IMG/VR virus record: IMGVR_UViG_3300031993_000041 | Coordinates: 24,876-88,875 of that record | Length of the DNA: 64,000 bases | DNA from: a virus | Lineage: Duplodnaviria; Caudoviricetes | Strand: one strand, 5' to 3' | Shown: positions 1-64,000 of the stretch, piece by piece | How positions within the stretch are numbered: position 1 is the first letter of the stretch | How the letters are laid out: the number at the start of each line of letters is the position of its first letter | Notes under the pieces: model-generated | The model's input: only the letters and a program-made list of their open reading frames with translations | Told to the model about the DNA's origin: nothing | The model's database searches: none | Made by a program: the position numbers and the translations under genes

Positions 1-141
1 GCTATAAGGACTTTATTCTTATACCTGCATTCGTCAAGTTCAGATGTGAGCACGCCTATTTCAGTCATTGCATCCTTCAACAGCTTCTTGAGAGTCGCTG
101 TTTCCGGAATCTTCATAACATCGTACCTGCTATTCCTATTT

Positions 142-615
142 TTATTCTTCTGAATCGTCATCGTCGAAGTTGTTATTGTCAAGACGCTCGAAAAGTCTTT
201 GTATGTCAGCATCATCCATATCGGCGGCGAAATCGTGAAATCTTGCGTTCATATATCCGTACAACATGCGGAACTGTACAAGAGGCATACATACTATGTC
301 TCCGTTAAGGACAAAGTATACCATTTCAGTCAAGCCGAAATCCATACCGTTGTCGACGCCTCCTCTTTCAAGCAAGAAATCCCTTACTTTCAGAGGGTCT
401 TTGGCATATCCCCGCACGACGTCGATATTGTCTATATCGACAAATGGCTTTATCGACACAATCATTCTTTCAGCCATTTGAGGGTCTTCGCCGAATGTCT
501 TGTTACGAAATTCGAAATAAGTCATAATGCAGTCGGCTATCGTTTCGCCTTCCGCCACTATGCTTACCATAGAAAAATGCTTTTGAAATACCTTAGAAGT
601 TATTTTATATTTCAT
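142..615 (-). CDS. hypothetical protein, acidic C-terminus (DDDDSEE)
   Basis: ORF track 142..651; start moved to ATG 615 because the conserved promoter motif (640-652) overlaps the longer start. Confidence 0.7.
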   Translation of the reverse strand: MKYKITSKVFQKHFSMVSIVAEGETIADCIMTYFEFRNKTFGEDPQMAERMIVSIKPFVDIDNIDVVRGYAKDPLKVRDFLLERGGVDNGMDFGLTEMVYFVLNGDIVCMPLVQFRMLYGYMNARFHDFAADMDDADIQRLFERLDNNNFDDDDSEE

Positions 616-639
616 GTTCGTTTTATTTCTTACGTTTCC

Positions 640-652
640 TATAAAAAACAAC
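640..652 (-). promoter_or_regulatory. phage promoter-like motif GTTGTTT(T/A)TTATATA (first of 13 copies)
   Basis: copies at 640, 2214, 20805, 22624, 28096, 31082, 33374, 35831, 42973, 44188, 44724, 49566, 51937, all one orientation and intergenic. Confidence 0.75.
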
Positions 653-655
653 GTT

Positions 656-1183
656 TTACAGGCTTTGATATTTTACGATGTCGCCGTTCGCTATCGCTGA
701 CTTATCGCATAAATCCATAACTTTATCAATATCAGCCCAGCAGATGTCCGCCGAATACGTTATATTTTTTATATTTATTTTCTTTATAGCCTTGCCGGCA
801 TCAAAGTACTTGTTGAAAACCTGGAGTGTTGACTTCTTGTTAATTTCAGGCATGTAGCAGTCGGTCACCTCAGGAAAGATGCTTTCCAATTCTTTCGATA
901 TGTTTTTATAGAAAGTCTTTATGATTATATCGGCGAATTTCATCCGCTTCATCAAAGGCAGCTTGCACATGTCAAGGCATAAAATGTCTCCTGACGACAT
1001 CTCATAGCTGACGCACAGACAGAATACCTGCCTGTTATACATCGCTTTCGTATTAAGGTTTCGCTCGATGTAATAAAGCCGGCCCGGGAAGAATATCGCG
1101 TTCTCCTTCGTCTTTAAGACAGATTTCAAATCAGTCTTTGCGTTCCTAACAGCGTTATATCTCTCTTCTAAATTATAGTGCAT
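656..1183 (-). CDS. hypothetical protein, possibly T4 gp2-like DNA end protector
   Basis: FFPGRLYY...LDMCKLP loosely resembles gp2 motifs; adjacent to gp4-like gene as in T4. Confidence 0.4.
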   Translation of the reverse strand: MHYNLEERYNAVRNAKTDLKSVLKTKENAIFFPGRLYYIERNLNTKAMYNRQVFCLCVSYEMSSGDILCLDMCKLPLMKRMKFADIIIKTFYKNISKELESIFPEVTDCYMPEINKKSTLQVFNKYFDAGKAIKKINIKNITYSADICWADIDKVMDLCDKSAIANGDIVKYQSL

Positions 1184-1185
1184 TG

Positions 1186-1674
1186 TCAGATTAAGTTAGA
1201 TTTTTCAGTAAGGAATACGAACTTATAACCGTTTTCCTGACACCATTTTTTAACCGCTTTTGTCTTGCAGCTTATCCGTATATAGTTTTCAAGCCTCATC
1301 TTATACCGTTTCAATGCAGCTGCAGAGTTGTCAGACGGCTGTCGCGGCTTCGATAGCTGGGAATGCGGTTTCACTTCAACGATATATTTCAGAGCTTCTC
1401 CATCCCTTATATATACGAAATGAAAATCAGGATAATAGGTATGTATTTTATTGTCAAGCTCAGACCAGTATTTCACAGAAAGCCCTTCAGACGACCATTC
1501 TATTACGGCGTCCGTAGTATCAAGCCAATACATGAATTTTTTCTCCCAACTGCTCCTGTAGATAATTTTTGTCGGGTCTCCTTTGTACTTATCAAGATTC
1601 TTAGGCGTATAATAACCCTGGTGAAACTTTGATTTCACAGACGGCCTTAGGAATTCTTTGATAGTCCTATCCAT
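1186..1674 (-). CDS. head completion nuclease, T4 gp4-like (TnsA-like endonuclease fold)
   Basis: QGYYTPKNLDKYKGDPTKIIYRSSWEKKFM...EWSSE...YYPDF motifs. Confidence 0.9.
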   Translation of the reverse strand: MDRTIKEFLRPSVKSKFHQGYYTPKNLDKYKGDPTKIIYRSSWEKKFMYWLDTTDAVIEWSSEGLSVKYWSELDNKIHTYYPDFHFVYIRDGEALKYIVEVKPHSQLSKPRQPSDNSAAALKRYKMRLENYIRISCKTKAVKKWCQENGYKFVFLTEKSNLI

Positions 1675-1677
1675 CGC

Positions 1678-1929
1678 TTAGCTGATTTTTAAGACGATGT
1701 CGTCAGCGTCAGTGCCAGATATAAATGAGCAGTTGTCAGACTTATTGAAATAAGCTGCATCCGCAAACAGGTAACACTGGCTTCCGATAGCAGATATGTC
1801 TATACGATATTCTGCTATGATGCGATTCTTCTCTTTTGAGAAAACCTTCAAAGCCTCTTCATAAGGGGCATTCTCTATCGCTGTCTTTACGACACCATTC
1901 TCCTTAATTGTTACTTTATACGTTTTCAT
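1678..1929 (-). CDS. hypothetical protein
   Basis: 83-aa ORF tightly packed in minus-strand operon. Confidence 0.7.
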   Translation of the reverse strand: MKTYKVTIKENGVVKTAIENAPYEEALKVFSKEKNRIIAEYRIDISAIGSQCYLFADAAYFNKSDNCSFISGTDADDIVLKIS

Positions 1930-1940
1930 TGTTTTGTATT

Positions 1941-2201
1941 TTATAATGGATAATTTTCCCTTATCTTTGTATACAAGGCTTTAAGAAACTCATAATCAGG
2001 TTTGTCTTTCCTCATAATATCAAGGACAGTATCAATCTTATAGCAAATAGCACCGGCAGTTGTTTCTTCAGTTACGCTCATTTCTTCCATTTCTTCTACT
2101 GACTCGCTAAATTCTTCAATCAAATCTATTGTGAATTGAGAGAATAATAATAAACGAGATGTATCTACCTCCTTAATAATTTCTTTAATTTTCATTTTCA
2201 T
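1941..2201 (-). CDS. hypothetical protein
   Basis: 86-aa ORF directly downstream of promoter motif at 2214-2229. Confidence 0.7.
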   Translation of the reverse strand: MKMKIKEIIKEVDTSRLLLFSQFTIDLIEEFSESVEEMEEMSVTEETTAGAICYKIDTVLDIMRKDKPDYEFLKALYTKIRENYPL

Positions 2202-2230
2202 ACCTTTGTTTTTTATATAAAAAACAACGT

Positions 2231-5200
2231 TTAGTTAGAAACTTTGAATTCATATCTGAATGTACTTTCAGTTGTACACATAGTATTATCCGGTACCAGA
2301 CGAATTTCTACAAACCTCGGATTCCCTTCTTTTATATTACCATCTCTTTGGTATCTTTCCTTGAAAGCCTTCATATAACTTGTGACAAGTGCTGAATTCT
2401 TTATATTGATTCCGCTTATCTTTCCATTACTGCCAAGATGTATCTTACAATGCTCATTTTCATACTTGCCGTCTCGCGTATTTAATATCGTGTAATACTC
2501 ATCTTCGCTTCCATCGCCTTTGTTCATTCGAACTTCATAGTGATATACAAGCTCCCTTGATTTTGTTCCGTCAGTGTTTTGGGTATATATGCCATTTATA
2601 GAAGGAGGGTAAGTATGAAAACCACCAAATCCTGATATTTGATTATCTCCCTTATATACAGAACATGAATATGAAAGTCCGTCACCTGGATTCTCTCTGT
2701 CAAGACATTCCTTATCAAGTTTAATCTTGAAATCAATCCTTACAGGGAAAAAATACATATTTTGGTATCTATGCTCACGAGCATCTATTATCTTATTACC
2801 TATTTCAAGTACTGTATTTTCCGGAGAGCCATTCTTGTTAAAAAGAGAAAAAGTATCACTAACATTGTCAATCTGAAAATTTGTCTGCATATTGAAAAGA
2901 CGGTTAAAATAGTTTTTCTTACCAACATTATCCGATGGCAAGAAAGACTCAAAATAATAAGGATTTTCTTCATCAGTGCCTATCTTGCCTTTTATGGCAA
3001 GATTCATATCAAAGAAAAGATTCGAACCATCTGAATATACAAGGTTGCTTACAGCTTTATCTGACGTAAATTTGTTAAGGTCAAGCTCGCCGTTTTCTGT
3101 TATCGCGTTCTTAAATATTTCTTGCCTAACCTTAAAACCATCTAACTGATAATAAATTATTTTAGAAGATAGTGCATTTACATAACAGAGAGCAAAACCA
3201 TTAGCTATATTCTCCTTATCATAAAGATTATTCCTTGCAAGTATCTTCTTACGTATCTCTGCTCTCTTCCTTTTCTTATCATCTTCTGAACCAGGTATAC
3301 GGCTAAATAAATAATCCCAATAATCACTTCTATATCTATGCGCTGTCCTTGTAATGTGGAAAAGTGCACTACTATATGTGTATTTGCTGTCGTCAACATT
3401 ACTATGGTACAGTAAGTCGTATAATTCCATTGATATTAAAGCATTATTGTCAGGAACTGTGATTTCATTAGTCAATTCCCTTATATACAACTGCTTTCCT
3501 TGTTTTGATTCAGGGAATTCATCCGTCTTAATAATATGCGCCTGTATATCTTGTACGTCAAGTATCTTACATATATCTCCTGATTTTGTTTCAGTTATAC
3601 GTAAATCGTATTTATACATAAAAGGCAAATCATTCTGTTCAGGCCAGTTATATTGCGTAAGCAATAAAAATTCATCTCCCTCTGGTATATATTCAAGACC
3701 GGTTTCTGCTTTTATGCCATAATTCTTGCCCTCAGCAATACCATATATTCCATAAATGCCATCCCAAGCCTTATAAACCTGTGCAGGATTCTGTCCTAAT
3801 ACATATAAGTATTTGTTAGGACCTTCTATTTTTCCTTTTTTCGAAAGGTAGTCAGTAAACAAAGAAGGGCATTCAGGACATAAAAGCCGTCCAGTCCAAA
3901 AGTCTGGAGCACAATATCTTTTAGCAGCATACGTATCTACATAGATATTATTATTTGGAAAATCTGCAAATGAAGTAGTCTCTCCTAAAGTAATACCAGT
4001 GTCTGCTTTATTCATAAACATCATCATAAATCTACGCTTAGACGTAGAACTTGAAAACGTACTTGGTGTTATTGGAGTACCTTGTGCATTATGATAAGTA
4101 TACCTTGTATAATCAGTGCCATCAAACAATTGGTTTAGTACCTCTTGACAGTATTCATGTGGAGTTTCAAAGTTATAATCTTTTCTATGGTTAACCCAGT
4201 AAGTATATAAATCTATACCAAGCACATGCAATGGGTATTCGTCATTAAACATCCTTCCATAATCATGCCATTTTCTATCTTCTGAAAAATAGCCAGTCTT
4301 CTCATCAACAAAGAACCTTCTATGATTAGTATTCCAAGAGCTTTGAAACCATAAATCTTCAGTATTCGTCCAAGGATAATTTTGGCTTCCCTTTACGACA
4401 ATATTATCAGCAAATCCAGCCGTTAATGAGTCAGCTCTGAAATCATCAAAAATAAATTCCTGCCAGCCAAATGCGCCTCCTATCTTAAAATTTTTAAAAT
4501 AAGGCGAATTTCTATAATTATTTATATAGCTACTGTAATCATATATATCAGAAAGATGTATGTAAACTTTATTATTTACTTTTTCTTTGTCCTTATTTAT
4601 ATTATCCTGATTATAATTAGCCCTGCCTGCAGGTAATGATAAAGGATTCTCTTTTGCACTCTGGTCTGTATCTTGTATTATCCCAATATCATAATCTTCT
4701 TGTGAAAGAAAGTCACACTTATAATATTCTTCAGACTTACCATAAATAAAATTTCTATAGATTATAGAACTCACGCAATATGACCGTGAAGATTGTCCTG
4801 CATAATCCTCTATAATATATCTTTGGTACGTATTTCTGTCACAATTTGGGAACAGGTATCCGGAATATCCACTACCCTGTAATGACAAGCTATTGCTTCT
4901 GTCTGGTATAAATATCAGATTTCCGCTGCCCGCTATTGTAAAATGTCTTCCCCAGTTTTGAGGTAAAGATTCTTTTCTTTTCGCTTCTATATCATCAAGG
5001 CTTATATTCTTATATTCGCTATAACCAAATCTGTCCAAGGGTGTCTTCGAATGTTCAAGGTAATGATGATACCTCGTAAAAAAAACATACATATAGGCAG
5101 TACAATTCAGTATCACTTTAGGATTCTCAATATCGCTGCCGTCTTCTGCCGTTTCACATTCAACACTATGTATCGTAAGTGACGACCCATTTCTTATATA

Positions 5201-5287
5201 GCTTTCTATTTTAGAATATAAAGGGCTTAAAGACTCTCTATATATAATGGGAGTAACTTTACCTAACAACCTATCTTCTATGACCAT
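2231..5287 (-). CDS. large hypothetical protein (Y/N/D/G-rich), possibly virion-associated
   Basis: 1018-aa uninterrupted ORF following the baseplate wedge gene; visibly AT-rich. Confidence 0.75.
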   Translation of the reverse strand: MVIEDRLLGKVTPIIYRESLSPLYSKIESYIRNGSSLTIHSVECETAEDGSDIENPKVILNCTAYMYVFFTRYHHYLEHSKTPLDRFGYSEYKNISLDDIEAKRKESLPQNWGRHFTIAGSGNLIFIPDRSNSLSLQGSGYSGYLFPNCDRNTYQRYIIEDYAGQSSRSYCVSSIIYRNFIYGKSEEYYKCDFLSQEDYDIGIIQDTDQSAKENPLSLPAGRANYNQDNINKDKEKVNNKVYIHLSDIYDYSSYINNYRNSPYFKNFKIGGAFGWQEFIFDDFRADSLTAGFADNIVVKGSQNYPWTNTEDLWFQSSWNTNHRRFFVDEKTGYFSEDRKWHDYGRMFNDEYPLHVLGIDLYTYWVNHRKDYNFETPHEYCQEVLNQLFDGTDYTRYTYHNAQGTPITPSTFSSSTSKRRFMMMFMNKADTGITLGETTSFADFPNNNIYVDTYAAKRYCAPDFWTGRLLCPECPSLFTDYLSKKGKIEGPNKYLYVLGQNPAQVYKAWDGIYGIYGIAEGKNYGIKAETGLEYIPEGDEFLLLTQYNWPEQNDLPFMYKYDLRITETKSGDICKILDVQDIQAHIIKTDEFPESKQGKQLYIRELTNEITVPDNNALISMELYDLLYHSNVDDSKYTYSSALFHITRTAHRYRSDYWDYLFSRIPGSEDDKKRKRAEIRKKILARNNLYDKENIANGFALCYVNALSSKIIYYQLDGFKVRQEIFKNAITENGELDLNKFTSDKAVSNLVYSDGSNLFFDMNLAIKGKIGTDEENPYYFESFLPSDNVGKKNYFNRLFNMQTNFQIDNVSDTFSLFNKNGSPENTVLEIGNKIIDAREHRYQNMYFFPVRIDFKIKLDKECLDRENPGDGLSYSCSVYKGDNQISGFGGFHTYPPSINGIYTQNTDGTKSRELVYHYEVRMNKGDGSEDEYYTILNTRDGKYENEHCKIHLGSNGKISGINIKNSALVTSYMKAFKERYQRDGNIKEGNPRFVEIRLVPDNTMCTTESTFRYEFKVSN

Positions 5288-5305
5288 AGTATTCTATTTT
5301 AAAGG

Positions 5306-7072
5306 TTATTTGTACATTTCTTTTAGTATAGCATTAAGTTTCTTATCCGTATCGGAGCTGTAAACGTCTGAAGGAACGTCATCAGTAAAGAATATGTTGA
5401 GGTTGGACAGGGTATCAGGATTATATGTCGTATCGAACTTATTGCCGTTCGCATCTTTCCAGCCGCCGCGTGGTATCAAGACAATGCCGTCCGGAACTAT
5501 AAGGTTGTCCATTTCATCGAATCCGATACGAGGGTCAGTACCTTGCTCCACTTTTATTATTTTCTTGACTATGCCATAAACGTCATTTATGGTATCATAC
5601 TCACGTGTATAATCAGTATAATATCCGTTCTTTTTCGCGTCTTCGTTTCTTTCATATATAAAGAACACCTGGCATGTATCGACTCCTTCAACAGATTCCA
5701 CTATCGAAATAATGTCGGACCTCGCAATAATATCCCTCCTTCTGATATTCTTGTAATATGTGTTGAGCTTGTCGTATATCGTCGAGCGAACACTATTCTT
5801 ATCTGCAGTATCAAAAGCTCTTACGAGAATGTTAATGATATAATGCTCTATTATGAGGGAATCTATTACGATATTCGTATTTACCACAGAATAGCCAGAA
5901 TTGATTATAAGCGACTTTATGTTATCGATTTCATCAGGCTTCGGAAGCATCCTTTCTTCAGGCACAGTGAAATAATCATAACCTTCTGAATAATATCCGT
6001 CGATATTCTTTAATAAAGTTATATACACTATGCCTGCGTCATCCCTGTATCCTTCTTTTGTCACATTCACGTCAACAAAAGAATAGTCGTCATACCTCAT
6101 CAGATATGACCTGTAATTATCTGCTGTCGCAAGAACAAAGCTACGGCTTGTCTTAGGCGCTATAAGCTTTGTAAAATTCAAGTCTTCATAATCAGAACCT
6201 GACCTTGCGTTTTCAAGTACTCTGACGCTCAGGTTCTCGTTGAGGTCAATCTCTTCGCCTTTTGAAGAAACACCTTGTCCGTCAAACGTAAATTCAACAG
6301 TTGAAAGGTCCATATTACCGACAGCGCCGTCTGTCAATACATATTTTACGCGAATGACAGCTCCTGCTGTAGGTATCTTTCCAAAATTACCGTTTCCGAA
6401 AAATACCGTAAGGCCTGCTGTCATGCCAGTCTTCAAAATATATGACTCTTCGCCTTCGTTCATGTCATACAAAGATTCTTTCTTATTCCACTTTTCATCG
6501 TTGACATATACATCAACTTTCCAATGGTCGGTCATCTTCTTTGTAATGACATCAAAACTCTGCAGCATCGAACCATCTGAAACGAATACCTGCTCTTCAA
6601 CAACACCTTGTATTATCTCGACATTTACTCCCTCAGAGGATTTCGTGTTAATTGTAATGCTGTCCTTGCCGGCATTTATAAAGTATTTCAGCTCAGAATT
6701 CGGAACTGAAAGAGTCATACCGTCCTGAATCCTGATATAAGAGCCGTCTATACCGGAGGCCGTGGCGTTAGCCGCTATGTTGATTACAGCTTTTGCAGAA
6801 GAACCTCTGAACGCATTATGTCCATTCAAACTTGCAAGGCCGTATATACCTGCAGGACTTGTCGCAGTTTCTATATTAAGGTTCTCTTCGGCATGAGAAA
6901 GATATGTCATAAACATTTCGAACAGGTTGGATATAGTCATAAGAATCTGGCCGAACGGACTTGACGCAGTGAACACCTGCTGAGATTGTCCATACAGCTC
7001 AGTAACTTTATCAACTGCCTGTTGTATGATTCCGGCGGCCGTTATCCTTGACCTGTCAAAAAAACTTCCCAT
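5306..7072 (-). CDS. baseplate wedge subunit, T4 gp6-like
   Basis: GLTVFFGNGNFGKIP..GAVIRVKYVLTDGAVGN and APKTSRSFVLATADNY baseplate-J/gp6-type motifs. Confidence 0.85.
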   Translation of the reverse strand: MGSFFDRSRITAAGIIQQAVDKVTELYGQSQQVFTASSPFGQILMTISNLFEMFMTYLSHAEENLNIETATSPAGIYGLASLNGHNAFRGSSAKAVINIAANATASGIDGSYIRIQDGMTLSVPNSELKYFINAGKDSITINTKSSEGVNVEIIQGVVEEQVFVSDGSMLQSFDVITKKMTDHWKVDVYVNDEKWNKKESLYDMNEGEESYILKTGMTAGLTVFFGNGNFGKIPTAGAVIRVKYVLTDGAVGNMDLSTVEFTFDGQGVSSKGEEIDLNENLSVRVLENARSGSDYEDLNFTKLIAPKTSRSFVLATADNYRSYLMRYDDYSFVDVNVTKEGYRDDAGIVYITLLKNIDGYYSEGYDYFTVPEERMLPKPDEIDNIKSLIINSGYSVVNTNIVIDSLIIEHYIINILVRAFDTADKNSVRSTIYDKLNTYYKNIRRRDIIARSDIISIVESVEGVDTCQVFFIYERNEDAKKNGYYTDYTREYDTINDVYGIVKKIIKVEQGTDPRIGFDEMDNLIVPDGIVLIPRGGWKDANGNKFDTTYNPDTLSNLNIFFTDDVPSDVYSSDTDKKLNAILKEMYK

Positions 7073-7088
7073 CTTCTTATATTTTTAA

Positions 7089-7610
7089 TTATTTATTCTG
7101 TTGCTGGCTCTGCTGATTCTGGTTTTGATTCTGCTGGCTTTGCTGATTCTGATTTTCTTTTTGTTCCGAGCTTTCAGATTGTTCCGAACTTTCAGACTGC
7201 TCAGAGCTTTCAGATTCTTCGGCAGCCTTTATATAAGGGTCTATATTTTTTACGAATGTATCTGGAGAATCATTAGTATATGTTGTGAATACAGGCGTCG
7301 TGCCGTTCATTATCGATATGACGTCATTTATATTATTGTCAATACATCTTATCGTATATTCAGTTTTCTTGTCTGAAAGCATCTTAAAAATGTCGTCAGC
7401 ATTCATCCATCTTTTCGCAACTTCACTATACATCGTCCTCGGACTCTTACGTATACAGTTGTTTATCATATCAGCAGTTACTTCGTCTTTTGGGTCCGTA
7501 TGTAAAAGATACCTTATGAACTGCACAAATTTACCTTTGACGTCCTTATATACCGGAGTCGCTGTTATAAACTCCGAAAATGTCTTTAATTGTTCGTTTA
7601 TTGCATCCAT
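7089..7610 (-). CDS. hypothetical protein with SEQSES repeats and Q/N-rich tail
   Basis: 173-aa ORF; LKTFSEF near N-terminus. Confidence 0.75.
   Translation of the reverse strand: MDAINEQLKTFSEFITATPVYKDVKGKFVQFIRYLLHTDPKDEVTADMINNCIRKSPRTMYSEVAKRWMNADDIFKMLSDKKTEYTIRCIDNNINDVISIMNGTTPVFTTYTNDSPDTFVKNIDPYIKAAEESESSEQSESSEQSESSEQKENQNQQSQQNQNQNQQSQQQNK
7170..7222. repeat. ~18-bp imperfect tandem repeat (about 3 copies) encoding ES(S)EQS
   Basis: ctttcagattgttccgaa / ctttcagactgctcagag / ctttcagattcttcggca. Confidence 0.7.
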
Positions 7611-7633
7611 GACAATATATTTTAATTCTTATA

Positions 7634-9199
7634 CTATTTATTTTGAATTATGTTAAAGAGGTTATCGACATCTGCGAACATTACAGGGTTTATGTCTACG
7701 GTGTCGTATGTCATCTTCAGCGAGCATTGAACACTTTCGGATTTCAGGTTTGTGTTAACGTCATGAAGTCCGTCAAAGCCGGTTTCGATAATCTTGCATC
7801 CAGTCAGATATACCTCTACTACCGATATATGCTCCGACAACAGCTTCAATACATAATCATTAAAGTCTTCGTCGACGCCGTTGATATTCGCTCTCCTGTC
7901 AGTTGTCTTATTCATAAAGTCAATCAGGCTTTTTCCTATCATAGACCTGTTGTTTCTGAATGACCTGAAGTCATAGATGAATAAAGACATATTGAATTTC
8001 CTGAGATTCGACGGAATTTTCTCCCTTTTATATTTCGTATCTCTTACTGCTTCATTGTAAGACATAAGCATCCTCGTAATCGTCATTTTCACGTCTTCAA
8101 GCAGTTTCAGCGTCAATTCATTCTTCATCTCACCTGAAAGGTTGTATGCGGCGTTAAAAATATCCTGTACTCCTTCCACAGATGTTATGACATATTGCCT
8201 GTTGTCATTGATATTCTTTATAGTCTGATAAAACCTTATAAGGTTCATTACGGAATTCGGAGAACTAAGCACTTGTCCGTCATTCGTTTCAGGCGTTCCG
8301 CTGAGCAAACTTTTTGTATTCGACGCCTTGTCTACTTCTTGCTGCTTAAGCTCAGTATATATATTAAGTTCTTTCCTGAGTTCTTCTATTCTGTTGTCAA
8401 GAGCGGCAACCTCATTTTTAGCAGACTCTATCCTTGCCTTATACATACTGTATTGCTCAGGAGGCACAGCGCTCGCTGCAGCTCGGAGGTCTCTTGTTTC
8501 CGAAAGAACGTCAAGCGTGTCAGTTATGCCAGATATTGATACCTCTGCCTGCTTTATCTGATATAATGAAACAAGGTCAAGGGTATCGTCTCGTAGGTCT
8601 TCAAGACGCTTAATTTCTTTTTCCAGATTTTTTATGATTTGGTCATATTCGTCTGCTTTCGAGCTAACTATCTGAGGTTCAGCTGCTTTGTCCTTACTGC
8701 CGCTGACATATACCATGTCAGAAAGATAAAGATATTCAATAGCGCCGTACGGTTCGACATAAAGCTCTCTTTCTCTTTTTCCAAGTATCGGACCGACAAG
8801 CTTCTTCTGGATTTTCTCCATAAAATTAGTGCCGAAAGAATTATTATAACCATCGCATAGGCTCGCAAGCTTGCTTGACACTATACGTGATTTGTCGGTA
8901 TAATCGTCTATTCTTTCAAACAGATAAAGGTCCTTAAACAGAGGAGAGGTGTCGAAATCTATGTAAAACGAAAACCCTGTAAGCAAAGGGTCTGTCATTA
9001 CGATGTCGTTAACAAACTTGTTCAAGTCTGAACGCGTATGTATCGAAGTCGAATTAAGGCCTATGCCGCCTGTATAATTACGAACGAGTGATTCAGCGTA
9101 TTTGCTTTCATATTCCCTGTTAACTTCGTTCTTTACAGACTCAGCTTGTTCCTTCGTCCTCTTTGTGTCATCGTATGTCCGTTTTTCAAAAATTCCCAT
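7634..9199 (-). CDS. putative tail/baseplate structural protein with central coiled coil
   Basis: 521-aa ORF in structural neighbourhood; family not securely recognised. Confidence 0.5.
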   Translation of the reverse strand: MGIFEKRTYDDTKRTKEQAESVKNEVNREYESKYAESLVRNYTGGIGLNSTSIHTRSDLNKFVNDIVMTDPLLTGFSFYIDFDTSPLFKDLYLFERIDDYTDKSRIVSSKLASLCDGYNNSFGTNFMEKIQKKLVGPILGKRERELYVEPYGAIEYLYLSDMVYVSGSKDKAAEPQIVSSKADEYDQIIKNLEKEIKRLEDLRDDTLDLVSLYQIKQAEVSISGITDTLDVLSETRDLRAAASAVPPEQYSMYKARIESAKNEVAALDNRIEELRKELNIYTELKQQEVDKASNTKSLLSGTPETNDGQVLSSPNSVMNLIRFYQTIKNINDNRQYVITSVEGVQDIFNAAYNLSGEMKNELTLKLLEDVKMTITRMLMSYNEAVRDTKYKREKIPSNLRKFNMSLFIYDFRSFRNNRSMIGKSLIDFMNKTTDRRANINGVDEDFNDYVLKLLSEHISVVEVYLTGCKIIETGFDGLHDVNTNLKSESVQCSLKMTYDTVDINPVMFADVDNLFNIIQNK

Positions 9200-9224
9200 G
9201 TTGAAATCGATATAAATGCTTATA

Positions 9225-9467
9225 CTATTTATAGTCGACTTCTTTCCAGAAATCCAAAGGACATTTTTCTTCCGGGAATAATATCTTAAGTCTTATGAAA
9301 CATCCGCATAAACCGCACCTTCTGAATATAAGTCCACGGCGTGACAGGCAAAAGTCGCACATGAGCATGCGTTTCTCCCTTACATATTTTGGTGTAATAA
9401 TACAACCGTTCTTAAATTCCTTGAGAACAGCTGACACAAAAGCTGATATTTTGCTATGCTTATTCAA
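9225..9467 (-). CDS. small Cys-rich (CxxC...CxxCxC...CP..W) putative Zn-binding protein
   Basis: CDFC, CGLCGC, KCPLDFW; overlaps start of the next gene. Confidence 0.65.
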   Translation of the reverse strand: MNKHSKISAFVSAVLKEFKNGCIITPKYVREKRMLMCDFCLSRRGLIFRRCGLCGCFIRLKILFPEEKCPLDFWKEVDYK

Positions 9468-9894
9468 TTGTTATATTGATATTCGTTTGCCCTCGCAGCT
9501 TTGACAGAAGTTTTTCCATTACAACCCTCGAATTGATAACTCCCCCCTTTATCTTATTTTCGCCGACAATGATACATCCAAGGCTGTCTTCCGCTGTGTT
9601 TCCGCTATGTATCCTAATCCCTGAAAATCCTATTACGCCATTTATGAGAGGCAATGTCTTCTTAAATTTAGACGAGTATGTCAGAGTGACTTTATATTTA
9701 CCTGAAGGTATCGCCGTCTTACCATATACCTTTTGCTTCTTGATTTGCTGCAGGGTCATTTCCTGTGTAAGCCCTCTGTCCGCGTCTTCAATCGTATCAC
9801 AAAAGTATACGTTGTCAATATACATTTTACCGATAGTGTACGACTCTTTCTTATACAGACGCACAACTTTAATCTCAATAGATTTTTTAGCCAT
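9460..9894 (-). CDS. DUF5675-family protein, putative endolysin/peptidase
   Basis: YTIGKMYID..YFCDTIED, TAIPSGKYKV, GIRIHSGNT.EDSLGCIIVG; next to a holin. Confidence 0.8.
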   Translation of the reverse strand: MAKKSIEIKVVRLYKKESYTIGKMYIDNVYFCDTIEDADRGLTQEMTLQQIKKQKVYGKTAIPSGKYKVTLTYSSKFKKTLPLINGVIGFSGIRIHSGNTAEDSLGCIIVGENKIKGGVINSRVVMEKLLSKLRGQTNINITIE

Positions 9895-9905
9895 ATTATG
9901 AAGAT

Positions 9906-10388
9906 TTAAATTTCGCTTTCGTCATCTTGACTGTCATCAGAACCAAGTTTCTTCTCAAGTTCCTTCTCAAGATATTTCTTTATTTTCGGCAGAACCGGTA
10001 TGTTAGGCCAGATTATCATCATATTTGCAAGAATCGATAAAGTCTCAGATATGAACAGTGCTGATGACACTATATTTCCAAGCATGTCTATTCCTACAAA
10101 TTTATCAAGGCCTCCAGCTATAAGGTATCCCAATGAATAAAATATGATTTTTCCGACAACATTCTTGACCCTCGCAGACCTTAGGTTTCCTTTCTTCGCA
10201 TTTATCACCATTGCCATTATCCAGTCGACTACAACAAGTATGAATACGAATACAACCTCATCTTTATATGGTATCAGAATTGATAGTAATAATGTTGATA
10301 TATATATGAAAAATTCTTCGATGTTTGACAGAACTCCGCCAAACACATCTTTAAACTTAATCGCCGCATTTATAAAACTCTCTTTCAT
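9906..10388 (-). CDS. phage holin (toxin-secretion/phage holin family 4-like)
   Basis: three hydrophobic segments, VVDWIMA, ETLSILAN, KIKKYLEK pattern. Confidence 0.75.
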   Translation of the reverse strand: MKESFINAAIKFKDVFGGVLSNIEEFFIYISTLLLSILIPYKDEVVFVFILVVVDWIMAMVINAKKGNLRSARVKNVVGKIIFYSLGYLIAGGLDKFVGIDMLGNIVSSALFISETLSILANMMIIWPNIPVLPKIKKYLEKELEKKLGSDDSQDDESEI

Positions 10389-10417
10389 TTTATTTTTCTC
10401 CTTTACATATTTATGAA

Positions 10418-12226
10418 TTATGGCGCGACGAACTTCTTCGTATCCTTAACTACTTCTTTTATAGCAGCTTCCGTTATCGCGTTACCTGTCGTGTCACGTC
10501 CACCGACCAAGACATCGTAAAGAGCGTTCGATATAGGATAGCGCTCGTCTTTGCCATTTGCGTTTGCTGTTTTCTTTTTCTGATTTGTTTCAATAGGTAT
10601 GTAGATTCTGCCACGTCCTGCATTGAATATCGACTGCATACCAGCAATATCCCTCGGCATACCGTGAGCAAGCGTTACCGTAAAGGTTATCTCTGTAGGG
10701 AAGTCATCTTTTCCCAACTCATCATTGAAAGACATAGATACATCCTTCAATATAAGATTGCCTATGACGGCAGTAGGATTCAAAGGATTTCCTATGACAA
10801 GATGCCAGCATCCTACAGGGTCACCCGACAACAAGGCTTTCGGTATATTGCCAACTGTCTGGTCGCTTCCGTCTCCAAGAATATTCGACATCAAGGCTTC
10901 AAAACTGCCTGCTATGAAATCTTTTGCAAGCGCGAGCCACTTCGCTACACCTTCTTTTCCGCCGACGCTGCTGCCTCCACCGCCTTTTTGTTTCGGCATG
11001 AGGTTATCAGATATATCCTTGAAGATACTTTTGACATACCCTCCGTAATCACCGGAAGCAAGCAGTTTCTTATCACCAAGTTCAGGAGCCGCTGGAGAAT
11101 TCGTATAATGAATCGCTCCTCCCCAGAATGTAGCGTAATTGCCTGTAAGAAGCATAAAGTTACTCATAAGGTCAAGGAACGCTGTTTTAGGGTTTACAAA
11201 CTGAAGGCTCCTTATGTCATACTTGAATGTCAGCTTGATGTCATGATTAAACGTAATACCAGGCATTCTCCACTGTACGCTGTCTATCCTGTTCTGAGGT
11301 CCTATCTGGTCACGATAGTTTTGATAGAACAAATCCTTTAATCTGTTCTTTGCGTTATATTTTTGTTCAGTCGCACCGACTCCAGTCATAGTATCTACTA
11401 CGCCTCTTGCGATGACATCTGCTGCTTTCGGGTATTTACCTGCAAGGTCACCGACTTTCGGTATATTACCGAACCATTTCGTAAACTGCTTGTCCATAGG
11501 TCCGTTAGGGTCCTGCATAGTCTGTATCTCTGATTTCCTTTCTTCCCAGTTCATACCGAACGTCATACTAAGAAGTTCTGACAACTTATTTGTATCATTG
11601 ATATATGTACATGCCGTCGCTATCGCCCTATGCCTTTTCGGATATTGATTCAGTTCATTTATCTTATCTGCATTTATTCCAAGTCCAAACATCATATCGG
11701 TCGTAGGCATTGTATATCTGCGAAGGGTTATAAGCCTGTTATTCGTTATCTTGCCGTAATCAGAACAGAAAATGAAGTCTTGCAGCCTGTAGCTTGCAAG
11801 TCCGTAAGGGTCAAGAGAGCTGCTTTTGCCGTTATAGGTATCTATGATATTTTCTACAGTAGGGTTGTTTCTTTTCTTTAAGAATTCCTTAAATTCATCA
11901 TTTGCTTTCATACATGCCAGGTAATCAGAGTAATTCGTATAGAAATCACTCATGATTTCTTCATCACTTTTATTTTCTTCCGTAAGAGGAGATGCTATGC
12001 TCTTTAAGGACCGGCAGTTTACTGTCATTTCATCCCTGAATATACTTTGAGGAGCCCTTACGTTTTTTCCGCCAACCGTCAGCTCTGCCGCAACAGACTT
12101 GTCAGTTCCTTCGGCGATTTTCGTAGTCATGAATTGCCTTTTACCGTTTGCTGCTGAAGCTAAATCTGTTGTGCTCGCGTTCAACGGTGAAATATTCATT
12201 AAACTGTCATAATAGAAACCTGCCAT
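10418..12226 (-). CDS. putative baseplate/tail-tube-associated structural protein
   Basis: 602-aa ORF; C-terminal WHLVIGNPLNP...NLILKDVSMSF...DDFPTEITFTVTL tube-like beta pattern; late-type promoter upstream. Confidence 0.5.
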   Translation of the reverse strand: MAGFYYDSLMNISPLNASTTDLASAANGKRQFMTTKIAEGTDKSVAAELTVGGKNVRAPQSIFRDEMTVNCRSLKSIASPLTEENKSDEEIMSDFYTNYSDYLACMKANDEFKEFLKKRNNPTVENIIDTYNGKSSSLDPYGLASYRLQDFIFCSDYGKITNNRLITLRRYTMPTTDMMFGLGINADKINELNQYPKRHRAIATACTYINDTNKLSELLSMTFGMNWEERKSEIQTMQDPNGPMDKQFTKWFGNIPKVGDLAGKYPKAADVIARGVVDTMTGVGATEQKYNAKNRLKDLFYQNYRDQIGPQNRIDSVQWRMPGITFNHDIKLTFKYDIRSLQFVNPKTAFLDLMSNFMLLTGNYATFWGGAIHYTNSPAAPELGDKKLLASGDYGGYVKSIFKDISDNLMPKQKGGGGSSVGGKEGVAKWLALAKDFIAGSFEALMSNILGDGSDQTVGNIPKALLSGDPVGCWHLVIGNPLNPTAVIGNLILKDVSMSFNDELGKDDFPTEITFTVTLAHGMPRDIAGMQSIFNAGRGRIYIPIETNQKKKTANANGKDERYPISNALYDVLVGGRDTTGNAITEAAIKEVVKDTKKFVAP

Positions 12227-12229
12227 TAT

Positions 12230-12260
12230 TATAAATATATTTAGAATCCAATATATTTAT
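12230..12260. promoter_or_regulatory. divergent T4 late-type promoters (TATAAATA / ATAAATA)
   Basis: TATAAATA on + at 12230-12237 and ATAAATA on - at 12254-12260, each ~28 nt before a start codon. Confidence 0.6.
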
Positions 12261-12265
12261 GTAAA

Positions 12266-14602
12266 ATGCTTATAGTCTTTCTTTCGTGTCTTTCAGAAGA
12301 CACCTATCAGAATATCAAAGAATTTAGGACAACGGCGGAACAGCTTGGTGCTGATTTCCTCCATATCAATTTATATAAGGATAAAGTCGAGGCAAAGGGA
12401 GATGACTTTATAGTCAACGGCAAAAAATATGATTTGTCCGAGGCGGTCGTACTTAAAAGAAAATGGGCAATGTCGAAATACGGCCTCGAAGAACCGAAGA
12501 AGAAACTTGCAAGCTTCAAGAAAATCTTCACGAAATACAAAGTTCCTATCATAAACACGGCGAAAGCAATCGAACTGTGCCGCTCAAAATGGATGACATA
12601 CAATGTACTTCTTGAAAATGGCGTGCAAACTATTCCTACAATAAAAGTAAATGCTGAAAATCTTGGTAGCATTCTTGAACGGACTATATTCCCATGTGTC
12701 GTTAAACCTGATGAAGGTACAAAGGGTAAGGATGTAATCTGCTTTAATTCTATGTTTGAGGCAATGTCTAAAATGCAGTCGTTGTTTCAGAAATACAAAT
12801 TCATGCTCCTTCAGCCGAAAATCGACATAGAAAGCGATATACGAATGCACGTAGTCTGTACAAAGGCGAAAAGAACATCAGACCCTGAAGATTATGAGGT
12901 AATAGGAGCGATGAAGAGAACTGCTCCAGACAACGACTTCAGAACGAATTTCAGTATTGGTGGTTCGATACAGTTATATGTGCCGACACCTGAAGAATCT
13001 CTTACGGCAATACAGGCTGCAATCGCGACAGGCTGCAGGTGGTGCGGCGTAGACTTGCTTTATGACAAGTCAGACAACAAAGTCAAAGTGATAGAGGTAA
13101 ACTCTTCACCTGGAATAACCGGCATAAACTCATTATATGCACCTGGGGAAAAGAACATCACATACAGGTTGCTCTCTGTGCTTTCTGGCTATTTCAGCAA
13201 AGACTATGAAATATCTGAAGGAAAGAAAACGATAGTATCGTTCCATGAGCATATAAAGCTTGACGGCATAGATATGATTGGTTGCTTTGATACAGGTAAA
13301 GAAGGAAATACTGCATCCCTTACCGTCGAGGACCTTAAAGACAACGGCGACACCGTTACTTTCAAGCTTCTCGGAAAAGAGATTACAAAAAAGAAAGACG
13401 GAACTGTCACTATCGGATATAAAGGTGCCCAGACAAAAATTAAGAGGATATGCGTCTGGATGAAAATCAGCATTAACGGCAAAGAAAAGAAAATACCTGT
13501 TACATTAAAGGAATTTAATTCGAAGACTGACAGAGAAAGTGTTAAGAAGCAACTGACGATAGGAACCGACATCATCCATGATTTTGGTTTCATCGTATCA
13601 CCAGACAGGAAAAAGACGTTCCTTCTCGGCGAATCTAAAGAGACTGACTGGAAACAAAGGGTATGCTTTCTTAGAAGCGAATGGCCTGACAACTTGAAGG
13701 ATATTACGATTTCAAGGCTTGTCCGCGACTTGTTCTATTTCCCGAATATAAAAGATGAATATGATAAAGGACTTACGAAAGACATGCCTTTAATCAATTA
13801 CATCAATGACGGTTCGAAAAATATAGAGTTCTATAAAAAGAAATACTCACAAATGAAGAACTTAAAAAATAATTTTGATGTTCTGTCTATATGTAATGAC
13901 AAGCTTGAATTCTATAAAAGCTTTATGTCATGCGGATTCATACCTGCAACATACGATGAAGAAACCATCAGAAAAGTTCCTTATGACCAGAAAATAATAA
14001 AGAAACCAGCAAGGGACACGCACTCCGGCATAGGCATAACTCTTACCGATAAGGGTGACATCATACGCAACGGCATGAACCCAGAATACATCTACTCGCA
14101 ATATATAGATGTGAAAGACGAATACAGGATACTGCTGTATAATAATGAAATTATGCTCTGCTACAGAAGAAGGCCTATGAATAAAGTCTCAAACAAGCTG
14201 CCTGAAGAACGCGTACGTTTCGTATACGAGCCAATCGAGCCTGATGCAGAATTTCTGAAAAAGATACATGAGATTTCTGATGTCATCTACAATAAGATAG
14301 ACTGCAACGGTTTGATAGGTCTTGACATTATGGTCGACGGCGACGGTAAAATGTGGTGCCCTGAAATAAACTCCAGAAGCGGTCTGTGCGCCATAGATTT
14401 CATCATACTGTATTTCTTTGTCTTGAAGCACGAGCTTGGTATCAACATATCAGATGATATGATGAGGTACTGCTATGACAACTACCTTCAAGATTTTACA
14501 AAAAACTACAGACAGAGGCTTCTTAAATATTTCGAGCCATCTGAAAATAATATCGACTTTACCGATTACGACAAATTCAAAAACTACTGCAACAAGCTGT
14601 AA
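12266..14602 (+). CDS. RimK-like ATP-grasp ligase fused to a retropepsin-like aspartic protease and a second ATP-grasp domain
   Basis: VVKPDEGTKGKDV, GVDLL...IEVNSSPG (ATP-grasp 1); CFDTG (protease); KKPARDTHSGIGI, GLDIM...EINSRSG (ATP-grasp 2). Confidence 0.85.
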   Translation: MLIVFLSCLSEDTYQNIKEFRTTAEQLGADFLHINLYKDKVEAKGDDFIVNGKKYDLSEAVVLKRKWAMSKYGLEEPKKKLASFKKIFTKYKVPIINTAKAIELCRSKWMTYNVLLENGVQTIPTIKVNAENLGSILERTIFPCVVKPDEGTKGKDVICFNSMFEAMSKMQSLFQKYKFMLLQPKIDIESDIRMHVVCTKAKRTSDPEDYEVIGAMKRTAPDNDFRTNFSIGGSIQLYVPTPEESLTAIQAAIATGCRWCGVDLLYDKSDNKVKVIEVNSSPGITGINSLYAPGEKNITYRLLSVLSGYFSKDYEISEGKKTIVSFHEHIKLDGIDMIGCFDTGKEGNTASLTVEDLKDNGDTVTFKLLGKEITKKKDGTVTIGYKGAQTKIKRICVWMKISINGKEKKIPVTLKEFNSKTDRESVKKQLTIGTDIIHDFGFIVSPDRKKTFLLGESKETDWKQRVCFLRSEWPDNLKDITISRLVRDLFYFPNIKDEYDKGLTKDMPLINYINDGSKNIEFYKKKYSQMKNLKNNFDVLSICNDKLEFYKSFMSCGFIPATYDEETIRKVPYDQKIIKKPARDTHSGIGITLTDKGDIIRNGMNPEYIYSQYIDVKDEYRILLYNNEIMLCYRRRPMNKVSNKLPEERVRFVYEPIEPDAEFLKKIHEISDVIYNKIDCNGLIGLDIMVDGDGKMWCPEINSRSGLCAIDFIILYFFVLKHELGINISDDMMRYCYDNYLQDFTKNYRQRLLKYFEPSENNIDFTDYDKFKNYCNKL

Positions 14603-14629
14603 AACATAAATAAAGTAAATAAGAAGGTA

Positions 14630-15694
14630 ATGGAAATAAGGGATTTGATATTATATAAGAAAAAAGACGAATTCATAAAAGACTTCAAAAACGCTCGATT
14701 CATACTGCGCAGGAAATATACGTATCCTGTCCTGCAGTTTATGAAGAAAGACGGCGAATCTTCTTTTTACCTTTCGTCGTCTATATGCAGTCCTGTCGAA
14801 ATGACTTATGTCGAAAAGACTATGACTTCGATATTCAATCCATATATATCATACCTTGAAACAGCAGCTGAACGCGAAGGAGCGAACATACCTGACGGAT
14901 GGAGGTTCATTTTCATGTGCTCAGATAATTCGTCAATGCTGCTTAAACAAGTTGTCACAGGAAAGACTGTAATACAAGATAACGACAGCCTCAAATTCTG
15001 GGCAGGCGTTTTTGGCACGGATTATAACGGCTCAGTCTTCGACTCAAAAGATTCAGCAGAAAGCGGCGACATCAACAAAATTATAGCAGACATATTATAC
15101 GACAGCGACACTTCTAAAAAGAGCAAGCTGCTCGAGGCGCTCGGCCTGCAGCCTGACGAAAACGACTATTACCTTGTGATAAAAGATAAAAACGAAATAT
15201 CGGTAGTCATATCGGACGGAGCAAGCAATATCACTAAAAAACTTGTCAGTGATATGAATTCCGATACGATATATGTCATCTTCAAAGACTTTATAAAATT
15301 CTGCGAATCTGAAGACATTAAGACATATCTCGAGGATGTCGAAGACAAGAACCCTGTAAGTGTCACTATCGACCTCATCGCCGACATGTTCGCGAAATTC
15401 TGTAAAGGCAGATATTGGACAGGCATACTTGAAGCAAACACGCTTTCAAAATTTGATATAAACCTTGTAAACATACATAACAAGGAAACTGCAGAATTCC
15501 TTAATGAACATAAACCGTTAAGGACATTATTGAAATATATCCTTAAAGTCCTATGCACGTCTTATTACATCATAAAACCGAACGGTATTTACAGTGAGGA
15601 TTTCGTGGCAGAGGTCAGCAGCTTTAAGGAAAAGCTCGGCAATATGGTCAAAGACCATATTTTGAACCAAGAACGTCTTACGGTTAAAATTTAA
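14630..15694 (+). CDS. hypothetical protein
   Basis: 354-aa ORF with ATAAATA at 14606-14612 upstream. Confidence 0.75.
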   Translation: MEIRDLILYKKKDEFIKDFKNARFILRRKYTYPVLQFMKKDGESSFYLSSSICSPVEMTYVEKTMTSIFNPYISYLETAAEREGANIPDGWRFIFMCSDNSSMLLKQVVTGKTVIQDNDSLKFWAGVFGTDYNGSVFDSKDSAESGDINKIIADILYDSDTSKKSKLLEALGLQPDENDYYLVIKDKNEISVVISDGASNITKKLVSDMNSDTIYVIFKDFIKFCESEDIKTYLEDVEDKNPVSVTIDLIADMFAKFCKGRYWTGILEANTLSKFDINLVNIHNKETAEFLNEHKPLRTLLKYILKVLCTSYYIIKPNGIYSEDFVAEVSSFKEKLGNMVKDHILNQERLTVKI

Positions 15695-15699
15695 ACGCT

Positions 15700-16404
15700 A
15701 TGCTTACGATTAACAATAAACAGGAAAATAAGACACTTCACGGACAAGGGACTTATTCGCTTACATTGTCATTATTCGACCAGTACAAAATGTTTACTGT
15801 ACATGGCAATAACGGTAATACTCTGAAGCTTGGCAGCACAGGTACGATGTTCCTTCATTTCATAGACGATAAAGACGATATAGCCATAGAAGAATGTAAA
15901 GACGTTTCCGGATACGACAAATCGGCAGGGGAAGTTGTTTTCTTTATCTCTGCGGATAACGCGAAGAAAATCAGGAAAATGAATACCCAATCCTATCACA
16001 TAACCAGCAGATATGTTGACAACAATGCAAAATCTGCTGAAACAGAACTCTTTACTGGCAAGTTCAAGTCATCAGACTCGAATGAAAGCGATACGGCTTC
16101 GTATATCAATATGCTTAATGACGAGATAAAAGAGAAAAACGCTTTAATATCTGCAGACAACGAGGAGCTTGAAAAGTTGAGACAGCAGGTCTCAGAACTT
16201 ACTGAAGAAAATGAGAAGCTCAAGGCCAATGTGCTTTCGATGTCGACCGAACTGTCGTCATATAAAGAAAACTCTGACAGCGTCATTAAAAGCATAGAGC
16301 TTTCCGACTATATCCACGCTCTTGCGGTTAAAGGTAAAAACCAGAAGCTTAATGAAACACAGATGTCCAATATAGCGAACTCAATGTTTGCAAAAAACAT
16401 ATAA
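15700..16404 (+). CDS. hypothetical protein with C-terminal coiled coil
   Basis: 234-aa ORF, heptad-like LEKLRQQVSELTEENEKL. Confidence 0.75.
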   Translation: MLTINNKQENKTLHGQGTYSLTLSLFDQYKMFTVHGNNGNTLKLGSTGTMFLHFIDDKDDIAIEECKDVSGYDKSAGEVVFFISADNAKKIRKMNTQSYHITSRYVDNNAKSAETELFTGKFKSSDSNESDTASYINMLNDEIKEKNALISADNEELEKLRQQVSELTEENEKLKANVLSMSTELSSYKENSDSVIKSIELSDYIHALAVKGKNQKLNETQMSNIANSMFAKNI

Positions 16405-16407
16405 GCT

Positions 16408-16884
16408 ATGGAATTCAAGGCAGTGAACTCAGAAGCAGAGATAAAGAAAATAGTTGAAGACTCAAAGCCTGACAAAGGAAAAGACACCGGTTTCTGGATG
16501 TTCGATGAAGATTTCAAGAAAGACCCAAATTCATACCTTAGCATAAACAAAAAGCCTTGGTACATTCTTTATGATAAAGTTATCGAGAACGACGAAATAG
16601 TCGGTATTGTCGCATACAGTCTTAAAAGGGAGAAAGACGCTCTCTTCATCCTTACGTTCCAAAAAGACAAAACGAAGAAATGCGATAATTTCGTGAGTAA
16701 GATAATGCCTCATTACAAAGAGCTCGCGAAGAAAAATAACAAGTCAAACATAGAACTTGTGGCATATAACAACGAGCTGAAGCAATACTACATAGACAAA
16801 CATGGTTTCAGGGAAATCTTGAAAACACCGGTAGACGAAAGTCTTATGACTTATTCTCAATTTAAGGACGTTTTTAGAAATTAG
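16408..16884 (+). CDS. putative GNAT-fold acetyltransferase
   Basis: IVGIVAY strand and IELVAYNNELKQYYIDKHGF motif-B-like C-terminus. Confidence 0.55.
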   Translation: MEFKAVNSEAEIKKIVEDSKPDKGKDTGFWMFDEDFKKDPNSYLSINKKPWYILYDKVIENDEIVGIVAYSLKREKDALFILTFQKDKTKKCDNFVSKIMPHYKELAKKNNKSNIELVAYNNELKQYYIDKHGFREILKTPVDESLMTYSQFKDVFRN

Positions 16885-16935
16885 AAGGCATTTTACCTTA
16901 AATCAGGAAAAAATGCCCCAGAATCAATAAAAACT

Positions 16936-17541
16936 CTATTTAAGCTTGGCTGGGTCGATATACTTGAAGCCATAATCTCTTTTCCTCATAGGTTCAAGCT
17001 GTTTGTCAAGAAATTCTATGGATTTCAGCATAATGTTTTTCTGATGTTCGCTGAAGAACCATCTTGAATCAACACATTTGTTATACCAGTCAATTATCTT
17101 CGTTCCTTTCTCTTCTGCCGTACTTGCCCAGTCAGCCATCATTTCATAAATGTACCTGTCAGGCATTTTCTCGCAATGTACTCCTACTGTATTATGGTCG
17201 TCAGTACTTTTTCCCCAATATTCGCAGTGATGTCTGTTTGTCTTTACATGTTTTCTTACGACAGCGTTTATCTCGTCAATATCTTCGTCTGACAGCTTAT
17301 CGCCGTCGGCAAGCCTAAGGCATTGCTTTACAAGATTCTCTGGTTCAAGCTTGTCTAAATCGTGTTCTAAGACTTCTTTGTAATTGATGTCTTGCTCTGG
17401 AATAATGCCTGATTTGGCAAGCTGTGCGTAAAAATATATGACTCTCTCGATGTGGTCGTTGATTCTTTTAAGCATAATACCACTCTTAAGCTTGTCTTCA
17501 TAAGATTCAATGATTTGCTTATTTGTATTTGTCGTTCCCAT
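16936..17541 (-). CDS. DUF5662-like HD-fold protein
   Basis: HDLDK, HVKTNRHHCEYW, MPDRYIYEMMADW. Confidence 0.7.
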   Translation of the reverse strand: MGTTNTNKQIIESYEDKLKSGIMLKRINDHIERVIYFYAQLAKSGIIPEQDINYKEVLEHDLDKLEPENLVKQCLRLADGDKLSDEDIDEINAVVRKHVKTNRHHCEYWGKSTDDHNTVGVHCEKMPDRYIYEMMADWASTAEEKGTKIIDWYNKCVDSRWFFSEHQKNIMLKSIEFLDKQLEPMRKRDYGFKYIDPAKLK

Positions 17542-17544
17542 AGT

Positions 17545-18162
17545 TTATGCAAAAAGACTGTTACACAAAGTCTGTTCGGAATCTTCAGGTATCATATTCG
17601 TATGTGATTTCATATACGTGCGGCATAATGTCTTTATCGATGACGGGAGGTAATCTGTCATAAAGATTTTGATGTCAAACGAAAAGTAGCTGTAGATGAA
17701 CGAGAGCGAGATTACGGGATTTATGTTGTGTGCTTTTTCGACAAGGTAGAAGAACATTTCTCTGAGGACTCCGTAAGTGACGGTAGCTGTGGAATCCGTC
17801 ATATACGCATTGTATTGCTTTGACGATGTAAGGATATTTTGGAGGTCTTTGTATACGTGCATGCCGTTTAGCCGGTCGAAGTCAGTGTCTTCTGTAATGA
17901 TAGGCGCAATCTTCGCTGTCATATTCAGCTCTTTCTCATAAGTGCCGCCGGTAAACTTCCTTGTCCTTGACGTCTTGACCTTCTCATCTTTCGTCTTTTC
18001 ATCGCTCTTCTTGCTTGCAAGCATGACATTCTCATAAATTTCGTCACGGATTTTATCGTCGATTTCCGATACGTCCTGCCCGTTTTGTATACAGTCATCT
18101 ATAATCTGCAGGTATCTGTCCTGCGATATATAGTCAAATATGTTGATGTCTTCTTTTGTCAT
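17545..18162 (-). CDS. hypothetical protein
   Basis: 205-aa ORF in operon. Confidence 0.7.
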   Translation of the reverse strand: MTKEDINIFDYISQDRYLQIIDDCIQNGQDVSEIDDKIRDEIYENVMLASKKSDEKTKDEKVKTSRTRKFTGGTYEKELNMTAKIAPIITEDTDFDRLNGMHVYKDLQNILTSSKQYNAYMTDSTATVTYGVLREMFFYLVEKAHNINPVISLSFIYSYFSFDIKIFMTDYLPSSIKTLCRTYMKSHTNMIPEDSEQTLCNSLFA

Positions 18163-18164
18163 AA

Positions 18165-18989
18165 TTAAAACCTCCCGTATGTTAAGTTTCCGGAGTACGG
18201 AGAAAAAGTATATTCACAAAAATAAATATGATTTCCGTCATAAAGAAAATCTATCCTTGCAAATTTAAGATAATTGCCTTGATATTTGGATAATATGTCA
18301 GCATATTTTTTCATTTCGGCAACAATCTTCTCATCGCCAAGCGACATCTTTTTCATAATAGGCATTGAACCTATATAGTATTCAGTCTTCTTGTTGTCCC
18401 AAGTACCGTGGTATATATGGAGGACATGGTTTCTGTCAGCCTTCATTTGCAGGTCTACTGCCAGACATTTTCCGTCTTCGTAGAAAAACTGGTAGTCTAT
18501 CATATTCCTGCCTATGACCTTCTGTATAATCCAACCTCTGTCTATTTTGTCATATTGCCATTCCCACCCGGATATGCAGGCATAGTTAAGCGTAAGGCAT
18601 TCATTTACGTTTTCTATGATTTTTCGCAGCTTGTCTTCATTGTCATCAGGCCTGAAAATCCAATTCCAACCAGAGGCATGTCCGCATTTTATGATGTATT
18701 CGCCAATAGGAAGATTCCTCAAATCCTCCATAAGCAAAGGACGCCTGCCCATAGATACAGTAGGTATAAGCAGGTTCATCAGTCCTGCCTGCTTCAATAT
18801 CGTCGGAGCATTCAGCTTGTCGCTCAGGAACGGTTTGTATTCAGACATATCGTCAAGCTTGTACGCTATCACCCTTTCAGGGAATTTGTTTTTGTCGAGC
18901 TTGTAGTAGTCTATGCCGTTCCTCATTAGCCATTCGACTCCGTATTTGAATTTATCTTTTGCCGTAAGGCATTCGTCATAAGATGTCAT
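18165..18989 (-). CDS. ATP-grasp amidoligase, TupA-like
   Basis: YIIKCGHASGWN, DYQFF, FARIDFLY...IYFCEYTFSPYSG. Confidence 0.8.
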   Translation of the reverse strand: MTSYDECLTAKDKFKYGVEWLMRNGIDYYKLDKNKFPERVIAYKLDDMSEYKPFLSDKLNAPTILKQAGLMNLLIPTVSMGRRPLLMEDLRNLPIGEYIIKCGHASGWNWIFRPDDNEDKLRKIIENVNECLTLNYACISGWEWQYDKIDRGWIIQKVIGRNMIDYQFFYEDGKCLAVDLQMKADRNHVLHIYHGTWDNKKTEYYIGSMPIMKKMSLGDEKIVAEMKKYADILSKYQGNYLKFARIDFLYDGNHIYFCEYTFSPYSGNLTYGRF

Positions 18990-19369
18990 TTCTTTTTATT
19001 TTTAATTTGAGCTTCTTCGAAGCTGCCAACACATTCATTATATTTTTCAGGTGCTATGACTTTAAGGAATTCTATATCCCTGTAGCCGGTCTCGAACACG
19101 TTTATAAGGTCTTTCCTTTCTCCCCAGTTAACAGTGTCGCCTGTAAACTTAAGATACTCAGGCATTTTCGTACCAGACATCAGAAGTATCGCGAATACGT
19201 CAGCAGCGGCTTTCGCAGGCGTATTGAATTTATTAAGTTCATTCGCGATGTCAGGATAATTGCAGGCGGCATATCTGCGGACATACTGCATCCCTGCAAT
19301 CTTGTCTTGCTCTGAAAGCCCTATGCCCTTGCCCCTGTAAAATGTCTGTAAAATCTCATATATCGTCAT
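18986..19369 (-). CDS. hypothetical protein
   Basis: 127-aa ORF with 4-nt overlap to the next gene. Confidence 0.7.
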   Translation of the reverse strand: MTIYEILQTFYRGKGIGLSEQDKIAGMQYVRRYAACNYPDIANELNKFNTPAKAAADVFAILLMSGTKMPEYLKFTGDTVNWGERKDLINVFETGYRDIEFLKVIAPEKYNECVGSFEEAQIKNKKK

Positions 19370-19381
19370 AATTCAAAATGT

Positions 19382-19843
19382 TTAGAAACCTTCTTTCCAT
19401 TTAATAGCGTCATACCTGTTTTTCACGGCATAGGCGAAACTGTCTATCGTCTTGACACAGTCACCAAGGAACGCAATATATCTTTCGTACAGGTCAACAA
19501 GCTCTTTCTCGTCTTTGAGCCTGTTGTCAAGCTGTTTGTTCCTTTCTGTCGGAGAAAGCTTTATATCCGCGGAAAAAATGAGCTTCTTATATTCTTTCTC
19601 ATATTTTTCATCGAGCTCCGACCCTGCCTTGAACAAAAGTCCCTTAATAGTGAATACCTCTGATACGATTCTTTCACGGTATGAAAGCGCTGTTGCCTCC
19701 GCTATGTTCAGCTGGTCAAGCCTGTCTGATTTCAGTTTGTCTATGACATTGCCGCTTATCTGGTCAAGCCAGTCATTCTTGCGCTTCTCTATTTTCTCAA
19801 TAAGCAAGGCATTCTTTGATTTCTGTTCATCAGCCATAATCAA
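19382..19843 (-). CDS. helical protein, possibly UvsY-like recombination mediator
   Basis: C-terminal FLGDCVKTIDSFAYAVKNRYDAIKW resembles UvsY C-termini. Confidence 0.4.
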   Translation of the reverse strand: MIMADEQKSKNALLIEKIEKRKNDWLDQISGNVIDKLKSDRLDQLNIAEATALSYRERIVSEVFTIKGLLFKAGSELDEKYEKEYKKLIFSADIKLSPTERNKQLDNRLKDEKELVDLYERYIAFLGDCVKTIDSFAYAVKNRYDAIKWKEGF

Positions 19844-20787
19844 CTAATCATTAAATAATCCATAACAATTTTTAGATTCTCCTCCATGAACAGCATCAGC
19901 TGCTCGCGAGTATGGAAAGCAAGCAAATGGTATTCGTTATTTTCGCAGTATATGCCATATACTTTGTTCTTTGTCTTGTATATGACAAACTTGTCTATAT
20001 TTGAATCTTTCCATTCATCATCCGTTACGACGCCCCCGAAACGTTTGTCATTCGCCATAATCTGCGTAATCAGTGCGAACGCCCTCGACGACTTGGCATA
20101 TTTCTTTTCTGAAAAAACATAATGTTTCTTGTCCACGGATTCGGCTTTCCTGTAGTCTCCGTCGCAGGTTATCCAGTATCCAGAGACTGTCTTGCTGTCA
20201 TCTTTCATAAACGGCAATTTGTCAAGGCTTATAAGCTTGCCTTCTTTCTTATCCCATTTGAACCCGCTTTTTTCGATGTCCTTGTTCAGAAGTTCTATTT
20301 CCTGATATGTCGCAGGGCGGCAGTTGTTATAGATGACGCTTGCCTGGGTTTCATGCTCTCCGTTATCATACAGCACATACAAGCAATTAAGGACCGTAAA
20401 CTTATAGCTGTCATTCGCATTTTCAAAGATAAGCAGGTCTCCGTCATTACGAAGAACGTCTCCATACTTTGCATCTTTCACGACATCCCATAACCTGAAT
20501 TCCTGTATTTCATCCTTCGTGAAGCAAAACTTGTTGTCATTAAAGTCGACTATAATATAGCTGTCGTACTCAGTGATAGCCTTAACGATTCCGGTCCGGT
20601 CGCTGAACCATTTATTTTTAGACGTTGACCTCACATAGTCGCCTATTTTAAAAAGCGGTTCGCTGATTTCAGGTATTTCTTCTTCAGGTTTCCCTGCCGT
20701 TGTATCTGAATCAGAAGACTTATACCTATTGACAGGTGTGATTATATACTCTTCTCCGTCAATAGTTATCTTTTTTAATTCTCCCAT
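19840..20787 (-). CDS. hypothetical protein sharing a C-terminal domain with 21513..22079
   Basis: QIMANDKRFGGVVTDDEW...LAFHTREQ vs QIIANDKRFGGFVTDVEW...LAFHTKEQ. Confidence 0.8.
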   Translation of the reverse strand: MGELKKITIDGEEYIITPVNRYKSSDSDTTAGKPEEEIPEISEPLFKIGDYVRSTSKNKWFSDRTGIVKAITEYDSYIIVDFNDNKFCFTKDEIQEFRLWDVVKDAKYGDVLRNDGDLLIFENANDSYKFTVLNCLYVLYDNGEHETQASVIYNNCRPATYQEIELLNKDIEKSGFKWDKKEGKLISLDKLPFMKDDSKTVSGYWITCDGDYRKAESVDKKHYVFSEKKYAKSSRAFALITQIMANDKRFGGVVTDDEWKDSNIDKFVIYKTKNKVYGIYCENNEYHLLAFHTREQLMLFMEENLKIVMDYLMIS

Positions 20788-20856
20788 TGTAAATTTGATT
20801 TTTATATATAAAAAACAACGGGACTAAGTCAAATTTCGGCCACGTCGCAAAAATCT

Positions 20857-21435
20857 TTAAAATTTTTCTATGATTGCCGTCAGGAATCCAACCATAAGCC
20901 CTGACAACGATATAAGTTCGATGTAATATACCATGTGTTCGTCTCCGCTCCGCTTGCATTGTATAACCGTAAAAATATCGAATCCAGCGATTATTACGAG
21001 CAGAGCGACTATATTCCAGCTGAAGAAGCAGACTGCAAGTCCGAGAAGCCCTAAGGTTATCGCGCTGACTGCCCCTATCATGTGCGGTATCAGGAATTTA
21101 TTCCCGGAATTAACGCTTGGATTTACGGTCATCACTGTAAACATTACGCCGACTATCACATACAAAGCGCTCTGGCCTATGCAGATTATCGAAAATATGC
21201 TTGAATACATAAACATCTGAAACAACCATCTGACATCAATCATATAGTAGGTCTGACTGATTGACGGAGGAAGAATTTTAATTTTCCTGTTGTCCTTGCC
21301 TATATCATTGATATGCCACAATGTATACATGTTATACACTATGAACCAGAAGACTCCATAGATGAGACTGACGACCGCCACAGGCATGTTGTATTCAAAA
21401 GGCGAATAACGCAAAAAATCAAGAACTGTTTCCAT
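20857..21435 (-). CDS. multi-pass membrane protein
   Basis: five to six hydrophobic segments. Confidence 0.75.
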   Translation of the reverse strand: METVLDFLRYSPFEYNMPVAVVSLIYGVFWFIVYNMYTLWHINDIGKDNRKIKILPPSISQTYYMIDVRWLFQMFMYSSIFSIICIGQSALYVIVGVMFTVMTVNPSVNSGNKFLIPHMIGAVSAITLGLLGLAVCFFSWNIVALLVIIAGFDIFTVIQCKRSGDEHMVYYIELISLSGLMVGFLTAIIEKF

Positions 21436-21512
21436 TGTCTTAAAAATTAAAAGGTTTCACTGTCTATTTATGCCAGACAATGAAACCTTCCAACCAACAA
21501 ACTTAAAACATC

Positions 21513-22079
21513 CTAAATCATAAGGAATTTATTCACGAGCGAATAATATTCGTTATAGAATAAAGAGCGCTGCTCTTTTGTATGGAATGCCAGAAAATAA
21601 TACTCCGAATACTCAGTTTCCAAAATGAATTGGCAGCTTGTACGTTTTATGACATATTTAGGCATATCTGAATCAGCCCATTCAACATCAGTCACAAAGC
21701 CACCGAAACGTTTGTCATTTGCGATAATCTGCGAAATCTGCGCCATCGCTACTGCAGAACATGCTAATTCTCTATTTGCGAACGTAAAATGGCTGTTTGG
21801 ATTATTGAAAGTGTCACACTTAACGGATTCTTCGATAGACTCGCAACGTTTGTAATCTACATAAAATCCAAGGAAACTGTTATCCTTATTATCAGACCAT
21901 CTTTCTTTTTTCCTGATGACAATATTATTAAGGCTTGATTCCTTATCAACTTCGTATCCGTCGGGAATGTTCGCCTCAATATATTCATTAAGCTTAGCTT
22001 CGAGTTCTTTCGAAATCTTCGAGCATAAACGCTGTATCTGAAGGTCTTCCGTTATGCTGTTTTTATTTTCTACGTCCAT
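21513..22079 (-). CDS. hypothetical protein, paralogous C-terminal domain to 19840..20787
   Basis: shared ANDKRFGG domain. Confidence 0.8.
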   Translation of the reverse strand: MDVENKNSITEDLQIQRLCSKISKELEAKLNEYIEANIPDGYEVDKESSLNNIVIRKKERWSDNKDNSFLGFYVDYKRCESIEESVKCDTFNNPNSHFTFANRELACSAVAMAQISQIIANDKRFGGFVTDVEWADSDMPKYVIKRTSCQFILETEYSEYYFLAFHTKEQRSLFYNEYYSLVNKFLMI

Positions 22080-22423
22080 ATTTTATTTTTATATTTATAC
22101 ATCTTAAAAAGAAACATCTGAAACAGAAACCGCCACCGAGAATAATAGAGATGTTTTTATTGGTTTCTTCATCCGACAGCTTGCCGTATTCATTCTCATA
22201 CCGACATAGCCAGTCGTCAGATGTTTCTTGCCGTGACAACCACCGGCTGTGGTATCGTCGCTCTAAATGGGACACGGATATATTTTCCCGAAAAGACACC
22301 GGCGATGGTGAAGTCGTTCGCAGTACTATACGACAGTAAATGCTGCCGGTTTATTTCAGGCATACGGTACGACTCAGACCTTAATGCCTTACACGCAGAT
22401 ATGTATCATTTCAACCTGCCTTG

Positions 22424-22496
22424 CTGTCGCTCAAGGTCTCGAACCTTGACATTCCTGGTCCAGAGCCAGGCGTGTTACCAATTACACCAAGCGACA
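22424..22496 (-). tRNA. tRNA-Gln(CTG)
   Basis: TGTCGCT/AGCGACA acceptor, CCTGG-CTCTGGA-CCAGG anticodon arm, TTCGAGA T-loop. Confidence 0.92.
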
Positions 22497-22515
22497 ATGA
22501 AAAGATTATATCTTA

Positions 22516-22572
22516 TTTCAATGCTCTCTTCAAAAATTCAGTCTTAAATATCCGCCTCACGGCAGGTGAACT
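22516..22572 (-). promoter_or_regulatory. boxB-like hairpin followed by boxA-like motif upstream of tRNA-Gln
   Basis: AGTTCACCTGCCGTGAGGCGGA then GAGAGCATTGAAA; related copies at 26571-26667 and 28037-28085. Confidence 0.55.
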
Positions 22573-22684
22573 TGGCTGAATGTTCTTTCAAGTAGAATTA
22601 TCTCAAGAATCAATCAAAAATCTTATATAAAAAACAACATTTTACAGAAAATCCTGTAAGAAATCCAAAATATTTTCATACTTG

Positions 22685-22758
22685 TGTGTCAGGCTGGATT
22701 CGAACCAGCGACTGCCGGCTCCACAAACCGGTGCTCTGCCAACTGAACTACTGACACC
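22685..22758 (-). tRNA. tRNA-His(GTG), encoded G-1, discriminator A
   Basis: G-GTGTCAG/CTGACAC-A, anticodon loop TTGTGGA. Confidence 0.9.
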
Positions 22759-22764
22759 ATGTAG

Positions 22765-22840
22765 TGGGCCCAGCTGGGCTTGAACCAGCGACCACTTGAT
22801 TATGAGTCAAGCGCTCTAACCTATACTGAGCTATAGGCCC
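22765..22840 (-). tRNA. tRNA with CAT anticodon, probably Ile2 (lysidine type)
   Basis: GGGCCTA/TGGGCCC acceptor typical of Ile tRNAs; CTTGA-CTCATAA-TCAAG. Confidence 0.85.
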
Positions 22841-22928
22841 GAATTGCCGTCGAAGGATTTTACATCTGACTACCGTCAGACACTGGGCTGAGCGACCTTT
22901 CCCATTGTACCCGGAATACAAGTCTGTG

Positions 22929-23014
22929 CGGAGAAAGCAGGACTTGAACCTGCACGCCTTACGGCTACTGGAGGTTTAGCAAACCTCTTCCTTACCAATT
23001 AGGATTATTTCTCC
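22929..23014 (-). tRNA. tRNA-Ser(GCT)
   Basis: GAGGT-TTGCTAA-ACCTC, long variable arm, G73. Confidence 0.92.
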
Positions 23015-23146
23015 ATGAAGATTTTATTAAACAATACCGCTTCACGTACGGCAGTTGCAGTTCTAATTAAGAACCCGACGGAATTCCGTGACGATGCGAA
23101 CATCCGAATTCTCTCAAAGCCTTTCGCACAGGCTGTTGAGGTATCG

Positions 23147-23220
23147 CGGGGGTGGGAGGATTCGAACCTACGGCCTAATGATTAACAGTCATTCGCTCTA
23201 ACCTGCTGAGCTACACCTCC
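23147..23220 (-). tRNA. tRNA-Asn(GTT)
   Basis: AATGA-CTGTTAA-TCATT; A3:C70 mismatch. Confidence 0.88.
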
Positions 23221-23235
23221 TTATATTTGTTTTTG

Positions 23236-23317
23236 TAGGATTGAAGAGAATCGAACTCTTACGCCTTGCGGTACCAGGTCCTTAGCCTGGCGCGTCTACC
23301 AGTTCCGCCACAATCCC
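23236..23317 (-). tRNA. tRNA-Leu(AAG)
   Basis: CCAGG-CTAAGGA-CCTGG, Leu-type D-loop and variable arm, A73. Confidence 0.9.
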
Positions 23318-23400
23318 ATGTAACGGCGCTTTTATTATTTTCTCATGCAGATTCGCCGAAATCTATAACTGCATTCAGCAAGGCGCTACCTTGTCATTCG

Positions 23401-23475
23401 TCGTGATAGATGGATTCGAACCACCGACCTTCTCGTTATCAGCGAGATGCTCTAAACCACCTGAGCTACATCACG
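23401..23475 (-). tRNA. tRNA-Ile(GAT)
   Basis: TCTCG-CTGATAA-CGAGA; CGTGATG/TATCACG acceptor. Confidence 0.92.
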
Positions 23476-23488
23476 GTATCCAATATAG

Positions 23489-23563
23489 TTGCGAGGATGG
23501 GACTTGAACCCATGACCTTCGGTTTATGAGACCGACGAGCACTCCATCTGCTACCACCTCGCT
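23489..23563 (-). tRNA. initiator-type tRNA-fMet(CAT)
   Basis: A1:A72 mismatch, GCTCGTCGG-T-CTCATAA-A-CCGAAGGTC closely follows bacterial fMet. Confidence 0.85.
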
Positions 23564-23750
23564 GTGAACTACCACAAACTAAAGATTTGCTGGCTTCTTG
23601 CTTCACAGCCGTTGCTTTGACTAATGTCAAAGTCTTACATCAGCTCCACAAGTGTACTCGACAGTCCCTGCCGAGGTTTTATACTCTTATTAACTGAGTT
23701 TACTTTTAGGTTTTACTTGTACAAGATTTATAGTACAAAACAATTACCAA
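23564..23750 (-). mobile_element. ORF-less IS200/IS605-like mini element (right end/omegaRNA-like sequence plus putative left-end hairpin)
   Basis: GGCAGGGACTGTCG..TGTGGAG..TGTAAGAC..GAAGCAAGAAGCC..CTTTAG..TGGTAGTTCAC resembles tnpB-associated right ends as I recall them. Confidence 0.65.
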
Positions 23751-24056
23751 TTTGTCAATGTACTTTTATTATTTATATATGAAAATATATTATTTTTCGA
23801 AAATACACGCAATTCTTCCAAGAAGCTAAATATTTTTGGTTTTCTCGCTAAAAATTATATAAAATGACAGGATTCTTTAGCAAGACCTGTCAGCTTGCCC
23901 GGCAAACGTTCCGGCTGCAATTTCTTACAGATTTTCGATTTCCTGCTACATACGCCTCACAGGAATTATTTCACCAACAGTTTCTATAAAATAAGATGTT
24001 CATTATGGCAAATTAAACATCTGTGTTACTCCCGGCGCCGGTTTTACACTCATACT

Positions 24057-24335
24057 TTACTTGATTTCATCAATATAAACTATGCAATCAAATACATCGT
24101 CAGGCATATCGTTAACAAGATTGTCAACTACCACACGGTATCCTTTCATATACATAATATCGCAGAAATCAGAAAGACTTCTGAAATAATACTTCCATTC
24201 GCCATGGCCATTGATACCTCCTGTTAGATGAACCTTCAGAGAACCGTTTTCAGCATTCGTTTCAGAAATGCTTAATTTCGAGCCAGCCTGTATACAGGCT
24301 ACTTCGATGTCACAATGTAATTTTTGTAAATCCAT
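24057..24335 (-). CDS. hypothetical protein within the tRNA array
   Basis: 92-aa ORF with A-rich leader. Confidence 0.65.
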   Translation of the reverse strand: MDLQKLHCDIEVACIQAGSKLSISETNAENGSLKVHLTGGINGHGEWKYYFRSLSDFCDIMYMKGYRVVVDNLVNDMPDDVFDCIVYIDEIK

Positions 24336-24477
24336 ATTAAAAAGTTTTAGTTAGCTTGAAAAATGAGCAGCAATCATCATAAACGACGTGCAAAAAGTTC
24401 AATCTGCTCCAGCGGCGACCTACAAACCAGATGCCTGAGAATATAGCCATCGCTGCTGTTACTTTTCTTTTTGACAA

Positions 24478-24550
24478 GTTGACTTCCTGGATTCGAACCA
24501 AGATAGCAGCCGTTTTAATAGCACTGTCTTAACCGTTAGACGAAAGTCAA
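24478..24550 (-). pseudogene. tRNA-like gene (Glu/Gln-type body) with unpaired anticodon arm
   Basis: perfect TTGACTT/AAGTCAA acceptor, GTCT/AGAC D-stem, TTCGAAT T-loop; anticodon arm GTGCTATTAAAACGGCT does not fold. Confidence 0.7.
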
Positions 24551-24641
24551 AAAACCAAAGAGCTACCTGCAAATAACCTTTGGAAAACCACTAATGACAT
24601 CAGTGAGCTTGCAGACTTTGATGGCATTTACCAAGTTTTTG

Positions 24642-24713
24642 TACCTCAGCCGGGAATTGGACCCGAATTACATGGTTGAAAACCATGTGTCCTAACCATT
24701 AGACGACAGAGGC
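24642..24713 (-). tRNA. tRNA-Glu(TTC)
   Basis: CATGG-TTTTCAA-CCATG; atypical T-loop TCCAATT. Confidence 0.85.
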
Positions 24714-24865
24714 AGAAAAAGTTCTTTAACTCATTTGCACATTTAACGGCTACTTTTAAGAACTTCCGGCCTGAAAGTAAGCTTTCAGGTCTCTTATAAG
24801 AAATTTTGCCTTACTCCAGTCACCACTTCCGGCCCGGGTGAAGGCCCCTGGAGAGTGTTTCGTTG

Positions 24866-24938
24866 TGGACACGGGGTGACTCGAACACCATCTTCCTGAG
24901 TGCAAATCAAGCGCATTAGCCAATTATGCTACCGGCCC
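24866..24938 (-). tRNA. tRNA-Ala(TGC), two acceptor-stem mismatches
   Basis: loop TTTGCAC, G3:U70 present. Confidence 0.75.
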
Positions 24939-24952
24939 AAATTAAATTTACT

Positions 24953-25181
24953 GCGTCAGCGGGATTCGTACCAAACATTGTGTGACTGCTCTTCCGGATT
25001 ATTCTCGCACTCCCACGTCCGGCAAATTGTGGGTTGTAGGTCAGCCATTCCCACATAACGCAATATTAGAAAAGAGTTTTTCGACCTCACTCTGCAGAGC
25101 CTGCACAGCTGCTACCCTGTTTCAACGGGGATTTTCAGCGGAATCCCTCACACTGGCGGCTTACAATCTATCATGCCGACG
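24953..25181 (-). ncRNA. putative ncRNA closed by tRNA-like acceptor stem and T-arm
   Basis: CGTCGGC/GCTGACG 7-bp stem; GG-TACGAAT-CC T-loop-like 3' end. Confidence 0.5.
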
Positions 25182-25296
25182 ATTTATGCTGTCTGTTTTA
25201 ATTCTGACAGCCAGAAGAATTCCCTTATGCGCAGGGATTTAGATGAGTTACCTTTTCTTTTGTAGGAGGAACCACCAAGAAATAAACCTACCTGGG

Positions 25297-25380
25297 TGAT
25301 GCTTGAAGGAATCGAACCTTTGTATTGGATGAACTTTAATCATTACAGAGGGTATTACCCTTAGACCATAGAAGTTCATC
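25297..25380 (-). pseudogene. degenerate tRNA-like element
   Basis: AAGG-TTCGATT-CCTT T-arm, AAGCATCA 3' end; internal 10-bp inverted repeat GGATGAACTT/AAGTTCATCC. Confidence 0.45.
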
Positions 25381-25549
25381 CAGCTTGCCCACTTTGCAAA
25401 AAGCATCAAAAAATCACCGTGCTATCCTTACACTTTATGCCGCTATCTTTTACTGCTCTATAGCAGTCGTGCTTTACTCATATTACGTAACTATGAACAC
25501 AGTTTCACGACCATTGCAGACTCGAACTGCACTTGTGACTTTATTTTTG

Positions 25550-25893
25550 TGGAGGTGCGGAGATTCGAACTCCGGTCCTGCAAACCGTCAATACAAGATA
25601 TTATTTACATGTTTAGGATAACAGATTAAGGTTCTGTTCCAAAACCTCTGCTCTCGCAGCTCCACCACCTGATTTAATCTAACCAGGAAATCTTAAAGGC
25701 TATTAAGCAGCCATTCTCATTGCTACTGGAGCGATGCGGATGTCTGCTACTCTGTTTGCGAAGTCTACAACCTTGTTGCTTACTTTGCTGAAAGTATTTT
25801 TTACCTTTATTTTCTGACCGTTGTTTTAGGTGAACCGTTCAATCACCACATGTACCTCATACCACTAATCTACAGTCAAAACCATACACCCCC
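25550..25893 (-). ncRNA. ssrA: tmRNA; predicted tag (A)VKNTFSKVSNKVVDFANRVADIRIAPVAMRMAA*
   Basis: GGGGGTG/CACCTCC-A with G3:U70, GGTTTTGAC 5' motif, GGAG-TTCGAAT-CTCC T-arm, ATAAAG resume context, tag ends AA-TAA-TAG. Confidence 0.93.
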
Positions 25894-25994
25894 AAAAAAG
25901 TTTGTGAAGCCCTACCACATAGCCAATTTAATAATGAGAATCGAACTCATGTTTCCCCATAGTTCCAAAATCCATAGAGAAATATGGAAATTGT

Positions 25995-26306
25995 TTATAA
26001 TTTAATAATTATCGGGTGAACTACAACACCCTCTATCCCATTGTTGAAAACCTTTGGGAATGCTTTTCTCATGATGTTATAACTTCCGTTCACGTCGGCG
26101 TTTATCTTGTTCCCATTTTCTGAAACAAACAAGCCACGACGAACACGCTTGCCTTTATAAACATCATGCTTTTTAATTTCTTCCAAATCAAGGAAACTGC
26201 ACTTGGATGTGTAGCTTTCCTCGTTTGTAATTACTTTTATCCCCACTTTTTCGCATTTGTATGAAATCATATCAACAAATCTACTGTGGGGTCTAAAGCT
26301 CACAAA
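25995..26306 (-). pseudogene. tnpB: C-terminal fragment of IS200/IS605 TnpB
   Basis: PHSRFVDMISYKCE..GI...EESYTSKCSFLD...NADVNGSYNI; RuvC-I/II and N-terminus absent. Confidence 0.85.
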
Positions 26307-26570
26307 CTTATTCTTAAAATTAAAAATCCTATACAGCCCTCGACAGTATTCGCCCTGTTGTAGCCACCCTTTGGTCTCAATACTCTTAGTATCACGCGAG
26401 TAGGTCGAGCGTAAAAGACACATCCTCACAGATTATTATTTTCAACCCTTCATCCTCGAATGCTTTGAAGGAAAAACCTGCTCCACCTCGGATTTTTATA
26501 ACATTTATCTCGTTGTTGTTAGTTTATGGACAAACTTTTCCATTTCCCTACAACATACTAAAAATTCCTT

Positions 26571-26667
26571 ATGTCAAAGAACTTATTTATAGTATCCGCA
26601 AAAATAGCAGAGATTCTATACGTCTTAAAAAATGGACCTTTAATGTCCGTCTCGCGACAGGTGAACT
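26571..26667 (-). promoter_or_regulatory. boxB-like hairpin plus boxA (AAGTTCTTTGACAT)
   Basis: AGTTCACCTGTCGCGAGACGGA at 26646-26667; boxA-like at 26571-26584. Confidence 0.55.
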
Positions 26668-26719
26668 CGGTCCAAGATGTTCTTTGGAAACAAAACCACA
26701 AAGTACATAATTATGAAAT

Positions 26720-27293
26720 CGTACCACACTATGTTACCATAGCCAGCAAAACGCGATAAAAGAATTACACTTGTATCATCCGCTAAAAGCAGACTTAGGT
26801 CCAGCCTATCGTGATTTATATGTCTGTTGTGGTCTGGAGCACACCATCACCATATCGAAATTCTTGCAAGTGAACATAATAAAACTTATTGTATCGTAGT
26901 TTAATGTGGGTCACGCGACCACTCCAAGCTCATTTTACTATGTTAATTTCAACTTAGGCAATCTGCAAGGGCTCGCCTTACAGACGTTCTGCTATTCAAT
27001 ATATTCGCAGAATGTCTTCCGTCTGCTCTCTACACCTTTATGAGCTACTTGACAAGTCAAGCTGGTATCTGTCATATTCCGATTTCGAGTGCTTCTCATG
27101 ATATGCCTATTTTATACACACTCTTCTCCATTAGACTACTTGCTCAATTTAGCTCGGTGTTATCTGCGACTTATTTGTTTGTCTTTACAGCGATTTTTCA
27201 TCTTTACAGGGCTTAGCACCTTGACAGACTTCCACCGAATTTGGAAGATTCTACTCCGGCGTTTCCACCGGAGCACACAATAAATCTATTTCA
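26720..27293 (-). ncRNA. group I intron-like ribozyme without ORF (boundaries predicted)
   Basis: P3 TCTTCC/GGAAGA, P4 TTCGGTG/CACCGAG, P7 GAGAGCA/TGCTCC, P9.0 ACCACA/TGTGGT and terminal G. Confidence 0.75.
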
Positions 27294-27310
27294 ATGTACT
27301 CTTCATTTTG

Positions 27311-27449
27311 AGCGTACTTGAGGATTCGAACCTTCTGATACAAGTTAGTCGACGTCTCATGTATCATTGAATAGTTAAGCTGCCCACAACATATATCAGA
27401 AATTTCGAAGGTACTTCTGTAAATTTCATCAACCTATTCCAGCATACGC
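27311..27449 (-). ncRNA. putative tRNA-mimic-capped ncRNA
   Basis: GCGTAT/GTACGC stem, AGG-TTCGAAT-CCT, internal TTCTGATA/TATCAGAA helix. Confidence 0.5.
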
Positions 27450-27458
27450 ATAATATAG

Positions 27459-27586
27459 TGCCTACCCAGGGATTCGAACCACCGTTCCATTGCTTTTATG
27501 TACAATATTAAACAATAGAACCTTCAAAGCCTTCACGTAAATAAACTTAAGCGCGCCTCATTTTATTTGCGTGAGAAGGAGTAGAC
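27459..27586 (-). ncRNA. putative tRNA-mimic-capped ncRNA
   Basis: GTCTACT/GGTAGGC-A 7-bp stem, GG-TTCGAAT-CC T-loop. Confidence 0.5.
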
Positions 27587-27612
27587 ATAATTTCAATGTA
27601 CTCTTAATTTAG

Positions 27613-27774
27613 AAACATAATGAGGAGTCGAACCTCTACCTCCGTCTAATACATCTGGGAAGATTTGCAACTCTTCGCAGAATCCATAGACCTCAGTATC
27701 ACCCTACCCGTATCTTAGCACTGCCTTCCTCGAATACCGCGAATCTCTTCAGGCGAGCCACACTTACATACGTC
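27613..27774 (-). ncRNA. putative tRNA-mimic-capped ncRNA
   Basis: GAGG-TTCGACT-CCTC T-arm; GACGTA/TATGTT weak acceptor stem. Confidence 0.45.
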
Positions 27775-27830
27775 GTGAATTATGCCGTGGGATAAATCAT
27801 TACATCAGAGCCTTGCAAAACGTCTTATTG

Positions 27831-28007
27831 TCAAAACGTATGGAGTCGAACCATATTCTTCCATGTCCTTTCATATCGTGGTCCTTCTATATTGGATGAC
27901 GGTCCGTACTAAAAAGTTTTGCAATCACTTTGTTTCCAGAAGCCGGAAGAAATTCGCGAATCTTCATTTCACGATACGGGATGTTCTGCCAGTTAAACTA
28001 CAATTAT
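27831..28007 (-). ncRNA. tRNA-like gene with ~100-nt insertion in the anticodon arm
   Basis: TA-GTTT-AACTGGC-AGAAC D-arm, TATGG-TTCGACT-CCATA T-arm, insert closed by CGTATCGTG/CACGATATG. Confidence 0.55.
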
Positions 28008-28036
28008 CGTCAGACAACCCTGACATAATGATTATA

Positions 28037-28110
28037 TTTCAATGTACTTAAAATCTTTAATTATCTGTCTCACGACAAATGTACTTTATTTTTCGTATAT
28101 AAAAAACAAC
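28037..28110 (-). promoter_or_regulatory. RNA-island leader: promoter motif, boxB-like hairpin, boxA-like motif
   Basis: GTTGTTTTTTATATA (28096-28110), TGTCGTGAGACA hairpin, AAGTACATTGAAA. Confidence 0.6.
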
Positions 28111-28123
28111 GTTTCTACAGAAA

Positions 28124-28516
28124 TTATTTATTTTTTTCATTTTTTTCTTCCTGCAACGGTATTCCGCCGTTTATGGTGTCTGTACCTGTTGAAGTATATA
28201 TGACTCCCCTTAGCGGACAATTTAAGCAATCCTTAAACGGATTCGTGCAGTCGGTCCAATCCTTACAGTTCTTTGGAAACGTTCTAATCGAAGGATAATC
28301 AATTAGAGGCGGTTTGTCGTCTACGACTATTTTCCTAAACTCGGTTTTTGCTATTTCCGAATCTTCGAAATCCTTCGTGGTATATTCGATTCTGTCTCGG
28401 TCATCGCATTTCATAATAAATTCGAGGACGTCTTCAGGATTATTAAAGCAGTCAAGATATTCTTTCTTCTTGCTTTCATCCTTTTCAAAAACTCTGTAAA
28501 CAATATAAATCTTCAT
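28124..28516 (-). CDS. hypothetical protein with CxxC-type Cys cluster
   Basis: 130-aa ORF, CKDWTDCTNPFKDCLNCP. Confidence 0.7.
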   Translation of the reverse strand: MKIYIVYRVFEKDESKKKEYLDCFNNPEDVLEFIMKCDDRDRIEYTTKDFEDSEIAKTEFRKIVVDDKPPLIDYPSIRTFPKNCKDWTDCTNPFKDCLNCPLRGVIYTSTGTDTINGGIPLQEEKNEKNK

Positions 28517-28534
28517 AGCCTTTTATTATTTAAT

Positions 28535-28735
28535 TTATTCAATAGAATTTCTGTTTATCTTATAACAATTGCTCACCGTGCATGCCTTGCCTGTATGAGC
28601 GCATTCCGTTACTGATGTTTTCTTGTCAATGCGACGAAGCCTCGACTCGTTACACCTGAAACGGTATGTCATGTAATCGGATGCGGTAAGAACCTGTTCT
28701 TCCTTCTCCTTATTCCATTTGCTTATCTTTGTCAT
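28535..28735 (-). CDS. small hypothetical protein
   Basis: 66-aa ORF in operon. Confidence 0.55.
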   Translation of the reverse strand: MTKISKWNKEKEEQVLTASDYMTYRFRCNESRLRRIDKKTSVTECAHTGKACTVSNCYKINRNSIE

Positions 28736-28756
28736 AGCACAAACTTATTTATTGTA

Positions 28757-28969
28757 TTATTTTTCAAATTCTTTTTGAATCATTTCAATTTTATCTTTTG
28801 CCCATGAGAGGCTTCCAACAGGCAAAACCTTACAAGGCAGTTTCTTTTTCCTATCCTCTTTCCCAAGCTTGTATGCCTGCCATAACAGATATGTCGATTT
28901 AGTTACCTTAATCTTTTTACCTATATATCCCAATATATAGTACTGTCCTTGTATGCCTAAGATATTCAT
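28757..28969 (-). CDS. small hypothetical protein
   Basis: 70-aa ORF in operon. Confidence 0.6.
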   Translation of the reverse strand: MNILGIQGQYYILGYIGKKIKVTKSTYLLWQAYKLGKEDRKKKLPCKVLPVGSLSWAKDKIEMIQKEFEK

Positions 28970-28975
28970 ATCTAC

Positions 28976-29350
28976 CTAATATTCGAAACAGTCAGTATAT
29001 GCCATTGAAACGCTGGTGATGAAATCTTCAAGCTCATTCGAATTCTTCACGGTATAGAAACTGTCTTTATCAAAAGTCATGTCATTGCCTTCGTCATCCA
29101 TTATCCTGAAATTTTTGGACAGTTCTTCGAATTCCAGCAGCGTATCGCCGTAATTGAATTCGACTGTAATCGTATCGGTCTCATAATAGTATTTGTAATA
29201 AGACTTGACATCATACTCTTCCATAGGGACAGCCTCGAATAAGATGTATCCGTTCTCACGGTCTACTTTCTTTTCCTCGATGACGTCATCAAGAAAGATA
29301 TGCTTGATTACAGAAACTCTTTCCTCAGTCGTTAATTCATTCAGCTTCAT
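28976..29350 (-). CDS. acidic hypothetical protein
   Basis: 124-aa ORF in operon. Confidence 0.7.
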   Translation of the reverse strand: MKLNELTTEERVSVIKHIFLDDVIEEKKVDRENGYILFEAVPMEEYDVKSYYKYYYETDTITVEFNYGDTLLEFEELSKNFRIMDDEGNDMTFDKDSFYTVKNSNELEDFITSVSMAYTDCFEY

Positions 29351-29633
29351 CGCAAGGCTTGTTTAGTTTTTTCTTAAACTCTTCGATAGACCCTTGAATG
29401 TCTACGAAATTAGCATATCCTTTGTCTATCATGACAAGAAGATTCTGGAACTGCTTGAGCTCTTTTTCAAATGCCTTGCAGGCGCTTTCTATCATCGTCT
29501 GCTCGCCATGCCTTACGCCTTCTTTAAACCAGCCGCCGTAATACCAGCCTCCGGTTTCCACCCTGCCATCCGAAGTCTTTCTTTTCTCTCGGATTTCTTC
29601 GACTTTCTTTTCTATTTGTTCATCTGTCAACAT
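29337..29633 (-). CDS. hypothetical protein
   Basis: 98-aa ORF overlapping the next start. Confidence 0.7.
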   Translation of the reverse strand: MLTDEQIEKKVEEIREKRKTSDGRVETGGWYYGGWFKEGVRHGEQTMIESACKAFEKELKQFQNLLVMIDKGYANFVDIQGSIEEFKKKLNKPCDEAE

Positions 29634-29656
29634 AACTGTTTTATTTTAAGGTTAAA

Positions 29657-30010
29657 CTAATCTTCTTCAAGTTTGACGTTCTTGCAGACGAAATCATAAA
29701 ACTTGTCGGCAAGCTCTTCCATCTCGCTTATACCAAGGTCAGCCATTATGGTAAACTCGCATCTCTCATCGACATTACGGCTGACGTCTATAATCTTCTC
29801 AAGAAGGTAATCATCCTTGTCGTGATATTTTCTGACGTCATATATACAATACAGTAATTGGCTTACAGCGCGCACGTCACCATATTTGTCTTTCTTCCGT
29901 CTTACAGCCTTATAGAAATACCAGTCAGAACCATGCACGACGCCATTAGACTTTTTGAAGCCGTTATCATAAAGAGTCTTCTCAAATTCGTTATATCCTT
30001 GTTCTGTCAT
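29657..30010 (-). CDS. hypothetical protein
   Basis: 117-aa ORF in operon. Confidence 0.7.
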   Translation of the reverse strand: MTEQGYNEFEKTLYDNGFKKSNGVVHGSDWYFYKAVRRKKDKYGDVRAVSQLLYCIYDVRKYHDKDDYLLEKIIDVSRNVDERCEFTIMADLGISEMEELADKFYDFVCKNVKLEED

Positions 30011-30024
30011 AACAGTCTTTGTTA

Positions 30025-30414
30025 TCAGTTTTCCGTAATCTTATATTTCCTATAAACATCTGTACCTTCTTCGACACGTATCGCAAGTCCCTTCTCAAGA
30101 AGTCCGTTGCAGTCGAAGTGTTTGCGATACATCCATTCAGCTGCAGCTATCGGATTTTCTCTGGACAGCTTTTCATATTCTTCCCTCTCCTTAGGTGTCA
30201 TGTCTTTCGTATGCCTCAGGAAAGGGAGGACAGACGTCACGTTGAATCCGATATTATATTTCGAGACATTAACCTTGTATTCATTCGATATTGATTTCAG
30301 GGTATATGTCTTCTTATTGCCAATACTTAGAATCTTGCAGCCGTATGGAATCCGGCATGACAAATCTCGTAGCAACAGTTTTTCTTCAGGTTTGATAAAG
30401 TATTTCGCAGCCAT
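30025..30414 (-). CDS. hypothetical phage protein
   Basis: start moved to ATG 30414 (MAAKYF) to avoid overlap with 30425..30733. Confidence 0.7.
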   Translation of the reverse strand: MAAKYFIKPEEKLLLRDLSCRIPYGCKILSIGNKKTYTLKSISNEYKVNVSKYNIGFNVTSVLPFLRHTKDMTPKEREEYEKLSRENPIAAAEWMYRKHFDCNGLLEKGLAIRVEEGTDVYRKYKITEN

Positions 30415-30424
30415 AACTGTTTTA

Positions 30425-30733
30425 TTAAAGTTCTTTTTTGTCTTGCATGTCAATCTGCCGTATCCGTTCCTGGCAGATATGTATGATTTTCTCGTAATCA
30501 AGCTTTCTGCTCTCACCCTCTTTCGTACGCAAGACTCTTTTAAGAATGTCGCCGTCCCAGGGGTTCAGCTCATACTCCTGCCAGATATGCCATGGCTGTA
30601 TAATGTGCTGCGCATAGTCGCTCTTGCCTACGTTATGGTCTTGACAGTTTCCGTTATCAATTCTAAGAATTCCAAGGTTCACAAGCCTTACAATTCTTTT
30701 ATAGTTTATATTTACAAATTCTTTGGCATCCAT
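30425..30733 (-). CDS. DUF3310-like phage protein
   Basis: HNVGKSDY...QPW...NPWDGDILKRVLRTK....LDYEKIIH. Confidence 0.7.
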   Translation of the reverse strand: MDAKEFVNINYKRIVRLVNLGILRIDNGNCQDHNVGKSDYAQHIIQPWHIWQEYELNPWDGDILKRVLRTKEGESRKLDYEKIIHICQERIRQIDMQDKKEL

Positions 30734-30737
30734 TATA

Positions 30738-31070
30738 TTATTTTATTTTAAATCCGTTTTTATTCGTCGTTTCAATTACGGCATAATCATAGAACAACAT
30801 AAGATTCTCCCTATACTTGGAATAATCATCAATAATCTTACATATCTGCATTGAACTCAGACTTCCCTCCTCCCACTTATACTTTAATTCGAAAAAAGTT
30901 ATCATCTTACCAGCGTATGTCAGTCTTTCCCTTATTACTGATTCATCCACATCATAGGTTGGTCCTTGAATGTTTGAACTGTTCGTAATACATGACAGAA
31001 TCACATACTTGCATTTTTCATAGTCAGCCTTCATCCGGCGGCGTAACTTACGTACTGTAAATATCTCCAT
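30738..31070 (-). CDS. hypothetical protein
   Basis: 110-aa ORF directly after promoter motif at 31082-31096. Confidence 0.7.
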   Translation of the reverse strand: MEIFTVRKLRRRMKADYEKCKYVILSCITNSSNIQGPTYDVDESVIRERLTYAGKMITFFELKYKWEEGSLSSMQICKIIDDYSKYRENLMLFYDYAVIETTNKNGFKIK

Positions 31071-31099
31071 AATTATTTTTATATATAAAAAACAACAAA

Positions 31100-31340
31100 T
31101 TAAGCTTTACTAAAAACAGAATTGTATTTTTCCATCATTTTCTTTCTCTCTTCTTCAGACAGTGACGCAAGATACTGATAGCTAAGCTTCTTACACATGT
31201 GACGGTCATCCTTACATCTATTAGACCAAGGATACATACACTCTTGCAAGACTTCTTTGTCTGGATTATCGGTGTATGGTGCAATACTTGTAGTTGTTTT
31301 GCTTCTTCTCCGGATATAATCTTCCTTTTCCCTTTCCCAT
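31100..31340 (-). pseudogene. small Cys-containing gene split by an apparent single-base frameshift
   Basis: MGKGKGRLYPEKK..CTIHR* (24 aa), continuing in the +1 frame as DNPDKEVLQEC..C..C..SKA*. Confidence 0.45.
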
Positions 31341-31345
31341 AACTT

Positions 31346-31672
31346 CTATTTTTTATTGTTTATTTTCATGTTCATTACTTTGAGACAACGATGCAATTCT
31401 GAGAAATACTTGACATCTGTCTCAAAGTCACGATATTTGCCATCACGATAGCCGTACTCATAACTTCTTATTGTCAGAACCCAGAAATCTTGATGATGTC
31501 TTTTGTATAATACAACCAACTTTGAAGGGATGCCTCTTGTATACCTTCTTGCTGACTGAAACAATAGTGTCACACCATCATTGTCACTCTGTTCGAAGAA
31601 TTTGAACACTTCATTGTCGTCACATACACGGATTTTCTTCAGTTCTTCTTTTGTTATCAATTTACTACTCAT
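31346..31672 (-). CDS. hypothetical protein
   Basis: 108-aa ORF. Confidence 0.7.
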   Translation of the reverse strand: MSSKLITKEELKKIRVCDDNEVFKFFEQSDNDGVTLLFQSARRYTRGIPSKLVVLYKRHHQDFWVLTIRSYEYGYRDGKYRDFETDVKYFSELHRCLKVMNMKINNKK

Positions 31673-31715
31673 AACTCACTTTGTTTTAATCACAACATTT
31701 CCTATGACTTCAATT

Positions 31716-31940
31716 TTAGATTTCTTCAGAACGTTCCTGTTCTTCACTCTCTTCTGTATCGTAATCACTTGTTTTAACGATATAAATGACGGCGCCAAGC
31801 AAAAAGCCTATGACATATAGCGAAAGCAAGATATACATAGGTATAAACACCTGATACCACGTCATCGTCGTCAAATCAAAAAGCTTTAAGAATATAAGCA
31901 TAACCTGTATGACAGGCAATATTGGAAATCCTCTCTCCAT
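31716..31940 (-). CDS. small membrane protein
   Basis: two hydrophobic segments, acidic tail. Confidence 0.7.
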   Translation of the reverse strand: MERGFPILPVIQVMLIFLKLFDLTTMTWYQVFIPMYILLSLYVIGFLLGAVIYIVKTSDYDTEESEEQERSEEI

Positions 31941-31974
31941 AATCTTAATTTTTAATTGTCTTTAATTGTTCTCA

Positions 31975-32151
31975 CTAAAATAGAATCTTATAGATTATCA
32001 GAACAATAATGGCTCCGACGACTCCGCAAATTATTTCTTCAGAATATTGACTGAAATATTCAGAATCAGTCCAAAGCCTCGTGACTATTTCATCAGCTTT
32101 GCCTATATAATCACGAGGATTGTCACAAAATCTCTTCAGAATCTCTTTCAT
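31975..32151 (-). CDS. 58-aa protein with C-terminal hydrophobic segment (below ORF-track cutoff)
   Basis: read by hand: MKEILKRFCDNP...IICGVVGAIIVLIIYKILF*. Confidence 0.55.
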   Translation of the reverse strand: MKEILKRFCDNPRDYIGKADEIVTRLWTDSEYFSQYSEEIICGVVGAIIVLIIYKILF

Positions 32152-32162
32152 CTTATTTACGC

Positions 32163-32456
32163 TTAATCCGTCATTCTGAAATAATACTCAGCTTCTTCGC
32201 CTTTAAGATGTCTGCCTGCATACGTATCAGCCTTGCGCCATAATGTATCATATACAGTCGCAAGAGCTTCGTTCCCTGTGTCGTAATGCTGCCATATCTT
32301 ATGGTTGAGCACTATTATCAAATCGGTAAGATACCTGTAGTCACTTTTCCATTCTTTAAACGCGCGGTTAAACGTATCCTTAACTGCATTTACTCCGAAT
32401 CTGTCCGCAATGGAGAAATCCATCCAGAACGTCGTTGAAAATTTTTCCTCTGCCAT
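32163..32456 (-). CDS. conserved phage hypothetical protein
   Basis: TTFWMDFSIADRFGVNAVKDTFNRAFKEWK..Y.YLTDL.IVLNHKIWQHY. Confidence 0.75.
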   Translation of the reverse strand: MAEEKFSTTFWMDFSIADRFGVNAVKDTFNRAFKEWKSDYRYLTDLIIVLNHKIWQHYDTGNEALATVYDTLWRKADTYAGRHLKGEEAEYYFRMTD

Positions 32457-32468
32457 AATTCTCTGGTT

Positions 32469-32894
32469 TTAATTGTTATTACTTAGTTCGCTGATAAAAA
32501 TTCTTACTCTTGTATTGCCATTCAGGAATCGGGTGCAGTCTATCTCATACCTCTTATTTCCTTCCAAATCTTCGAAACAACACGACCCATTTTCTCCTAA
32601 CTTGAAATATGTTGTCTTACGCCCGAATCCATCAATGATATTATACCCATTTGAAAGCGGGAGCAACTGAGAGTCATAATTCCCCAATTTATTGAAAATG
32701 GCTTTGTTAAGAATATCAAATGTCCAGAGCTTAGTCTTAGGGAATACAAATTCCCTGAAGAAACTGTACTTGGTATCCCAACTGCATACTTTCTTAGCCT
32801 TGCTGTAGTATTTGTCCACAGCTGCTATCACTTTGTTCCAGGAATCGAGGGCTTCTTCTCTCGAATATTCCTTATCCTTCATTACGTATGTCAT
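32469..32894 (-). CDS. hypothetical protein
   Basis: 141-aa ORF. Confidence 0.7.
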   Translation of the reverse strand: MTYVMKDKEYSREEALDSWNKVIAAVDKYYSKAKKVCSWDTKYSFFREFVFPKTKLWTFDILNKAIFNKLGNYDSQLLPLSNGYNIIDGFGRKTTYFKLGENGSCCFEDLEGNKRYEIDCTRFLNGNTRVRIFISELSNNN

Positions 32895-33033
32895 TGTTTT
32901 AAGTTTTGTTTAGACAAATATATGTTGATATTTTCTATTTTTAACAAAAATTGTTAAAAATTTTTGAAGGATGTTCTTAACTACTTGGTTACCAATAAGA
33001 AAAATTTTAACCTTTACCTATGATTTTATCGAT

Positions 33034-33362
33034 TTAGAGAATACAGTCTCTCAGTATTCTCCATTTCTGTTCGTAGTCATAAATGTGGAAATCGTCCCAT
33101 TTAATAAGTTTCGTGCCTTTGTCTTGATTCTTGTGGTTATAGTCAACTTGATATAGGCCGTTATAGTCGAAAAAGAATTTATCAAGAATCTTGCATACGA
33201 AATGCCCCTTTATGACATCATAATAGATTTCACCGTTAAAACGGTCTTTCAGGATGACTGCAAAATAATAGCAGTTTCCAGATGTCCAATTACAATCTTT
33301 AAACCTGCTGCAGAATTCTGCAACTTCTTTTTCAAGTTCTTTTAATATATCCATGTCTTCAT
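33034..33362 (-). CDS. hypothetical protein
   Basis: GNCYYFAVILK motif; start moved to 33362 because the promoter motif lies at 33374-33388. Confidence 0.7.
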
Positions 33363-33392
33363 AATTTTTAATATATATAAAAAACAACAAAT

Positions 33393-33424
33393 AAAAAGAA
33401 AGCGCCTGAATTCAGACGCTTTCC
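33393..33424 (-). terminator. intrinsic terminator
   Basis: GAAAGCGTCTGAA-TTCAGGCGCTTTC followed by T-run on minus strand. Confidence 0.75.
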
Positions 33425-33463
33425 TCCCAAGTATTAACTATAAAAATTATGTTATGGCCGATG

Positions 33464-34480
33464 TTATTCTACGACAGCTTGTTTGGCAATCATCGTACAG
33501 AACTGTTTGAAATTAGGATAATTTTCAAGAAGTTCCTGATGTTTCTTCATATATCTTTCAGCATTTTCTTTGAAAGAAGCTGCAGCATCATGTGCAAGGC
33601 CTGCGCTGAATGTCAAGTTGTATTTACAGAACGGGGTACCTTCTTTCAGAAGCTCATTGGTATTAAGCAATACCTTGAATGCTTTCTCATTCTGCTTAGC
33701 GAATTTCTTTACAGTTTCACCGTCTGCTTCAAGTATTGAATGGAATTCAGTTGTACCGTTGTTTGTCTTGCAGACTTTCAACACAACATCGTTAACAACA
33801 AGTTTCGCAATTTGTTTAGCTGCTGCCATTCTTTCTATATCGCCTGACAGATTAAACTTGTCTTCGTTTTCTTTGAAGAATTTAGACATAGGCATCCACA
33901 TATCAGCGACAACATAAATCGTAGCAGCTCTCTGATTATTTTCGTGTTTTCCGGATAAGTCCTTAAACTCGATTTTGTCAGGTATATCATTACCAGTCTT
34001 AATATAAGCCATTGGGAACAAGCTATAATATCCTTTTTCCAAAGCTTGCTTTATTGCCTTCTCGCCTTTGCTTACTATGTCATCGACAGTCACGCCGCCG
34101 GTATATCCAGTGAAGAAAGCAACTTTCAACTTGCCGCCTTTCTTTTTTGCAAGCTCTCTGACCTGTGCATATTCGCCTGTCGTAGGTACGATAAGTTCAA
34201 CTTCTTTGAAATAGTCCGTACCGAACAGGCCTTCATTGATATTCCTGCTTTCTCTTAAGAACTGCTTATAAGTCAACAGTCTGCCTGTCTTGCTTTCAGA
34301 CATTCCTTGTTTCTGGCAGTTATTCCAGAAGTCAACCTCATCACTGAATCCTTTCAGCAATTCAATTTTTTCTCCAGGCGATACAGGTATTCCTGCATTC
34401 GAAATAACTAATTCATCGTCGTTCCAATTTACTATGAATTTTTCTCCATCGCTTTCGCGTACAAATATTCTCGTTTCCAT
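33464..34480 (-). CDS. hypothetical protein with internal LLTYKQFLRES..INEG motif
   Basis: 338-aa ORF, ATAAATA upstream. Confidence 0.8.
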   Translation of the reverse strand: METRIFVRESDGEKFIVNWNDDELVISNAGIPVSPGEKIELLKGFSDEVDFWNNCQKQGMSESKTGRLLTYKQFLRESRNINEGLFGTDYFKEVELIVPTTGEYAQVRELAKKKGGKLKVAFFTGYTGGVTVDDIVSKGEKAIKQALEKGYYSLFPMAYIKTGNDIPDKIEFKDLSGKHENNQRAATIYVVADMWMPMSKFFKENEDKFNLSGDIERMAAAKQIAKLVVNDVVLKVCKTNNGTTEFHSILEADGETVKKFAKQNEKAFKVLLNTNELLKEGTPFCKYNLTFSAGLAHDAAASFKENAERYMKKHQELLENYPNFKQFCTMIAKQAVVE

Positions 34481-34596
34481 TATTAAGATATTTTAAATTT
34501 ACACATTTTATTTATGATTTAATGAAAAAGAGGGAGAACAATCTTGTTTCTTCCCTCTCCCCCTAAAAAAACAATTATGAAAACAACTTGATATAA

Positions 34597-35802
34597 CTAT
34601 TCTTCAGTTAAGTCTTCATCGTCATCATCAGCATCGTCAACGAGTTCTTCAAGCTCTTCGTCGCTGCTCTTGCTGTATGCAAGCTCTTTCTTAATGATTT
34701 CGTCTATCCTGTGAAGGCGTTCATCAGTGAAAACTTTGTCCGACCAGAGCTCCTTGATTCCGAATGCCTCTCCGGAATCAGTACATATATATCTTCCGGA
34801 ATCGCTTCTTAAGAAATACTTCACGGTACCGTCTGCGCATGTGACTTTCTTGCAGGCATTCTTCTCAGCGTCTTTCATCTTTTCGTATTCTTTCTCCGTA
34901 ATGAATTTTCCTCTGTCAGCGCCGCAATTTTCCCATGACACATATTTCTCAAGACCGATATATGGATTCATACCGCGTATATACGATATATTGAACTCTA
35001 TCGGTGTCGGTATGCAGAACCTGTTCTTATTCGGCATCGCGAATACACGGATACCGGTCTGAACATTCCCTTCTTCTTTAAGCTTGCCTTTGCTGAGGTT
35101 AAGTATGATACTCGCCCCGTATACTGAACCCTTTCCTCCTGACTGAATCTTGCCTCCGAACATATCCTGCGAATCATATACATGATTCGTGAATATCAAA
35201 GTCGAATTAAGTATGCCAAGCTTCGCCATACATATCCTGAATATCGACCTCATCAGCTTTGCTCTCGTCATATCTGATTTGTCGCTGTTCGATTTAGCGT
35301 CTTCAATCTCTTTCGCCGTAGGCAAGTTTCCTGCTGAGTCGAGGCAGACAAGCAGTTTCGGAATCTCAGCTCCCTTGTCTTTTTCTTCGATGAGGTAGTC
35401 AAGCATTGATGTCATCTTCGTACGGAATTCCTGTATTGTCTGTACAGGTTCGTATCTTACCTCCTTCGTATTGATGCCGAAATTAACGAACTGCTCGAAA
35501 TCAACGGCATTCTCACTGTCAAACCAGATAACACTGTATCCCTGCTTCTGAGCTTCCCTGCATATATTCAACATCAGAAAGGTTTTTCCAGTGCTGGGGT
35601 CGCCACTTAAACTTGTACTTCTGTTATTCGGAACGCCTTTGAATATTGAGCCCGTCAGACAGGCATTCAGCATGTAGTTGCCCGTTGAGATGTAGTCAGT
35701 AATAGTGGAAATCGTACCATCGCTTACAAGACCTCCATATTTCGATGTCTTGCTCATAAACTTGTTAAGGTCGTTGAACGTGATTTGTTTTTTCTCAGCC
35801 AT
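34597..35802 (-). CDS. uvsX: RecA/UvsX-like recombinase
   Basis: STGNYMLNACLTGS, GDPSTGKT Walker A, LDSAGNL, FTNHVY, SGGKG; acidic tail. Confidence 0.93.
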   Translation of the reverse strand: MAEKKQITFNDLNKFMSKTSKYGGLVSDGTISTITDYISTGNYMLNACLTGSIFKGVPNNRSTSLSGDPSTGKTFLMLNICREAQKQGYSVIWFDSENAVDFEQFVNFGINTKEVRYEPVQTIQEFRTKMTSMLDYLIEEKDKGAEIPKLLVCLDSAGNLPTAKEIEDAKSNSDKSDMTRAKLMRSIFRICMAKLGILNSTLIFTNHVYDSQDMFGGKIQSGGKGSVYGASIILNLSKGKLKEEGNVQTGIRVFAMPNKNRFCIPTPIEFNISYIRGMNPYIGLEKYVSWENCGADRGKFITEKEYEKMKDAEKNACKKVTCADGTVKYFLRSDSGRYICTDSGEAFGIKELWSDKVFTDERLHRIDEIIKKELAYSKSSDEELEELVDDADDDDEDLTEE

Positions 35803-35847
35803 ATCGCATTAAAATTAAAAATATTGAACTTATATAATAAACAACGT

Positions 35848-36606
35848 TTAGTAGCCTAATTGATACCTTAAATCGCGAATATTCGCGTATATCTTGTCAT
35901 CTCTCATTATCGAACATAGGAAATACTCTGAAAAATGGGTAAATCGTATATCGTCGAATTCTATATTCATGATGGAATTTATATCTATGCCTTCCGATTT
36001 GAAGTATTCCCTTACAAGTACCGGATTTATCCATTGGAAGGTGCCGTCAAGATAGCTTCCGCCGGTAAGCCTTGCTATATACGGGTATTTCATAGCATAT
36101 CTCGCATACTGCCCTTTCCAAAGCCATTTTCTGTACCATTCGACATCTTTGAGCTCGAGATGGGCGCCAGCCATCGGATATGTTCTTACGGCATGCAGCG
36201 TCTCATCGGCAAAACATCCACGGTACAAGACGTCTATCCATTTCTTTCTTGACCCGACAAACCAAGGGTCTTCCCGCCTTACGCCCTTGAAATGACAATA
36301 GAAGACAGGTTCGAAGCCTGTCTCGATATATTTGAATATCTTACCGTAATACGCCGGATATTCCCCTTGCCACTGTACATTATCAATATCCGTAATGCTG
36401 TAGTTTGACACAATGTTTTCTTTTATGATTCTATGTACGAATCCGAGAACATCGTCAGACTTCCTGTCGTATGACACCACGAAATCGATATTATGGAATA
36501 TGCTTCTGAAATCATACTCCTTAATATACTTAAAATGCAGCTTTTCGAACTCGTTCAGTTCGAGGATGCTTCTGTCCTTAAAATACCAATAGATAACCGC
36601 CCTCAT
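35848..36606 (-). CDS. hypothetical protein, possible glycosyltransferase-like fold
   Basis: VFYCHFKGV...W motif and GTFQW. Confidence 0.45.
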   Translation of the reverse strand: MRAVIYWYFKDRSILELNEFEKLHFKYIKEYDFRSIFHNIDFVVSYDRKSDDVLGFVHRIIKENIVSNYSITDIDNVQWQGEYPAYYGKIFKYIETGFEPVFYCHFKGVRREDPWFVGSRKKWIDVLYRGCFADETLHAVRTYPMAGAHLELKDVEWYRKWLWKGQYARYAMKYPYIARLTGGSYLDGTFQWINPVLVREYFKSEGIDINSIMNIEFDDIRFTHFSEYFLCSIMRDDKIYANIRDLRYQLGY

Positions 36607-37179
36607 TTAATTGTCTCCTCTCGCTGTCGTACTTTTTACTATTTCTATAAGCTGTCTGTTCGTAGATATAAGCTTTGACGGGTCTGTTCCTTCTTCCCTG
36701 ACTACTTTCGCCTCTTCGACCGTCTTTATATCTTCTATCAATTCCTTGTATCCGGTTTCCGTGTTCTTTATAAGGCTCTGCTCGAGCTTGATGAGGTCAA
36801 GCATCGTCCTCTGTGTGTTCGCAAGACAGTCATACAACTTCGGATTGAAGTCAATGTCTATTTGGTCAAGTATGCTGCTGACGACATCCTCGCAGATGTT
36901 TATCTGGCGTATGAGCGTCGCGATATTGGCGGTGGAAACGATGTTCTTCGCCATAAGGTACTGCTGGTCACCAATAATACCTGCCTGGACATACTGCCTA
37001 AACATCGAATCCATGAGATTCTTTGCCTTTCTCTCAGCTTCCGCCTTCTTGTTATTGACATCGACGCCAAGGGTCGTAGCAGGTTTGGGCTTGTCGAATA
37101 TCATCTCATCCTTGTTATTCTTCATGTCCTCCTGCATTCTGTCTGCAAGGTTTACCAAGTCATCTAATTCTGAATCCAT
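36607..37179 (-). CDS. helical protein, possibly terminase small subunit (gp16-like)
   Basis: NPKLYDCLANTQRTMLDLIK resembles the gp16 helix; perfect TATAAATA at 37198-37205 upstream. Confidence 0.35.
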   Translation of the reverse strand: MDSELDDLVNLADRMQEDMKNNKDEMIFDKPKPATTLGVDVNNKKAEAERKAKNLMDSMFRQYVQAGIIGDQQYLMAKNIVSTANIATLIRQINICEDVVSSILDQIDIDFNPKLYDCLANTQRTMLDLIKLEQSLIKNTETGYKELIEDIKTVEEAKVVREEGTDPSKLISTNRQLIEIVKSTTARGDN

Positions 37180-37200
37180 AGTTTCTAAATTTTTATTTAT

Positions 37201-40032
37201 TTATAGGAAGAGTGACCCTTGGTAAGTCAGAGACGCGTCAAAAGCCTCCACATGACAAGATGTCAGAATTCTGTTGACAGGTGCGAGATACAGCTTTTCG
37301 AACATCGCCTCACGGTCTATCGTCGCACCGATGTCCATAAGCGTCCTCTCATTCACTTCAGTATCCTGAGAAAATGCAAGAACGTCTATCATATCTTCAT
37401 CAGTCTCGTCTCCCCTCGACACCTTGCATATAGCCCTGCTGTTCTTCAGTATCGCCATACGAACCTTGTCTCCGTCCTTTATTCGTGAATACCTGTTTGA
37501 CAAACCTGGTTTCTTACTGATAAGATAATTCCAGAGTACTGCACCTTTCACGGTAGGCGGAGTCTTATTCATAATATGTATATTGCCTGTATCGCTTATG
37601 ACATATTTCTCGTAGGTGTTAAGTGACGAAAGCTCGCAGATGTCTGTTATAGGAGCCTGCATAAAGATTTTCTTCATCTCCCTCAAATGCTCTATGATGT
37701 TGTCAGGCGTTATGACACCAAGCTTGAGCGAATATAGAAGGGTCTTTGAATATAGGTCACGCAGAAATTTTGTATACGTGCTCTTAATATTCTCGAGACC
37801 AGTGCTCTTAATCTTCGTATACGGCTGGTAGTAAACATTTGGGTCGGTCCAGCGTATATCCTGAACATATCTGTTCTTTCCTGTCCATATACCAGAATGG
37901 CAGTATGACTCGAATTCAAAATTAAGAAGTTCCCCATTTGCGTTGTACCTTCTGCTGTAATCAGCAAGAACCTCCTTAAAGAAATCCTTGAGAAATACCC
38001 TGTAAAGACACATCGCGAAATAACATGGGTCTGGGTCTATAAGCTCTATCGACTTATATCCTTCTATATTCTCGTTCTGGACTTCTTTGAAAAACTTAAG
38101 AGCCTGCTCCTCTGTCTCCAATCCCTTCGCAGAACAATAGATGCTATACTCATTCATAGAAAGCTTCCATACCTTATTCTTCATCCAATCAGTGCTGTTA
38201 ATGACCTCATATACTGAATAATAGATGGAATCCGTCGCGATATAGACGCTGACATTACCTGTAACTTTCCCTATTACGCTGGTATTCATCTTTTTATGGA
38301 CATCTGTCTTTTGCTGCCATGTTGTCTTGAACATTTCGTTAAGAAGCTTTTCAACATAAAGGATACAATCCTTGCCTTGCAGCGTGATGGATTCAGCAAT
38401 GTTTATATCGAAGAACCTGAAACTTTCGAAACCAAAAGCTCCGTATGTCGCGTTAATGATTGTCTTCGCCGCCCATTGCTTGTCATCATTGATGTGCATT
38501 TGCTTATACAGCTCGTCAAGGTATTCTTTGAATTCCTCCACGGTTATTGATTCCCGTTTGACGTCGCTTGTCTTGTTATAGTATTCAAGCAGTTTGTCGA
38601 TACCTGGATTCGTAAGCATCAGCTCACGGCCTTCTTCGTATTTCTGCTTGTATATCTCCATAACCTTCTTATATCCCTTTCTTTGCAGATAAAGGTCTTT
38701 AAGCATCTTAGGCAACACACCTTCTTCTTTCTTGTATACGGCTCCTGACGCACATCTGATGAATCCCAATTGGATTTCCTTGAATCCGCCTCGTTCCTCC
38801 TGACGTACGTATGTTTCAGGCGATATGTTGAATTGACGCATGATGTTAGGATACAGGGATGCGAAGTCACAAGCCATACAGTAGAAATGCTTTCCGAGCA
38901 CAGGCTGCTTGAAGAAGGCACCTTCATAAGAACTCTCCTTCTTATTCTTATTCTCGACAACCGGGATAACCCTGCCTTCTTTCGCGTAATAGAACCTTAT
39001 GGCGTCAGCGACAAGCAATGACCTTGTAGCACTTTCAGAAGCCTTCGACCTTGTCAGCGATGACATACCAATACCAGTCGTCAGCGATTTCGTGACATTA
39101 TGAATCTGTTGAACAACCACGGAGTCTATCGCGTTGTAAGCGACATATTTTGCATAAGAATTATTATACAGCTCCATAAACGATTCCGTATGAGCTATCT
39201 TCTTTATGCCGGCTACCGCCTCACCGACGGTGTCAAGCCTGTAATTGTCTACTATATATTTTCTGGCCCAGGTCTGGAAAGCGATGATGTAGTCGAACTG
39301 CATGGTATGAGGTAAATGCACACCTTTAAGCATTCCGTCCTGTGCCTTCTTGAAATTTCCATTTTTGATTTCCGGAACGATGTTAAGCCTCTTGCATCTG
39401 TAACAGATATAAGGCCAGTCGAACTTATTCGAGTTCCATCCGGTAAGAAGTCCGGTCTTCTTTACAACATTGTAAATAAAATATTCAAGCATTTCAGACT
39501 CTGTTCCGAAACACTTGTACTTAAACACATATTCGTCATGGCATCCTGATTTCTTCAGGTGGTCCTTTATAAGGTTGTCGGCCTTTTCTATTTCGCTTTC
39601 CGACATAGGCTTCCATCCAAGCACGAAAAGTTTTTTGTTCGTCAGGAATGATATGGTCGTTATCGCGCATTCCGCTTTCTCCATATCAGGCATTTCGTTA
39701 ATGTCTATAACTTCAGTCTCAATATCGAAGAAAGTTATCATGGGCTGGTTTATAGAATATATGTCATCGAGTATGTCTTTGAAATATACTTCTATAAGTT
39801 CCTGGACACGCTCCCTTGACATATACGAGATATTCTTTATCGGAGCTTTCTTTACGTATTTGCCCAGATAGTCTATCTTATCCGTTTTCCTGTCAGAATT
39901 CTTCCAGTTAAAAAGGTCGTCCTTATATATCTCTTTCTTCTTGGTGACAACGCGTCCGTCTTGATTCCAATAAGAAATCTCGAGGAACTGCGCGCCGCCA
40001 AGAGTAGAGCTTTTTACAATATCAACAAGCAT
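37201..40032 (-). CDS. family B DNA polymerase (gp43-like) with 3'-5' exonuclease
   Basis: FFDIETE, GWNSNKFDWPY, YNAID; DFASLYP, KTIINATYG, YIATDS. Confidence 0.95.
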   Translation of the reverse strand: MLVDIVKSSTLGGAQFLEISYWNQDGRVVTKKKEIYKDDLFNWKNSDRKTDKIDYLGKYVKKAPIKNISYMSRERVQELIEVYFKDILDDIYSINQPMITFFDIETEVIDINEMPDMEKAECAITTISFLTNKKLFVLGWKPMSESEIEKADNLIKDHLKKSGCHDEYVFKYKCFGTESEMLEYFIYNVVKKTGLLTGWNSNKFDWPYICYRCKRLNIVPEIKNGNFKKAQDGMLKGVHLPHTMQFDYIIAFQTWARKYIVDNYRLDTVGEAVAGIKKIAHTESFMELYNNSYAKYVAYNAIDSVVVQQIHNVTKSLTTGIGMSSLTRSKASESATRSLLVADAIRFYYAKEGRVIPVVENKNKKESSYEGAFFKQPVLGKHFYCMACDFASLYPNIMRQFNISPETYVRQEERGGFKEIQLGFIRCASGAVYKKEEGVLPKMLKDLYLQRKGYKKVMEIYKQKYEEGRELMLTNPGIDKLLEYYNKTSDVKRESITVEEFKEYLDELYKQMHINDDKQWAAKTIINATYGAFGFESFRFFDINIAESITLQGKDCILYVEKLLNEMFKTTWQQKTDVHKKMNTSVIGKVTGNVSVYIATDSIYYSVYEVINSTDWMKNKVWKLSMNEYSIYCSAKGLETEEQALKFFKEVQNENIEGYKSIELIDPDPCYFAMCLYRVFLKDFFKEVLADYSRRYNANGELLNFEFESYCHSGIWTGKNRYVQDIRWTDPNVYYQPYTKIKSTGLENIKSTYTKFLRDLYSKTLLYSLKLGVITPDNIIEHLREMKKIFMQAPITDICELSSLNTYEKYVISDTGNIHIMNKTPPTVKGAVLWNYLISKKPGLSNRYSRIKDGDKVRMAILKNSRAICKVSRGDETDEDMIDVLAFSQDTEVNERTLMDIGATIDREAMFEKLYLAPVNRILTSCHVEAFDASLTYQGSLFL

Positions 40033-40036
40033 AAGC

Positions 40037-40864
40037 CTAAGAGATAATGTTAGTCATAACATATAATTCACGACATACACCGTCTGATTTAAGCTTCAAA
40101 GGCAACTGAGGTCCTAAAGTTATAATTGAAGCAGTATATTCGTTGTTCGGGTTAACCTGCAAGAAATTGTCTTTCGAATAGTATGCGTATTCGTCATTCT
40201 TTGCAAGCGTGCTTTCCAAGTTGTAGCGGAACACAGTCTGAGCGTTCGCAACTTCCTCGAATGTACGTTTTGTCTCAGTATCTGCAAGCTGCGAAAGATA
40301 CATGTTGTCATTCTGCGCATAGATGACAAACTTATTGTCGTCAGCCGAAATGCCAAGGCATGACATTATTTGCTTGATGTCAGGAATATTGAAGCTCATG
40401 ACATCTGGCACGTTCACAAAACGGTTGACATATTCATCCTTGAAATAGATGTCAGTACTGATGACGTCGCAAAGCAATTCAGACATAGCTGGCAGGTTCA
40501 CGTCGAAGAATTTGTTCGAAATCTTCATAATACGTGACAGCATTCCGAAAGAGTCAGACTTCGTGAATTCGATGGTAATGTCGCATTCTTCGGTACCGAG
40601 GTTCTTCATAACGTTGATAATCTTTTCAGCGGATGTGAATATCACCGTTCCACGCTCTTCAAGAGATGATTTCGTTTCGGTACAGTATTCAGACAAATCT
40701 GATTCTATGTACTTGAACATGCTGCCGCTGTCATTCTTGGAAAATGATTTGATGACTCCTCCGTCAATGTACAGAGTAAGCATGTTTTTCTTAAATGTCA
40801 AAGTGTTCTGGAGAAGCTTCATAAACTTCTTCACATTTACGTCTTTCAAAAAAATCTGGTTCAT
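40037..40864 (-). CDS. putative sliding clamp (gp45-like)
   Basis: 275 aa, beta/alpha repeat pattern, immediately upstream of PolB. Confidence 0.55.
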   Translation of the reverse strand: MNQIFLKDVNVKKFMKLLQNTLTFKKNMLTLYIDGGVIKSFSKNDSGSMFKYIESDLSEYCTETKSSLEERGTVIFTSAEKIINVMKNLGTEECDITIEFTKSDSFGMLSRIMKISNKFFDVNLPAMSELLCDVISTDIYFKDEYVNRFVNVPDVMSFNIPDIKQIMSCLGISADDNKFVIYAQNDNMYLSQLADTETKRTFEEVANAQTVFRYNLESTLAKNDEYAYYSKDNFLQVNPNNEYTASIITLGPQLPLKLKSDGVCRELYVMTNIIS

Positions 40865-41190
40865 AATTTGTAATCATTTATAATTTCACACATTTTTACG
40901 ACAAAATAATTCATGAGCTCATTATATGAGTCATAATCAGACTGCTCAGATGAGTTCATGTAAATTACGTCAAGATAAAATTTACCTTCCTTGACATCAA
41001 CATATATCTCGTGATATATGCCGAGCGATATTGCAAACAGGCAGATTTCATCAAAAGAAACCTTTGATATTGTTTGCCTGCTCACGGTCATAGGAAACTG
41101 CCTGTTCATCAGCGTCTCATACAAGATACTGAGAGTTTCCTTCGACCACTGTACGGAATATTCCGATAGCGGAGAATTTTCTGATTTCAT
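40861..41190 (-). CDS. hypothetical protein
   Basis: 109-aa ORF in replication operon. Confidence 0.7.
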   Translation of the reverse strand: MKSENSPLSEYSVQWSKETLSILYETLMNRQFPMTVSRQTISKVSFDEICLFAISLGIYHEIYVDVKEGKFYLDVIYMNSSEQSDYDSYNELMNYFVVKMCEIINDYKL

Positions 41191-41199
41191 AAGCGTTAC

Positions 41200-41859
41200 T
41201 TATTTTAAGTACAGCGTCATATAGGAGAACAAAAGAGAATAGGCGTCTATTACGTCGTCTATCGGCTTTGCGACCTCCCTTTTCTTTCTATCGATATATT
41301 TGCCGTTCGAATCAATAAGGAACTGCCTGAAATCGCCTCCGTATACTGAATTTACGAAAGCGTCATACATTGCAAGTTTGTCAGCGTTTCCTTTACCGGT
41401 AAACGCCTTCTTATTGTCCGTAGGCGGTATGATGAATATGTTTTCAGAACCGGTCACCCTCGCAAGTCTGTATCTCAGTATCGAATTGAATTCGATGAGG
41501 TCTATAAACGATGCTCCCTTGCTCATGTACGAGAAACCCTCAAATACGAATATGTCTCCCAAGTCAGGATTTACCGCTTCAAATATCTTGTCAGTAAGTC
41601 GTATCGCGTTTGCAATCTTCAACGATTCTCCCTCCTGATAATTATCTGTATCCGGCTTAGCCTTTATATAAGGCACTATCGTAACCTTATCTTCTATTTC
41701 TTTATGGACATCATATTTTTTAAGTTTCCTTGGCCCAAACCAGTCACCATAATATTTCGATTCCATCGCTGGAAAAGAAAAGAACTCCGTTCCGTCCTCC
41801 GTGTACCTTACAGCAGCAGTGGACAGAATGGAGAAATCTATTGACACTATTGCACTCAT
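41200..41859 (-). CDS. RuvC-like Holliday junction resolvase
   Basis: SIDFS, VFEGFSY, KKAFTGKGNADK, DDVIDAY. Confidence 0.85.
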   Translation of the reverse strand: MSAIVSIDFSILSTAAVRYTEDGTEFFSFPAMESKYYGDWFGPRKLKKYDVHKEIEDKVTIVPYIKAKPDTDNYQEGESLKIANAIRLTDKIFEAVNPDLGDIFVFEGFSYMSKGASFIDLIEFNSILRYRLARVTGSENIFIIPPTDNKKAFTGKGNADKLAMYDAFVNSVYGGDFRQFLIDSNGKYIDRKKREVAKPIDDVIDAYSLLFSYMTLYLK

Positions 41860-41883
41860 AGAGTTATTCTTCAGAATTCTTTA

Positions 41884-42936
41884 TTAGAAAATATCTTCAG
41901 CTTCACCGAATACGTTGTTTGATGAACCACCAAGAGGGTCTCCGTTTGACATAGTGCCGTCGAGTGGGTCTCTTGACTCATCATTAGAACCTTCGTCATC
42001 TTGAGGCTGTGCATCATTTGAAGGTTCATCAAAAGGATAAGTCTCAGTTGCGGTCTGTGCCTGTGTATTAGGAGCATCTTGCTTCATGTCAATTTCCTGT
42101 GCAGGCTGCTCAACTGTCGGTGCTGGCTGGGTAACTGCAGGTTCTTTTCTATCGACAGAAAGCTTTGTCGTAATACCATACTCACGAAGCATAAGCTCCA
42201 ATTTGTAGATATTATCGATATTTTTCTCAATAGAGAACTCTTTCAGAATGCTGCGAAGATATTCCGACTGTTTCATGATTTCTGCAGAGATAGCCTCTCT
42301 TTGCTCGCTTGTCGCATTCGCATAAGATGTACCGTCAGCAGCGACAATGCTGTAGTCCTTGTCGGTAACTGAGCAGAGTTCGTACGAAGGTACGGATACC
42401 GTTTTGCCTTCAATGTTCTTGCTGATTGGTTTCAAAAGAAGTTCAAGGGCAGGAGTGCTTACTTCATACAATTTCGTAGTTTTCTTGTTTGTTCCTTCGT
42501 TCATCACTTTTTTCAAAGTCTGGTTGAATCTGAACAAAACAATCTTGTTTGTGAAATCAGGATGTACTGAGTCACTTAGAATCTGTGCGACAGAGTAACG
42601 TTTGATTTTAATTTTGAGGCAGTTGTCGTCACCCATATTTTTCATTTTCTCTTTGATGCCGAACAAAAGATGGGTAAGGTTATAGCCTTCTTTCGTGTCT
42701 TGTGCCAAATTGAAATGGACATTGTTAGTCTTGTCTCTGCTGACGAGCGTAATGTCGCATATCACCTGTTCAACAGGTCCGATAGAGCCGTCCGCGTTGA
42801 AGTACGGACAAAATTTGATGAAGCCCTTTGTAATAGCGTCATCCTTACATGATAATGAATACACGTCTTTTTCGACGTCAATAAATGTCTTGCTGGCGCC
42901 TTCCAGCTGTTCCTGGGTAACTGTTAATAAATCCAT
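41884..42936 (-). CDS. single-stranded DNA-binding protein, gp32-like
   Basis: GFIKFCP, KIVLFRFNQTLKK, acidic tail ending EAEDIF; replication context. Confidence 0.65.
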   Translation of the reverse strand: MDLLTVTQEQLEGASKTFIDVEKDVYSLSCKDDAITKGFIKFCPYFNADGSIGPVEQVICDITLVSRDKTNNVHFNLAQDTKEGYNLTHLLFGIKEKMKNMGDDNCLKIKIKRYSVAQILSDSVHPDFTNKIVLFRFNQTLKKVMNEGTNKKTTKLYEVSTPALELLLKPISKNIEGKTVSVPSYELCSVTDKDYSIVAADGTSYANATSEQREAISAEIMKQSEYLRSILKEFSIEKNIDNIYKLELMLREYGITTKLSVDRKEPAVTQPAPTVEQPAQEIDMKQDAPNTQAQTATETYPFDEPSNDAQPQDDEGSNDESRDPLDGTMSNGDPLGGSSNNVFGEAEDIF

Positions 42937-43007
42937 GTTGTTAAAATTTTATAGTTTGTAAAAAATTTAGTGTATATAAAAAACAATGTTTTACGTGGGA
43001 TTAGACA

Positions 43008-43040
43008 AAAAAGGACCTGAAATTTACAGGTCCTTTAAAA
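43008..43040. terminator. bidirectional intrinsic terminator
   Basis: aaaaaaggacctg-aaattta-caggtccttt. Confidence 0.75.
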
Positions 43041-43062
43041 ATTTCTTACGATTCGACATAAA

Positions 43063-43584
43063 TTATCTTTTACGTTTCTTCGAAGATTTCGATTTTTTCT
43101 TTGGAGTTTCAACAGGAACTTCTTCTGTTTCTTCCTTGATTTCTTCAGCAGGTTGCTCAGGAGCTTCTTGCTCATCTACAGCTTCAGTTTCTGTTTCAGA
43201 AATTTCTTCAGCAGGTTGTTCGGCAGCTTCATTAGTTTCTTCCGTGATTTCTTCAGCAGGCTGCTCTACTGTTTCAACTGCAGGAGCTTCGACGGGAGCT
43301 TCAATAGGTGCTTCAACAGATGCTTCAACTTCCTGTACCTTCACTTCTTCCGGTTTTTTAACAGGTTTGGTAGAAGCTTGTTTTTGCTTATTGTCTGCTT
43401 TTGCTTTCTGTCCAGCTGGTTTTGCTGCTTTTGGTTTTTCAAGTTTAGCCTCAGCAGCTTCTTTTCCTTCAAGTTCCTTAACATCAGCGCTTGCTACCTC
43501 TTTCTTAACCGGTTCAGGTCTCAGAACTGTCGGTTTCTTTGCGACAGGTGTAAGTTTCTTGACTAAAATTTTTGCTCTGTACAT
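43063..43584 (-). CDS. low-complexity K/A/P/E-rich protein
   Basis: basic N-half, EAPVEAP/EEI repeats, basic C-tail; ATAAATA upstream. Confidence 0.8.
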   Translation of the reverse strand: MYRAKILVKKLTPVAKKPTVLRPEPVKKEVASADVKELEGKEAAEAKLEKPKAAKPAGQKAKADNKQKQASTKPVKKPEEVKVQEVEASVEAPIEAPVEAPAVETVEQPAEEITEETNEAAEQPAEEISETETEAVDEQEAPEQPAEEIKEETEEVPVETPKKKSKSSKKRKR

Positions 43585-43625
43585 AATTTGTAAAATTTTA
43601 AGTTAATATTCACTATGTAATATAT

Positions 43626-43817
43626 TTATGATTTCTGGAAATATTTTATAACTGAGAAAGCAGCTATCAATATCTGAGGAATCATAATTGCGAGAAAGAC
43701 TTTGAATTTCCATAATGCGACAATGACAAAGCCTGCACACATTACAAAAAACAGAATGATTAAAAGCGAAACTTCAAAAAATCTCTTCATCTTACTTGTC
43801 TTTCTTATAGCTTTCAA
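43626..43817 (-). CDS. small membrane protein
   Basis: two hydrophobic segments. Confidence 0.6.
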   Translation of the reverse strand: MKAIRKTSKMKRFFEVSLLIILFFVMCAGFVIVALWKFKVFLAIMIPQILIAAFSVIKYFQKS

Positions 43818-44010
43818 CGATATTCCTTACGCAGATTCCAAGTCCGAAATACAACGCTGCGATGATAAGCGTCATACAGATGTCAAACGCAACAGGTGCA
43901 TCGTTCTCAAATACCTGGTAATAGTATTCTATGGAGAACACTATTGTTAACAATAGAAGAGGCAGGCTCTTCATAATCTTGCTTTTCGTTTCAGTAGATA
44001 TTCTTTTCAT
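43792..44010 (-). CDS. small membrane protein
   Basis: two hydrophobic segments. Confidence 0.6.
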   Translation of the reverse strand: MKRISTETKSKIMKSLPLLLLTIVFSIEYYYQVFENDAPVAFDICMTLIIAALYFGLGICVRNIVESYKKDK

Positions 44011-44211
44011 ATTCTTACATTTTTATTTTATTTATGTTCCTACACCCAAATTGTGACAATATCTGACTCTTTGCCATAGCAAATATCTATGACTTCAAGT
44101 GGCCCATTGGCACAATATCCCATTCCGTCATCGATACAGACTACTGCTTTCTTATCAAGACATTAATTTTTCCATAACTAAAATTTTTATATAAAAAACA
44201 ACGATTTGCAG

Positions 44212-44712
44212 TTAAACTGCATTCTTCCCGAAAGATTTCACGATATAGTCGTCTACCAAGCTCGAAGCATTGCATAATTCGGATATGAGCTCATATATTG
44301 AATTCGCAAATTCCTCAGAAACTCTTTTCCTGATGTCTATATCCATAATGCCTTCCCTTGTAAATTTACTGTTAATTATGTAAAATATCGTTTCTGCGTC
44401 ATTATATTCGTAATCGTCGACAAATATCTTTTTGACGGCATTCGTTTTATCTATGTTTCTTTTTAATTTGATAGACTTTAATAATTTGATGTATGCGCTT
44501 AGTTCTGTCTGCCAGCGCTTGAAATTAAGATTATCGTTATCAAATAATGAGCAATATTTACATAAGCACCAATTTTCGATAATTTGAATACATAATCCAT
44601 CAACTTTATTCTTAAAGTCTTTCAAATGCAATGCTATCTCCAATAGTTCTCCGGAACTTTGGAGCTGTTTTGAATCATTTACGAATTCGTTATATGCCTT
44701 CAATTTTTCCAT
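44212..44712 (-). CDS. hypothetical protein, N-terminal MEKLKAYNEFVND
   Basis: 166-aa ORF after promoter motif at 44724-44738. Confidence 0.75.
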   Translation of the reverse strand: MEKLKAYNEFVNDSKQLQSSGELLEIALHLKDFKNKVDGLCIQIIENWCLCKYCSLFDNDNLNFKRWQTELSAYIKLLKSIKLKRNIDKTNAVKKIFVDDYEYNDAETIFYIINSKFTREGIMDIDIRKRVSEEFANSIYELISELCNASSLVDDYIVKSFGKNAV

Positions 44713-44823
44713 AACTAAAAATTTTATATAAAAAACAACAATAAAAAGAAAGTGCCAAGAATTTCATCCTGACACCTTCTTTATTTAATGATTCATAATT
44801 TTATTTAGAAGCAAACTTATAAT

Positions 44824-45762
44824 TTAATTGAAACTATTTACAAACTTATTGAAACTATTTCTTGCTTTAACATATTTAGGCGGCATACCATTCTTATAGT
44901 CTGCATCAAACATTCTATCAATCCATTCGTCAACTTTTTCAAGTTTCCAACCGCTTAAGTCTTGATTAAAGCTTTTAGCTTTCCAGAACATCTCTAAAAC
45001 GCCTTCTACATTCGATACGTCCCATCCTGATATGTCTTGGTTGAAAGAGGTTGCATTGCAAAACATCGCGCACATATCAATTGCTTTGCCAGTATTCCAT
45101 TTACTAATGTCTTGATTGAAATCTTCAGCTCCGCAAAACATTCCATGAAAGTCTCGCACATTCTTTGTATCCCAAGTTGTCACATCGCCGTTAAACTTTA
45201 TAGCTTCAAAGAACATTTTTTCCATTGACTTCACTTTCTTAGTGTTCCAGTTGCTTAAGTCTTGATTGAAAGAAGATGCTCCTTCAAACGTATGGCTCAT
45301 GTCTTTTACATTCTTCGTATCCCACTTTCCGATTGGCTGATTAAACTTCTCAGCTTTGTAGAACATATTTGACAAATTTCCTACATTCTGAGTATTCCAG
45401 TTGCAGATGTCTTGATTAAACGTTTGACACCAAGTGAACATTGATTGCATGTCGGTGACTTTGCCAGTATCCCATTTTGAAATATCACAGTCGAACTTGT
45501 CGCACTGGCAAAACATCGCACTCATATTTGTCACATTACTCGTGTCCCACTTGCTAATGTCACCATTGAAGTCATCCTTCTTGAAAAACAGGTAGCTCAT
45601 ATCTGTGACAAGAGAAGTGTCTATATCATTGAAATCTCCTTCATTACCTCTTTCTTCAATAAGTTGCTCCATCAACGCCTTGAGCTCTTCATTGTCTTTT
45701 GGCTGCATTGTGTTTGCAACGCTTTCATTGATGAACTGTCTGTAAGTCTTCAAGTTTCCCAT
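44824..45762 (-). CDS. BspA-like/DUF285 repeat protein
   Basis: about eight ~25-aa repeats FNxDISxWDTxxVxxMxxMF; probable start MGNLKTY at 45762. Confidence 0.9.
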   Translation of the reverse strand: MGNLKTYRQFINESVANTMQPKDNEELKALMEQLIEERGNEGDFNDIDTSLVTDMSYLFFKKDDFNGDISKWDTSNVTNMSAMFCQCDKFDCDISKWDTGKVTDMQSMFTWCQTFNQDICNWNTQNVGNLSNMFYKAEKFNQPIGKWDTKNVKDMSHTFEGASSFNQDLSNWNTKKVKSMEKMFFEAIKFNGDVTTWDTKNVRDFHGMFCGAEDFNQDISKWNTGKAIDMCAMFCNATSFNQDISGWDVSNVEGVLEMFWKAKSFNQDLSGWKLEKVDEWIDRMFDADYKNGMPPKYVKARNSFNKFVNSFN

Positions 45763-45763
45763 A

Positions 45764-46474
45764 TTAAAATTTTTCGTAATCAAATTCTGATTTCATGTCA
45801 TCATATAAGTCATCAATGAATTCATCCTCTTTTTCAGATGTTCTGACAAATTCGACAAGGTCTGCACCTCTGACGGCATAAAAATCAAGACTTGACTCAG
45901 TCATCTCAAGATTGTCTCGCCATACATTATATCCGTCTTCTTCTCTTTCAGAGAATTCCTCATAAATGACTGTCGCTGAAAATACCATACATATCTTATA
46001 GTATTCGTTGTCATTGCATTCGGCATTCAGGTCTTCGATTTTATTCTTGCATACTATGCTTGACTCAAGCAATGTCGATGTCTCAGCGTCTATCTCATCA
46101 GTTAGCTGTTTTTCGTTTATCTTGTCAACAACAGCCTTCTTGATACCAATATACCAGGGTGTTTCTATATATAAAACACCTGGTTCGTCACTACCTGGAT
46201 AATCCCAGGTCTGCGGTTCGTATGAAGGTCGCTCTTCGTCAACAACAACTGCTTTGTCATTAAGATAGTCATCGGTATACATCAATGCGTATGCAAGCCT
46301 GTCGTATTCCTTGAATTTACCATTAAAGTCTGCATCGATAAGAATAGCTTTCAATAATTTGTGCATAACCTCATCTTCCTGAGGCGTCATACCTTTAAGT
46401 ATCTTAGTTTCATTTAATGACTGCTTTTTCTCAGAAGCCTTCATAAATCTGTTATAAGTTGCAAGTTTTCCCAT
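45764..46474 (-). CDS. acidic hypothetical protein, N-terminal MGKLATYNRF..LNE
   Basis: 236-aa ORF. Confidence 0.75.
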   Translation of the reverse strand: MGKLATYNRFMKASEKKQSLNETKILKGMTPQEDEVMHKLLKAILIDADFNGKFKEYDRLAYALMYTDDYLNDKAVVVDEERPSYEPQTWDYPGSDEPGVLYIETPWYIGIKKAVVDKINEKQLTDEIDAETSTLLESSIVCKNKIEDLNAECNDNEYYKICMVFSATVIYEEFSEREEDGYNVWRDNLEMTESSLDFYAVRGADLVEFVRTSEKEDEFIDDLYDDMKSEFDYEKF

Positions 46475-46479
46475 AGCTG

Positions 46480-48075
46480 TTATTTTTTAACGATTCTATT
46501 GCAATAATCATATCCGAGCGTTTTCACTGCGACATCCCAGGCATCTTTCATGTCAACCTTGCAGTGTACGGCATAATCATATATGTTGTCGTCAAGCGAT
46601 TCCGGAAGGTCAAGCTCGTCAGACATATCCCTCATTACAAGGTTCTGCTCATCCTGAGGCAACACCTCGCTGAGAGCCTTTACTTTTTCGTCTGTTGTCA
46701 TCACGGGATATTTAGACTTCAGATACTCGATATTGTATCCGAGTTCGTCAAGCGTCTTACCTGTCATTTCTTTCGAGAATCCGTTTATCTGGTCTAATGT
46801 AAGCCATTCCGGTTTTTCGCTGAGAGACGACCACAATGACATCATATCCTTTATCTGCGAAAGCTCGTCGCCTGCCCAAAGATGTTGACCGTATCTTTTT
46901 CCGTTACCGAGGTAATACTCGCAGTCTTGCTGCATTCTGCTCAGAAGCATATATCTAAACTTCTCATCTTTCTTGCAGTACTCCTTCTCAAACTCATCAT
47001 TAGCAGTATTATCAGTATTATCTGCATTATCGGTATCAAGGAATTCAGAGAACATCTTAAGGTCTTCATTCTTCGTACTGCCATATTTCTGCTGCAGTCT
47101 TGGAGTTAGGAACTTAAAAATAGTAGGAGTTTCCGAATATGTAAACGTCTTGTCCTTAATCATATCTTTCAGGCTGACAGGATATGACTGTTCATTACAT
47201 CCGCCTACTTTCCAAATAGGCGCAAGAATCGTTGCGGAATTGAAATCAGGCTCGAATGAATACGCATAAAGACATGAACTTTCAAAGTCGTATGCAGCAA
47301 GCATGTCATAATCTCCGTTATTCCTGAATACTTCTTTGTCATCCCAGGCATAAAACTCGCTTTCGTCAATTTCATTCACATTGCTTATGAAACCGTTAGC
47401 TTCCCACGCTCCTGCAATTTCAGAGGCAGACTTGCCTTCAAACTGTCCTCTATTGACTTCAGACCAGCCGTCGACACTGTTTTTCAAATCCTCCATAGAA
47501 ATCGTATCATTATATGATTCTGGGATAGCGCATTTGAAAAGCTTGCTGTCCGACTTCGTAACTATTTTTAAAATAATATCTATCATGACTTCAGTATTTT
47601 TATCATTATTTATTGGTTCAGGCTTTTCCTCATAGCCATAAAGCTTACCGTCATATTCAAGGTCAGATACGATTACAGCGTCTGATATATCAAATTCCTT
47701 TATGTCTGGATTCTTTGAACGTGCATACAGTTTCTTTACAGCCTCAAGGCTTGCAAGCCATAAAAAGTATCTTACATCTTTGCCTGTCGCAGCCTTTATT
47801 ACTTTAAGTATATACCTTGCAATGTCTTTCGCGCTTATGACAGTATCATTCATTATTACACCTGAATCATTGTAATCACCGTTTTTGACAGCAGCTGCAA
47901 TGTCAATAAGAAATTCATTAGAACCTTTGCAATATAGATTATTAACAGTCTCAAGAATGTCTGTATTCCCATAGTCAAGAATCTCATTCTTAATTACATC
48001 AGCAGGCATCAGCCTGTCAGAAAACCGCCTGCCGTTAAAAGCATCACATCTATAAGCAGTCTTAGGATTCTTCAT
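46480..48075 (-). CDS. multidomain protein with LPD11-like domain
   Basis: FRYMLLSRMQQDCEYYLGNG.R...LWAG matches the LPD11 pattern. Confidence 0.7.
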   Translation of the reverse strand: MKNPKTAYRCDAFNGRRFSDRLMPADVIKNEILDYGNTDILETVNNLYCKGSNEFLIDIAAAVKNGDYNDSGVIMNDTVISAKDIARYILKVIKAATGKDVRYFLWLASLEAVKKLYARSKNPDIKEFDISDAVIVSDLEYDGKLYGYEEKPEPINNDKNTEVMIDIILKIVTKSDSKLFKCAIPESYNDTISMEDLKNSVDGWSEVNRGQFEGKSASEIAGAWEANGFISNVNEIDESEFYAWDDKEVFRNNGDYDMLAAYDFESSCLYAYSFEPDFNSATILAPIWKVGGCNEQSYPVSLKDMIKDKTFTYSETPTIFKFLTPRLQQKYGSTKNEDLKMFSEFLDTDNADNTDNTANDEFEKEYCKKDEKFRYMLLSRMQQDCEYYLGNGKRYGQHLWAGDELSQIKDMMSLWSSLSEKPEWLTLDQINGFSKEMTGKTLDELGYNIEYLKSKYPVMTTDEKVKALSEVLPQDEQNLVMRDMSDELDLPESLDDNIYDYAVHCKVDMKDAWDVAVKTLGYDYCNRIVKK

Positions 48076-48076
48076 C

Positions 48077-48346
48077 TTACTTACGATTTAATGTCTGAAC
48101 ATCTTTTTCAGGTATATTGAAGACGTTACGAGCCATCCTGTCGAATATCTCATAACCGAAATTACCAAGGTCGTCTATTGATAAATCGGTAATCACAAAC
48201 CGGCCGTCCCCAAATTCTTTGCCCCTGCCATACTTAAAAGTAATATTGAATTTGTCTTTTAATTCGGCAAATTTCTTATTCTTATATTCAGTCTGGTAAT
48301 CATCTTTACCTTCTGAAAATGCTTTGAATGTCTTCAAGTTTTCCAT
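48077..48346 (-). CDS. hypothetical protein, N-terminal MENLKTFKAFSEG
   Basis: 89-aa ORF. Confidence 0.7.
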   Translation of the reverse strand: MENLKTFKAFSEGKDDYQTEYKNKKFAELKDKFNITFKYGRGKEFGDGRFVITDLSIDDLGNFGYEIFDRMARNVFNIPEKDVQTLNRK

Positions 48347-48348
48347 AT

Positions 48349-49143
48349 CTATTTAATGTTTAGTTTTTCAAAAATCACACCTGTCTCACGGTCGCAATAC
48401 GCGAAGTATTCACTGTTATATGCAACGCAGACTTCTTCGTCGTCATCCCAACCGATTCCCTCATTCAAATTGAGGCTATTGACTTTATCAGTAAATTCCT
48501 GCTTATTGATGTCGCCTATGTAATTGAATCTGTTCGTATTATTCTGCTGCACCCTTACGAGATACTTCGATGTTTCAAGTGAAATTCTCCTCTCAGGTAT
48601 CACTTCGAATTGCACGCCTGTAATCTTGTAAGCCTCTATCCATTTCAAGACACATTTGTTCGCGTAAGCCCACGTCAGGTCAAATGCCTTGAACAGATTA
48701 ACGATATTGTCATACAGCTCTTTCTTAAATTGCTCTTTCTTGCTTGTAACCTTGTCGTTTCTTGTCTCAGCACTGAACATATCCTTAGCCCACTGCATAT
48801 CCGGTGGAAGCTGTCTGTCTAATTCCGCGATTACATAGTCAATATTGATAGATGACTCATCAGGGAACCGTATCTCGAAAGTATTTTCATCATAGCCGCT
48901 ATGAGAATACTTTTTCCATTTCAGGCATGTGACATACATTTCAACAGACGAACCGTTTCCACCGAATGACACGGTAACTCCATATATGTCATTACCTGAC
49001 ACTTTCTTCTTCTCAACTCGAAAGCCTTTAATGTTGTTATACTTGCTTGCAAACTGCAATTCTCGAAAACTCCCGTATAGTTCGCTTGTCTTATCTACAA
49101 GCGACTCATTAAAGAACTCGCTGAATTCCTTCAAATTTTCCAT
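48349..49143 (-). CDS. hypothetical protein, N-terminal MENLKEFSEFFNES
   Basis: 264-aa ORF. Confidence 0.75.
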   Translation of the reverse strand: MENLKEFSEFFNESLVDKTSELYGSFRELQFASKYNNIKGFRVEKKKVSGNDIYGVTVSFGGNGSSVEMYVTCLKWKKYSHSGYDENTFEIRFPDESSINIDYVIAELDRQLPPDMQWAKDMFSAETRNDKVTSKKEQFKKELYDNIVNLFKAFDLTWAYANKCVLKWIEAYKITGVQFEVIPERRISLETSKYLVRVQQNNTNRFNYIGDINKQEFTDKVNSLNLNEGIGWDDDEEVCVAYNSEYFAYCDRETGVIFEKLNIK

Positions 49144-49149
49144 AGTCGG

Positions 49150-49485
49150 TTACGCTGTAGCTATTTTGAACCTGTCAGGGAATATCACTGACCTACATCC
49201 TATAAACTTATGGTTTTCCCAGTTGCCTGTCCTGACAGACGCCTTGAATTCCTTAGATGTATAAACTGTTCCATATACAAGCTCGTTGTCGCTCAGACAC
49301 TCGCATATATGGATATAATCGTTTTTCTTTCGTTCACGGTTGTATTCAACCTGATATGCGCGGTAAAGATACATATCCTTCACGCTTCTTATCCTGAACA
49401 TTTTGATTGTTTTCAGAACAGTCTCATTTTGCTTCTTCTTGCAAAAGCTGTTCTTTACTCCGGTAAATAAATCTAAGAATCCCAT
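49150..49485 (-). CDS. hypothetical protein
   Basis: 111-aa ORF, TATAAATA at 49523-49530 upstream. Confidence 0.7.
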   Translation of the reverse strand: MGFLDLFTGVKNSFCKKKQNETVLKTIKMFRIRSVKDMYLYRAYQVEYNRERKKNDYIHICECLSDNELVYGTVYTSKEFKASVRTGNWENHKFIGCRSVIFPDRFKIATA

Positions 49486-49595
49486 TATGTTTAATAAATT
49501 TAGTTTGCAAACAACACCTTTATATTTATAAATTCTTTGAAATCATTCTGTTCCGTTTTTCATAAATATAAAAAAACAACATAAATTGTAAAAAC

Positions 49596-51401
49596 ATGAG
49601 AACTCCTCATATTCAGGCCCTAAAGCAACAGGGCGGGACTTTGTACACATTCGCAGAGGCGAATGAAGACTTGACAAACTTAATAATAGATTCGAGCAGG
49701 ACTTTCTCGTTCTCAAAATTCGTATGCCTTAACCTGCCTGACCTTATGTATGTCAGCGGTGACAGTCCGAGGGTCGACCTCAGCAGATACAAGGGCTATG
49801 ACCAGCCATATACTGCTGAAGGTGTTTCCGAAAAATTTAGAAGGAACTTGCAGAACTATATCCTCAATTTCGAGACATATATTATTAACGAAAACAACAG
49901 GCGTCGAGAATCAGGGGAAGCTCTGATAGACCCTGTCGCAGAATCTTCATTCTTCAACTGGCTGCAGGAAGTCGGAGCGATAAAATTCAGAAAGCTTACA
50001 GACGATGACAAGTATACGGCAGACGGCGTCATTAAAGAAGGTGAGGACTATTACGCAGAAGAAGACGGTAGCAACACTGATACAGATGATATTCCTAATA
50101 ACGGCAAAATCGTAAAATACATAGGCAGCATAGACATCCTTAACAGGAACGAAGTCAGCGGCTACGCATATACGCAGATATACTTGCATATCCCTTCTGA
50201 AGCAGGCAGTACGCCAAAGATTATTTTCAGGTCGAATACCGGGGGCAACTTCGATGTCATAACGGACCCTGATATGACAAGTCCTGGAAACATTATAGGT
50301 ACGAAGTCAGACGACGAGCAATACCTTGCATATTATGATGAAGAAGGAACAGGCGAAGAAGACGGCAGATACAAGGCTGACGTGCTTTACGGTATCGACT
50401 TCCTTGAAGAGCATTACTACGACATCGTCAATACTGCAGGCATAAATGACTTCACAAGCTATAATATGTCCGCTGACGCTCAAAGCTTTGAATTCAATAC
50501 TGTCTTATTATATTATGATTTACTTGACAGGTCGACAGGATTAACTGAAACGAAACTTTATGGCATCTTGTTCCTTGACAACATCTCATTTACAGGTGTT
50601 GTTACGGACGATGATGCTCAACAGGAATCGCTCGAAGGAGTGACTGCAGGTTTCATACAAAGGTATCCTAAGTACAAATCGTCACAAGACCCTGACTATA
50701 TCAACGGCAACTCATACGCTTTGAAAGTGGAATTGCGTGTTGATACAGGCGGACTGACTGGAGACACTTATTCAATATCAGACGAATCGCAGCTTACTGG
50801 CTTGAACATGTTCACTGACGCAATGCGTGAAATGAAGAAAAATACGAATATGTTCACGGACCTTCTCAGGAAATACGACAGTATGGAAAAGGTCATAAGC
50901 CAGATGTCAAGTATCATTCTCGCTCTGACTGATGAGAACGCAGCATTAAAACGTGCGATTGCGTCTACAAGCAATTCCATAAAATCTTATGTCGCAGGTG
51001 ACGGCATAGACATCACGGAAGAATCTGAAGACATTGAGAGAGTTTCTGTAAAAGGTCCTGCAGTTCAGACTCTTTATGTCACGGCAGCTGACAGTACTGG
51101 AGGCGAAGAGACGGTGGTAAAAAATATGAACTCTTGGCAGAATACAGTATATGTTGTAACGACAATACCAGATGGTTTAGGCAATTCTTATGTCATATTC
51201 GAATTTGACCAAGGTTCATTTAAGAACGGTAGAAGCTATACATTCTATTTCAGGAATTCTGATAACGTGTCGGTATCGCCCGCAAACATCGTGCTCAAAT
51301 ACGACGGCTTCGATTTCGGTAATATGATTAGTTTCGGAAAAGATTCGTTCACGCTTACCATAATTGATATTGAAACCGGTAAATACGTTATATCGATGTA
51401 G
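49596..51401 (+). CDS. putative virion structural protein
   Basis: 601 aa, coiled coil then YVAGDGIDIT and beta-rich tail; ATAAATA upstream. Confidence 0.55.
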   Translation: MRTPHIQALKQQGGTLYTFAEANEDLTNLIIDSSRTFSFSKFVCLNLPDLMYVSGDSPRVDLSRYKGYDQPYTAEGVSEKFRRNLQNYILNFETYIINENNRRRESGEALIDPVAESSFFNWLQEVGAIKFRKLTDDDKYTADGVIKEGEDYYAEEDGSNTDTDDIPNNGKIVKYIGSIDILNRNEVSGYAYTQIYLHIPSEAGSTPKIIFRSNTGGNFDVITDPDMTSPGNIIGTKSDDEQYLAYYDEEGTGEEDGRYKADVLYGIDFLEEHYYDIVNTAGINDFTSYNMSADAQSFEFNTVLLYYDLLDRSTGLTETKLYGILFLDNISFTGVVTDDDAQQESLEGVTAGFIQRYPKYKSSQDPDYINGNSYALKVELRVDTGGLTGDTYSISDESQLTGLNMFTDAMREMKKNTNMFTDLLRKYDSMEKVISQMSSIILALTDENAALKRAIASTSNSIKSYVAGDGIDITEESEDIERVSVKGPAVQTLYVTAADSTGGEETVVKNMNSWQNTVYVVTTIPDGLGNSYVIFEFDQGSFKNGRSYTFYFRNSDNVSVSPANIVLKYDGFDFGNMISFGKDSFTLTIIDIETGKYVISM

Positions 51402-51403
51402 AA

Positions 51404-51919
51404 TCAGGAGTGCTTTTTCACGAGCACTCCTTTTATTTTCCCTATCTTCTTGTTATACATCTTATCAGACAGGATGTCTATCCTCTTTTCGAATCTTTTG
51501 TTCATGAGGTCATGAACAACCCATTCGCCTGATATGTACTCATTGTCGCTTACGATTACGACAGTATCACCGAACTCGCAGAATGTTCCGATGAGGTCGC
51601 GTGATACAGCTATCCACCTGATTTTGCGGTCTTTAAGTAAGTTCGTATCTATGTATGACATATCTGCGGTATGTAAAGGGTCGGCATTACACTGTTCCTT
51701 TACAGGATTATAGACAGTGACTGTCACATACATATCCTCCTGAGGCTTCTCATAATAGCTTTCGTACATATATACATTACGTATATTCGACAAATCTACC
51801 GTTATAACGGTTATGAACGTGGCAAGAAAAAGCAACCTGCGATACCTTTGGCGTATCGTCATCTTGTTAAGAACATTTATGTACCGCTTGTATATCCTTA
51901 TCTTGGTGCTACGTTTCAT
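51404..51919 (-). CDS. 3D-domain (RlpA-like) protein with N-terminal membrane anchor
   Basis: VTVTVYNP..EQC...TAD, WIAVSRDL, GDTV, VHDLMNKRF..RIDIL. Confidence 0.75.
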   Translation of the reverse strand: MKRSTKIRIYKRYINVLNKMTIRQRYRRLLFLATFITVITVDLSNIRNVYMYESYYEKPQEDMYVTVTVYNPVKEQCNADPLHTADMSYIDTNLLKDRKIRWIAVSRDLIGTFCEFGDTVVIVSDNEYISGEWVVHDLMNKRFEKRIDILSDKMYNKKIGKIKGVLVKKHS

Positions 51920-51966
51920 CAGAAAACATAAATATGTATATAATAAACAACAAGTTATTTATAGTT

Positions 51967-53400
51967 ATGGGAAAATTTTTAGAAAACAATTACGCAGATT
52001 TACTTAACGAAAGTAAAAAGAATAAGAATCTGCCTTCCATAGTTTTATTGTCAACAACAGGCCTCAGCAAGAAAGACAGCCATAATTCCGTACAGAGATT
52101 TATGGAACAAGCAGAGGCACAAGGTTTTCAGATATATGCGATAAACCCTACAAAGGGAGCTTTAAGAAAAACAGAAAACGGAAAATATATTCTGCAGGAC
52201 AACATCACAACTGCTGAAGTTCTTCTTGAGAATACCGTCATAATTCCAAGGCGTACGGTCCTTAAGAATGACGAATCAAAAAGTTTCCTAAAGAAACTCG
52301 AAGACAAAGGCTTCTTTATAATGAACACCCTCGACGCCTTCGAGAAATGCGAGAACAAATACAGTACGTACCTCGCCCTTGAAAAAGACAATGTAAGCAC
52401 TCCGAAAACTGAGATAATCAACTCGGATACGATGTACAAGCTTGAAGAGAAAGTAAACGCGGTATCAGGCGGAACTTTCCCGGTAATCTGTAAAATCCTT
52501 AATGGTACTCAGGGTATCGGTGTATTCATTATAGATTCTATGGAAAGTTTGAAGTCAACTCTCCCAGCTATGTTCGCCCTCGCTCCTAATTCATCCGTGC
52601 TTATACAGCAGAAGATAAACTCAGACGGCGATTTGAGGATACACGTGCTTTATGACAGCTTTAATAAGGTTACGAAAAACAAAGACAAATATATAATCAT
52701 AGGCGCAATGAAGCGTAATATGATTAAAGACGACTTCAGAAGCAACTTCTCGCTTGGTGGCACTGTTGAAAAAGTAACTCTGACAGATGAGCAGATAGAC
52801 CTTGCAAAACAGGCTGCGATAGCTACCGGATGCAGATGGTGCGGAGTTGACATCATAACAGACCAGAATATGGGCAAGTCGTATGTCATAGAAGTCAATT
52901 CGTCTCCAGGCACTAAGGGAATATCGACTGTCGCTGATGTCGATATAGTACAAGTCCTGCTTGACAAATTTCGTAATTTCGAGTATTTCAGGAATTACAA
53001 GAATATCATAGGAAAATATGAGTCTGGTACTGTTTCATTCAAATGCGAATCCATGAGCGGCAGCGTAAGCGCAGACATCGCCATCAAGTTCGACAATACC
53101 TATAAGAATAATGTCATACTAAGCGATTCGATAAACGTATCGAATAACGTCGTTCAATTCAAGCTTGACGGAACATTATACACGTCAGACGTATATGCGA
53201 GCAGGAATGGTTCTCCGATAATCAAGGCATCATTGAACTTCAATGACAATACATATAAATCTGTATATTTTGAAGTGACATATTCTGAAAAAGACAAAGG
53301 ACTCGTTCTCGGTGAGGAATTCCTTGACGGATATTCGAAAGATTGCCATATCTCAGAAGAATCGTGGATACTTACTGATAAGCCTGAGAACTTGCAATAA
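51967..53400 (+). CDS. RimK-like ATP-grasp ligase with degenerate retropepsin-like C-terminal domain
   Basis: KILNGTQGIGV, GDLRIHV, GVDII...IEVNSSPG; KFDNT in place of DTG; probable start MGKF at 51967. Confidence 0.85.
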   Translation: MGKFLENNYADLLNESKKNKNLPSIVLLSTTGLSKKDSHNSVQRFMEQAEAQGFQIYAINPTKGALRKTENGKYILQDNITTAEVLLENTVIIPRRTVLKNDESKSFLKKLEDKGFFIMNTLDAFEKCENKYSTYLALEKDNVSTPKTEIINSDTMYKLEEKVNAVSGGTFPVICKILNGTQGIGVFIIDSMESLKSTLPAMFALAPNSSVLIQQKINSDGDLRIHVLYDSFNKVTKNKDKYIIIGAMKRNMIKDDFRSNFSLGGTVEKVTLTDEQIDLAKQAAIATGCRWCGVDIITDQNMGKSYVIEVNSSPGTKGISTVADVDIVQVLLDKFRNFEYFRNYKNIIGKYESGTVSFKCESMSGSVSADIAIKFDNTYKNNVILSDSINVSNNVVQFKLDGTLYTSDVYASRNGSPIIKASLNFNDNTYKSVYFEVTYSEKDKGLVLGEEFLDGYSKDCHISEESWILTDKPENLQ

Positions 53401-53424
53401 ATATAGTAAAGAATTTCCCGGGAT

Positions 53425-56400
53425 ATGCCTATTGACGTAAAAACTCTCAGTGACAGCATATCGATAGCGCTTGAGAACAGCGGTATCGCGCAATCGCTTA
53501 AAGATGTAAGTTTAAGCGCGGCTGAGATTTCACGTAAGCTGAACGTAAAAGGTTCAAAGCTACCGTCACTCCCGAATGTCTCCGTAAAGAAGCCTGCCAT
53601 AGAAGCTATGGGAGTCTTCGATGCGATGAAACTCCAAAAGAATCTTGACAAACTTGGAAAAATAGAATTCAAAGGCAAGATAGGCAAGTCATCAATTAAC
53701 GACCTGCAGAACATTGCCAAATTTATGGATACCTTGAATTCGTTCAGTACGTTTTCAGGCGCAACCAATAAAGGCATAGATAATTTCATAAAGTCGGTGA
53801 ATCATCTTATGAAGAAAATCGGCAAAATGAAATTTGACAAAGACATGCTTAAAGAATTCAATAAATTCTTCTTTGACGCGAATAAAACAAATCCAGGTCT
53901 TGTTACCATTATGGAAAGGCTCGGAGACGACAAGCTTAAGAAGACGAGTGTATCCATAAATGCCTTCGTCGATTCCCTTGACAACCTCTTGAAGAAATTT
54001 ATAAAATTCGGCATAACCGGTAAACTTGCAATATCAGGTATTGAATACGTAAATAAATTCTTCTCGGATGAGAGGGGATTTAACGAAGTCCTTAAGAATG
54101 TGCCTAAGGAGAAAGATGTCAAGAAAGCGTATGAATCCGTATCTGAATCGATACCTCTTGCAAAAGCCTTGATGAAACTTTCAGGCATTTCAATAATTGC
54201 AGGTCTTGCTGCCATTGTCGCAGTACCTGGTATGATGGCAGTGAACCTTTTCGTGAAAGGCCTTCAGAAAGTCATCACATCTATAATGAAGATAGACCCA
54301 ACTGGCAAGAAGCTTACAAAAACAAGAAATGTCTTGCATGACGTAAGGCATGTTGTAAACGGGCTGTCAATAATGCTTATAGAAGTGGCTGCAGTAACAC
54401 CGTTCGCCTTAGTTGCGACTGTAGGAGCGCTTGTGGGAGCTCTCGCATTGCAATCCGTAAGGCTTATGGTATTCTCGCTTGATAAAATAAAAATTAAGAA
54501 GAATACTAAAAAGAAAGCAGTCGAATTGGCGGCACTTATGTCTTCTATAGGAATAACGTTTGCAGCTGCGACTATTGCAGGCCTTCTTGCCATACCGGCA
54601 GCCGTTGGTCTTCTTGCAATATCAGGAGCAGTATTGCTCATGGGTGGCTTGTTTACGATTATAAACAAGATAAAGACACACGTAATTAAAGGTGCTGCAG
54701 TTGTAGGTGTTATGGGTCTTGCAATGTTTGGTCTCGCGTATGCCTTCAATGTCATTTCGAATACTGATATTAAATGGAAGAATATCGGTGAGCTTACTCT
54801 TGCAACAGCGTCAGTTGCAGGAGTTCTGACACTTGCCGGACTTGCCATACTGCCTATCGGACTTGGTGCGATTACTGTTGGAGCTATGGGTCTCGGACTT
54901 ATGGCATTTGCAACATCGCTCAGAATGATAAGCGTGCTTGACTGCGATTACAAGAAGGTGTCTGACAATATAGCAGGCGGACTTTCAAGTATCATGGGAG
55001 CGTTCAAAGAAGTTGGCGTACTTCAAGGTATAGCAACGGCAATAGTCGGCTCGACGCTTATACCTATGTCGCTTGGACTTATAACTTTCGCTCTTTCAAT
55101 GTCGGTATGGAATGCAATGGGAAGTATGCCTGTATATGAGCAAGACGGCGTAGACGAACACGGAATGCCTAAATTAAAGAAAACAGGCGACTTTGATTTC
55201 GACCCGCAAAATATAGCAACGAATATAGGAGAAACATTAAAGGCGATTTCTGAGCCGTTCGCCGGCGGACCTTTGACTTTCATACAAAATGTCTTGTCAT
55301 CAGTGGTAGGCACGACGCTTATACCAATGTCTATCGGCCTTATAACATTTGCAGCTGCTATTGCAGTATGGGGAAGTCTGGAGAATATGCAGATGTACAC
55401 TTATGACGGTGTTGATGAGAAAGGTAATCCAATAATAAAGAAAGAAGGCGGAGTATTTAACCTTGACCCTGTAAAAATAGCGGAAAATATAGGAAAGACA
55501 CTTAACTGTCTTACAAGTGCTTTCGCCGGTGAAAGTTCTGGAGAAGGCTTCTGGGCAGGAGTTAAGGATTTCTTCGGCTCTGTAGGAACCGTCGCTAAAA
55601 ATGTTGCTTCAAGCGTTGTAGGCACGACGCTTATACCTATGTCTCTCGGACTTCTTTCGTTCGCTGCAGCAATTGCAGTATGGGGCAACTTACAGAATAT
55701 GACCGTATATGAATACGGCGAAGTCGATGAGCATGGAGTACCTAAGTTGAAAGATACAGGTAAAACCGTAAACCTCAGCCCTGAGAAAGTTGCGACCCAT
55801 ATCACAAATACCCTTTCTATTATAACATCTCAAATTGACTGGAGCAAATTCGATAAAGACGGTAAAGAAGCAATAGAAGTTCTTTCATCGTCAATGTATC
55901 CTTTAAGCAACGGCTTGATATATTTCGCGAAAGCAATCGCTTCTTGGGGAAAACTTGAAAGACTTCAGGTATATGACGATAAAGGAGACCCTGTAGGAGA
56001 ACCGATTAAAGTAGACATTACGAAAGTCGTGACAAATATGAAGACTGTCATCAGTTCGTTGTCTGATACGATAAATGAAATGACGACAAGCGATAACTTC
56101 CTGTCTTCAATGATTTCCCTTAGCAACCTTAAAGAATTATCAATAGCATTAAGTAATTACGTATTGTCAATAAGCGCATTCGCGGCACTTGACCAGAAAG
56201 GCGAGGTACCTATTATTAACAGGGTTACAGGTACAATAGACGGTTATGTTCCTTGCGACATCGACGGTACTGTCGGAGCTATTCAGAACTTTACCAATAA
56301 ATTGTCGTTAGCATTGAATTCGATAGCGTCTGAAAGCATACTAAGTATCGGAAGCCCTAACTGGGAAGGTATGAAATCGCTTGCTGAGGTATTCTCGCCT

Positions 56401-56988
56401 GAATTCATAGAAGTTATAGGCAAAATAGACCCGAAATCATTCGGTTCATTTACAGACACTACATCACACTTCATAGATGTTATGGGTGACAACGCCCATT
56501 ATAACAGGTTCAAAAACCTTGATAAGTCTGCAAACGGTATAAAACGTCTTAGCGAACTCGGACGCAGCGTAAGCGCATTCCCTACAAATGTAGACGGACT
56601 GCCTAAAATATCTTCAATGGTTACGACAGTCGTAGAAAAGATAAACACTCTTAACATAGACAAAACAAGGGCGTTGTCTGACTTCTTCAATGCTGCTAAC
56701 GAACTCGCAAGTCCTAAAGCGAAAGTCGAAGACGGTATAGAATATATCAAGAAGCTTTGCGCCGCTATCGTAGAAGAATTGAAGAAAGGCAATACTACAT
56801 CCGCTGGTACAAACAAGGAATTAAAGGACCTTAATGATAAAGTAGACAATAAGAATAAGACGGATAAAGATTCTAAGAATTCTATACCGCCTATGTTACA
56901 AGCTCCTCAGGAACAAACTCAGGAAATCAAGATTTATCTTAACGATGTTGAGAATATGGGCAATGGCTGGCTTATTACTCCTGCGTAG
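53425..56988 (+). CDS. large tape-measure-like protein with Ala/Gly-rich hydrophobic region and internal ~90-aa repeats
   Basis: three clear VGxTLIPMSxGLxxFA..W repeats; overall helical. Confidence 0.55.
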   Translation: MPIDVKTLSDSISIALENSGIAQSLKDVSLSAAEISRKLNVKGSKLPSLPNVSVKKPAIEAMGVFDAMKLQKNLDKLGKIEFKGKIGKSSINDLQNIAKFMDTLNSFSTFSGATNKGIDNFIKSVNHLMKKIGKMKFDKDMLKEFNKFFFDANKTNPGLVTIMERLGDDKLKKTSVSINAFVDSLDNLLKKFIKFGITGKLAISGIEYVNKFFSDERGFNEVLKNVPKEKDVKKAYESVSESIPLAKALMKLSGISIIAGLAAIVAVPGMMAVNLFVKGLQKVITSIMKIDPTGKKLTKTRNVLHDVRHVVNGLSIMLIEVAAVTPFALVATVGALVGALALQSVRLMVFSLDKIKIKKNTKKKAVELAALMSSIGITFAAATIAGLLAIPAAVGLLAISGAVLLMGGLFTIINKIKTHVIKGAAVVGVMGLAMFGLAYAFNVISNTDIKWKNIGELTLATASVAGVLTLAGLAILPIGLGAITVGAMGLGLMAFATSLRMISVLDCDYKKVSDNIAGGLSSIMGAFKEVGVLQGIATAIVGSTLIPMSLGLITFALSMSVWNAMGSMPVYEQDGVDEHGMPKLKKTGDFDFDPQNIATNIGETLKAISEPFAGGPLTFIQNVLSSVVGTTLIPMSIGLITFAAAIAVWGSLENMQMYTYDGVDEKGNPIIKKEGGVFNLDPVKIAENIGKTLNCLTSAFAGESSGEGFWAGVKDFFGSVGTVAKNVASSVVGTTLIPMSLGLLSFAAAIAVWGNLQNMTVYEYGEVDEHGVPKLKDTGKTVNLSPEKVATHITNTLSIITSQIDWSKFDKDGKEAIEVLSSSMYPLSNGLIYFAKAIASWGKLERLQVYDDKGDPVGEPIKVDITKVVTNMKTVISSLSDTINEMTTSDNFLSSMISLSNLKELSIALSNYVLSISAFAALDQKGEVPIINRVTGTIDGYVPCDIDGTVGAIQNFTNKLSLALNSIASESILSIGSPNWEGMKSLAEVFSPEFIEVIGKIDPKSFGSFTDTTSHFIDVMGDNAHYNRFKNLDKSANGIKRLSELGRSVSAFPTNVDGLPKISSMVTTVVEKINTLNIDKTRALSDFFNAANELASPKAKVEDGIEYIKKLCAAIVEELKKGNTTSAGTNKELKDLNDKVDNKNKTDKDSKNSIPPMLQAPQEQTQEIKIYLNDVENMGNGWLITPA

Positions 56989-58012
56989 TATTCTTTTCCT
57001 CACAGTCTATAAGCTCACAGTTAAAAAGCCTGCATTTTACGACATCAGCGTCATGGATGACAAGATTCGACAACGTGCAGTTCTTTACCTTCTCGGTTAT
57101 AATTGAGAAAAACCTTCTGGTCTTATTCTGGATTCTGATACCTTCAAGACTGTCTATCTTCATCTCAAGCATATTGTTGTCAGTATCGAAATTAAGGCTT
57201 ATCTCGTTATCGTCGTCAGCTTTCTTCAGAATATAGAGTAATTCGACAAGCAGGTCTTTATAATAGTTGAAGAACTGCTTGTATTTCTCGTCGTCTTTTT
57301 CGACAGGCCTAAGGTCTATGAGCAGCTCTATATGTTTCTTGTCATTCATATATCGCCTGAATGTATCAGGTGACTCGAATATTGTCATATACTTGTCACG
57401 TATCTTTTCTGTCACCTTATCTTCAACCTTCTTATCTGATATTGAATTATAAACCGTATATATGATGTAATTCAGAACCGAAAAGAATTTATCGGTAGTA
57501 ACGCCTTTCTTTAATGGCAGGTCTATACTGAAATAAGTCATCTTACTGAAATCAAGATACATGCCTTCAGTCATAATCTGAAAATTGATGTCGTATCCGT
57601 TAACAAGGTCGCTGTAGCTCGAAGGATTCCTAAGAACGTCTTTTACACTCTGTATGTTATAGCAAATATCCATAACCATATCTTCTTCGTAATCCTGCAT
57701 GAACATAGGTACGTTCAGCTTGCTCAAGTCCTTGTTTTTAATATATGCCTTAAATGAATACCTGCAATGCTCGATACCTGCTGATTTCATAATCTTTCTG
57801 ATGTCAAGGCATATATATCTGCAGAAGGCGTAATCTATGGATGTGAATGTTATCTCTTTCTGGCCGATAATATATGCAGTCTCTGAAAATTTGTTTTCAA
57901 GTCCTTTAATGACATCAACAAGTTCCTTCTGCTCGAGATGCTTGCTTGAAACCGTAATATCAACAATTACGTTCTCGAAAGCTTCTTTTATATTTTTGTC
58001 ATTTATTTCCAT
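56975..58012 (-). CDS. hypothetical protein
   Basis: 345-aa ORF convergent with the previous gene. Confidence 0.75.
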   Translation of the reverse strand: MEINDKNIKEAFENVIVDITVSSKHLEQKELVDVIKGLENKFSETAYIIGQKEITFTSIDYAFCRYICLDIRKIMKSAGIEHCRYSFKAYIKNKDLSKLNVPMFMQDYEEDMVMDICYNIQSVKDVLRNPSSYSDLVNGYDINFQIMTEGMYLDFSKMTYFSIDLPLKKGVTTDKFFSVLNYIIYTVYNSISDKKVEDKVTEKIRDKYMTIFESPDTFRRYMNDKKHIELLIDLRPVEKDDEKYKQFFNYYKDLLVELLYILKKADDDNEISLNFDTDNNMLEMKIDSLEGIRIQNKTRRFFSIITEKVKNCTLSNLVIHDADVVKCRLFNCELIDCEEKNTTQE

Positions 58013-58084
58013 TTTAAACCCATTTTAACCCGTTTTAAGTAATTTGTACTCCAAAGTAAAAATAACTCGATACGGACGACGTTT

Positions 58085-58627
58085 TTAGTATTTATTAAGA
58101 CTTATATCAGATGTTCCATCTTTTATAGACTGTACTTCCGCATTTGACCTCTTTTCAAGCGTAAGAGCGTTTTGCTTGCCGCTGAATTTATCCTGTAATG
58201 CCTTTATCCTCTTCATCCTACCAGGGTCTGTAGTTGATTTAAGAAGGTTGTTGGCCTTATTTGTAAGCTCGATAAATTCTTCTGTTTCCGTATCTTGCCT
58301 ATCATAATCCGTAATACCCTTCTTAGATTTCTTCTTGAATACCTCAGGAGGGTTAGGCGCATAGAGATTAACATCTTCAACAGGTATGATAAGAATGTCG
58401 CCTTCATTCACAGCAAACGGATTTATTATACCGTTCGCGTACATGACAGCGTCTATTGTATCCGAATTACCTTTCCTTTTGGCACATATCCTGTCAAGCC
58501 TCGCTGTTTCTCCTGAAGATACCTCGGAAAAGTATTCAGGGTTCATATTCTCCTTGATATAAACCCTGTCTTGAAGCATGACACATCCGTCCTGCTCTTT
58601 TCTTTTTATATTGAATACTTTTTCCAT
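58085..58627 (-). CDS. baseplate wedge protein, gp53-like (LysM-related)
   Basis: ARLDRIC...DAVMYANGIINPFAVNEGDILIIP. Confidence 0.75.
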   Translation of the reverse strand: MEKVFNIKRKEQDGCVMLQDRVYIKENMNPEYFSEVSSGETARLDRICAKRKGNSDTIDAVMYANGIINPFAVNEGDILIIPVEDVNLYAPNPPEVFKKKSKKGITDYDRQDTETEEFIELTNKANNLLKSTTDPGRMKRIKALQDKFSGKQNALTLEKRSNAEVQSIKDGTSDISLNKY

Positions 58628-58638
58628 TACAACTTATC

Positions 58639-60840
58639 TTATAACGTGCAAATTATGATATTGTCTCTTTTGAAGATGCTTTCATTATATTTCGCACCTG
58701 ATACTCCGTTGTCTACAGTCAATATTGCAAGCGAGCTCTTTTCAAAAGATATGCCTGTTGTATCTTCATATTTCTTTAGCAAATCAACAAAAGGTTTCGG
58801 GCCTACACTCCAGTAACCGTCACCGATAACAATATTCAATAAAAGATTGTCACCTCGCTTGTCTGTCATTTCGGAGTATTCCCGGCGGCTGTTCTCTATA
58901 ATCGCAAAGAAATTGTCACCTCCTCCAAGCTTATCCGAAATATTACGGATGTCATTAAAATCTTTTATCTCAACAAGTTCGTTCATCGATATAGGAGTAA
59001 CGATGTCACTGAATGCAAACATCTCATATTCTGTGATTTTAAGCTCGCTGAGCAATCCTTTTATTATAGACGCTATTCTTATATAAGTTTCAAGGTTAGA
59101 CATAACAGACCCTGAAAAATCAATATAAATTAGAGCCTTATAATTTATCTTAGAATCTTCAAGATAACGGCGTCTCGGTAAAATGAACTTATCAGCAGCG
59201 TATAGCAAAGATTTCCTTGGAAATACAAGTTTGCTCTTCTGAGATTCCTGCATAGCGGTCTCAGAATCACTCTTAATCTTTTTAATCTTACGCTTAATTG
59301 CACTCTGAATAGCAGATGGTCCGTTAAAATCACTCTTCGTTGACTCATCAGCTCCTTTAGATACATTGACAGATATTAAGTCGTTTTTAAATACATTTGT
59401 ATCTGTCTTTAATTTACTTCTCAGTTCATCATCAAGTTCCGGTATTTTCTCGATAAGGCTGTCCACATCTTCATCGACATTCATTATCCTGTCAAAGATA
59501 CTGTTTTCATCTTTTACATCATCCCCCTTCGCAGCTTCAGAGCCTTTACCGCTACCCAATCTTTCGTCGTCGTCATCATCGTCATCATCGTCGCTATCTC
59601 CTTCTCCAGCACTTTCTTCACCCTCGGAACTTTCTGAGTCTTCGCCGACTGTCTCTGTTGATGTCGAATCATTCTCTTCAGATTCTTCATTCCCTTCATT
59701 GTCTCCGCCTTCATTTGCATCAGAATTATCATCATCGTCACCCTCATCGTAATCGTCGTCGTCATCAAAGACAGAATTAGAAGCAGAATCTTCATCTTCT
59801 CCAGGTTCTTCTCCAGACTCATCTCCTTCTCCATCCTCGCCTTGGTCCTGGTCTTCATCCTCTCCATTTTCAGAACTTTCTTCATTGCCATCGCCACTCT
59901 CATCACTCTCTCGTTCTTCCTCAGAGCCGTCATTAGTGCCTTCTTCATTATCGCCTTCGTCGCCTTCGCCTTCATCTTGGTCTTCGCTCTCTTCTTTCTG
60001 TTTTTCAGAATTCTTATCATTATTATCCTGACCTCCATCCTGCTTGTTTTCCGGCTCGTCAAAGTATTTGTCTATATCGATATTATTAAGAACATCGATT
60101 GCACGGTCATGCTTAAGGTCTTTAAGTACATGTCCAAGACTTCTCGCCTCAACAAAATCAGCATAACTCATTATTGCAAGCGACTCATTATATTTGGTAT
60201 TAACTATCTTTTTAAGCTTAGAAATCAAAAGAGCGCCTTTAGCTTTCTTCTCTTCTTTCGACAAAGTTTTATCCTTCTTAATCTCGGCAAGCTCATCCTC
60301 AATCATTTTTGTGAATTCCTGGCGAAGCTCTTTATCATTTTTCTCGCTCAGTATTATTTTTAATATCGTCTCAAATGTCTTCTGGCTATATTTCTCCAAA
60401 TCAAACCAAGCATGTAAATCTGACATTTTATCAGAAGTCGCATACCTCATTTCTATAATGGTATTGTTTACCTCTATATCCATAGCGATATTTTTTGTTT
60501 TCCTTGGAATATCAGGAAAATTCATACCCCTCTTTGGATGTTTAAATAAGACATGTAGAAATTCGTGCAATATGATGATAGATGCTTGATACTCGTCAGC
60601 GCCAAGATATTCACGTACGAATTTCGGGTTCATATAGACGATTTTCTTCGTACCGACAGCCATCGTAGGAATCTGCTGCGTCAATACGAAATAGAATGTG
60701 TTGAGCGTATCCCTGAAAGCTGGCAGCTTATGATATATCAAATCAAGGGCTCCTTCAAGGCAATTAACTACAAAAGCAGCATCCTTGTCACCAGGATGCT
60801 GCTTCATATAGATTGCAAAGTTTGTGTTAGTAAGTTTCAT
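58639..60840 (-). CDS. DUF2201-type metallopeptidase-like/vWA protein with long acidic linker
   Basis: IPTMAV, HEFLHVLFKH, DIEVN; YIDFSGSV MIDAS. Confidence 0.85.
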   Translation of the reverse strand: MKLTNTNFAIYMKQHPGDKDAAFVVNCLEGALDLIYHKLPAFRDTLNTFYFVLTQQIPTMAVGTKKIVYMNPKFVREYLGADEYQASIIILHEFLHVLFKHPKRGMNFPDIPRKTKNIAMDIEVNNTIIEMRYATSDKMSDLHAWFDLEKYSQKTFETILKIILSEKNDKELRQEFTKMIEDELAEIKKDKTLSKEEKKAKGALLISKLKKIVNTKYNESLAIMSYADFVEARSLGHVLKDLKHDRAIDVLNNIDIDKYFDEPENKQDGGQDNNDKNSEKQKEESEDQDEGEGDEGDNEEGTNDGSEEERESDESGDGNEESSENGEDEDQDQGEDGEGDESGEEPGEDEDSASNSVFDDDDDYDEGDDDDNSDANEGGDNEGNEESEENDSTSTETVGEDSESSEGEESAGEGDSDDDDDDDDDERLGSGKGSEAAKGDDVKDENSIFDRIMNVDEDVDSLIEKIPELDDELRSKLKTDTNVFKNDLISVNVSKGADESTKSDFNGPSAIQSAIKRKIKKIKSDSETAMQESQKSKLVFPRKSLLYAADKFILPRRRYLEDSKINYKALIYIDFSGSVMSNLETYIRIASIIKGLLSELKITEYEMFAFSDIVTPISMNELVEIKDFNDIRNISDKLGGGDNFFAIIENSRREYSEMTDKRGDNLLLNIVIGDGYWSVGPKPFVDLLKKYEDTTGISFEKSSLAILTVDNGVSGAKYNESIFKRDNIIICTL

Positions 60841-63344
60841 TATTCACCAACTTTAAAAGTCTTTAACAATATATTTACCATTGCATTCGTATATGGGCAA
60901 TTTTTCAAAGATTCCTTACTGTTGATGTCATAACCCATATCTGTAATAATACCTTCCATCGTAGATATTACTATCTGGTTGGATGTTCCTTCAGGCATAT
61001 TGTTTACAAGGAACTTGCAGATATTCTCGAAGTTCTTTTCAGGTATAGGATTCTTTTCATCCCATTTAGAACTTACGTATGCTTGTATTACCTGCATAGT
61101 ATCCATTGTTCTATCTGGCAATGTAAGCTCTTTAACGGTGTCATTCAATTTACCGTTTACGACATTCATCGCCGTGAACTTAGGCTTACTGCTGTCTCTG
61201 TTATTAAACCAGTATTCGGTATAGTCTTCAGCAGCGTCAGAGCCGACATACATTGAAACTATTTCCCTGAATTCGTCTTTGTCGAATCCGCTGTAATCCT
61301 TAAAGCCTCTTGTCTCACATTCAAGATTCAATCTGTAAATACAGTTTGTCCAAGAACGTGGAGAAGGCCATGCGGCTGAAGCTCGTTTCTGGTCATAATT
61401 AAGCCTTGATTCAACATCATAATTGAACCAGTTCGTAAACTCACCTTCCGCATTTACCTCTGCTTGGAAGAAATCAAGAGTTGTCTGGTCGAATCCGTGG
61501 TTTTCAGCCCATACTTTCCAAGAACTGAATGTAGGCACGAACTGAATCTGTGCGAAACGGTTTGTCAAAGCACCTGGAGCATGTTCCCATTTAGATTCAA
61601 CCATAGAGTCATCAAGCGGCCTATTCGTACAAGCGATAATAGACCATTTGCTGCCAAGTATGCAAGAACCGTACTTTCTGTCGGCAATCAACGTCAAGAA
61701 AGCAGAGAATATGTCGATGTCAGCCCTAAACAACTCATCAAGCATCAAGATACCACCGTCACCTGTTTTCTCGCAGTATTCCAAAACACCGTCTTCGTCA
61801 TATACCGGGTTGACAGAACCGTTTGCTATCTCATTAAGCAATAAGTCAGTATTTCTGTCTCCTGTAGGTTTATATACAGGCAAAGCGTCTGTCATTGCAT
61901 CCTCACATTTCTTAACTATCTTATTAAGAACTTCGTCAGAAAGACCTTCTACAGACTTGCCTTCAGATTCAAGCTGCTGGCGTATTGACTCAGTCTTAGG
62001 CATAGGTACCGATAATGAGTCTGATTTCAACTGGCCACAGTCGATAACAATAAGAGCTTTACGTTTCTTAGGGTCAGTTATATTCTTGTTATACGCGTTT
62101 ACTATTGACATAGGTATATGTGTCTTACCTATACCAGGAGCTCCCCAAATAAGCAATGGCATTACTCCGTTGCCTTGTGGTTTTACAAGCCTCATTTTTA
62201 TTTCCTGTTCAAGACGTTCCGTACCACATTCCTGCCATCTTTCATCGAAACCACCTGAACGAGCTTTATAACCGCCGACACCGCGACCCTCACCCATAGA
62301 GAGTAAGGTCTCAAGATTCTTTTTCTCATTATCAGTTGCATATACCGGATATACGCCCGTATCATTAAGGCTTACAGTATCGACAGGTTTTGAGAACTCG
62401 TCAGAAACCTTTGATATGACCTGTACAGCTTTTGACGGGCTGACGCTACCGAAGAAGTTCACGATAGATGAAGGCGATACCGCACCAAGACTGTATCCGT
62501 CTTTATCGAAAGCGGCTACGAACCATTCATTCAATTTTTCTGTCGTACGTGTGAAGATTTCTTTGATTTTGTCAACGATATTTCCAGCAACCTTCTTTAC
62601 ATTGTCGAAGAAACCTTCATTCATTAACGTAGAGAAAGATTTCAACGAATAATCTTCATCAAATTCAGCGTCAAGCGATTGCTCGATTTCTTTCTTAGCT
62701 TTCTGGATGTCTTCATAAGAAGTATCAATTTTAGGCTGCTTCTTAGGGTTACGTGCAATATCTGCCATGTAGTCAGGCGCCCAAATTTTGAATACTTCAG
62801 GATGGTTGAAGTCAGAACTCAAAAACATATTGTCAAATGACTTCACACGGTTTATCCTCCAGCTCTTGATTGAATCGTTATTAAATCCAGACTTATAGAA
62901 AGTACCTTTCATAGAAGTAGCTGAATTCGTCTCGATTATGCTAAGGTCTGCATTAGGAATGTTCAAGTATGCAAACATCGCATCGAAATTCGTTACTTTG
63001 CTGAAATCGAAATGTCTGAAGACTTTGAAACTGCTCTTCGTCTTTCCCTTAGCAGCAGCTATGTCATAAATCGCTGTAACGAAATTTACGGCATTGTCGT
63101 CTGTCAAAACTTTCTTTTGACCGCTCTGAATGATTTGAGTTACCTCTCTCTTCATTTCAGTACTTTCGTTATCATCATCGTCAGTTGTATCCTCTTCAGC
63201 AATCTCATCCCATAGACCTTCGTTAATCATACGAGATATAGATTTGTCATATTCACTTCCACTGAGTGAATCAAGCTTTTCGTCAAATACCAAGTCAAGT
63301 ATATCCATTTCCTTAAATTTTTTCTTGTTAATATTAGAATTCAA
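60840..63344 (-). CDS. MoxR-like AAA+ ATPase with N-terminal DUF285/BspA-like repeats
   Basis: WGAPGIGKT, LMLDELFRAD, IACTNR, ALTNRF, WPSPRSW; FDFSKVTNFDAMF repeats. Confidence 0.85.
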   Translation of the reverse strand: MNSNINKKKFKEMDILDLVFDEKLDSLSGSEYDKSISRMINEGLWDEIAEEDTTDDDDNESTEMKREVTQIIQSGQKKVLTDDNAVNFVTAIYDIAAAKGKTKSSFKVFRHFDFSKVTNFDAMFAYLNIPNADLSIIETNSATSMKGTFYKSGFNNDSIKSWRINRVKSFDNMFLSSDFNHPEVFKIWAPDYMADIARNPKKQPKIDTSYEDIQKAKKEIEQSLDAEFDEDYSLKSFSTLMNEGFFDNVKKVAGNIVDKIKEIFTRTTEKLNEWFVAAFDKDGYSLGAVSPSSIVNFFGSVSPSKAVQVISKVSDEFSKPVDTVSLNDTGVYPVYATDNEKKNLETLLSMGEGRGVGGYKARSGGFDERWQECGTERLEQEIKMRLVKPQGNGVMPLLIWGAPGIGKTHIPMSIVNAYNKNITDPKKRKALIVIDCGQLKSDSLSVPMPKTESIRQQLESEGKSVEGLSDEVLNKIVKKCEDAMTDALPVYKPTGDRNTDLLLNEIANGSVNPVYDEDGVLEYCEKTGDGGILMLDELFRADIDIFSAFLTLIADRKYGSCILGSKWSIIACTNRPLDDSMVESKWEHAPGALTNRFAQIQFVPTFSSWKVWAENHGFDQTTLDFFQAEVNAEGEFTNWFNYDVESRLNYDQKRASAAWPSPRSWTNCIYRLNLECETRGFKDYSGFDKDEFREIVSMYVGSDAAEDYTEYWFNNRDSSKPKFTAMNVVNGKLNDTVKELTLPDRTMDTMQVIQAYVSSKWDEKNPIPEKNFENICKFLVNNMPEGTSNQIVISTMEGIITDMGYDINSKESLKNCPYTNAMVNILLKTFKVGE

Positions 63345-64000
63345 CCATATATGAAAGATAAGCTTTCTTATCCTTATTTACGTCGGTAATGTCGGTAGAC
63401 ATAGCGCCATTTAGGTATTTTATCCATTCATAGTCTGGTTTGCCTCTTCTCATTATTTTACCTATGTTCGGAACAACACGCCAGCTGAACCTGTTGAAAC
63501 CTGCGATATTACCGGCTTTTACTTTTCCGGTAAGTCTGTCTTCGATTGCTTTCACGACTTCAGCCCAACGGTCTCTTGGTACAACTGTTATTTCATCAGG
63601 AACTTCAGAGTTATCCATTTCTTTTTGGTAAACGTTCTTAATTTTCCTCCAGATAATCTTAGCATGAGGATAAATGTTGAAAATTGAAGCCCTGTCCAAA
63701 ATTGAGTTCCAGTAGTCGCCTCCGATTTCAGATTTAAGGTCATCCATAGAAGCATTGGTGATTATGATAACGCATCCCCTGAAATCAAAGTTGTCAGGCA
63801 TCTTAGGTTTGAGGTCGCTCGCAACTTTATTACGTAAGTCATTTGCCTGACGCTGTTTAGATTCAAGCTCTTTCATAGTTGCCTCAGTACCTTGGCCTTC
63901 TTGATGTTTCAATTGCAGTTTCGCAATATCTTTTTGAAGAGACTGATACCTTGTGTTAAGCCTCAAGCTTGCGTCAGTATCACCAACTACATTATAGTAG
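63334..64000 (-). CDS. C-terminal part of a probable AAA-type ATPase (5' end outside window)
   Basis: frame open to the window edge; FDFRGCVIIITN, SILDRA sensor-like motifs. Confidence 0.55.
   Translation of the reverse strand, partial: YYNVVGDTDASLRLNTRYQSLQKDIAKLQLKHQEGQGTEATMKELESKQRQANDLRNKVASDLKPKMPDNFDFRGCVIIITNASMDDLKSEIGGDYWNSILDRASIFNIYPHAKIIWRKIKNVYQKEMDNSEVPDEITVVPRDRWAEVVKAIEDRLTGKVKAGNIAGFNRFSWRVVPNIGKIMRRGKPDYEWIKYLNGAMSTDITDVNKDKKAYLSYMVEF

Follow-up and report, generated by a model that had tools for sequence, protein, structure and literature searches.

A TnpB-Less Transposon Right End with an OmegaRNA Scaffold Abuts a tRNA(CAU) Gene in an Uncultured Jumbo Phage

The RNA Island

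The DNA analyzed here, a stretch of 64,000 nucleotides that we refer to as the window, corresponds to bases 24876-88875 of an 88,875-base IMG/VR virus record whose completeness was estimated at 32% by CheckV. Its minus strand carries, from about 22400 to 28100, an RNA island in which ARAGORN and Rfam identified a tmRNA (25549..25893, minus strand) as well as 11 tRNA calls. A tRNA with the anticodon CAU (tRNA-Met(CAT), 23488-23563, minus strand; called by ARAGORN and scored at 34.7 bits as an Rfam tRNA) heads a run of eight tRNAs, Met-Ile-Leu-Asn-Ser-Met-His-Gln; upstream of it, the same strand carries other tRNAs and the tmRNA. We found no close relatives of the neighboring proteins, and the tRNA arrays of related contigs are not syntenic with that of the window.

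Farther along the same strand, window 26430-28124 is a 1.7-kb stretch with stops in every frame and several T-arm-like sequences, and a search of window 24900-28200 at E ≤ 1 returned no Rfam family, group I introns included. The tRNA at 24478-24550 (minus strand) is odd in having a two-base "anticodon" call. tRNAs with CTA and TCA anticodons occur in related contigs (L103 931-1002 and L006 3618-3690) and, taken together with the odd tRNA, these hint that stop codons may be suppressed or recoded in this group of phages.

The Right End Upstream of tRNA(CAU)

The segment immediately upstream of tRNA(CAU), window 23686-23564 on the minus strand, was confirmed by BLAST, alignments and a covariance model to be the ORF-less right end of an ISDra2-like IS605-family element, that is, the omegaRNA scaffold of a TnpB element of the kind we term type B. 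In BLAST, window 23674-23564 matched G002:92312-92418 with 79% identity (E 1.6e-20). At this place in G002 a tnpB gene ends (L008 1506..2702, minus strand), which is intact and encodes 398 aa; its product has the Pfam domains HTH_OrfB_IS605, OrfB_IS605 and Cas12f1-like TNB and can be aligned from end to end with ISDra2 TnpB structures (E 4e-87). The homologous segment is ~117-123 nt long. Compared with the 3′ ends of the intact 398-aa tnpB genes that related jumbo-phage contigs carry, it shows about 79-85% identity, its closest relatives being the intact copies in G002-G004 (84-85% identity), and the old tnpB frame can still be read in it as ..AGTVEYT.GADVRL, followed by a stop. The covariance model, which was built from 23 other right ends with the window left out, had one match only in the 64-kb window, at 23686-23564 (89.6 bits, E 2.5e-15), and this match extended over 123/123 positions.

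The preliminary description of this locus had proposed an ORF-less IS200/IS605 omegaRNA-like right end, and both the homology to tnpB 3′ ends and the covariance model bear this out. All of the motifs it quoted are present on the minus strand, in the order it gave, and run straight into the tRNA. Two of its measurements have to be corrected: the quoted sequence does not start at 23700, which is wrong by 28 nt, as its GGCAGGG starts at 23672, and the span of 137 nt assigned to the element exceeds the ~117-123 nt for which there is homology. Could the segment nevertheless be an ordinary tRNA leader that resembles transposon ends by chance? Its position alone would favor such an explanation, but we find it hardly conceivable in view of the covariance-model E value, the identity to tnpB 3′ ends and the remnants of the coding frame. 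In addition, no similar leader was found upstream of the tRNAs in the relatives we examined; right-end similarity together with the lack of a conserved ordinary leader is the outcome that favors the preliminary description. At E ≤ 10, no known RNA family in Rfam matched the leader.

How precisely can the boundary with the tRNA be placed? The last bases of the right end, GGTAGTTCAC, finish at 23564, and ARAGORN has the tRNA begin at 23563. We retrieved 79 loci of the type B TnpB family for comparison, 25 of which align with the window, and many of these alignments stop at 23564 ± 1, while the BLAST alignments of the window to tnpB 3′ ends terminate at 23563-23565. In all copies similarity stops after GGTAGTTCAC/T (..GTTCAC). 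Since the flanks beyond this point are unrelated in every copy, the right end stops exactly one base before tRNA +1, and on this point the preliminary description was precise. At the opposite edge, alignments found no tnpB homology upstream of 23686, and the bases 23687..23699 (minus strand) form a junction without homology to either tnpB or the module that lies upstream of it. A likeness between the start of the flank in L060-L065 (AGCAAGGT) and that of the window (AGCGAGGT) was dismissed as chance, there being no tRNA in L060-L065.

Structure of the Scaffold

The consensus structure of the 23 right ends comprises 30 pairs, and compensatory changes are seen at 20 of these. Paired cells amounted to 96%, vs. 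27-46% when the partners were slid by 1-3 columns, and the observed covariation was not equaled in any of 500 shuffles. By consensus structure and covariation, stem 1 is located at 23675-23657, a middle hairpin at ~23632-23614 and a terminal hairpin with a TCTTTAG loop starts at GAAGCC (23597-23592), all on the minus strand. It is likely that the GGA loop of stem 1 pairs with UUC at 23568-23566 (positions -5..-3) as a pseudoknot. The window retains stem 1 with its GGA loop, the UUC at -5..-3, the long-range stems and both the middle and the terminal hairpins. Despite a divergence of ~20% from the nearest copy, only one of the 30 modeled pairs is non-canonical in the window scaffold (a 1-nt bulge).

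In ISDra2 the ordered and sufficient scaffold consists of 116 nt with four stems, the guide lies directly beyond it, a pseudoknot joins -5..-3 with a loop near -104, and the 5′ region from -231 to -117 is dispensable (PMC10097598). Judged by its sequence, then, the surviving piece in the window is a complete minimal omegaRNA scaffold and nothing more.

The Upstream Module and the Target-Adjacent Motif

Beyond the junction, and outside the transposon end, lies a conserved module (23700..23789, minus strand) with 86% identity to G001:13111-13197. It comprises the motif AGTACATTGACA (23764-23753), an AT-rich tract, a palindromic hairpin (23738-23716, formed by TTGTAC, 23738-23733, and GTACAA, 23721-23716) and the segment GTAAAACCTAAAAGTAA (23716-23700), all on the minus strand. 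The pairing of the hairpin is kept in G001 (L007 ~1553-1572) through two double changes, TTGCATAA/TTATGCAA, and this points to a structure under selection or to a site at which a dimeric protein binds. Thus, the hairpin noted in the preliminary description is present, but it belongs to a separate module that is also found in G001 rather than to the element. In G001 the next recognizable remnant, 58 nt downstream of the module, is a different TnpB right end, which we call type A. This arrangement in G001 had made us consider the module as a candidate promoter of the omegaRNA. We rejected it in this role, as a hairpin and a T-rich tract intervene in G001, and a sigma-70-like match within the module was not above chance.

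A TTGAC pentamer upstream of the scaffold had been put forward as a possible target-adjacent motif (TAM). It sits in TTGACA (23758-23753) and is part of a motif, AGTACATTGAMA, that is repeated in the island, with four copies on the RNA-island (minus) strand at 23764, 27300, 27602 and 28048; the left-end flanks of the family carry other sequences, and the proposal therefore does not hold. In all independent insertions of the family whose left end can be recognized, the bases directly outside it (..GAGCGTAAAACCC, a hairpin, GGATGTAAGCGAC) are TTTAT or TTTAC, from which we infer that the family TAM is TTTAT/TTTAC, one base from the TTGAT of ISDra2. Two of the AGTACATTGAMA copies lie ~20 nt after tRNA-like T-arms, and no consistent -10 box is found downstream of the motif, which may be a phage-polymerase promoter, a signal for processing or something else.

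Missing Parts of the Element

The preliminary description raised the possibility of intact tnpB or tnpA genes elsewhere in the genome, and neither a type B TnpB nor a Y1 TnpA (PF01797) was found in the 88.9-kb record, which is 32% complete. A profile built from 23 left ends had no match in the window at E ≤ 10, and the window has neither a left-end hairpin nor a TTTAY junction. The right end itself is present in a single copy in the record, as determined by short-word BLAST. Without a left-end hairpin, a TAM junction and a TnpA the segment would be unable to transpose, and without a TnpB in cis it would be unable to act alone. Four of the five related contigs searched (G002-G005) have one intact type B TnpB each, with catalytic-type motifs. 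By sequence comparison, the segment is from the lineage of these intact copies in the four jumbo-phage contigs. None of these intact copies is near a tRNA, and the site in the window that is syntenic to the G002 copy is unoccupied.

Miniature ORF-less derivatives of IS200/IS605 elements that keep both ends are known as PATEs. Does the window contain such an element, moved by a TnpA in trans? Mini-elements with a left end bearing TTTAT and a right end do exist in this family (L233, L134, L208 and L223), the scaffold of L233 begins with AAAACCTCG, as does that of the window, and GTAAAACC at 23716-23709 in the window matches the left-end box of the family. Nevertheless, we consider a PATE-like origin of the present segment highly improbable: the left-end profile, as noted, finds nothing, so that we take GTAAAACC to be either a coincidence or an unprovable vestige, and the segment is a single copy in a record with no detectable TnpA. 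It shares with PATEs the transposon family and the lack of ORFs, and it differs from them in keeping the right end only.

The tRNA at the Guide Position

Because the right end finishes against tRNA +1, the formal guide of the scaffold is the 5′ end of the tRNA, AGCGAGGTGGTAGCAG..., whose first 16-20 nt sit at the position of an omegaRNA guide. The preliminary description had named the initiator tRNA as the guide. The guide position is indeed the 5′ end of tRNA(CAU), but the features of an initiator are only partly present, and initiator identity is no more than possible. Position 1:72 is an A × A mismatch (the canonical initiator mismatch is C1 × A72). Of the three consecutive G:C pairs expected in the anticodon stem of an initiator (29:41, 30:40, 31:39) two are present, followed by U31:A39. 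The D-arm, where an initiator would have A11:U24, is irregular: its stem is weak, with only 2-3 pairs, and can be paired in more than one register. The Rfam tRNA score of 34.7 bits is also low.

Is the scaffold a working standalone omegaRNA? In this reading a cognate TnpB, supplied by the unassembled part of the genome or by a co-infecting relative, would bind the uncut precursor RNA. We regard this as unlikely. The retained piece does correspond to the 116-nt scaffold that is sufficient experimentally, with stems 1-4 and the pseudoknot partners; trans-working standalone omegaRNAs are documented, as far as PMC10691335 describes them; intact type B TnpB genes with catalytic-type motifs are present in the related contigs, as described above; the record covers only about a third of the genome; and other TnpB-less copies also keep the whole scaffold. 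These points have to be set against the absence of a type B TnpB from the 88.9 kb, the empty site at the position syntenic to the G002 copy, the single copy of the element, and an RNase P cut at +1 that would remove the guide. Equally unlikely, in our estimation, is the consequence that would follow for other phages, namely that with the first 16-20 nt of the tRNA as guide, empty sites consisting of TTTAY directly joined to the tRNA would be cut and repair would copy the scaffold in. The resident copy would be immune because it is GTTCAC, not the TAM, that precedes the target. The 1.56 Mb that we searched held no TTTAY-flanked target, and an empty-site allele was encountered in neither the viral nor the metagenome scans. 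The 5′ end of the tRNA had no exact match in viral contigs, and in metagenome contigs there were only chance coding matches and one distant phage tRNA (L117/L120); the latter is similar, has U1-A72 and has no TnpB end upstream.

Taken one step further, the fusion of scaffold and tRNA might be a functional unit, in which a TnpB acting in trans would cut the unoccupied TTTAY-tRNA junctions of rival phages and the scaffold would spread by homing. We consider this distinctly improbable. If it were true, the cut made by RNase P where scaffold and tRNA meet would decide how much of the RNA is armed with a guide and how much is disarmed by the loss of it, and the fusion would tie tRNA processing naturally to an RNA-guided nuclease. 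Even the simpler standalone reading, if correct, would make the tRNA +1 junction a test case for RNase P processing versus omegaRNA biogenesis, and would allow a test of whether TnpB-less scaffolds hitch-hike on an in-trans TnpB in phage-phage competition.

Protection offers another route by which the insert could have been of use to its host. TnpB cuts only vacant sites in which the TAM and the target adjoin (10.1101/2023.03.14.532601), and it follows from this restriction that an insert which parts the ancestral TAM from the tRNA could confer immunity as an occupied site; alternatively, guide-less scaffolds set free by RNase P could soak up TnpB. A complete scaffold that stops exactly at the RNase P site is compatible with such roles, but occupied-site immunity needs no intact scaffold and no anti-TnpB decoy was found in the literature searched. 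We therefore assign these protective roles only a slim chance, and the decoy and "hiding parasite" functions that were suggested for the scaffold at the outset are conjecture.

TnpB-Less Right Ends in Other Phages

TnpB-less right ends are known and common in phages; what is unusual here is the position against a tRNA. Scanning viral contigs with a right-end pattern yielded 123 matches, 95 of which could be assessed, the contig continuing for 1300 nt or more upstream of them. A full TnpB accompanies 46 of these matches and a partial one accompanies three, leaving 46 with none, although ~5 of the last group look like chance matches in coding DNA. By this count, TnpB-less ISDra2-like right ends turn up about as often as intact elements among the matches in viral contigs that could be assessed, which affects both the annotation of phage non-coding regions and the view of TnpB guide repertoires. 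At least seven TnpB-less copies have the whole scaffold. The types encountered are mini-elements with a left and a right end, scaffold-only copies (L229, L147), copies reduced to the terminal hairpin, and copies behind a LAGLIDADG-type gene (L165, L189). Breakpoints at the 5′ side of these other TnpB-less copies cluster between -117 and -160. We considered, and rejected, the idea that the family targets tRNAs, since none of the 123 matches abuts one, and only a single match has a tRNA within 200 nt of its right end, 87 nt away.

The mini-elements (L233, on the minus strand, L134, L208 and L223) are ORF-less and ~230-250 nt long. They start with TTTAT and a left-end hairpin, continue with a short promoter-like tract, ..TTGTATATTTG.., and close with the scaffold and the right end; from their sequences they are likely to be mobilizable standalone omegaRNA units in phages. 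L165 (1955-2929, minus strand) and L189 (4075-5064, minus strand) each have a ~325-aa ORF with the LAGLIDADG-like motifs LYADGY and YFDGDGW and a Cys/His-rich tail, which stops just upstream of a full-length TnpB-less omegaRNA scaffold, and it looks as if a homing endonuclease gene had replaced most of tnpB. L189 has a second TnpB-less scaffold (9354-9466) in a similar C-terminal context.

A Second TnpB Relic in the Island

The island contains another TnpB remnant, of type A and unrelated to type B, at 25959..26292 (minus strand), 2.3 kb upstream of the type B scaffold. It consists of the last ~100 tnpB codons and the right end and lies within a 144-aa ORF (26429-25995) that represents only the C-terminal TNB/RuvC-III part; Pfam recognizes the Cas12f1-like TNB domain with 49 bits, and the remnant shares 90-94% identity with the full-length tnpB genes of L004 and L005 at their 3′ ends. 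Its right end finishes with ..TTTTGGAACTAT at 25959, 65 nt upstream of the tmRNA. The flank of this right end reads GGGGAAAC, followed by a T-arm-like ATGAGTTCGATTCTCAT, and is weakly tmRNA-like to Rfam (13.8 bits).

Type A right ends without a TnpB occur twice in G001; they measure 108-113 nt, and their 5′ breakpoints are nearly the same. One (L006 4004-4116) lies 19 nt upstream of a tRNA-Met in an array of 24 tRNAs, and the other (L007 ~1655-1765; G001 13256-13363) lies downstream of the module that in the window precedes the type B scaffold. The presence of a second TnpB relic nearby, and of more in G001, fits an island that accumulates decayed insertions.

A Probable Relic Carried as a tRNA Leader

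What, then, is the most reasonable account of the segment? We think it probable that it is an insertion relic, carried as a tRNA leader in a non-coding RNA island where it is tolerated. Originally, an element that was either full or miniature would have been inserted with its right end touching base 1 of the tRNA(CAU) gene, and a later deletion would have taken everything except the last ~117-123 nt, with the loss of the left end, the promoter and tnpB. Since the scaffold shares its strand with the tRNAs and the tmRNA, its transcript probably forms the 5′ leader of a tRNA precursor, in which case RNase P would cut after the last base of the scaffold to leave a guide-less scaffold and a normal tRNA. 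Any activity would need a cognate TnpB acting in trans on precursor RNA that RNase P had not cut. A segment that would be unable to transpose or to act alone, and whose guide RNase P would cut off, has, by default, the status of a tolerated relic.

Some observations do not sit easily with simple decay. The endpoint of the deletion is within ~10 nt of the functional 5′ edge of the scaffold, which would be rare for a random break in a 1.3-kb element, and a breakpoint near the scaffold edge, seen likewise in other TnpB-less copies, hints at either selection for an intact scaffold or a mechanistic bias. Also at odds with a relic are the near-complete preservation of the modeled pairs and the exact abutment on tRNA +1, which is without parallel among the other right-end matches. 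It is the pattern of breakpoints, set against plain decay, that keeps a trans-acting or protective role alive.

Set beside known systems, the segment is best regarded as another case of the standalone or orphan omegaRNA, a relic in a good state of preservation whose position is unusual and suggestive as to mechanism. The omegaRNA (reRNA) of ISDra2 from Deinococcus radiodurans (PDB 8H1J, 8EXA) likewise has a ~116-nt four-stem scaffold with a pseudoknot and a guide right after its end, whereas the window lacks tnpB, tnpA and a left end, its guide position is held by a tRNA gene, its carrier is an uncultured jumbo phage and its TAM is predicted to be the TTTAT/TTTAC of the family. The standalone omegaRNAs of Altae-Tran et al. 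(2021), as far as PMC10691335 sets them out, are multi-copy and evidently mobilized, with a compatible effector in the same genome. The scaffold in the window resembles them in being complete without an adjacent effector or transposase, and it departs from them in being a single copy with no left end and no effector in 88.9 kb.

It is a general phenomenon that homing endonucleases and introns leave decayed relics in the tRNA regions of phages. Like these, the window harbors the remnant of a selfish element tolerated in an RNA island, with the second TnpB relic adjoining the tmRNA; unlike these, the remnant is an RNA-guide scaffold whose guide position is set by the neighboring gene. For annotation, the consequence is that what would pass for a 120-nt "tRNA leader" of a jumbo phage is a recognizable TnpB guide-RNA scaffold.

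Two of the related phage contigs have peculiarities of their own. The type A tnpB of G001 (L004 2267-4297) is fused to an N-terminal extension of ~277 aa, giving a 676-aa ORF, and the corresponding gene of G002 encodes 399 aa. In the type B element of G002 the right-end GTTCAC (L008 1501-1506), read on the other strand, supplies the TGA stop of a convergent 104-aa gene, and thus the guide of the G002 element would be the 3′ end of that gene.

What the first reader, a model, noticed from the sequence alone, without database searches (positions are those of the whole stretch)
26720..27293. Group I ribozyme with no apparent host gene, whose 5' splice site falls inside a boxA-like motif
Seen: group I core pairings with compensatory changes. 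P3 is TCTTCC (27248-27243) with GGAAGA (27020-27015); P4 is TTCGGTG/CACCGAG. P7 is GAGAGCA/TGCTCC instead of the usual GAGACUA/UAGUCC, and P9.0 is ACCACA/TGTGGT with a terminal G at 26720. A P1 with a U-G pair can form between GTACAT (27299-27294) and GTGTGC (27278-27273). There is no homing endonuclease ORF, and the flanks are neither an ORF nor a tRNA. Ligated exons would form a hairpin, AGTACATA-TTTCATAAT-TATGTACT, whose loop contains TTCATAA, a Met-anticodon-loop-like sequence. Inference: a domesticated ribozyme processing the polycistronic ncRNA, an RNA switch that removes a boxA copy, or a relic of a tRNA-Met intron.
Basis: partly seen in the sequence, partly recalled or inferred. Interest (0 to 1): 0.8.

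Follow-up and report, generated by a model that had tools for sequence, protein, structure and literature searches.

The report
Orphan tRNA-type group I ribozyme
This 574-base stretch of a rumen jumbo phage is a genuine group I self-splicing RNA from a family that normally interrupts phage tRNA genes, but this copy has no tRNA around it, only a hairpin that looks like an anticodon arm.

Summary
At least 46 distinct homologous cores occur in IMG/VR jumbo-phage contigs. On 24 aligned copies, 93.9% of cells in P2-P9.2 pair, against 34-44% when partners are slid, and 22 pairs show compensatory changes, including the P3/P7 pseudoknot.

In most homologues the element splits a tRNA anticodon loop (Leu-UAA, Arg-UCU, Met-CAU, Ser-UGA). 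Removing it after a U and after the terminal G restores the tRNA, and the guide sequence covaries with the anticodon loop.

Rfam RF00028 finds none of these copies, but in this tool it also misses the proven T4 td intron, so that failure says little.

The window copy is an orphan with no tRNA, ORF or homing endonuclease. It carries the guide of the tRNA-Met(CAU) members, a perfect 6-bp P1 and the terminal G. Its helices are kept by compensatory change: 15 of 16 altered pairs still pair. Its flanks form an anticodon-arm-like hairpin.

The most likely reading (about 0.5) is a stranded but still splicing tRNA-type intron. The rivals are a stand-alone ribozyme gene and a relic. The "boxA" motif is not boxA. 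This scan has reported similar orphan ribozymes in other jumbo phages.

The parts
26720..27293 (-). Whole group I ribozyme (574 nt), from the first intron base after U27294 to the terminal G26720.
   Evidence: The boundaries match those of homologues whose removal restores tRNAs. Model R1, built on the 5' half, scores this copy at 108 bits, and it is the only copy in the 88.9-kb record.
27294..27299 (-). 5' strand of P1 (GUACAU), the last six bases of the '5' exon'. U27294 is the splice-site U.
   Evidence: It pairs 6/6 with 27278-27273, with U27294-G27278 as the wobble. It forms in the minimum-energy fold of 27300-27249, z = -5.3.
27273..27278 (-). Internal guide sequence GUGUGC, within AUUGUGUGC.
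   Evidence: The same 9-mer is found in the tRNA-Met(CAU) members L016 and L024. Across the family the guide covaries with the anticodon loop: GGA for UCU, GAGU for ACUU, GUG for CAU.
27253..27274 (-). P2 hairpin with a GAAA tetraloop.
   Evidence: Helix 1: 98.8% paired, 4 of 7 pairs changed on both sides. The window has two unique C-G replacements.
27243..27248 (-). P3 5' strand (UCUUCC), followed by J3/4 AAA.
   Evidence: It pairs with 27020-27015. Helix 2 shows UCUCC/GGAGA, UCUUCC/GGAAGA, UCACCC/GGGUGA and GCACC/GGUGC variants.
27153..27239 (-). P4-P5 domain. P4 is 27239-27233 with 27159-27153. P5 is 27229-27224 with 27167-27162. A small hairpin lies at 27183-27168.
   Evidence: In P4, U-A and A-U swap in perfect correlation (13 versus 11 sequences). 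In P5 the window has two double changes. The fold has z = -2.2.
27041..27146 (-). P6 (27146-27142 with 27045-27041), enclosing an insert of about 95 nt.
   Evidence: Helix 5: 3 of 5 pairs changed on both sides. UGAGAAA/UUUCUCA, UAAGAA/UUCUUA and UGAAGG/CCUUCA variants are seen.
27015..27040 (-). J6/7, the P7 5' strand (GAGAGCA, with A27029 bulged), J7/3 and the P3 3' strand (GGAAGA).
   Evidence: Block conserved across the family. An 18-mer that I recalled from the Azoarcus ribozyme matches 27036-27019 with 2 mismatches, with 0 matches expected by chance. The pattern comes from memory.
26958..27013 (-). Optional two-hairpin insert between P3' and P8.
   Evidence: It is present only in the window, L005, L024 and L030. 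The first hairpin's stem is compensated and its loop is conserved. The fold has z = -3.4.
26854..26953 (-). P8 (26953-26945 with 26862-26854), enclosing a variable apical region and the invariant ACUUGCAAG.
   Evidence: Helix 7: 9 pairs, 100% paired, with only wobble-compatible changes. This is no positive covariation.
26836..26853 (-). J8/7 and the P7 3' strand (UGCUCC, 26841-26836).
   Evidence: Helix 6 is the pseudoknot partner of 27030-27024: 97.2% paired, with 3 pairs changed on both sides (GAGUA/UAUUC, GACUG/CAGUC, GAACA/UGUUC, GAGCA/UGCUC).
26720..26833 (-). P9 domain. P9.0 is 26833-26828 with 26728-26723. P9.2 is 26742-26729 with a GUAA loop. The terminal G is at 26720.
   Evidence: Helices 8 and 9 both show compensatory changes. 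A G ends the intron in every tRNA-type homologue.
27288..27300 (-). Third exact copy of the 13-mer AGTACATTGAAAT. The 5' splice site falls between its 7th and 8th bases.
   Evidence: Three exact copies lie at 28048-28036, 27602-27590 and 27300-27288, all on the minus strand. Diverged copies sit at the same place in L009, L018 and L003.
26691..26719 (-). 3' flank. It starts with AUUUCAUAA, an anticodon-loop-like CAU. It then runs into UAUGUACUUUGUGGUUUUG, which pairs with the 5' flank 27310-27294.
   Evidence: The joined flanks fold into an irregular hairpin of about 17 bp with loop UUUCAUAAU, -13.7 kcal/mol. The start RUUUCAYAA is shared with L003 and L009.
26627..26685 (-). Structured hairpin followed by a run of six U, the probable terminator of the unit.
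   Evidence: Read from the sequence and the fold. It was not tested further.

Best explanation
The element is a complete group I ribozyme. It belongs to a family, not caught by Rfam, that normally sits in the anticodon loops of tRNA genes of rumen jumbo phages. Its core resembles the bacterial tRNA-intron type such as Azoarcus, enlarged by inserts in P5, P6, P8 and P9.

The window copy is stranded outside any tRNA. It lies between an oversized tRNA-like RNA and a terminator in the phage's non-coding RNA island. I think it most likely still splices itself out of the read-through precursor, in these steps:

1. The guide GUGUGC pairs with GUACAU.
2. External guanosine attacks after U27294.
3. P9.0 places G26720 in the P7 pocket.
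4. The flanks, held together by their own roughly 17-bp pairing (the counterpart of a tRNA anticodon stem), are ligated into a hairpin with a UUUCAUAAU loop.

Shown: the fold, the family, its tRNA hosts, the absence of a host here, and maintenance of the helices. Inferred: catalysis, that the precursor includes GUACAU, and that the copy derives from a tRNA-Met(CAU)-type intron.
For: - Fold: nine helices, including the P3/P7 pseudoknot, are supported on 24 copies. 93.9% of cells pair against 34-44% when slid, 22 pairs have double changes, and 0 of 500 shuffles reach the score.
- Family and hosts: there are 46 distinct cores in the fetched loci. 28 of them lie inside tRNA genes that ARAGORN calls with an intron.
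- Restored tRNAs: in-silico excision after a U and after the terminal G restores tRNA-Arg(UCU), Leu(UAA), Met(CAU) and Ser(UGA). In each case the guide matches the exon.
- Splicing features of the window copy: a perfect 6-bp P1 with the U-G wobble, the guide AUUGUGUGC identical to the tRNA-Met members, a 6-bp P9.0 and the terminal G.
- Helix maintenance: 57 of 58 pairs are intact. 16 pairs differ from the family majority, and 15 of these still pair, 8 through changes on both sides. This holds even though the window sits on the longest branch.
- Flanks: they pair like an anticodon stem. The review PMC3984707 cites Zaug et al. [quoted passage not shown]
- The failed Rfam test is neutralised by the td control.
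Against: - No functional host RNA is evident, so it is unclear what would select for splicing.
- The 5' strand of P1 lies inside a repeated 13-mer that may be a promoter or a processing signal. If transcription starts downstream of that motif, the RNA has no 5' splice site.
- The related orphans L009 and L018 have two U-U mismatches in P1. L018 also lacks the terminal G.
- The window deviates at 14 of 86 conserved unpaired columns.
- The flank-flank helix competes with P1 for GUACAU.
- RF00028 does not hit. My own model of the 5' half reaches the td intron only at E = 3.6.
Confidence: 0.5

Rival explanations
1. It is a stand-alone ribozyme gene, a domesticated intron. The 13-mer is a promoter or 5' processing signal, so the RNA starts near the guide sequence and ends at or soon after G26720, and there is nothing to splice. 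The fold is kept for another job. That job could be self-processing at its 3' end, circle formation, or acting in trans on an RNA that matches its guide, such as a CAU anticodon loop.
For: - A motif-plus-ribozyme unit recurs in the orphans of related phages. L009 has AAGAGUUCUUUGAAAUA, L018 has AGUUCUUUGAAA and L003 has a degenerate form, always at the same distance from the guide.
- In L003 and L009 a GGGUUUCACARACCC hairpin with a U-run begins at the terminal G, so those RNAs end there.
- In L009 and L018 P1 is mismatched and L018 has no terminal G, yet 55-56 of 58 helix pairs survive.
- The window, L003 and L009 share the 3' flank RUUUCAYAA. Its CAY is complementary to the GUG of the guide.
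- The other two exact motif copies precede tRNA-like units.
Against: - The window copy keeps exactly the features splicing needs: a perfect P1, the terminal G, and exon-exon pairing.
- The motif matches no promoter consensus that I could test, and it occurs only in this phage and one relative.
- In the core tree the window does not group with the L003/L009/L018 orphans, so the shared flanks may reflect recombination.
- No target or activity is known.
Confidence: 0.27
2. It is an inactive relic: a former tRNA intron whose tRNA decayed or was deleted, drifting without function.
For: - There is no host gene.
- It sits on the longest branch in the family.
- It deviates at 21 of 161 family-conserved columns, against 0-5 (9 in one copy, L019) in tRNA-hosted copies.
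- Orphan and half-tRNA copies are common in the family: 13 of 46 have no tRNA call.
- A TnpB pseudogene lies nearby, which suggests a decaying neighbourhood.
Against: - Drift at that level should break many helices, yet only 1 of 58 pairs is broken.
- 8 pairs carry compensatory double changes. Four of them are unique to this copy, in P2 and P5.
- Both J8/7 deviations move toward the state I recall for the Azoarcus ribozyme, not away from it (memory-based).
Confidence: 0.15
3. It is an IStron: a group I intron fused to an IS200/IS605 element, whose 3' splice site lies at the right end of the TnpB remnant near 25959.
For: A TnpB C-terminal fragment lies downstream on the same strand at 26432-25995 (PF07282, E = 6e-13). 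IStrons occur in phages (PMC4227781).
Against: - The terminal G and P9.0 sit at 26720, 430 nt before the conserved TnpB piece.
- About 50 family members have the same 3' end with no TnpB, and excision there restores their tRNAs.
- The TnpB piece (26292-25959) moves independently. It is 90-94% identical in other contigs whose flanks are unrelated.
- The boundary signatures of both IStron groups are absent: a T-rich pentamer with TCAG, or a GG-ending target with CGG.
Confidence: 0.02
4. It is a ROOL/GOLLD-class ornate large RNA. This was another first reader's view of the same stretch.
For: The size (about 570 nt), the rumen phage origin and the position next to tRNAs all resemble ROOL (note e1-5847837).
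Against: No Rfam family of any kind matches 26400-27300 at E <= 10. The fold is a group I core with splice-site logic, confirmed by the tRNA-hosted homologues.
Confidence: 0.01

Closest known systems
Bacterial tRNA anticodon-loop group I introns (IC3 type): Azoarcus tRNA-Ile(CAU), and cyanobacterial or plastid tRNA-Leu(UAA) and tRNA-fMet. Surveyed by Williams 2020 (bioRxiv 10.1101/2020.01.27.920355).
   Same: - Family members sit in the anticodon loop. The Leu(UAA) copies split CUU|AAAA, the classical site.
- U is at -1 in a wobble pair with the guide, and a terminal G ends the intron.
- There is no ORF.
- The helix order P1-P2-P3-P4-P5-P6-P7-P3'-P8-P7'-P9.0 is the same, with J3/4 AAA and a bulged A in P7.
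- The J6/7-P7-P3' segment is nearly identical to the Azoarcus sequence as I recall it (16 of 18 bases).
   Different: - The hosts are phage tRNA genes. A 2014 review states that every phage intron known then lay in a protein gene (PMC3984707).
- Length is 458-754 nt, against about 200-250 nt, with large inserts.
- Rfam RF00028 does not detect the family.
- The window copy has no tRNA at all.
- The subgroup was not tested with subgroup models.
T4 td intron (IA2), the classical phage group I intron.
   Same: - Both are phage-borne.
- The 13-mer CCGUGCUAAAUUG (P4'-P6) is shared with 10 family members at the homologous place.
- By eye, the GUA-AUCU..CUAAACGG block and the CAUAAAUG J6/7 are similar.
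- RF00028 also misses td in this tool.
   Different: - td interrupts a protein gene and carries the I-TevI ORF.
- By my reading of the td sequence and recalled structure, td has P7.1 and P7.2 between P7 and P3'. Here P3' follows P7 after 3 nt.
- My model of the family's 5' half reaches td only at 8.5 bits, E = 3.6.
IStrons (Tourasse 2014, PMC4227781).
   Same: A group I ribozyme with a TnpB gene downstream on the same strand, and a phage setting.
   Different: The intron ends 430 nt before the conserved TnpB piece. The two parts occur independently in related phages. The boundary motifs are absent.
Orphan group I ribozymes in other jumbo-phage tRNA islands, reported earlier in this scan (for example e1-5381540, e1-5712914, e1-5406301). 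These are AI notes, not publications.
   Same: A complete tRNA-type group I fold without a host gene, sitting in a tRNA island, with an anticodon-arm-like hairpin or a terminal helix.
   Different: They are in other genomes. I did not examine their sequences, so whether they belong to the same family is unknown. The notes describe several as lacking splice sites, whereas this copy keeps a perfect P1 and the terminal G.

Membership tests
Group I intron (ribozyme class) | Core helices P3-P8 in canonical order, with the P3/P7 pseudoknot. | tested here: met
   58 pairs, 93.9% paired against 34-44% when slid. Double changes occur in P2, P3, P4, P5, P6, P7, P9.0 and P9.2. P8 is invariant except for wobble-compatible changes.
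Group I intron (ribozyme class) | P1: the 5' exon end pairs with an internal guide, with a U-G wobble at the splice site. | tested here: met
   In the window, GUACAU pairs with GUGUGC over 6 bp, with U27294-G27278 as the wobble. In the homologues the guide changes with the anticodon loop and -1 is always U.
Group I intron (ribozyme class) | A terminal G at the 3' splice site, positioned by P9.0. | tested here: met
   G26720 lies 2 nt after P9.0'. A G is present in every tRNA-hosted copy, and L018 has an A instead.
Group I intron (ribozyme class) | Guanosine-binding G-C pair in P7 next to a bulged nucleotide. | tested here: met
   The G27028-C26837 pair follows the bulged A27029. That pair is G-C in 23 of 24 copies (columns 546/809). 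Its role as the G-binding site is inferred.
Group I intron (ribozyme class) | Precise excision restores a host gene. | tested here: not met
   This is met for the homologues, where tRNAs are restored. It is not met for the window copy: ARAGORN finds no tRNA even at lowered thresholds, and there is no ORF.
Group I intron (ribozyme class) | Match to the curated covariance model Rfam RF00028. | tested here: not met
   No hit in the window at E <= 10, in 13 homologue loci at E <= 1, or in the whole record. The proven T4 td intron is also missed, so the test has low power here.
Group I intron (ribozyme class) | GTP-dependent self-splicing. | not testable with these tools
tRNA anticodon-loop group I introns (IC3 type) | Insertion within the 7-nt anticodon loop of a tRNA gene. 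| tested here: not met
   The family meets this: 28 of 46 cores lie inside intron-containing tRNA calls. The window copy does not.
tRNA anticodon-loop group I introns (IC3 type) | Sequence and structure match to IC3 models or reference introns. | tested here: inconclusive
   The only test was an 18-mer recalled from memory of the Azoarcus ribozyme, which matches at 27036-27019 with 2 mismatches and 0 expected. No reference sequence or subgroup model was available.
IA2 phage introns (T4 td type) | P7.1 and P7.2 hairpins between P7 and P3', and homology to td. | tested here: not met
   P3' follows P7 after 3 nt, and the optional hairpins lie after P3'. R1 against td gives 8.5 bits, E = 3.6. Only a shared 13-mer links them.
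IStron | An IS200/IS605 or IS607 element embedded after P9.2, with the 3' splice site at the IS right end and group A or group B boundary motifs. | tested here: not met
   The terminal G is at 26720, while the TnpB piece is bounded at 26292-25959 and found elsewhere without the ribozyme. No boundary motif is present.
ROOL / GOLLD large ornate RNAs | Match to the Rfam models of these families. | tested here: not met
   No Rfam family matches 26400-27300 at E <= 10.

The most novel reading that the evidence does not exclude
The orphan may be a phage-encoded, free-standing group I ribozyme whose exposed guide (GUG...) is aimed at CAU anticodon loops. It would then act in trans on phage or host tRNA-Met or tRNA-Ile2, or on its own downstream UUUCAUAA mimic, by cleavage or reverse splicing. 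That would make it a natural counterpart of engineered trans-acting group I ribozymes. The related orphans, which keep the fold but have lost P1 or the terminal G, would be variants of the same RNA gene.
Probability: 0.1. Interest if true: 0.9.

Novelty: new variant of a known kind. Interest (0 to 1): 0.6.

Why it matters
- The family shows that phage tRNA genes do carry group I introns. A 2014 review recorded none. This family has colonised at least four tRNA species at three positions in the anticodon loop, without any homing endonuclease. The likely route is a change of guide sequence.
- The family is invisible to the standard Rfam model, and therefore also to databases seeded from it.
- Orphan copies, including this one, keep their helices by compensatory change although they have no gene to repair. 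That is unexpected for a purely selfish intron. It makes a concrete question testable: do stranded group I ribozymes in jumbo-phage RNA islands still splice, or have they been put to another use?

Tried and rejected
- **Rfam searches.** I ran Rfam on the window (gathering threshold and E <= 10), on 13 homologue loci and on the whole record. None gave a group I hit. I do not count this as evidence against, because the T4 td intron is also missed.
- **BLAST.** Searching the region against deposited phages gave no match.
- **IStron idea.** The TnpB fragment downstream prompted it. The fragment's independent boundaries ruled it out.
- **Exact-pattern scans.** The window-specific P7-P3' word found nothing in IMG/VR. 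The orphan-specific 3' word found only the two known contigs in the metagenome collection.
- **Link to IA2.** A covariance model of the 5' half hit td at the right place but not significantly, E = 3.6. Shared 9-mers between td and the family were no commoner than in shuffles, apart from one 13-mer.
- **Azoarcus reference.** I could not find the sequence in the paper library, so I used only a remembered 18-mer.
- **Decayed tRNA in the flanks.** ARAGORN finds nothing at its default threshold. With intron search at 80% it gives one low-scoring call (tRNA-Pro, a 708-nt intron on different boundaries). On the spliced flanks it finds nothing down to 80%. Resemblances to T-arm or variable-arm sequences were too weak to use.
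- **Promoter scan.** The sigma-70 scan gave nothing at the 13-mer. I could not establish a Bacteroidota-type or T4-type reading of the motif.
- **Inverted repeats.** The gapless search does not list the flank pairing, because a 5-nt bulge interrupts it.

Full report
**Setting.** The window is part of an 88.9-kb IMG/VR virus record that CheckV rates 32% complete. It carries a UvsX-like recombinase and a family-B DNA polymerase. Its relatives are contigs of 100-400 kb. The single hit in GTDB genomes is a 376-kb contig binned from water-deer omasum. It is therefore most likely a fragment of a rumen jumbo phage. The minus strand from 22.4 to 28.1 kb is a non-coding RNA island with 11 tRNAs and a tmRNA. 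It also holds several T-arm-bearing units that no program calls as tRNAs.

**The observation.**
- Folding the pieces separately gives a strong P1-P2 hairpin with a GAAA loop (z = -5.3).
- The P4-P5 domain folds with A-rich joints (z = -2.2).
- Two hairpins follow P3' (z = -3.4).
- P9.2 has a GUAA loop.
- No ORF over 68 aa lies on the strand.

**Homologues.** Deposited phages gave no match. A TnpB fragment downstream led me to two related contigs, and one of them held a copy of the element that is 71% identical by mean column identity. Words conserved between the two copies then retrieved 34 and 63 IMG/VR loci. A covariance model of the 5' half (R1) confirmed 29 further copies. I count 46 distinct cores in the fetched DNA. 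In MAFFT alignments each copy is about 44-54% identical to the window copy. Sharply conserved blocks fall at P3/J3-4/P4, P5'-P4'-P6, J6/7-P7-P3', the P8 strands, J8/7-P7'-P9.0, and P9.2-P9.0'-terminal G.

**Covariation.** I counted nine helices (58 pairs, P7 written as a pseudoknot) on 24 copies.
- 93.9% of cells pair, against 33.7-44.4% when partners are slid by 1-3 columns.
- 22 pairs have changes on both sides, against 1-7 when slid.
- The covariation score is 0.231, against 0.03-0.07 when slid, and no shuffle out of 500 reached it.
- P2, P3, P4, P5, P6, P7, P9.0 and P9.2 each have compensatory pairs.
- P8 is invariant apart from two wobble-compatible changes, so it is consistent with the fold but not proven by covariation.

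**What the family is.** In most copies the flanks are the two halves of a tRNA.
- Joining the flanks after a U and after the terminal G gives ARAGORN-recognised tRNA-Arg(UCU), tRNA-Leu(UAA), tRNA-Met(CAU) and tRNA-Ser(UGA). ARAGORN's intron mode calls L016 directly as tRNA-Met with a 503-nt intron.
- The split is at CUU|AAAA in Leu (the classical cyanobacterial site), CUUCU|AA in Arg and CUCAU|AA in Met. There are also variants one or two positions away.
- The guide upstream of P2 changes to match: GAGU, GGA and GUG respectively. The -1 U always faces a G.
- Taken together with the core fold, this is the signature of a group I intron.
- Host tRNA identity is scattered over the tree of cores (no support values). 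No copy carries an ORF. The family has therefore moved between tRNA genes without a homing endonuclease, presumably by retargeting its guide.

**Why Rfam is silent.** RF00028 finds nothing in the window, in 13 homologue loci or in the whole record. In the same tool it also fails on the T4 td intron, fetched as L098, at E <= 10.

**Relation to known subgroups.**
- Ten members share the 13-mer CCGUGCUAAAUUG with td at the P4'-P6 junction. However, R1 reaches td only at E = 3.6, and the family lacks P7.1/P7.2 in the IA2 position.
- Notes from earlier agents of this scan named IC3 tRNA introns as the closest kind. That prompted me to compare the core with the Azoarcus ribozyme as I remember it.
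- The remembered 18-mer GGUGUAGAGACUAGACGG hits 27036-27019 with two mismatches, both at compensated P7 positions, and none is expected by chance.
- The P3-AAA-UUCGG block and the UAUGGUGA..CCAG block also resemble that ribozyme.
- This rests on memory and was not checked against a reference. I treat IC3-like as probable and the subgroup as untested.

**The window copy.** No tRNA spans it. It is the only copy in the record, whose ARAGORN-called tRNA genes show no intron. Its features are these:
- Its guide, AUUGUGUGC, is identical to that of the tRNA-Met members L016 and L024.
- It pairs perfectly with GUACAU upstream, better than the guide pairs in the tRNA-Met hosts themselves.
- The first bases after G26720 are AUUUCAUAA, an anticodon-loop-like sequence with CAU.
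- The two flanks (27310-27294 and 26709-26691) pair into an irregular hairpin of about 17 bp once joined, much as tRNA exons form the anticodon stem.
- It sits on the longest branch of the family and deviates at 21 of 161 family-conserved columns. Even so, 57 of 58 pairs are intact. Of the 16 pairs that differ from the family majority, 15 still pair, 8 of them by changes on both sides.
- Neutral decay would not give this pattern, so the fold has been under selection along this lineage.

**What clouds the splicing reading.**
- The splice site lies inside an intact 13-mer, AGTACATTGAAAT, which occurs three times exactly. Two of the copies lie 18 nt after the CCUCA end of a T-arm-bearing unit, and the first heads the island.
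- Outside this phage the motif is found only in its relative, the L003 contig. I see no resemblance to boxA.
- Diverged versions precede the ribozyme in L009, L018 and L003. Those three form an orphan clade. They have a mismatched P1. In L003 and L009 a terminator starts at the terminal G, and L018 has no terminal G. All three still keep 55-56 of 58 pairs.
- If the motif is a promoter, these would be ribozyme genes, not introns.
- The window shares the motif and the RUUUCAYAA 3' flank with that clade, but its core groups elsewhere. That suggests recombination.
- The 3' flank also holds a second UUGUGGU that could replace P9.0' (pair I4). I cannot explain this.

**Rejected readings.**
- IStron: the conserved TnpB piece is bounded at 26292-25959. 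It recurs at 90-94% identity in other contigs with unrelated flanks, lies 430 nt beyond the terminal G, and lacks the IStron boundary motifs.
- ROOL/GOLLD: no Rfam match, and the splice logic of the homologues contradicts it.

**Verdict.** The feature is real, and the identification as a group I ribozyme is right. It is a new variant of a known kind: an orphan member of an undescribed, Rfam-invisible family of phage tRNA introns.
- I give about 0.5 to continued self-splicing from the read-through precursor.
- I give about 0.27 to a stand-alone ribozyme RNA.
- I give about 0.15 to an inactive relic.

Earlier agents of this scan reported similar orphan ribozymes in at least six other jumbo-phage genomes. 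I did not examine those sequences.

Noticed in passing
window 25959-26292 (-), within the ORF 25995-26432: A 334-nt piece holds the last 98 codons of a TnpB (PF07282) plus 36 nt. It is 90-94% identical to pieces in two related phage contigs (L002, L003), with a 114-nt stub in L004, and the flanks are unrelated. It could be a mobile or retained omegaRNA-like right end. It lies just upstream of the tmRNA (25893-25547). The upstream part of the gene is frameshifted.
   Followed up: partly
window 28036-28048, 27590-27602, 27288-27300 (-): The exact 13-mer AGTACATTGAAAT occurs three times, only in the RNA island. Two copies lie 18 nt after a ...GGUUCGAnUCCUCA T-arm end. The motif is also present twice in the L003 contig. 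It may be a promoter or a processing signal. It is not boxA-like.
   Followed up: partly
window 27311-28025 (-): Four units carry a GGTTCGAATCC-type T-loop (27322, 27470, 27624, 27842), but neither ARAGORN nor Rfam calls them tRNAs. Other first readers described them as oversized tRNA-like RNAs.
   Followed up: no
window 26695-26709 and 26819-26833: The 3' flank contains UUGUGGU, which could pair with the P9.0 5' strand (7 bp) in place of the intronic P9.0'. It is followed by UUUG, so an alternative 3' end at about 26691 is conceivable.
   Followed up: no
L018 1090-1851 (contig IMGVR_UViG_3300028591_000072): Two tandem orphan ribozyme copies flank an intact, intron-less tRNA-Arg(UCU). Both end in GGUAAA, with an A where the terminal G should be.
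   Followed up: partly
L029, L030, L037: In these copies the intron is followed by an intact tRNA 3' half. Upstream, however, only the 7-nt acceptor strand (ACAUCCG) remains. The D arm and the anticodon 5' strand are missing.
   Followed up: no
L012 550-609 (+): A twister-P1 ribozyme match of 52.9 bits (E = 4.7e-9, below the gathering score of 67.2) lies in a related phage's tRNA island.
   Followed up: no
L098 (T4-like phage td locus): Rfam RF00028, as run in this tool, gives no hit at E <= 10 on the classical td intron, which carries its I-TevI ORF. This is a useful caution for any group I screen that relies on this model.
   Followed up: yes
L015 and L032: These family members have a different 3' domain, with no CUAUGGUAACAUAG P9.2. 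They lie next to tmRNA-like pieces, so they may be introns in a tmRNA or tRNA-like gene.
   Followed up: no
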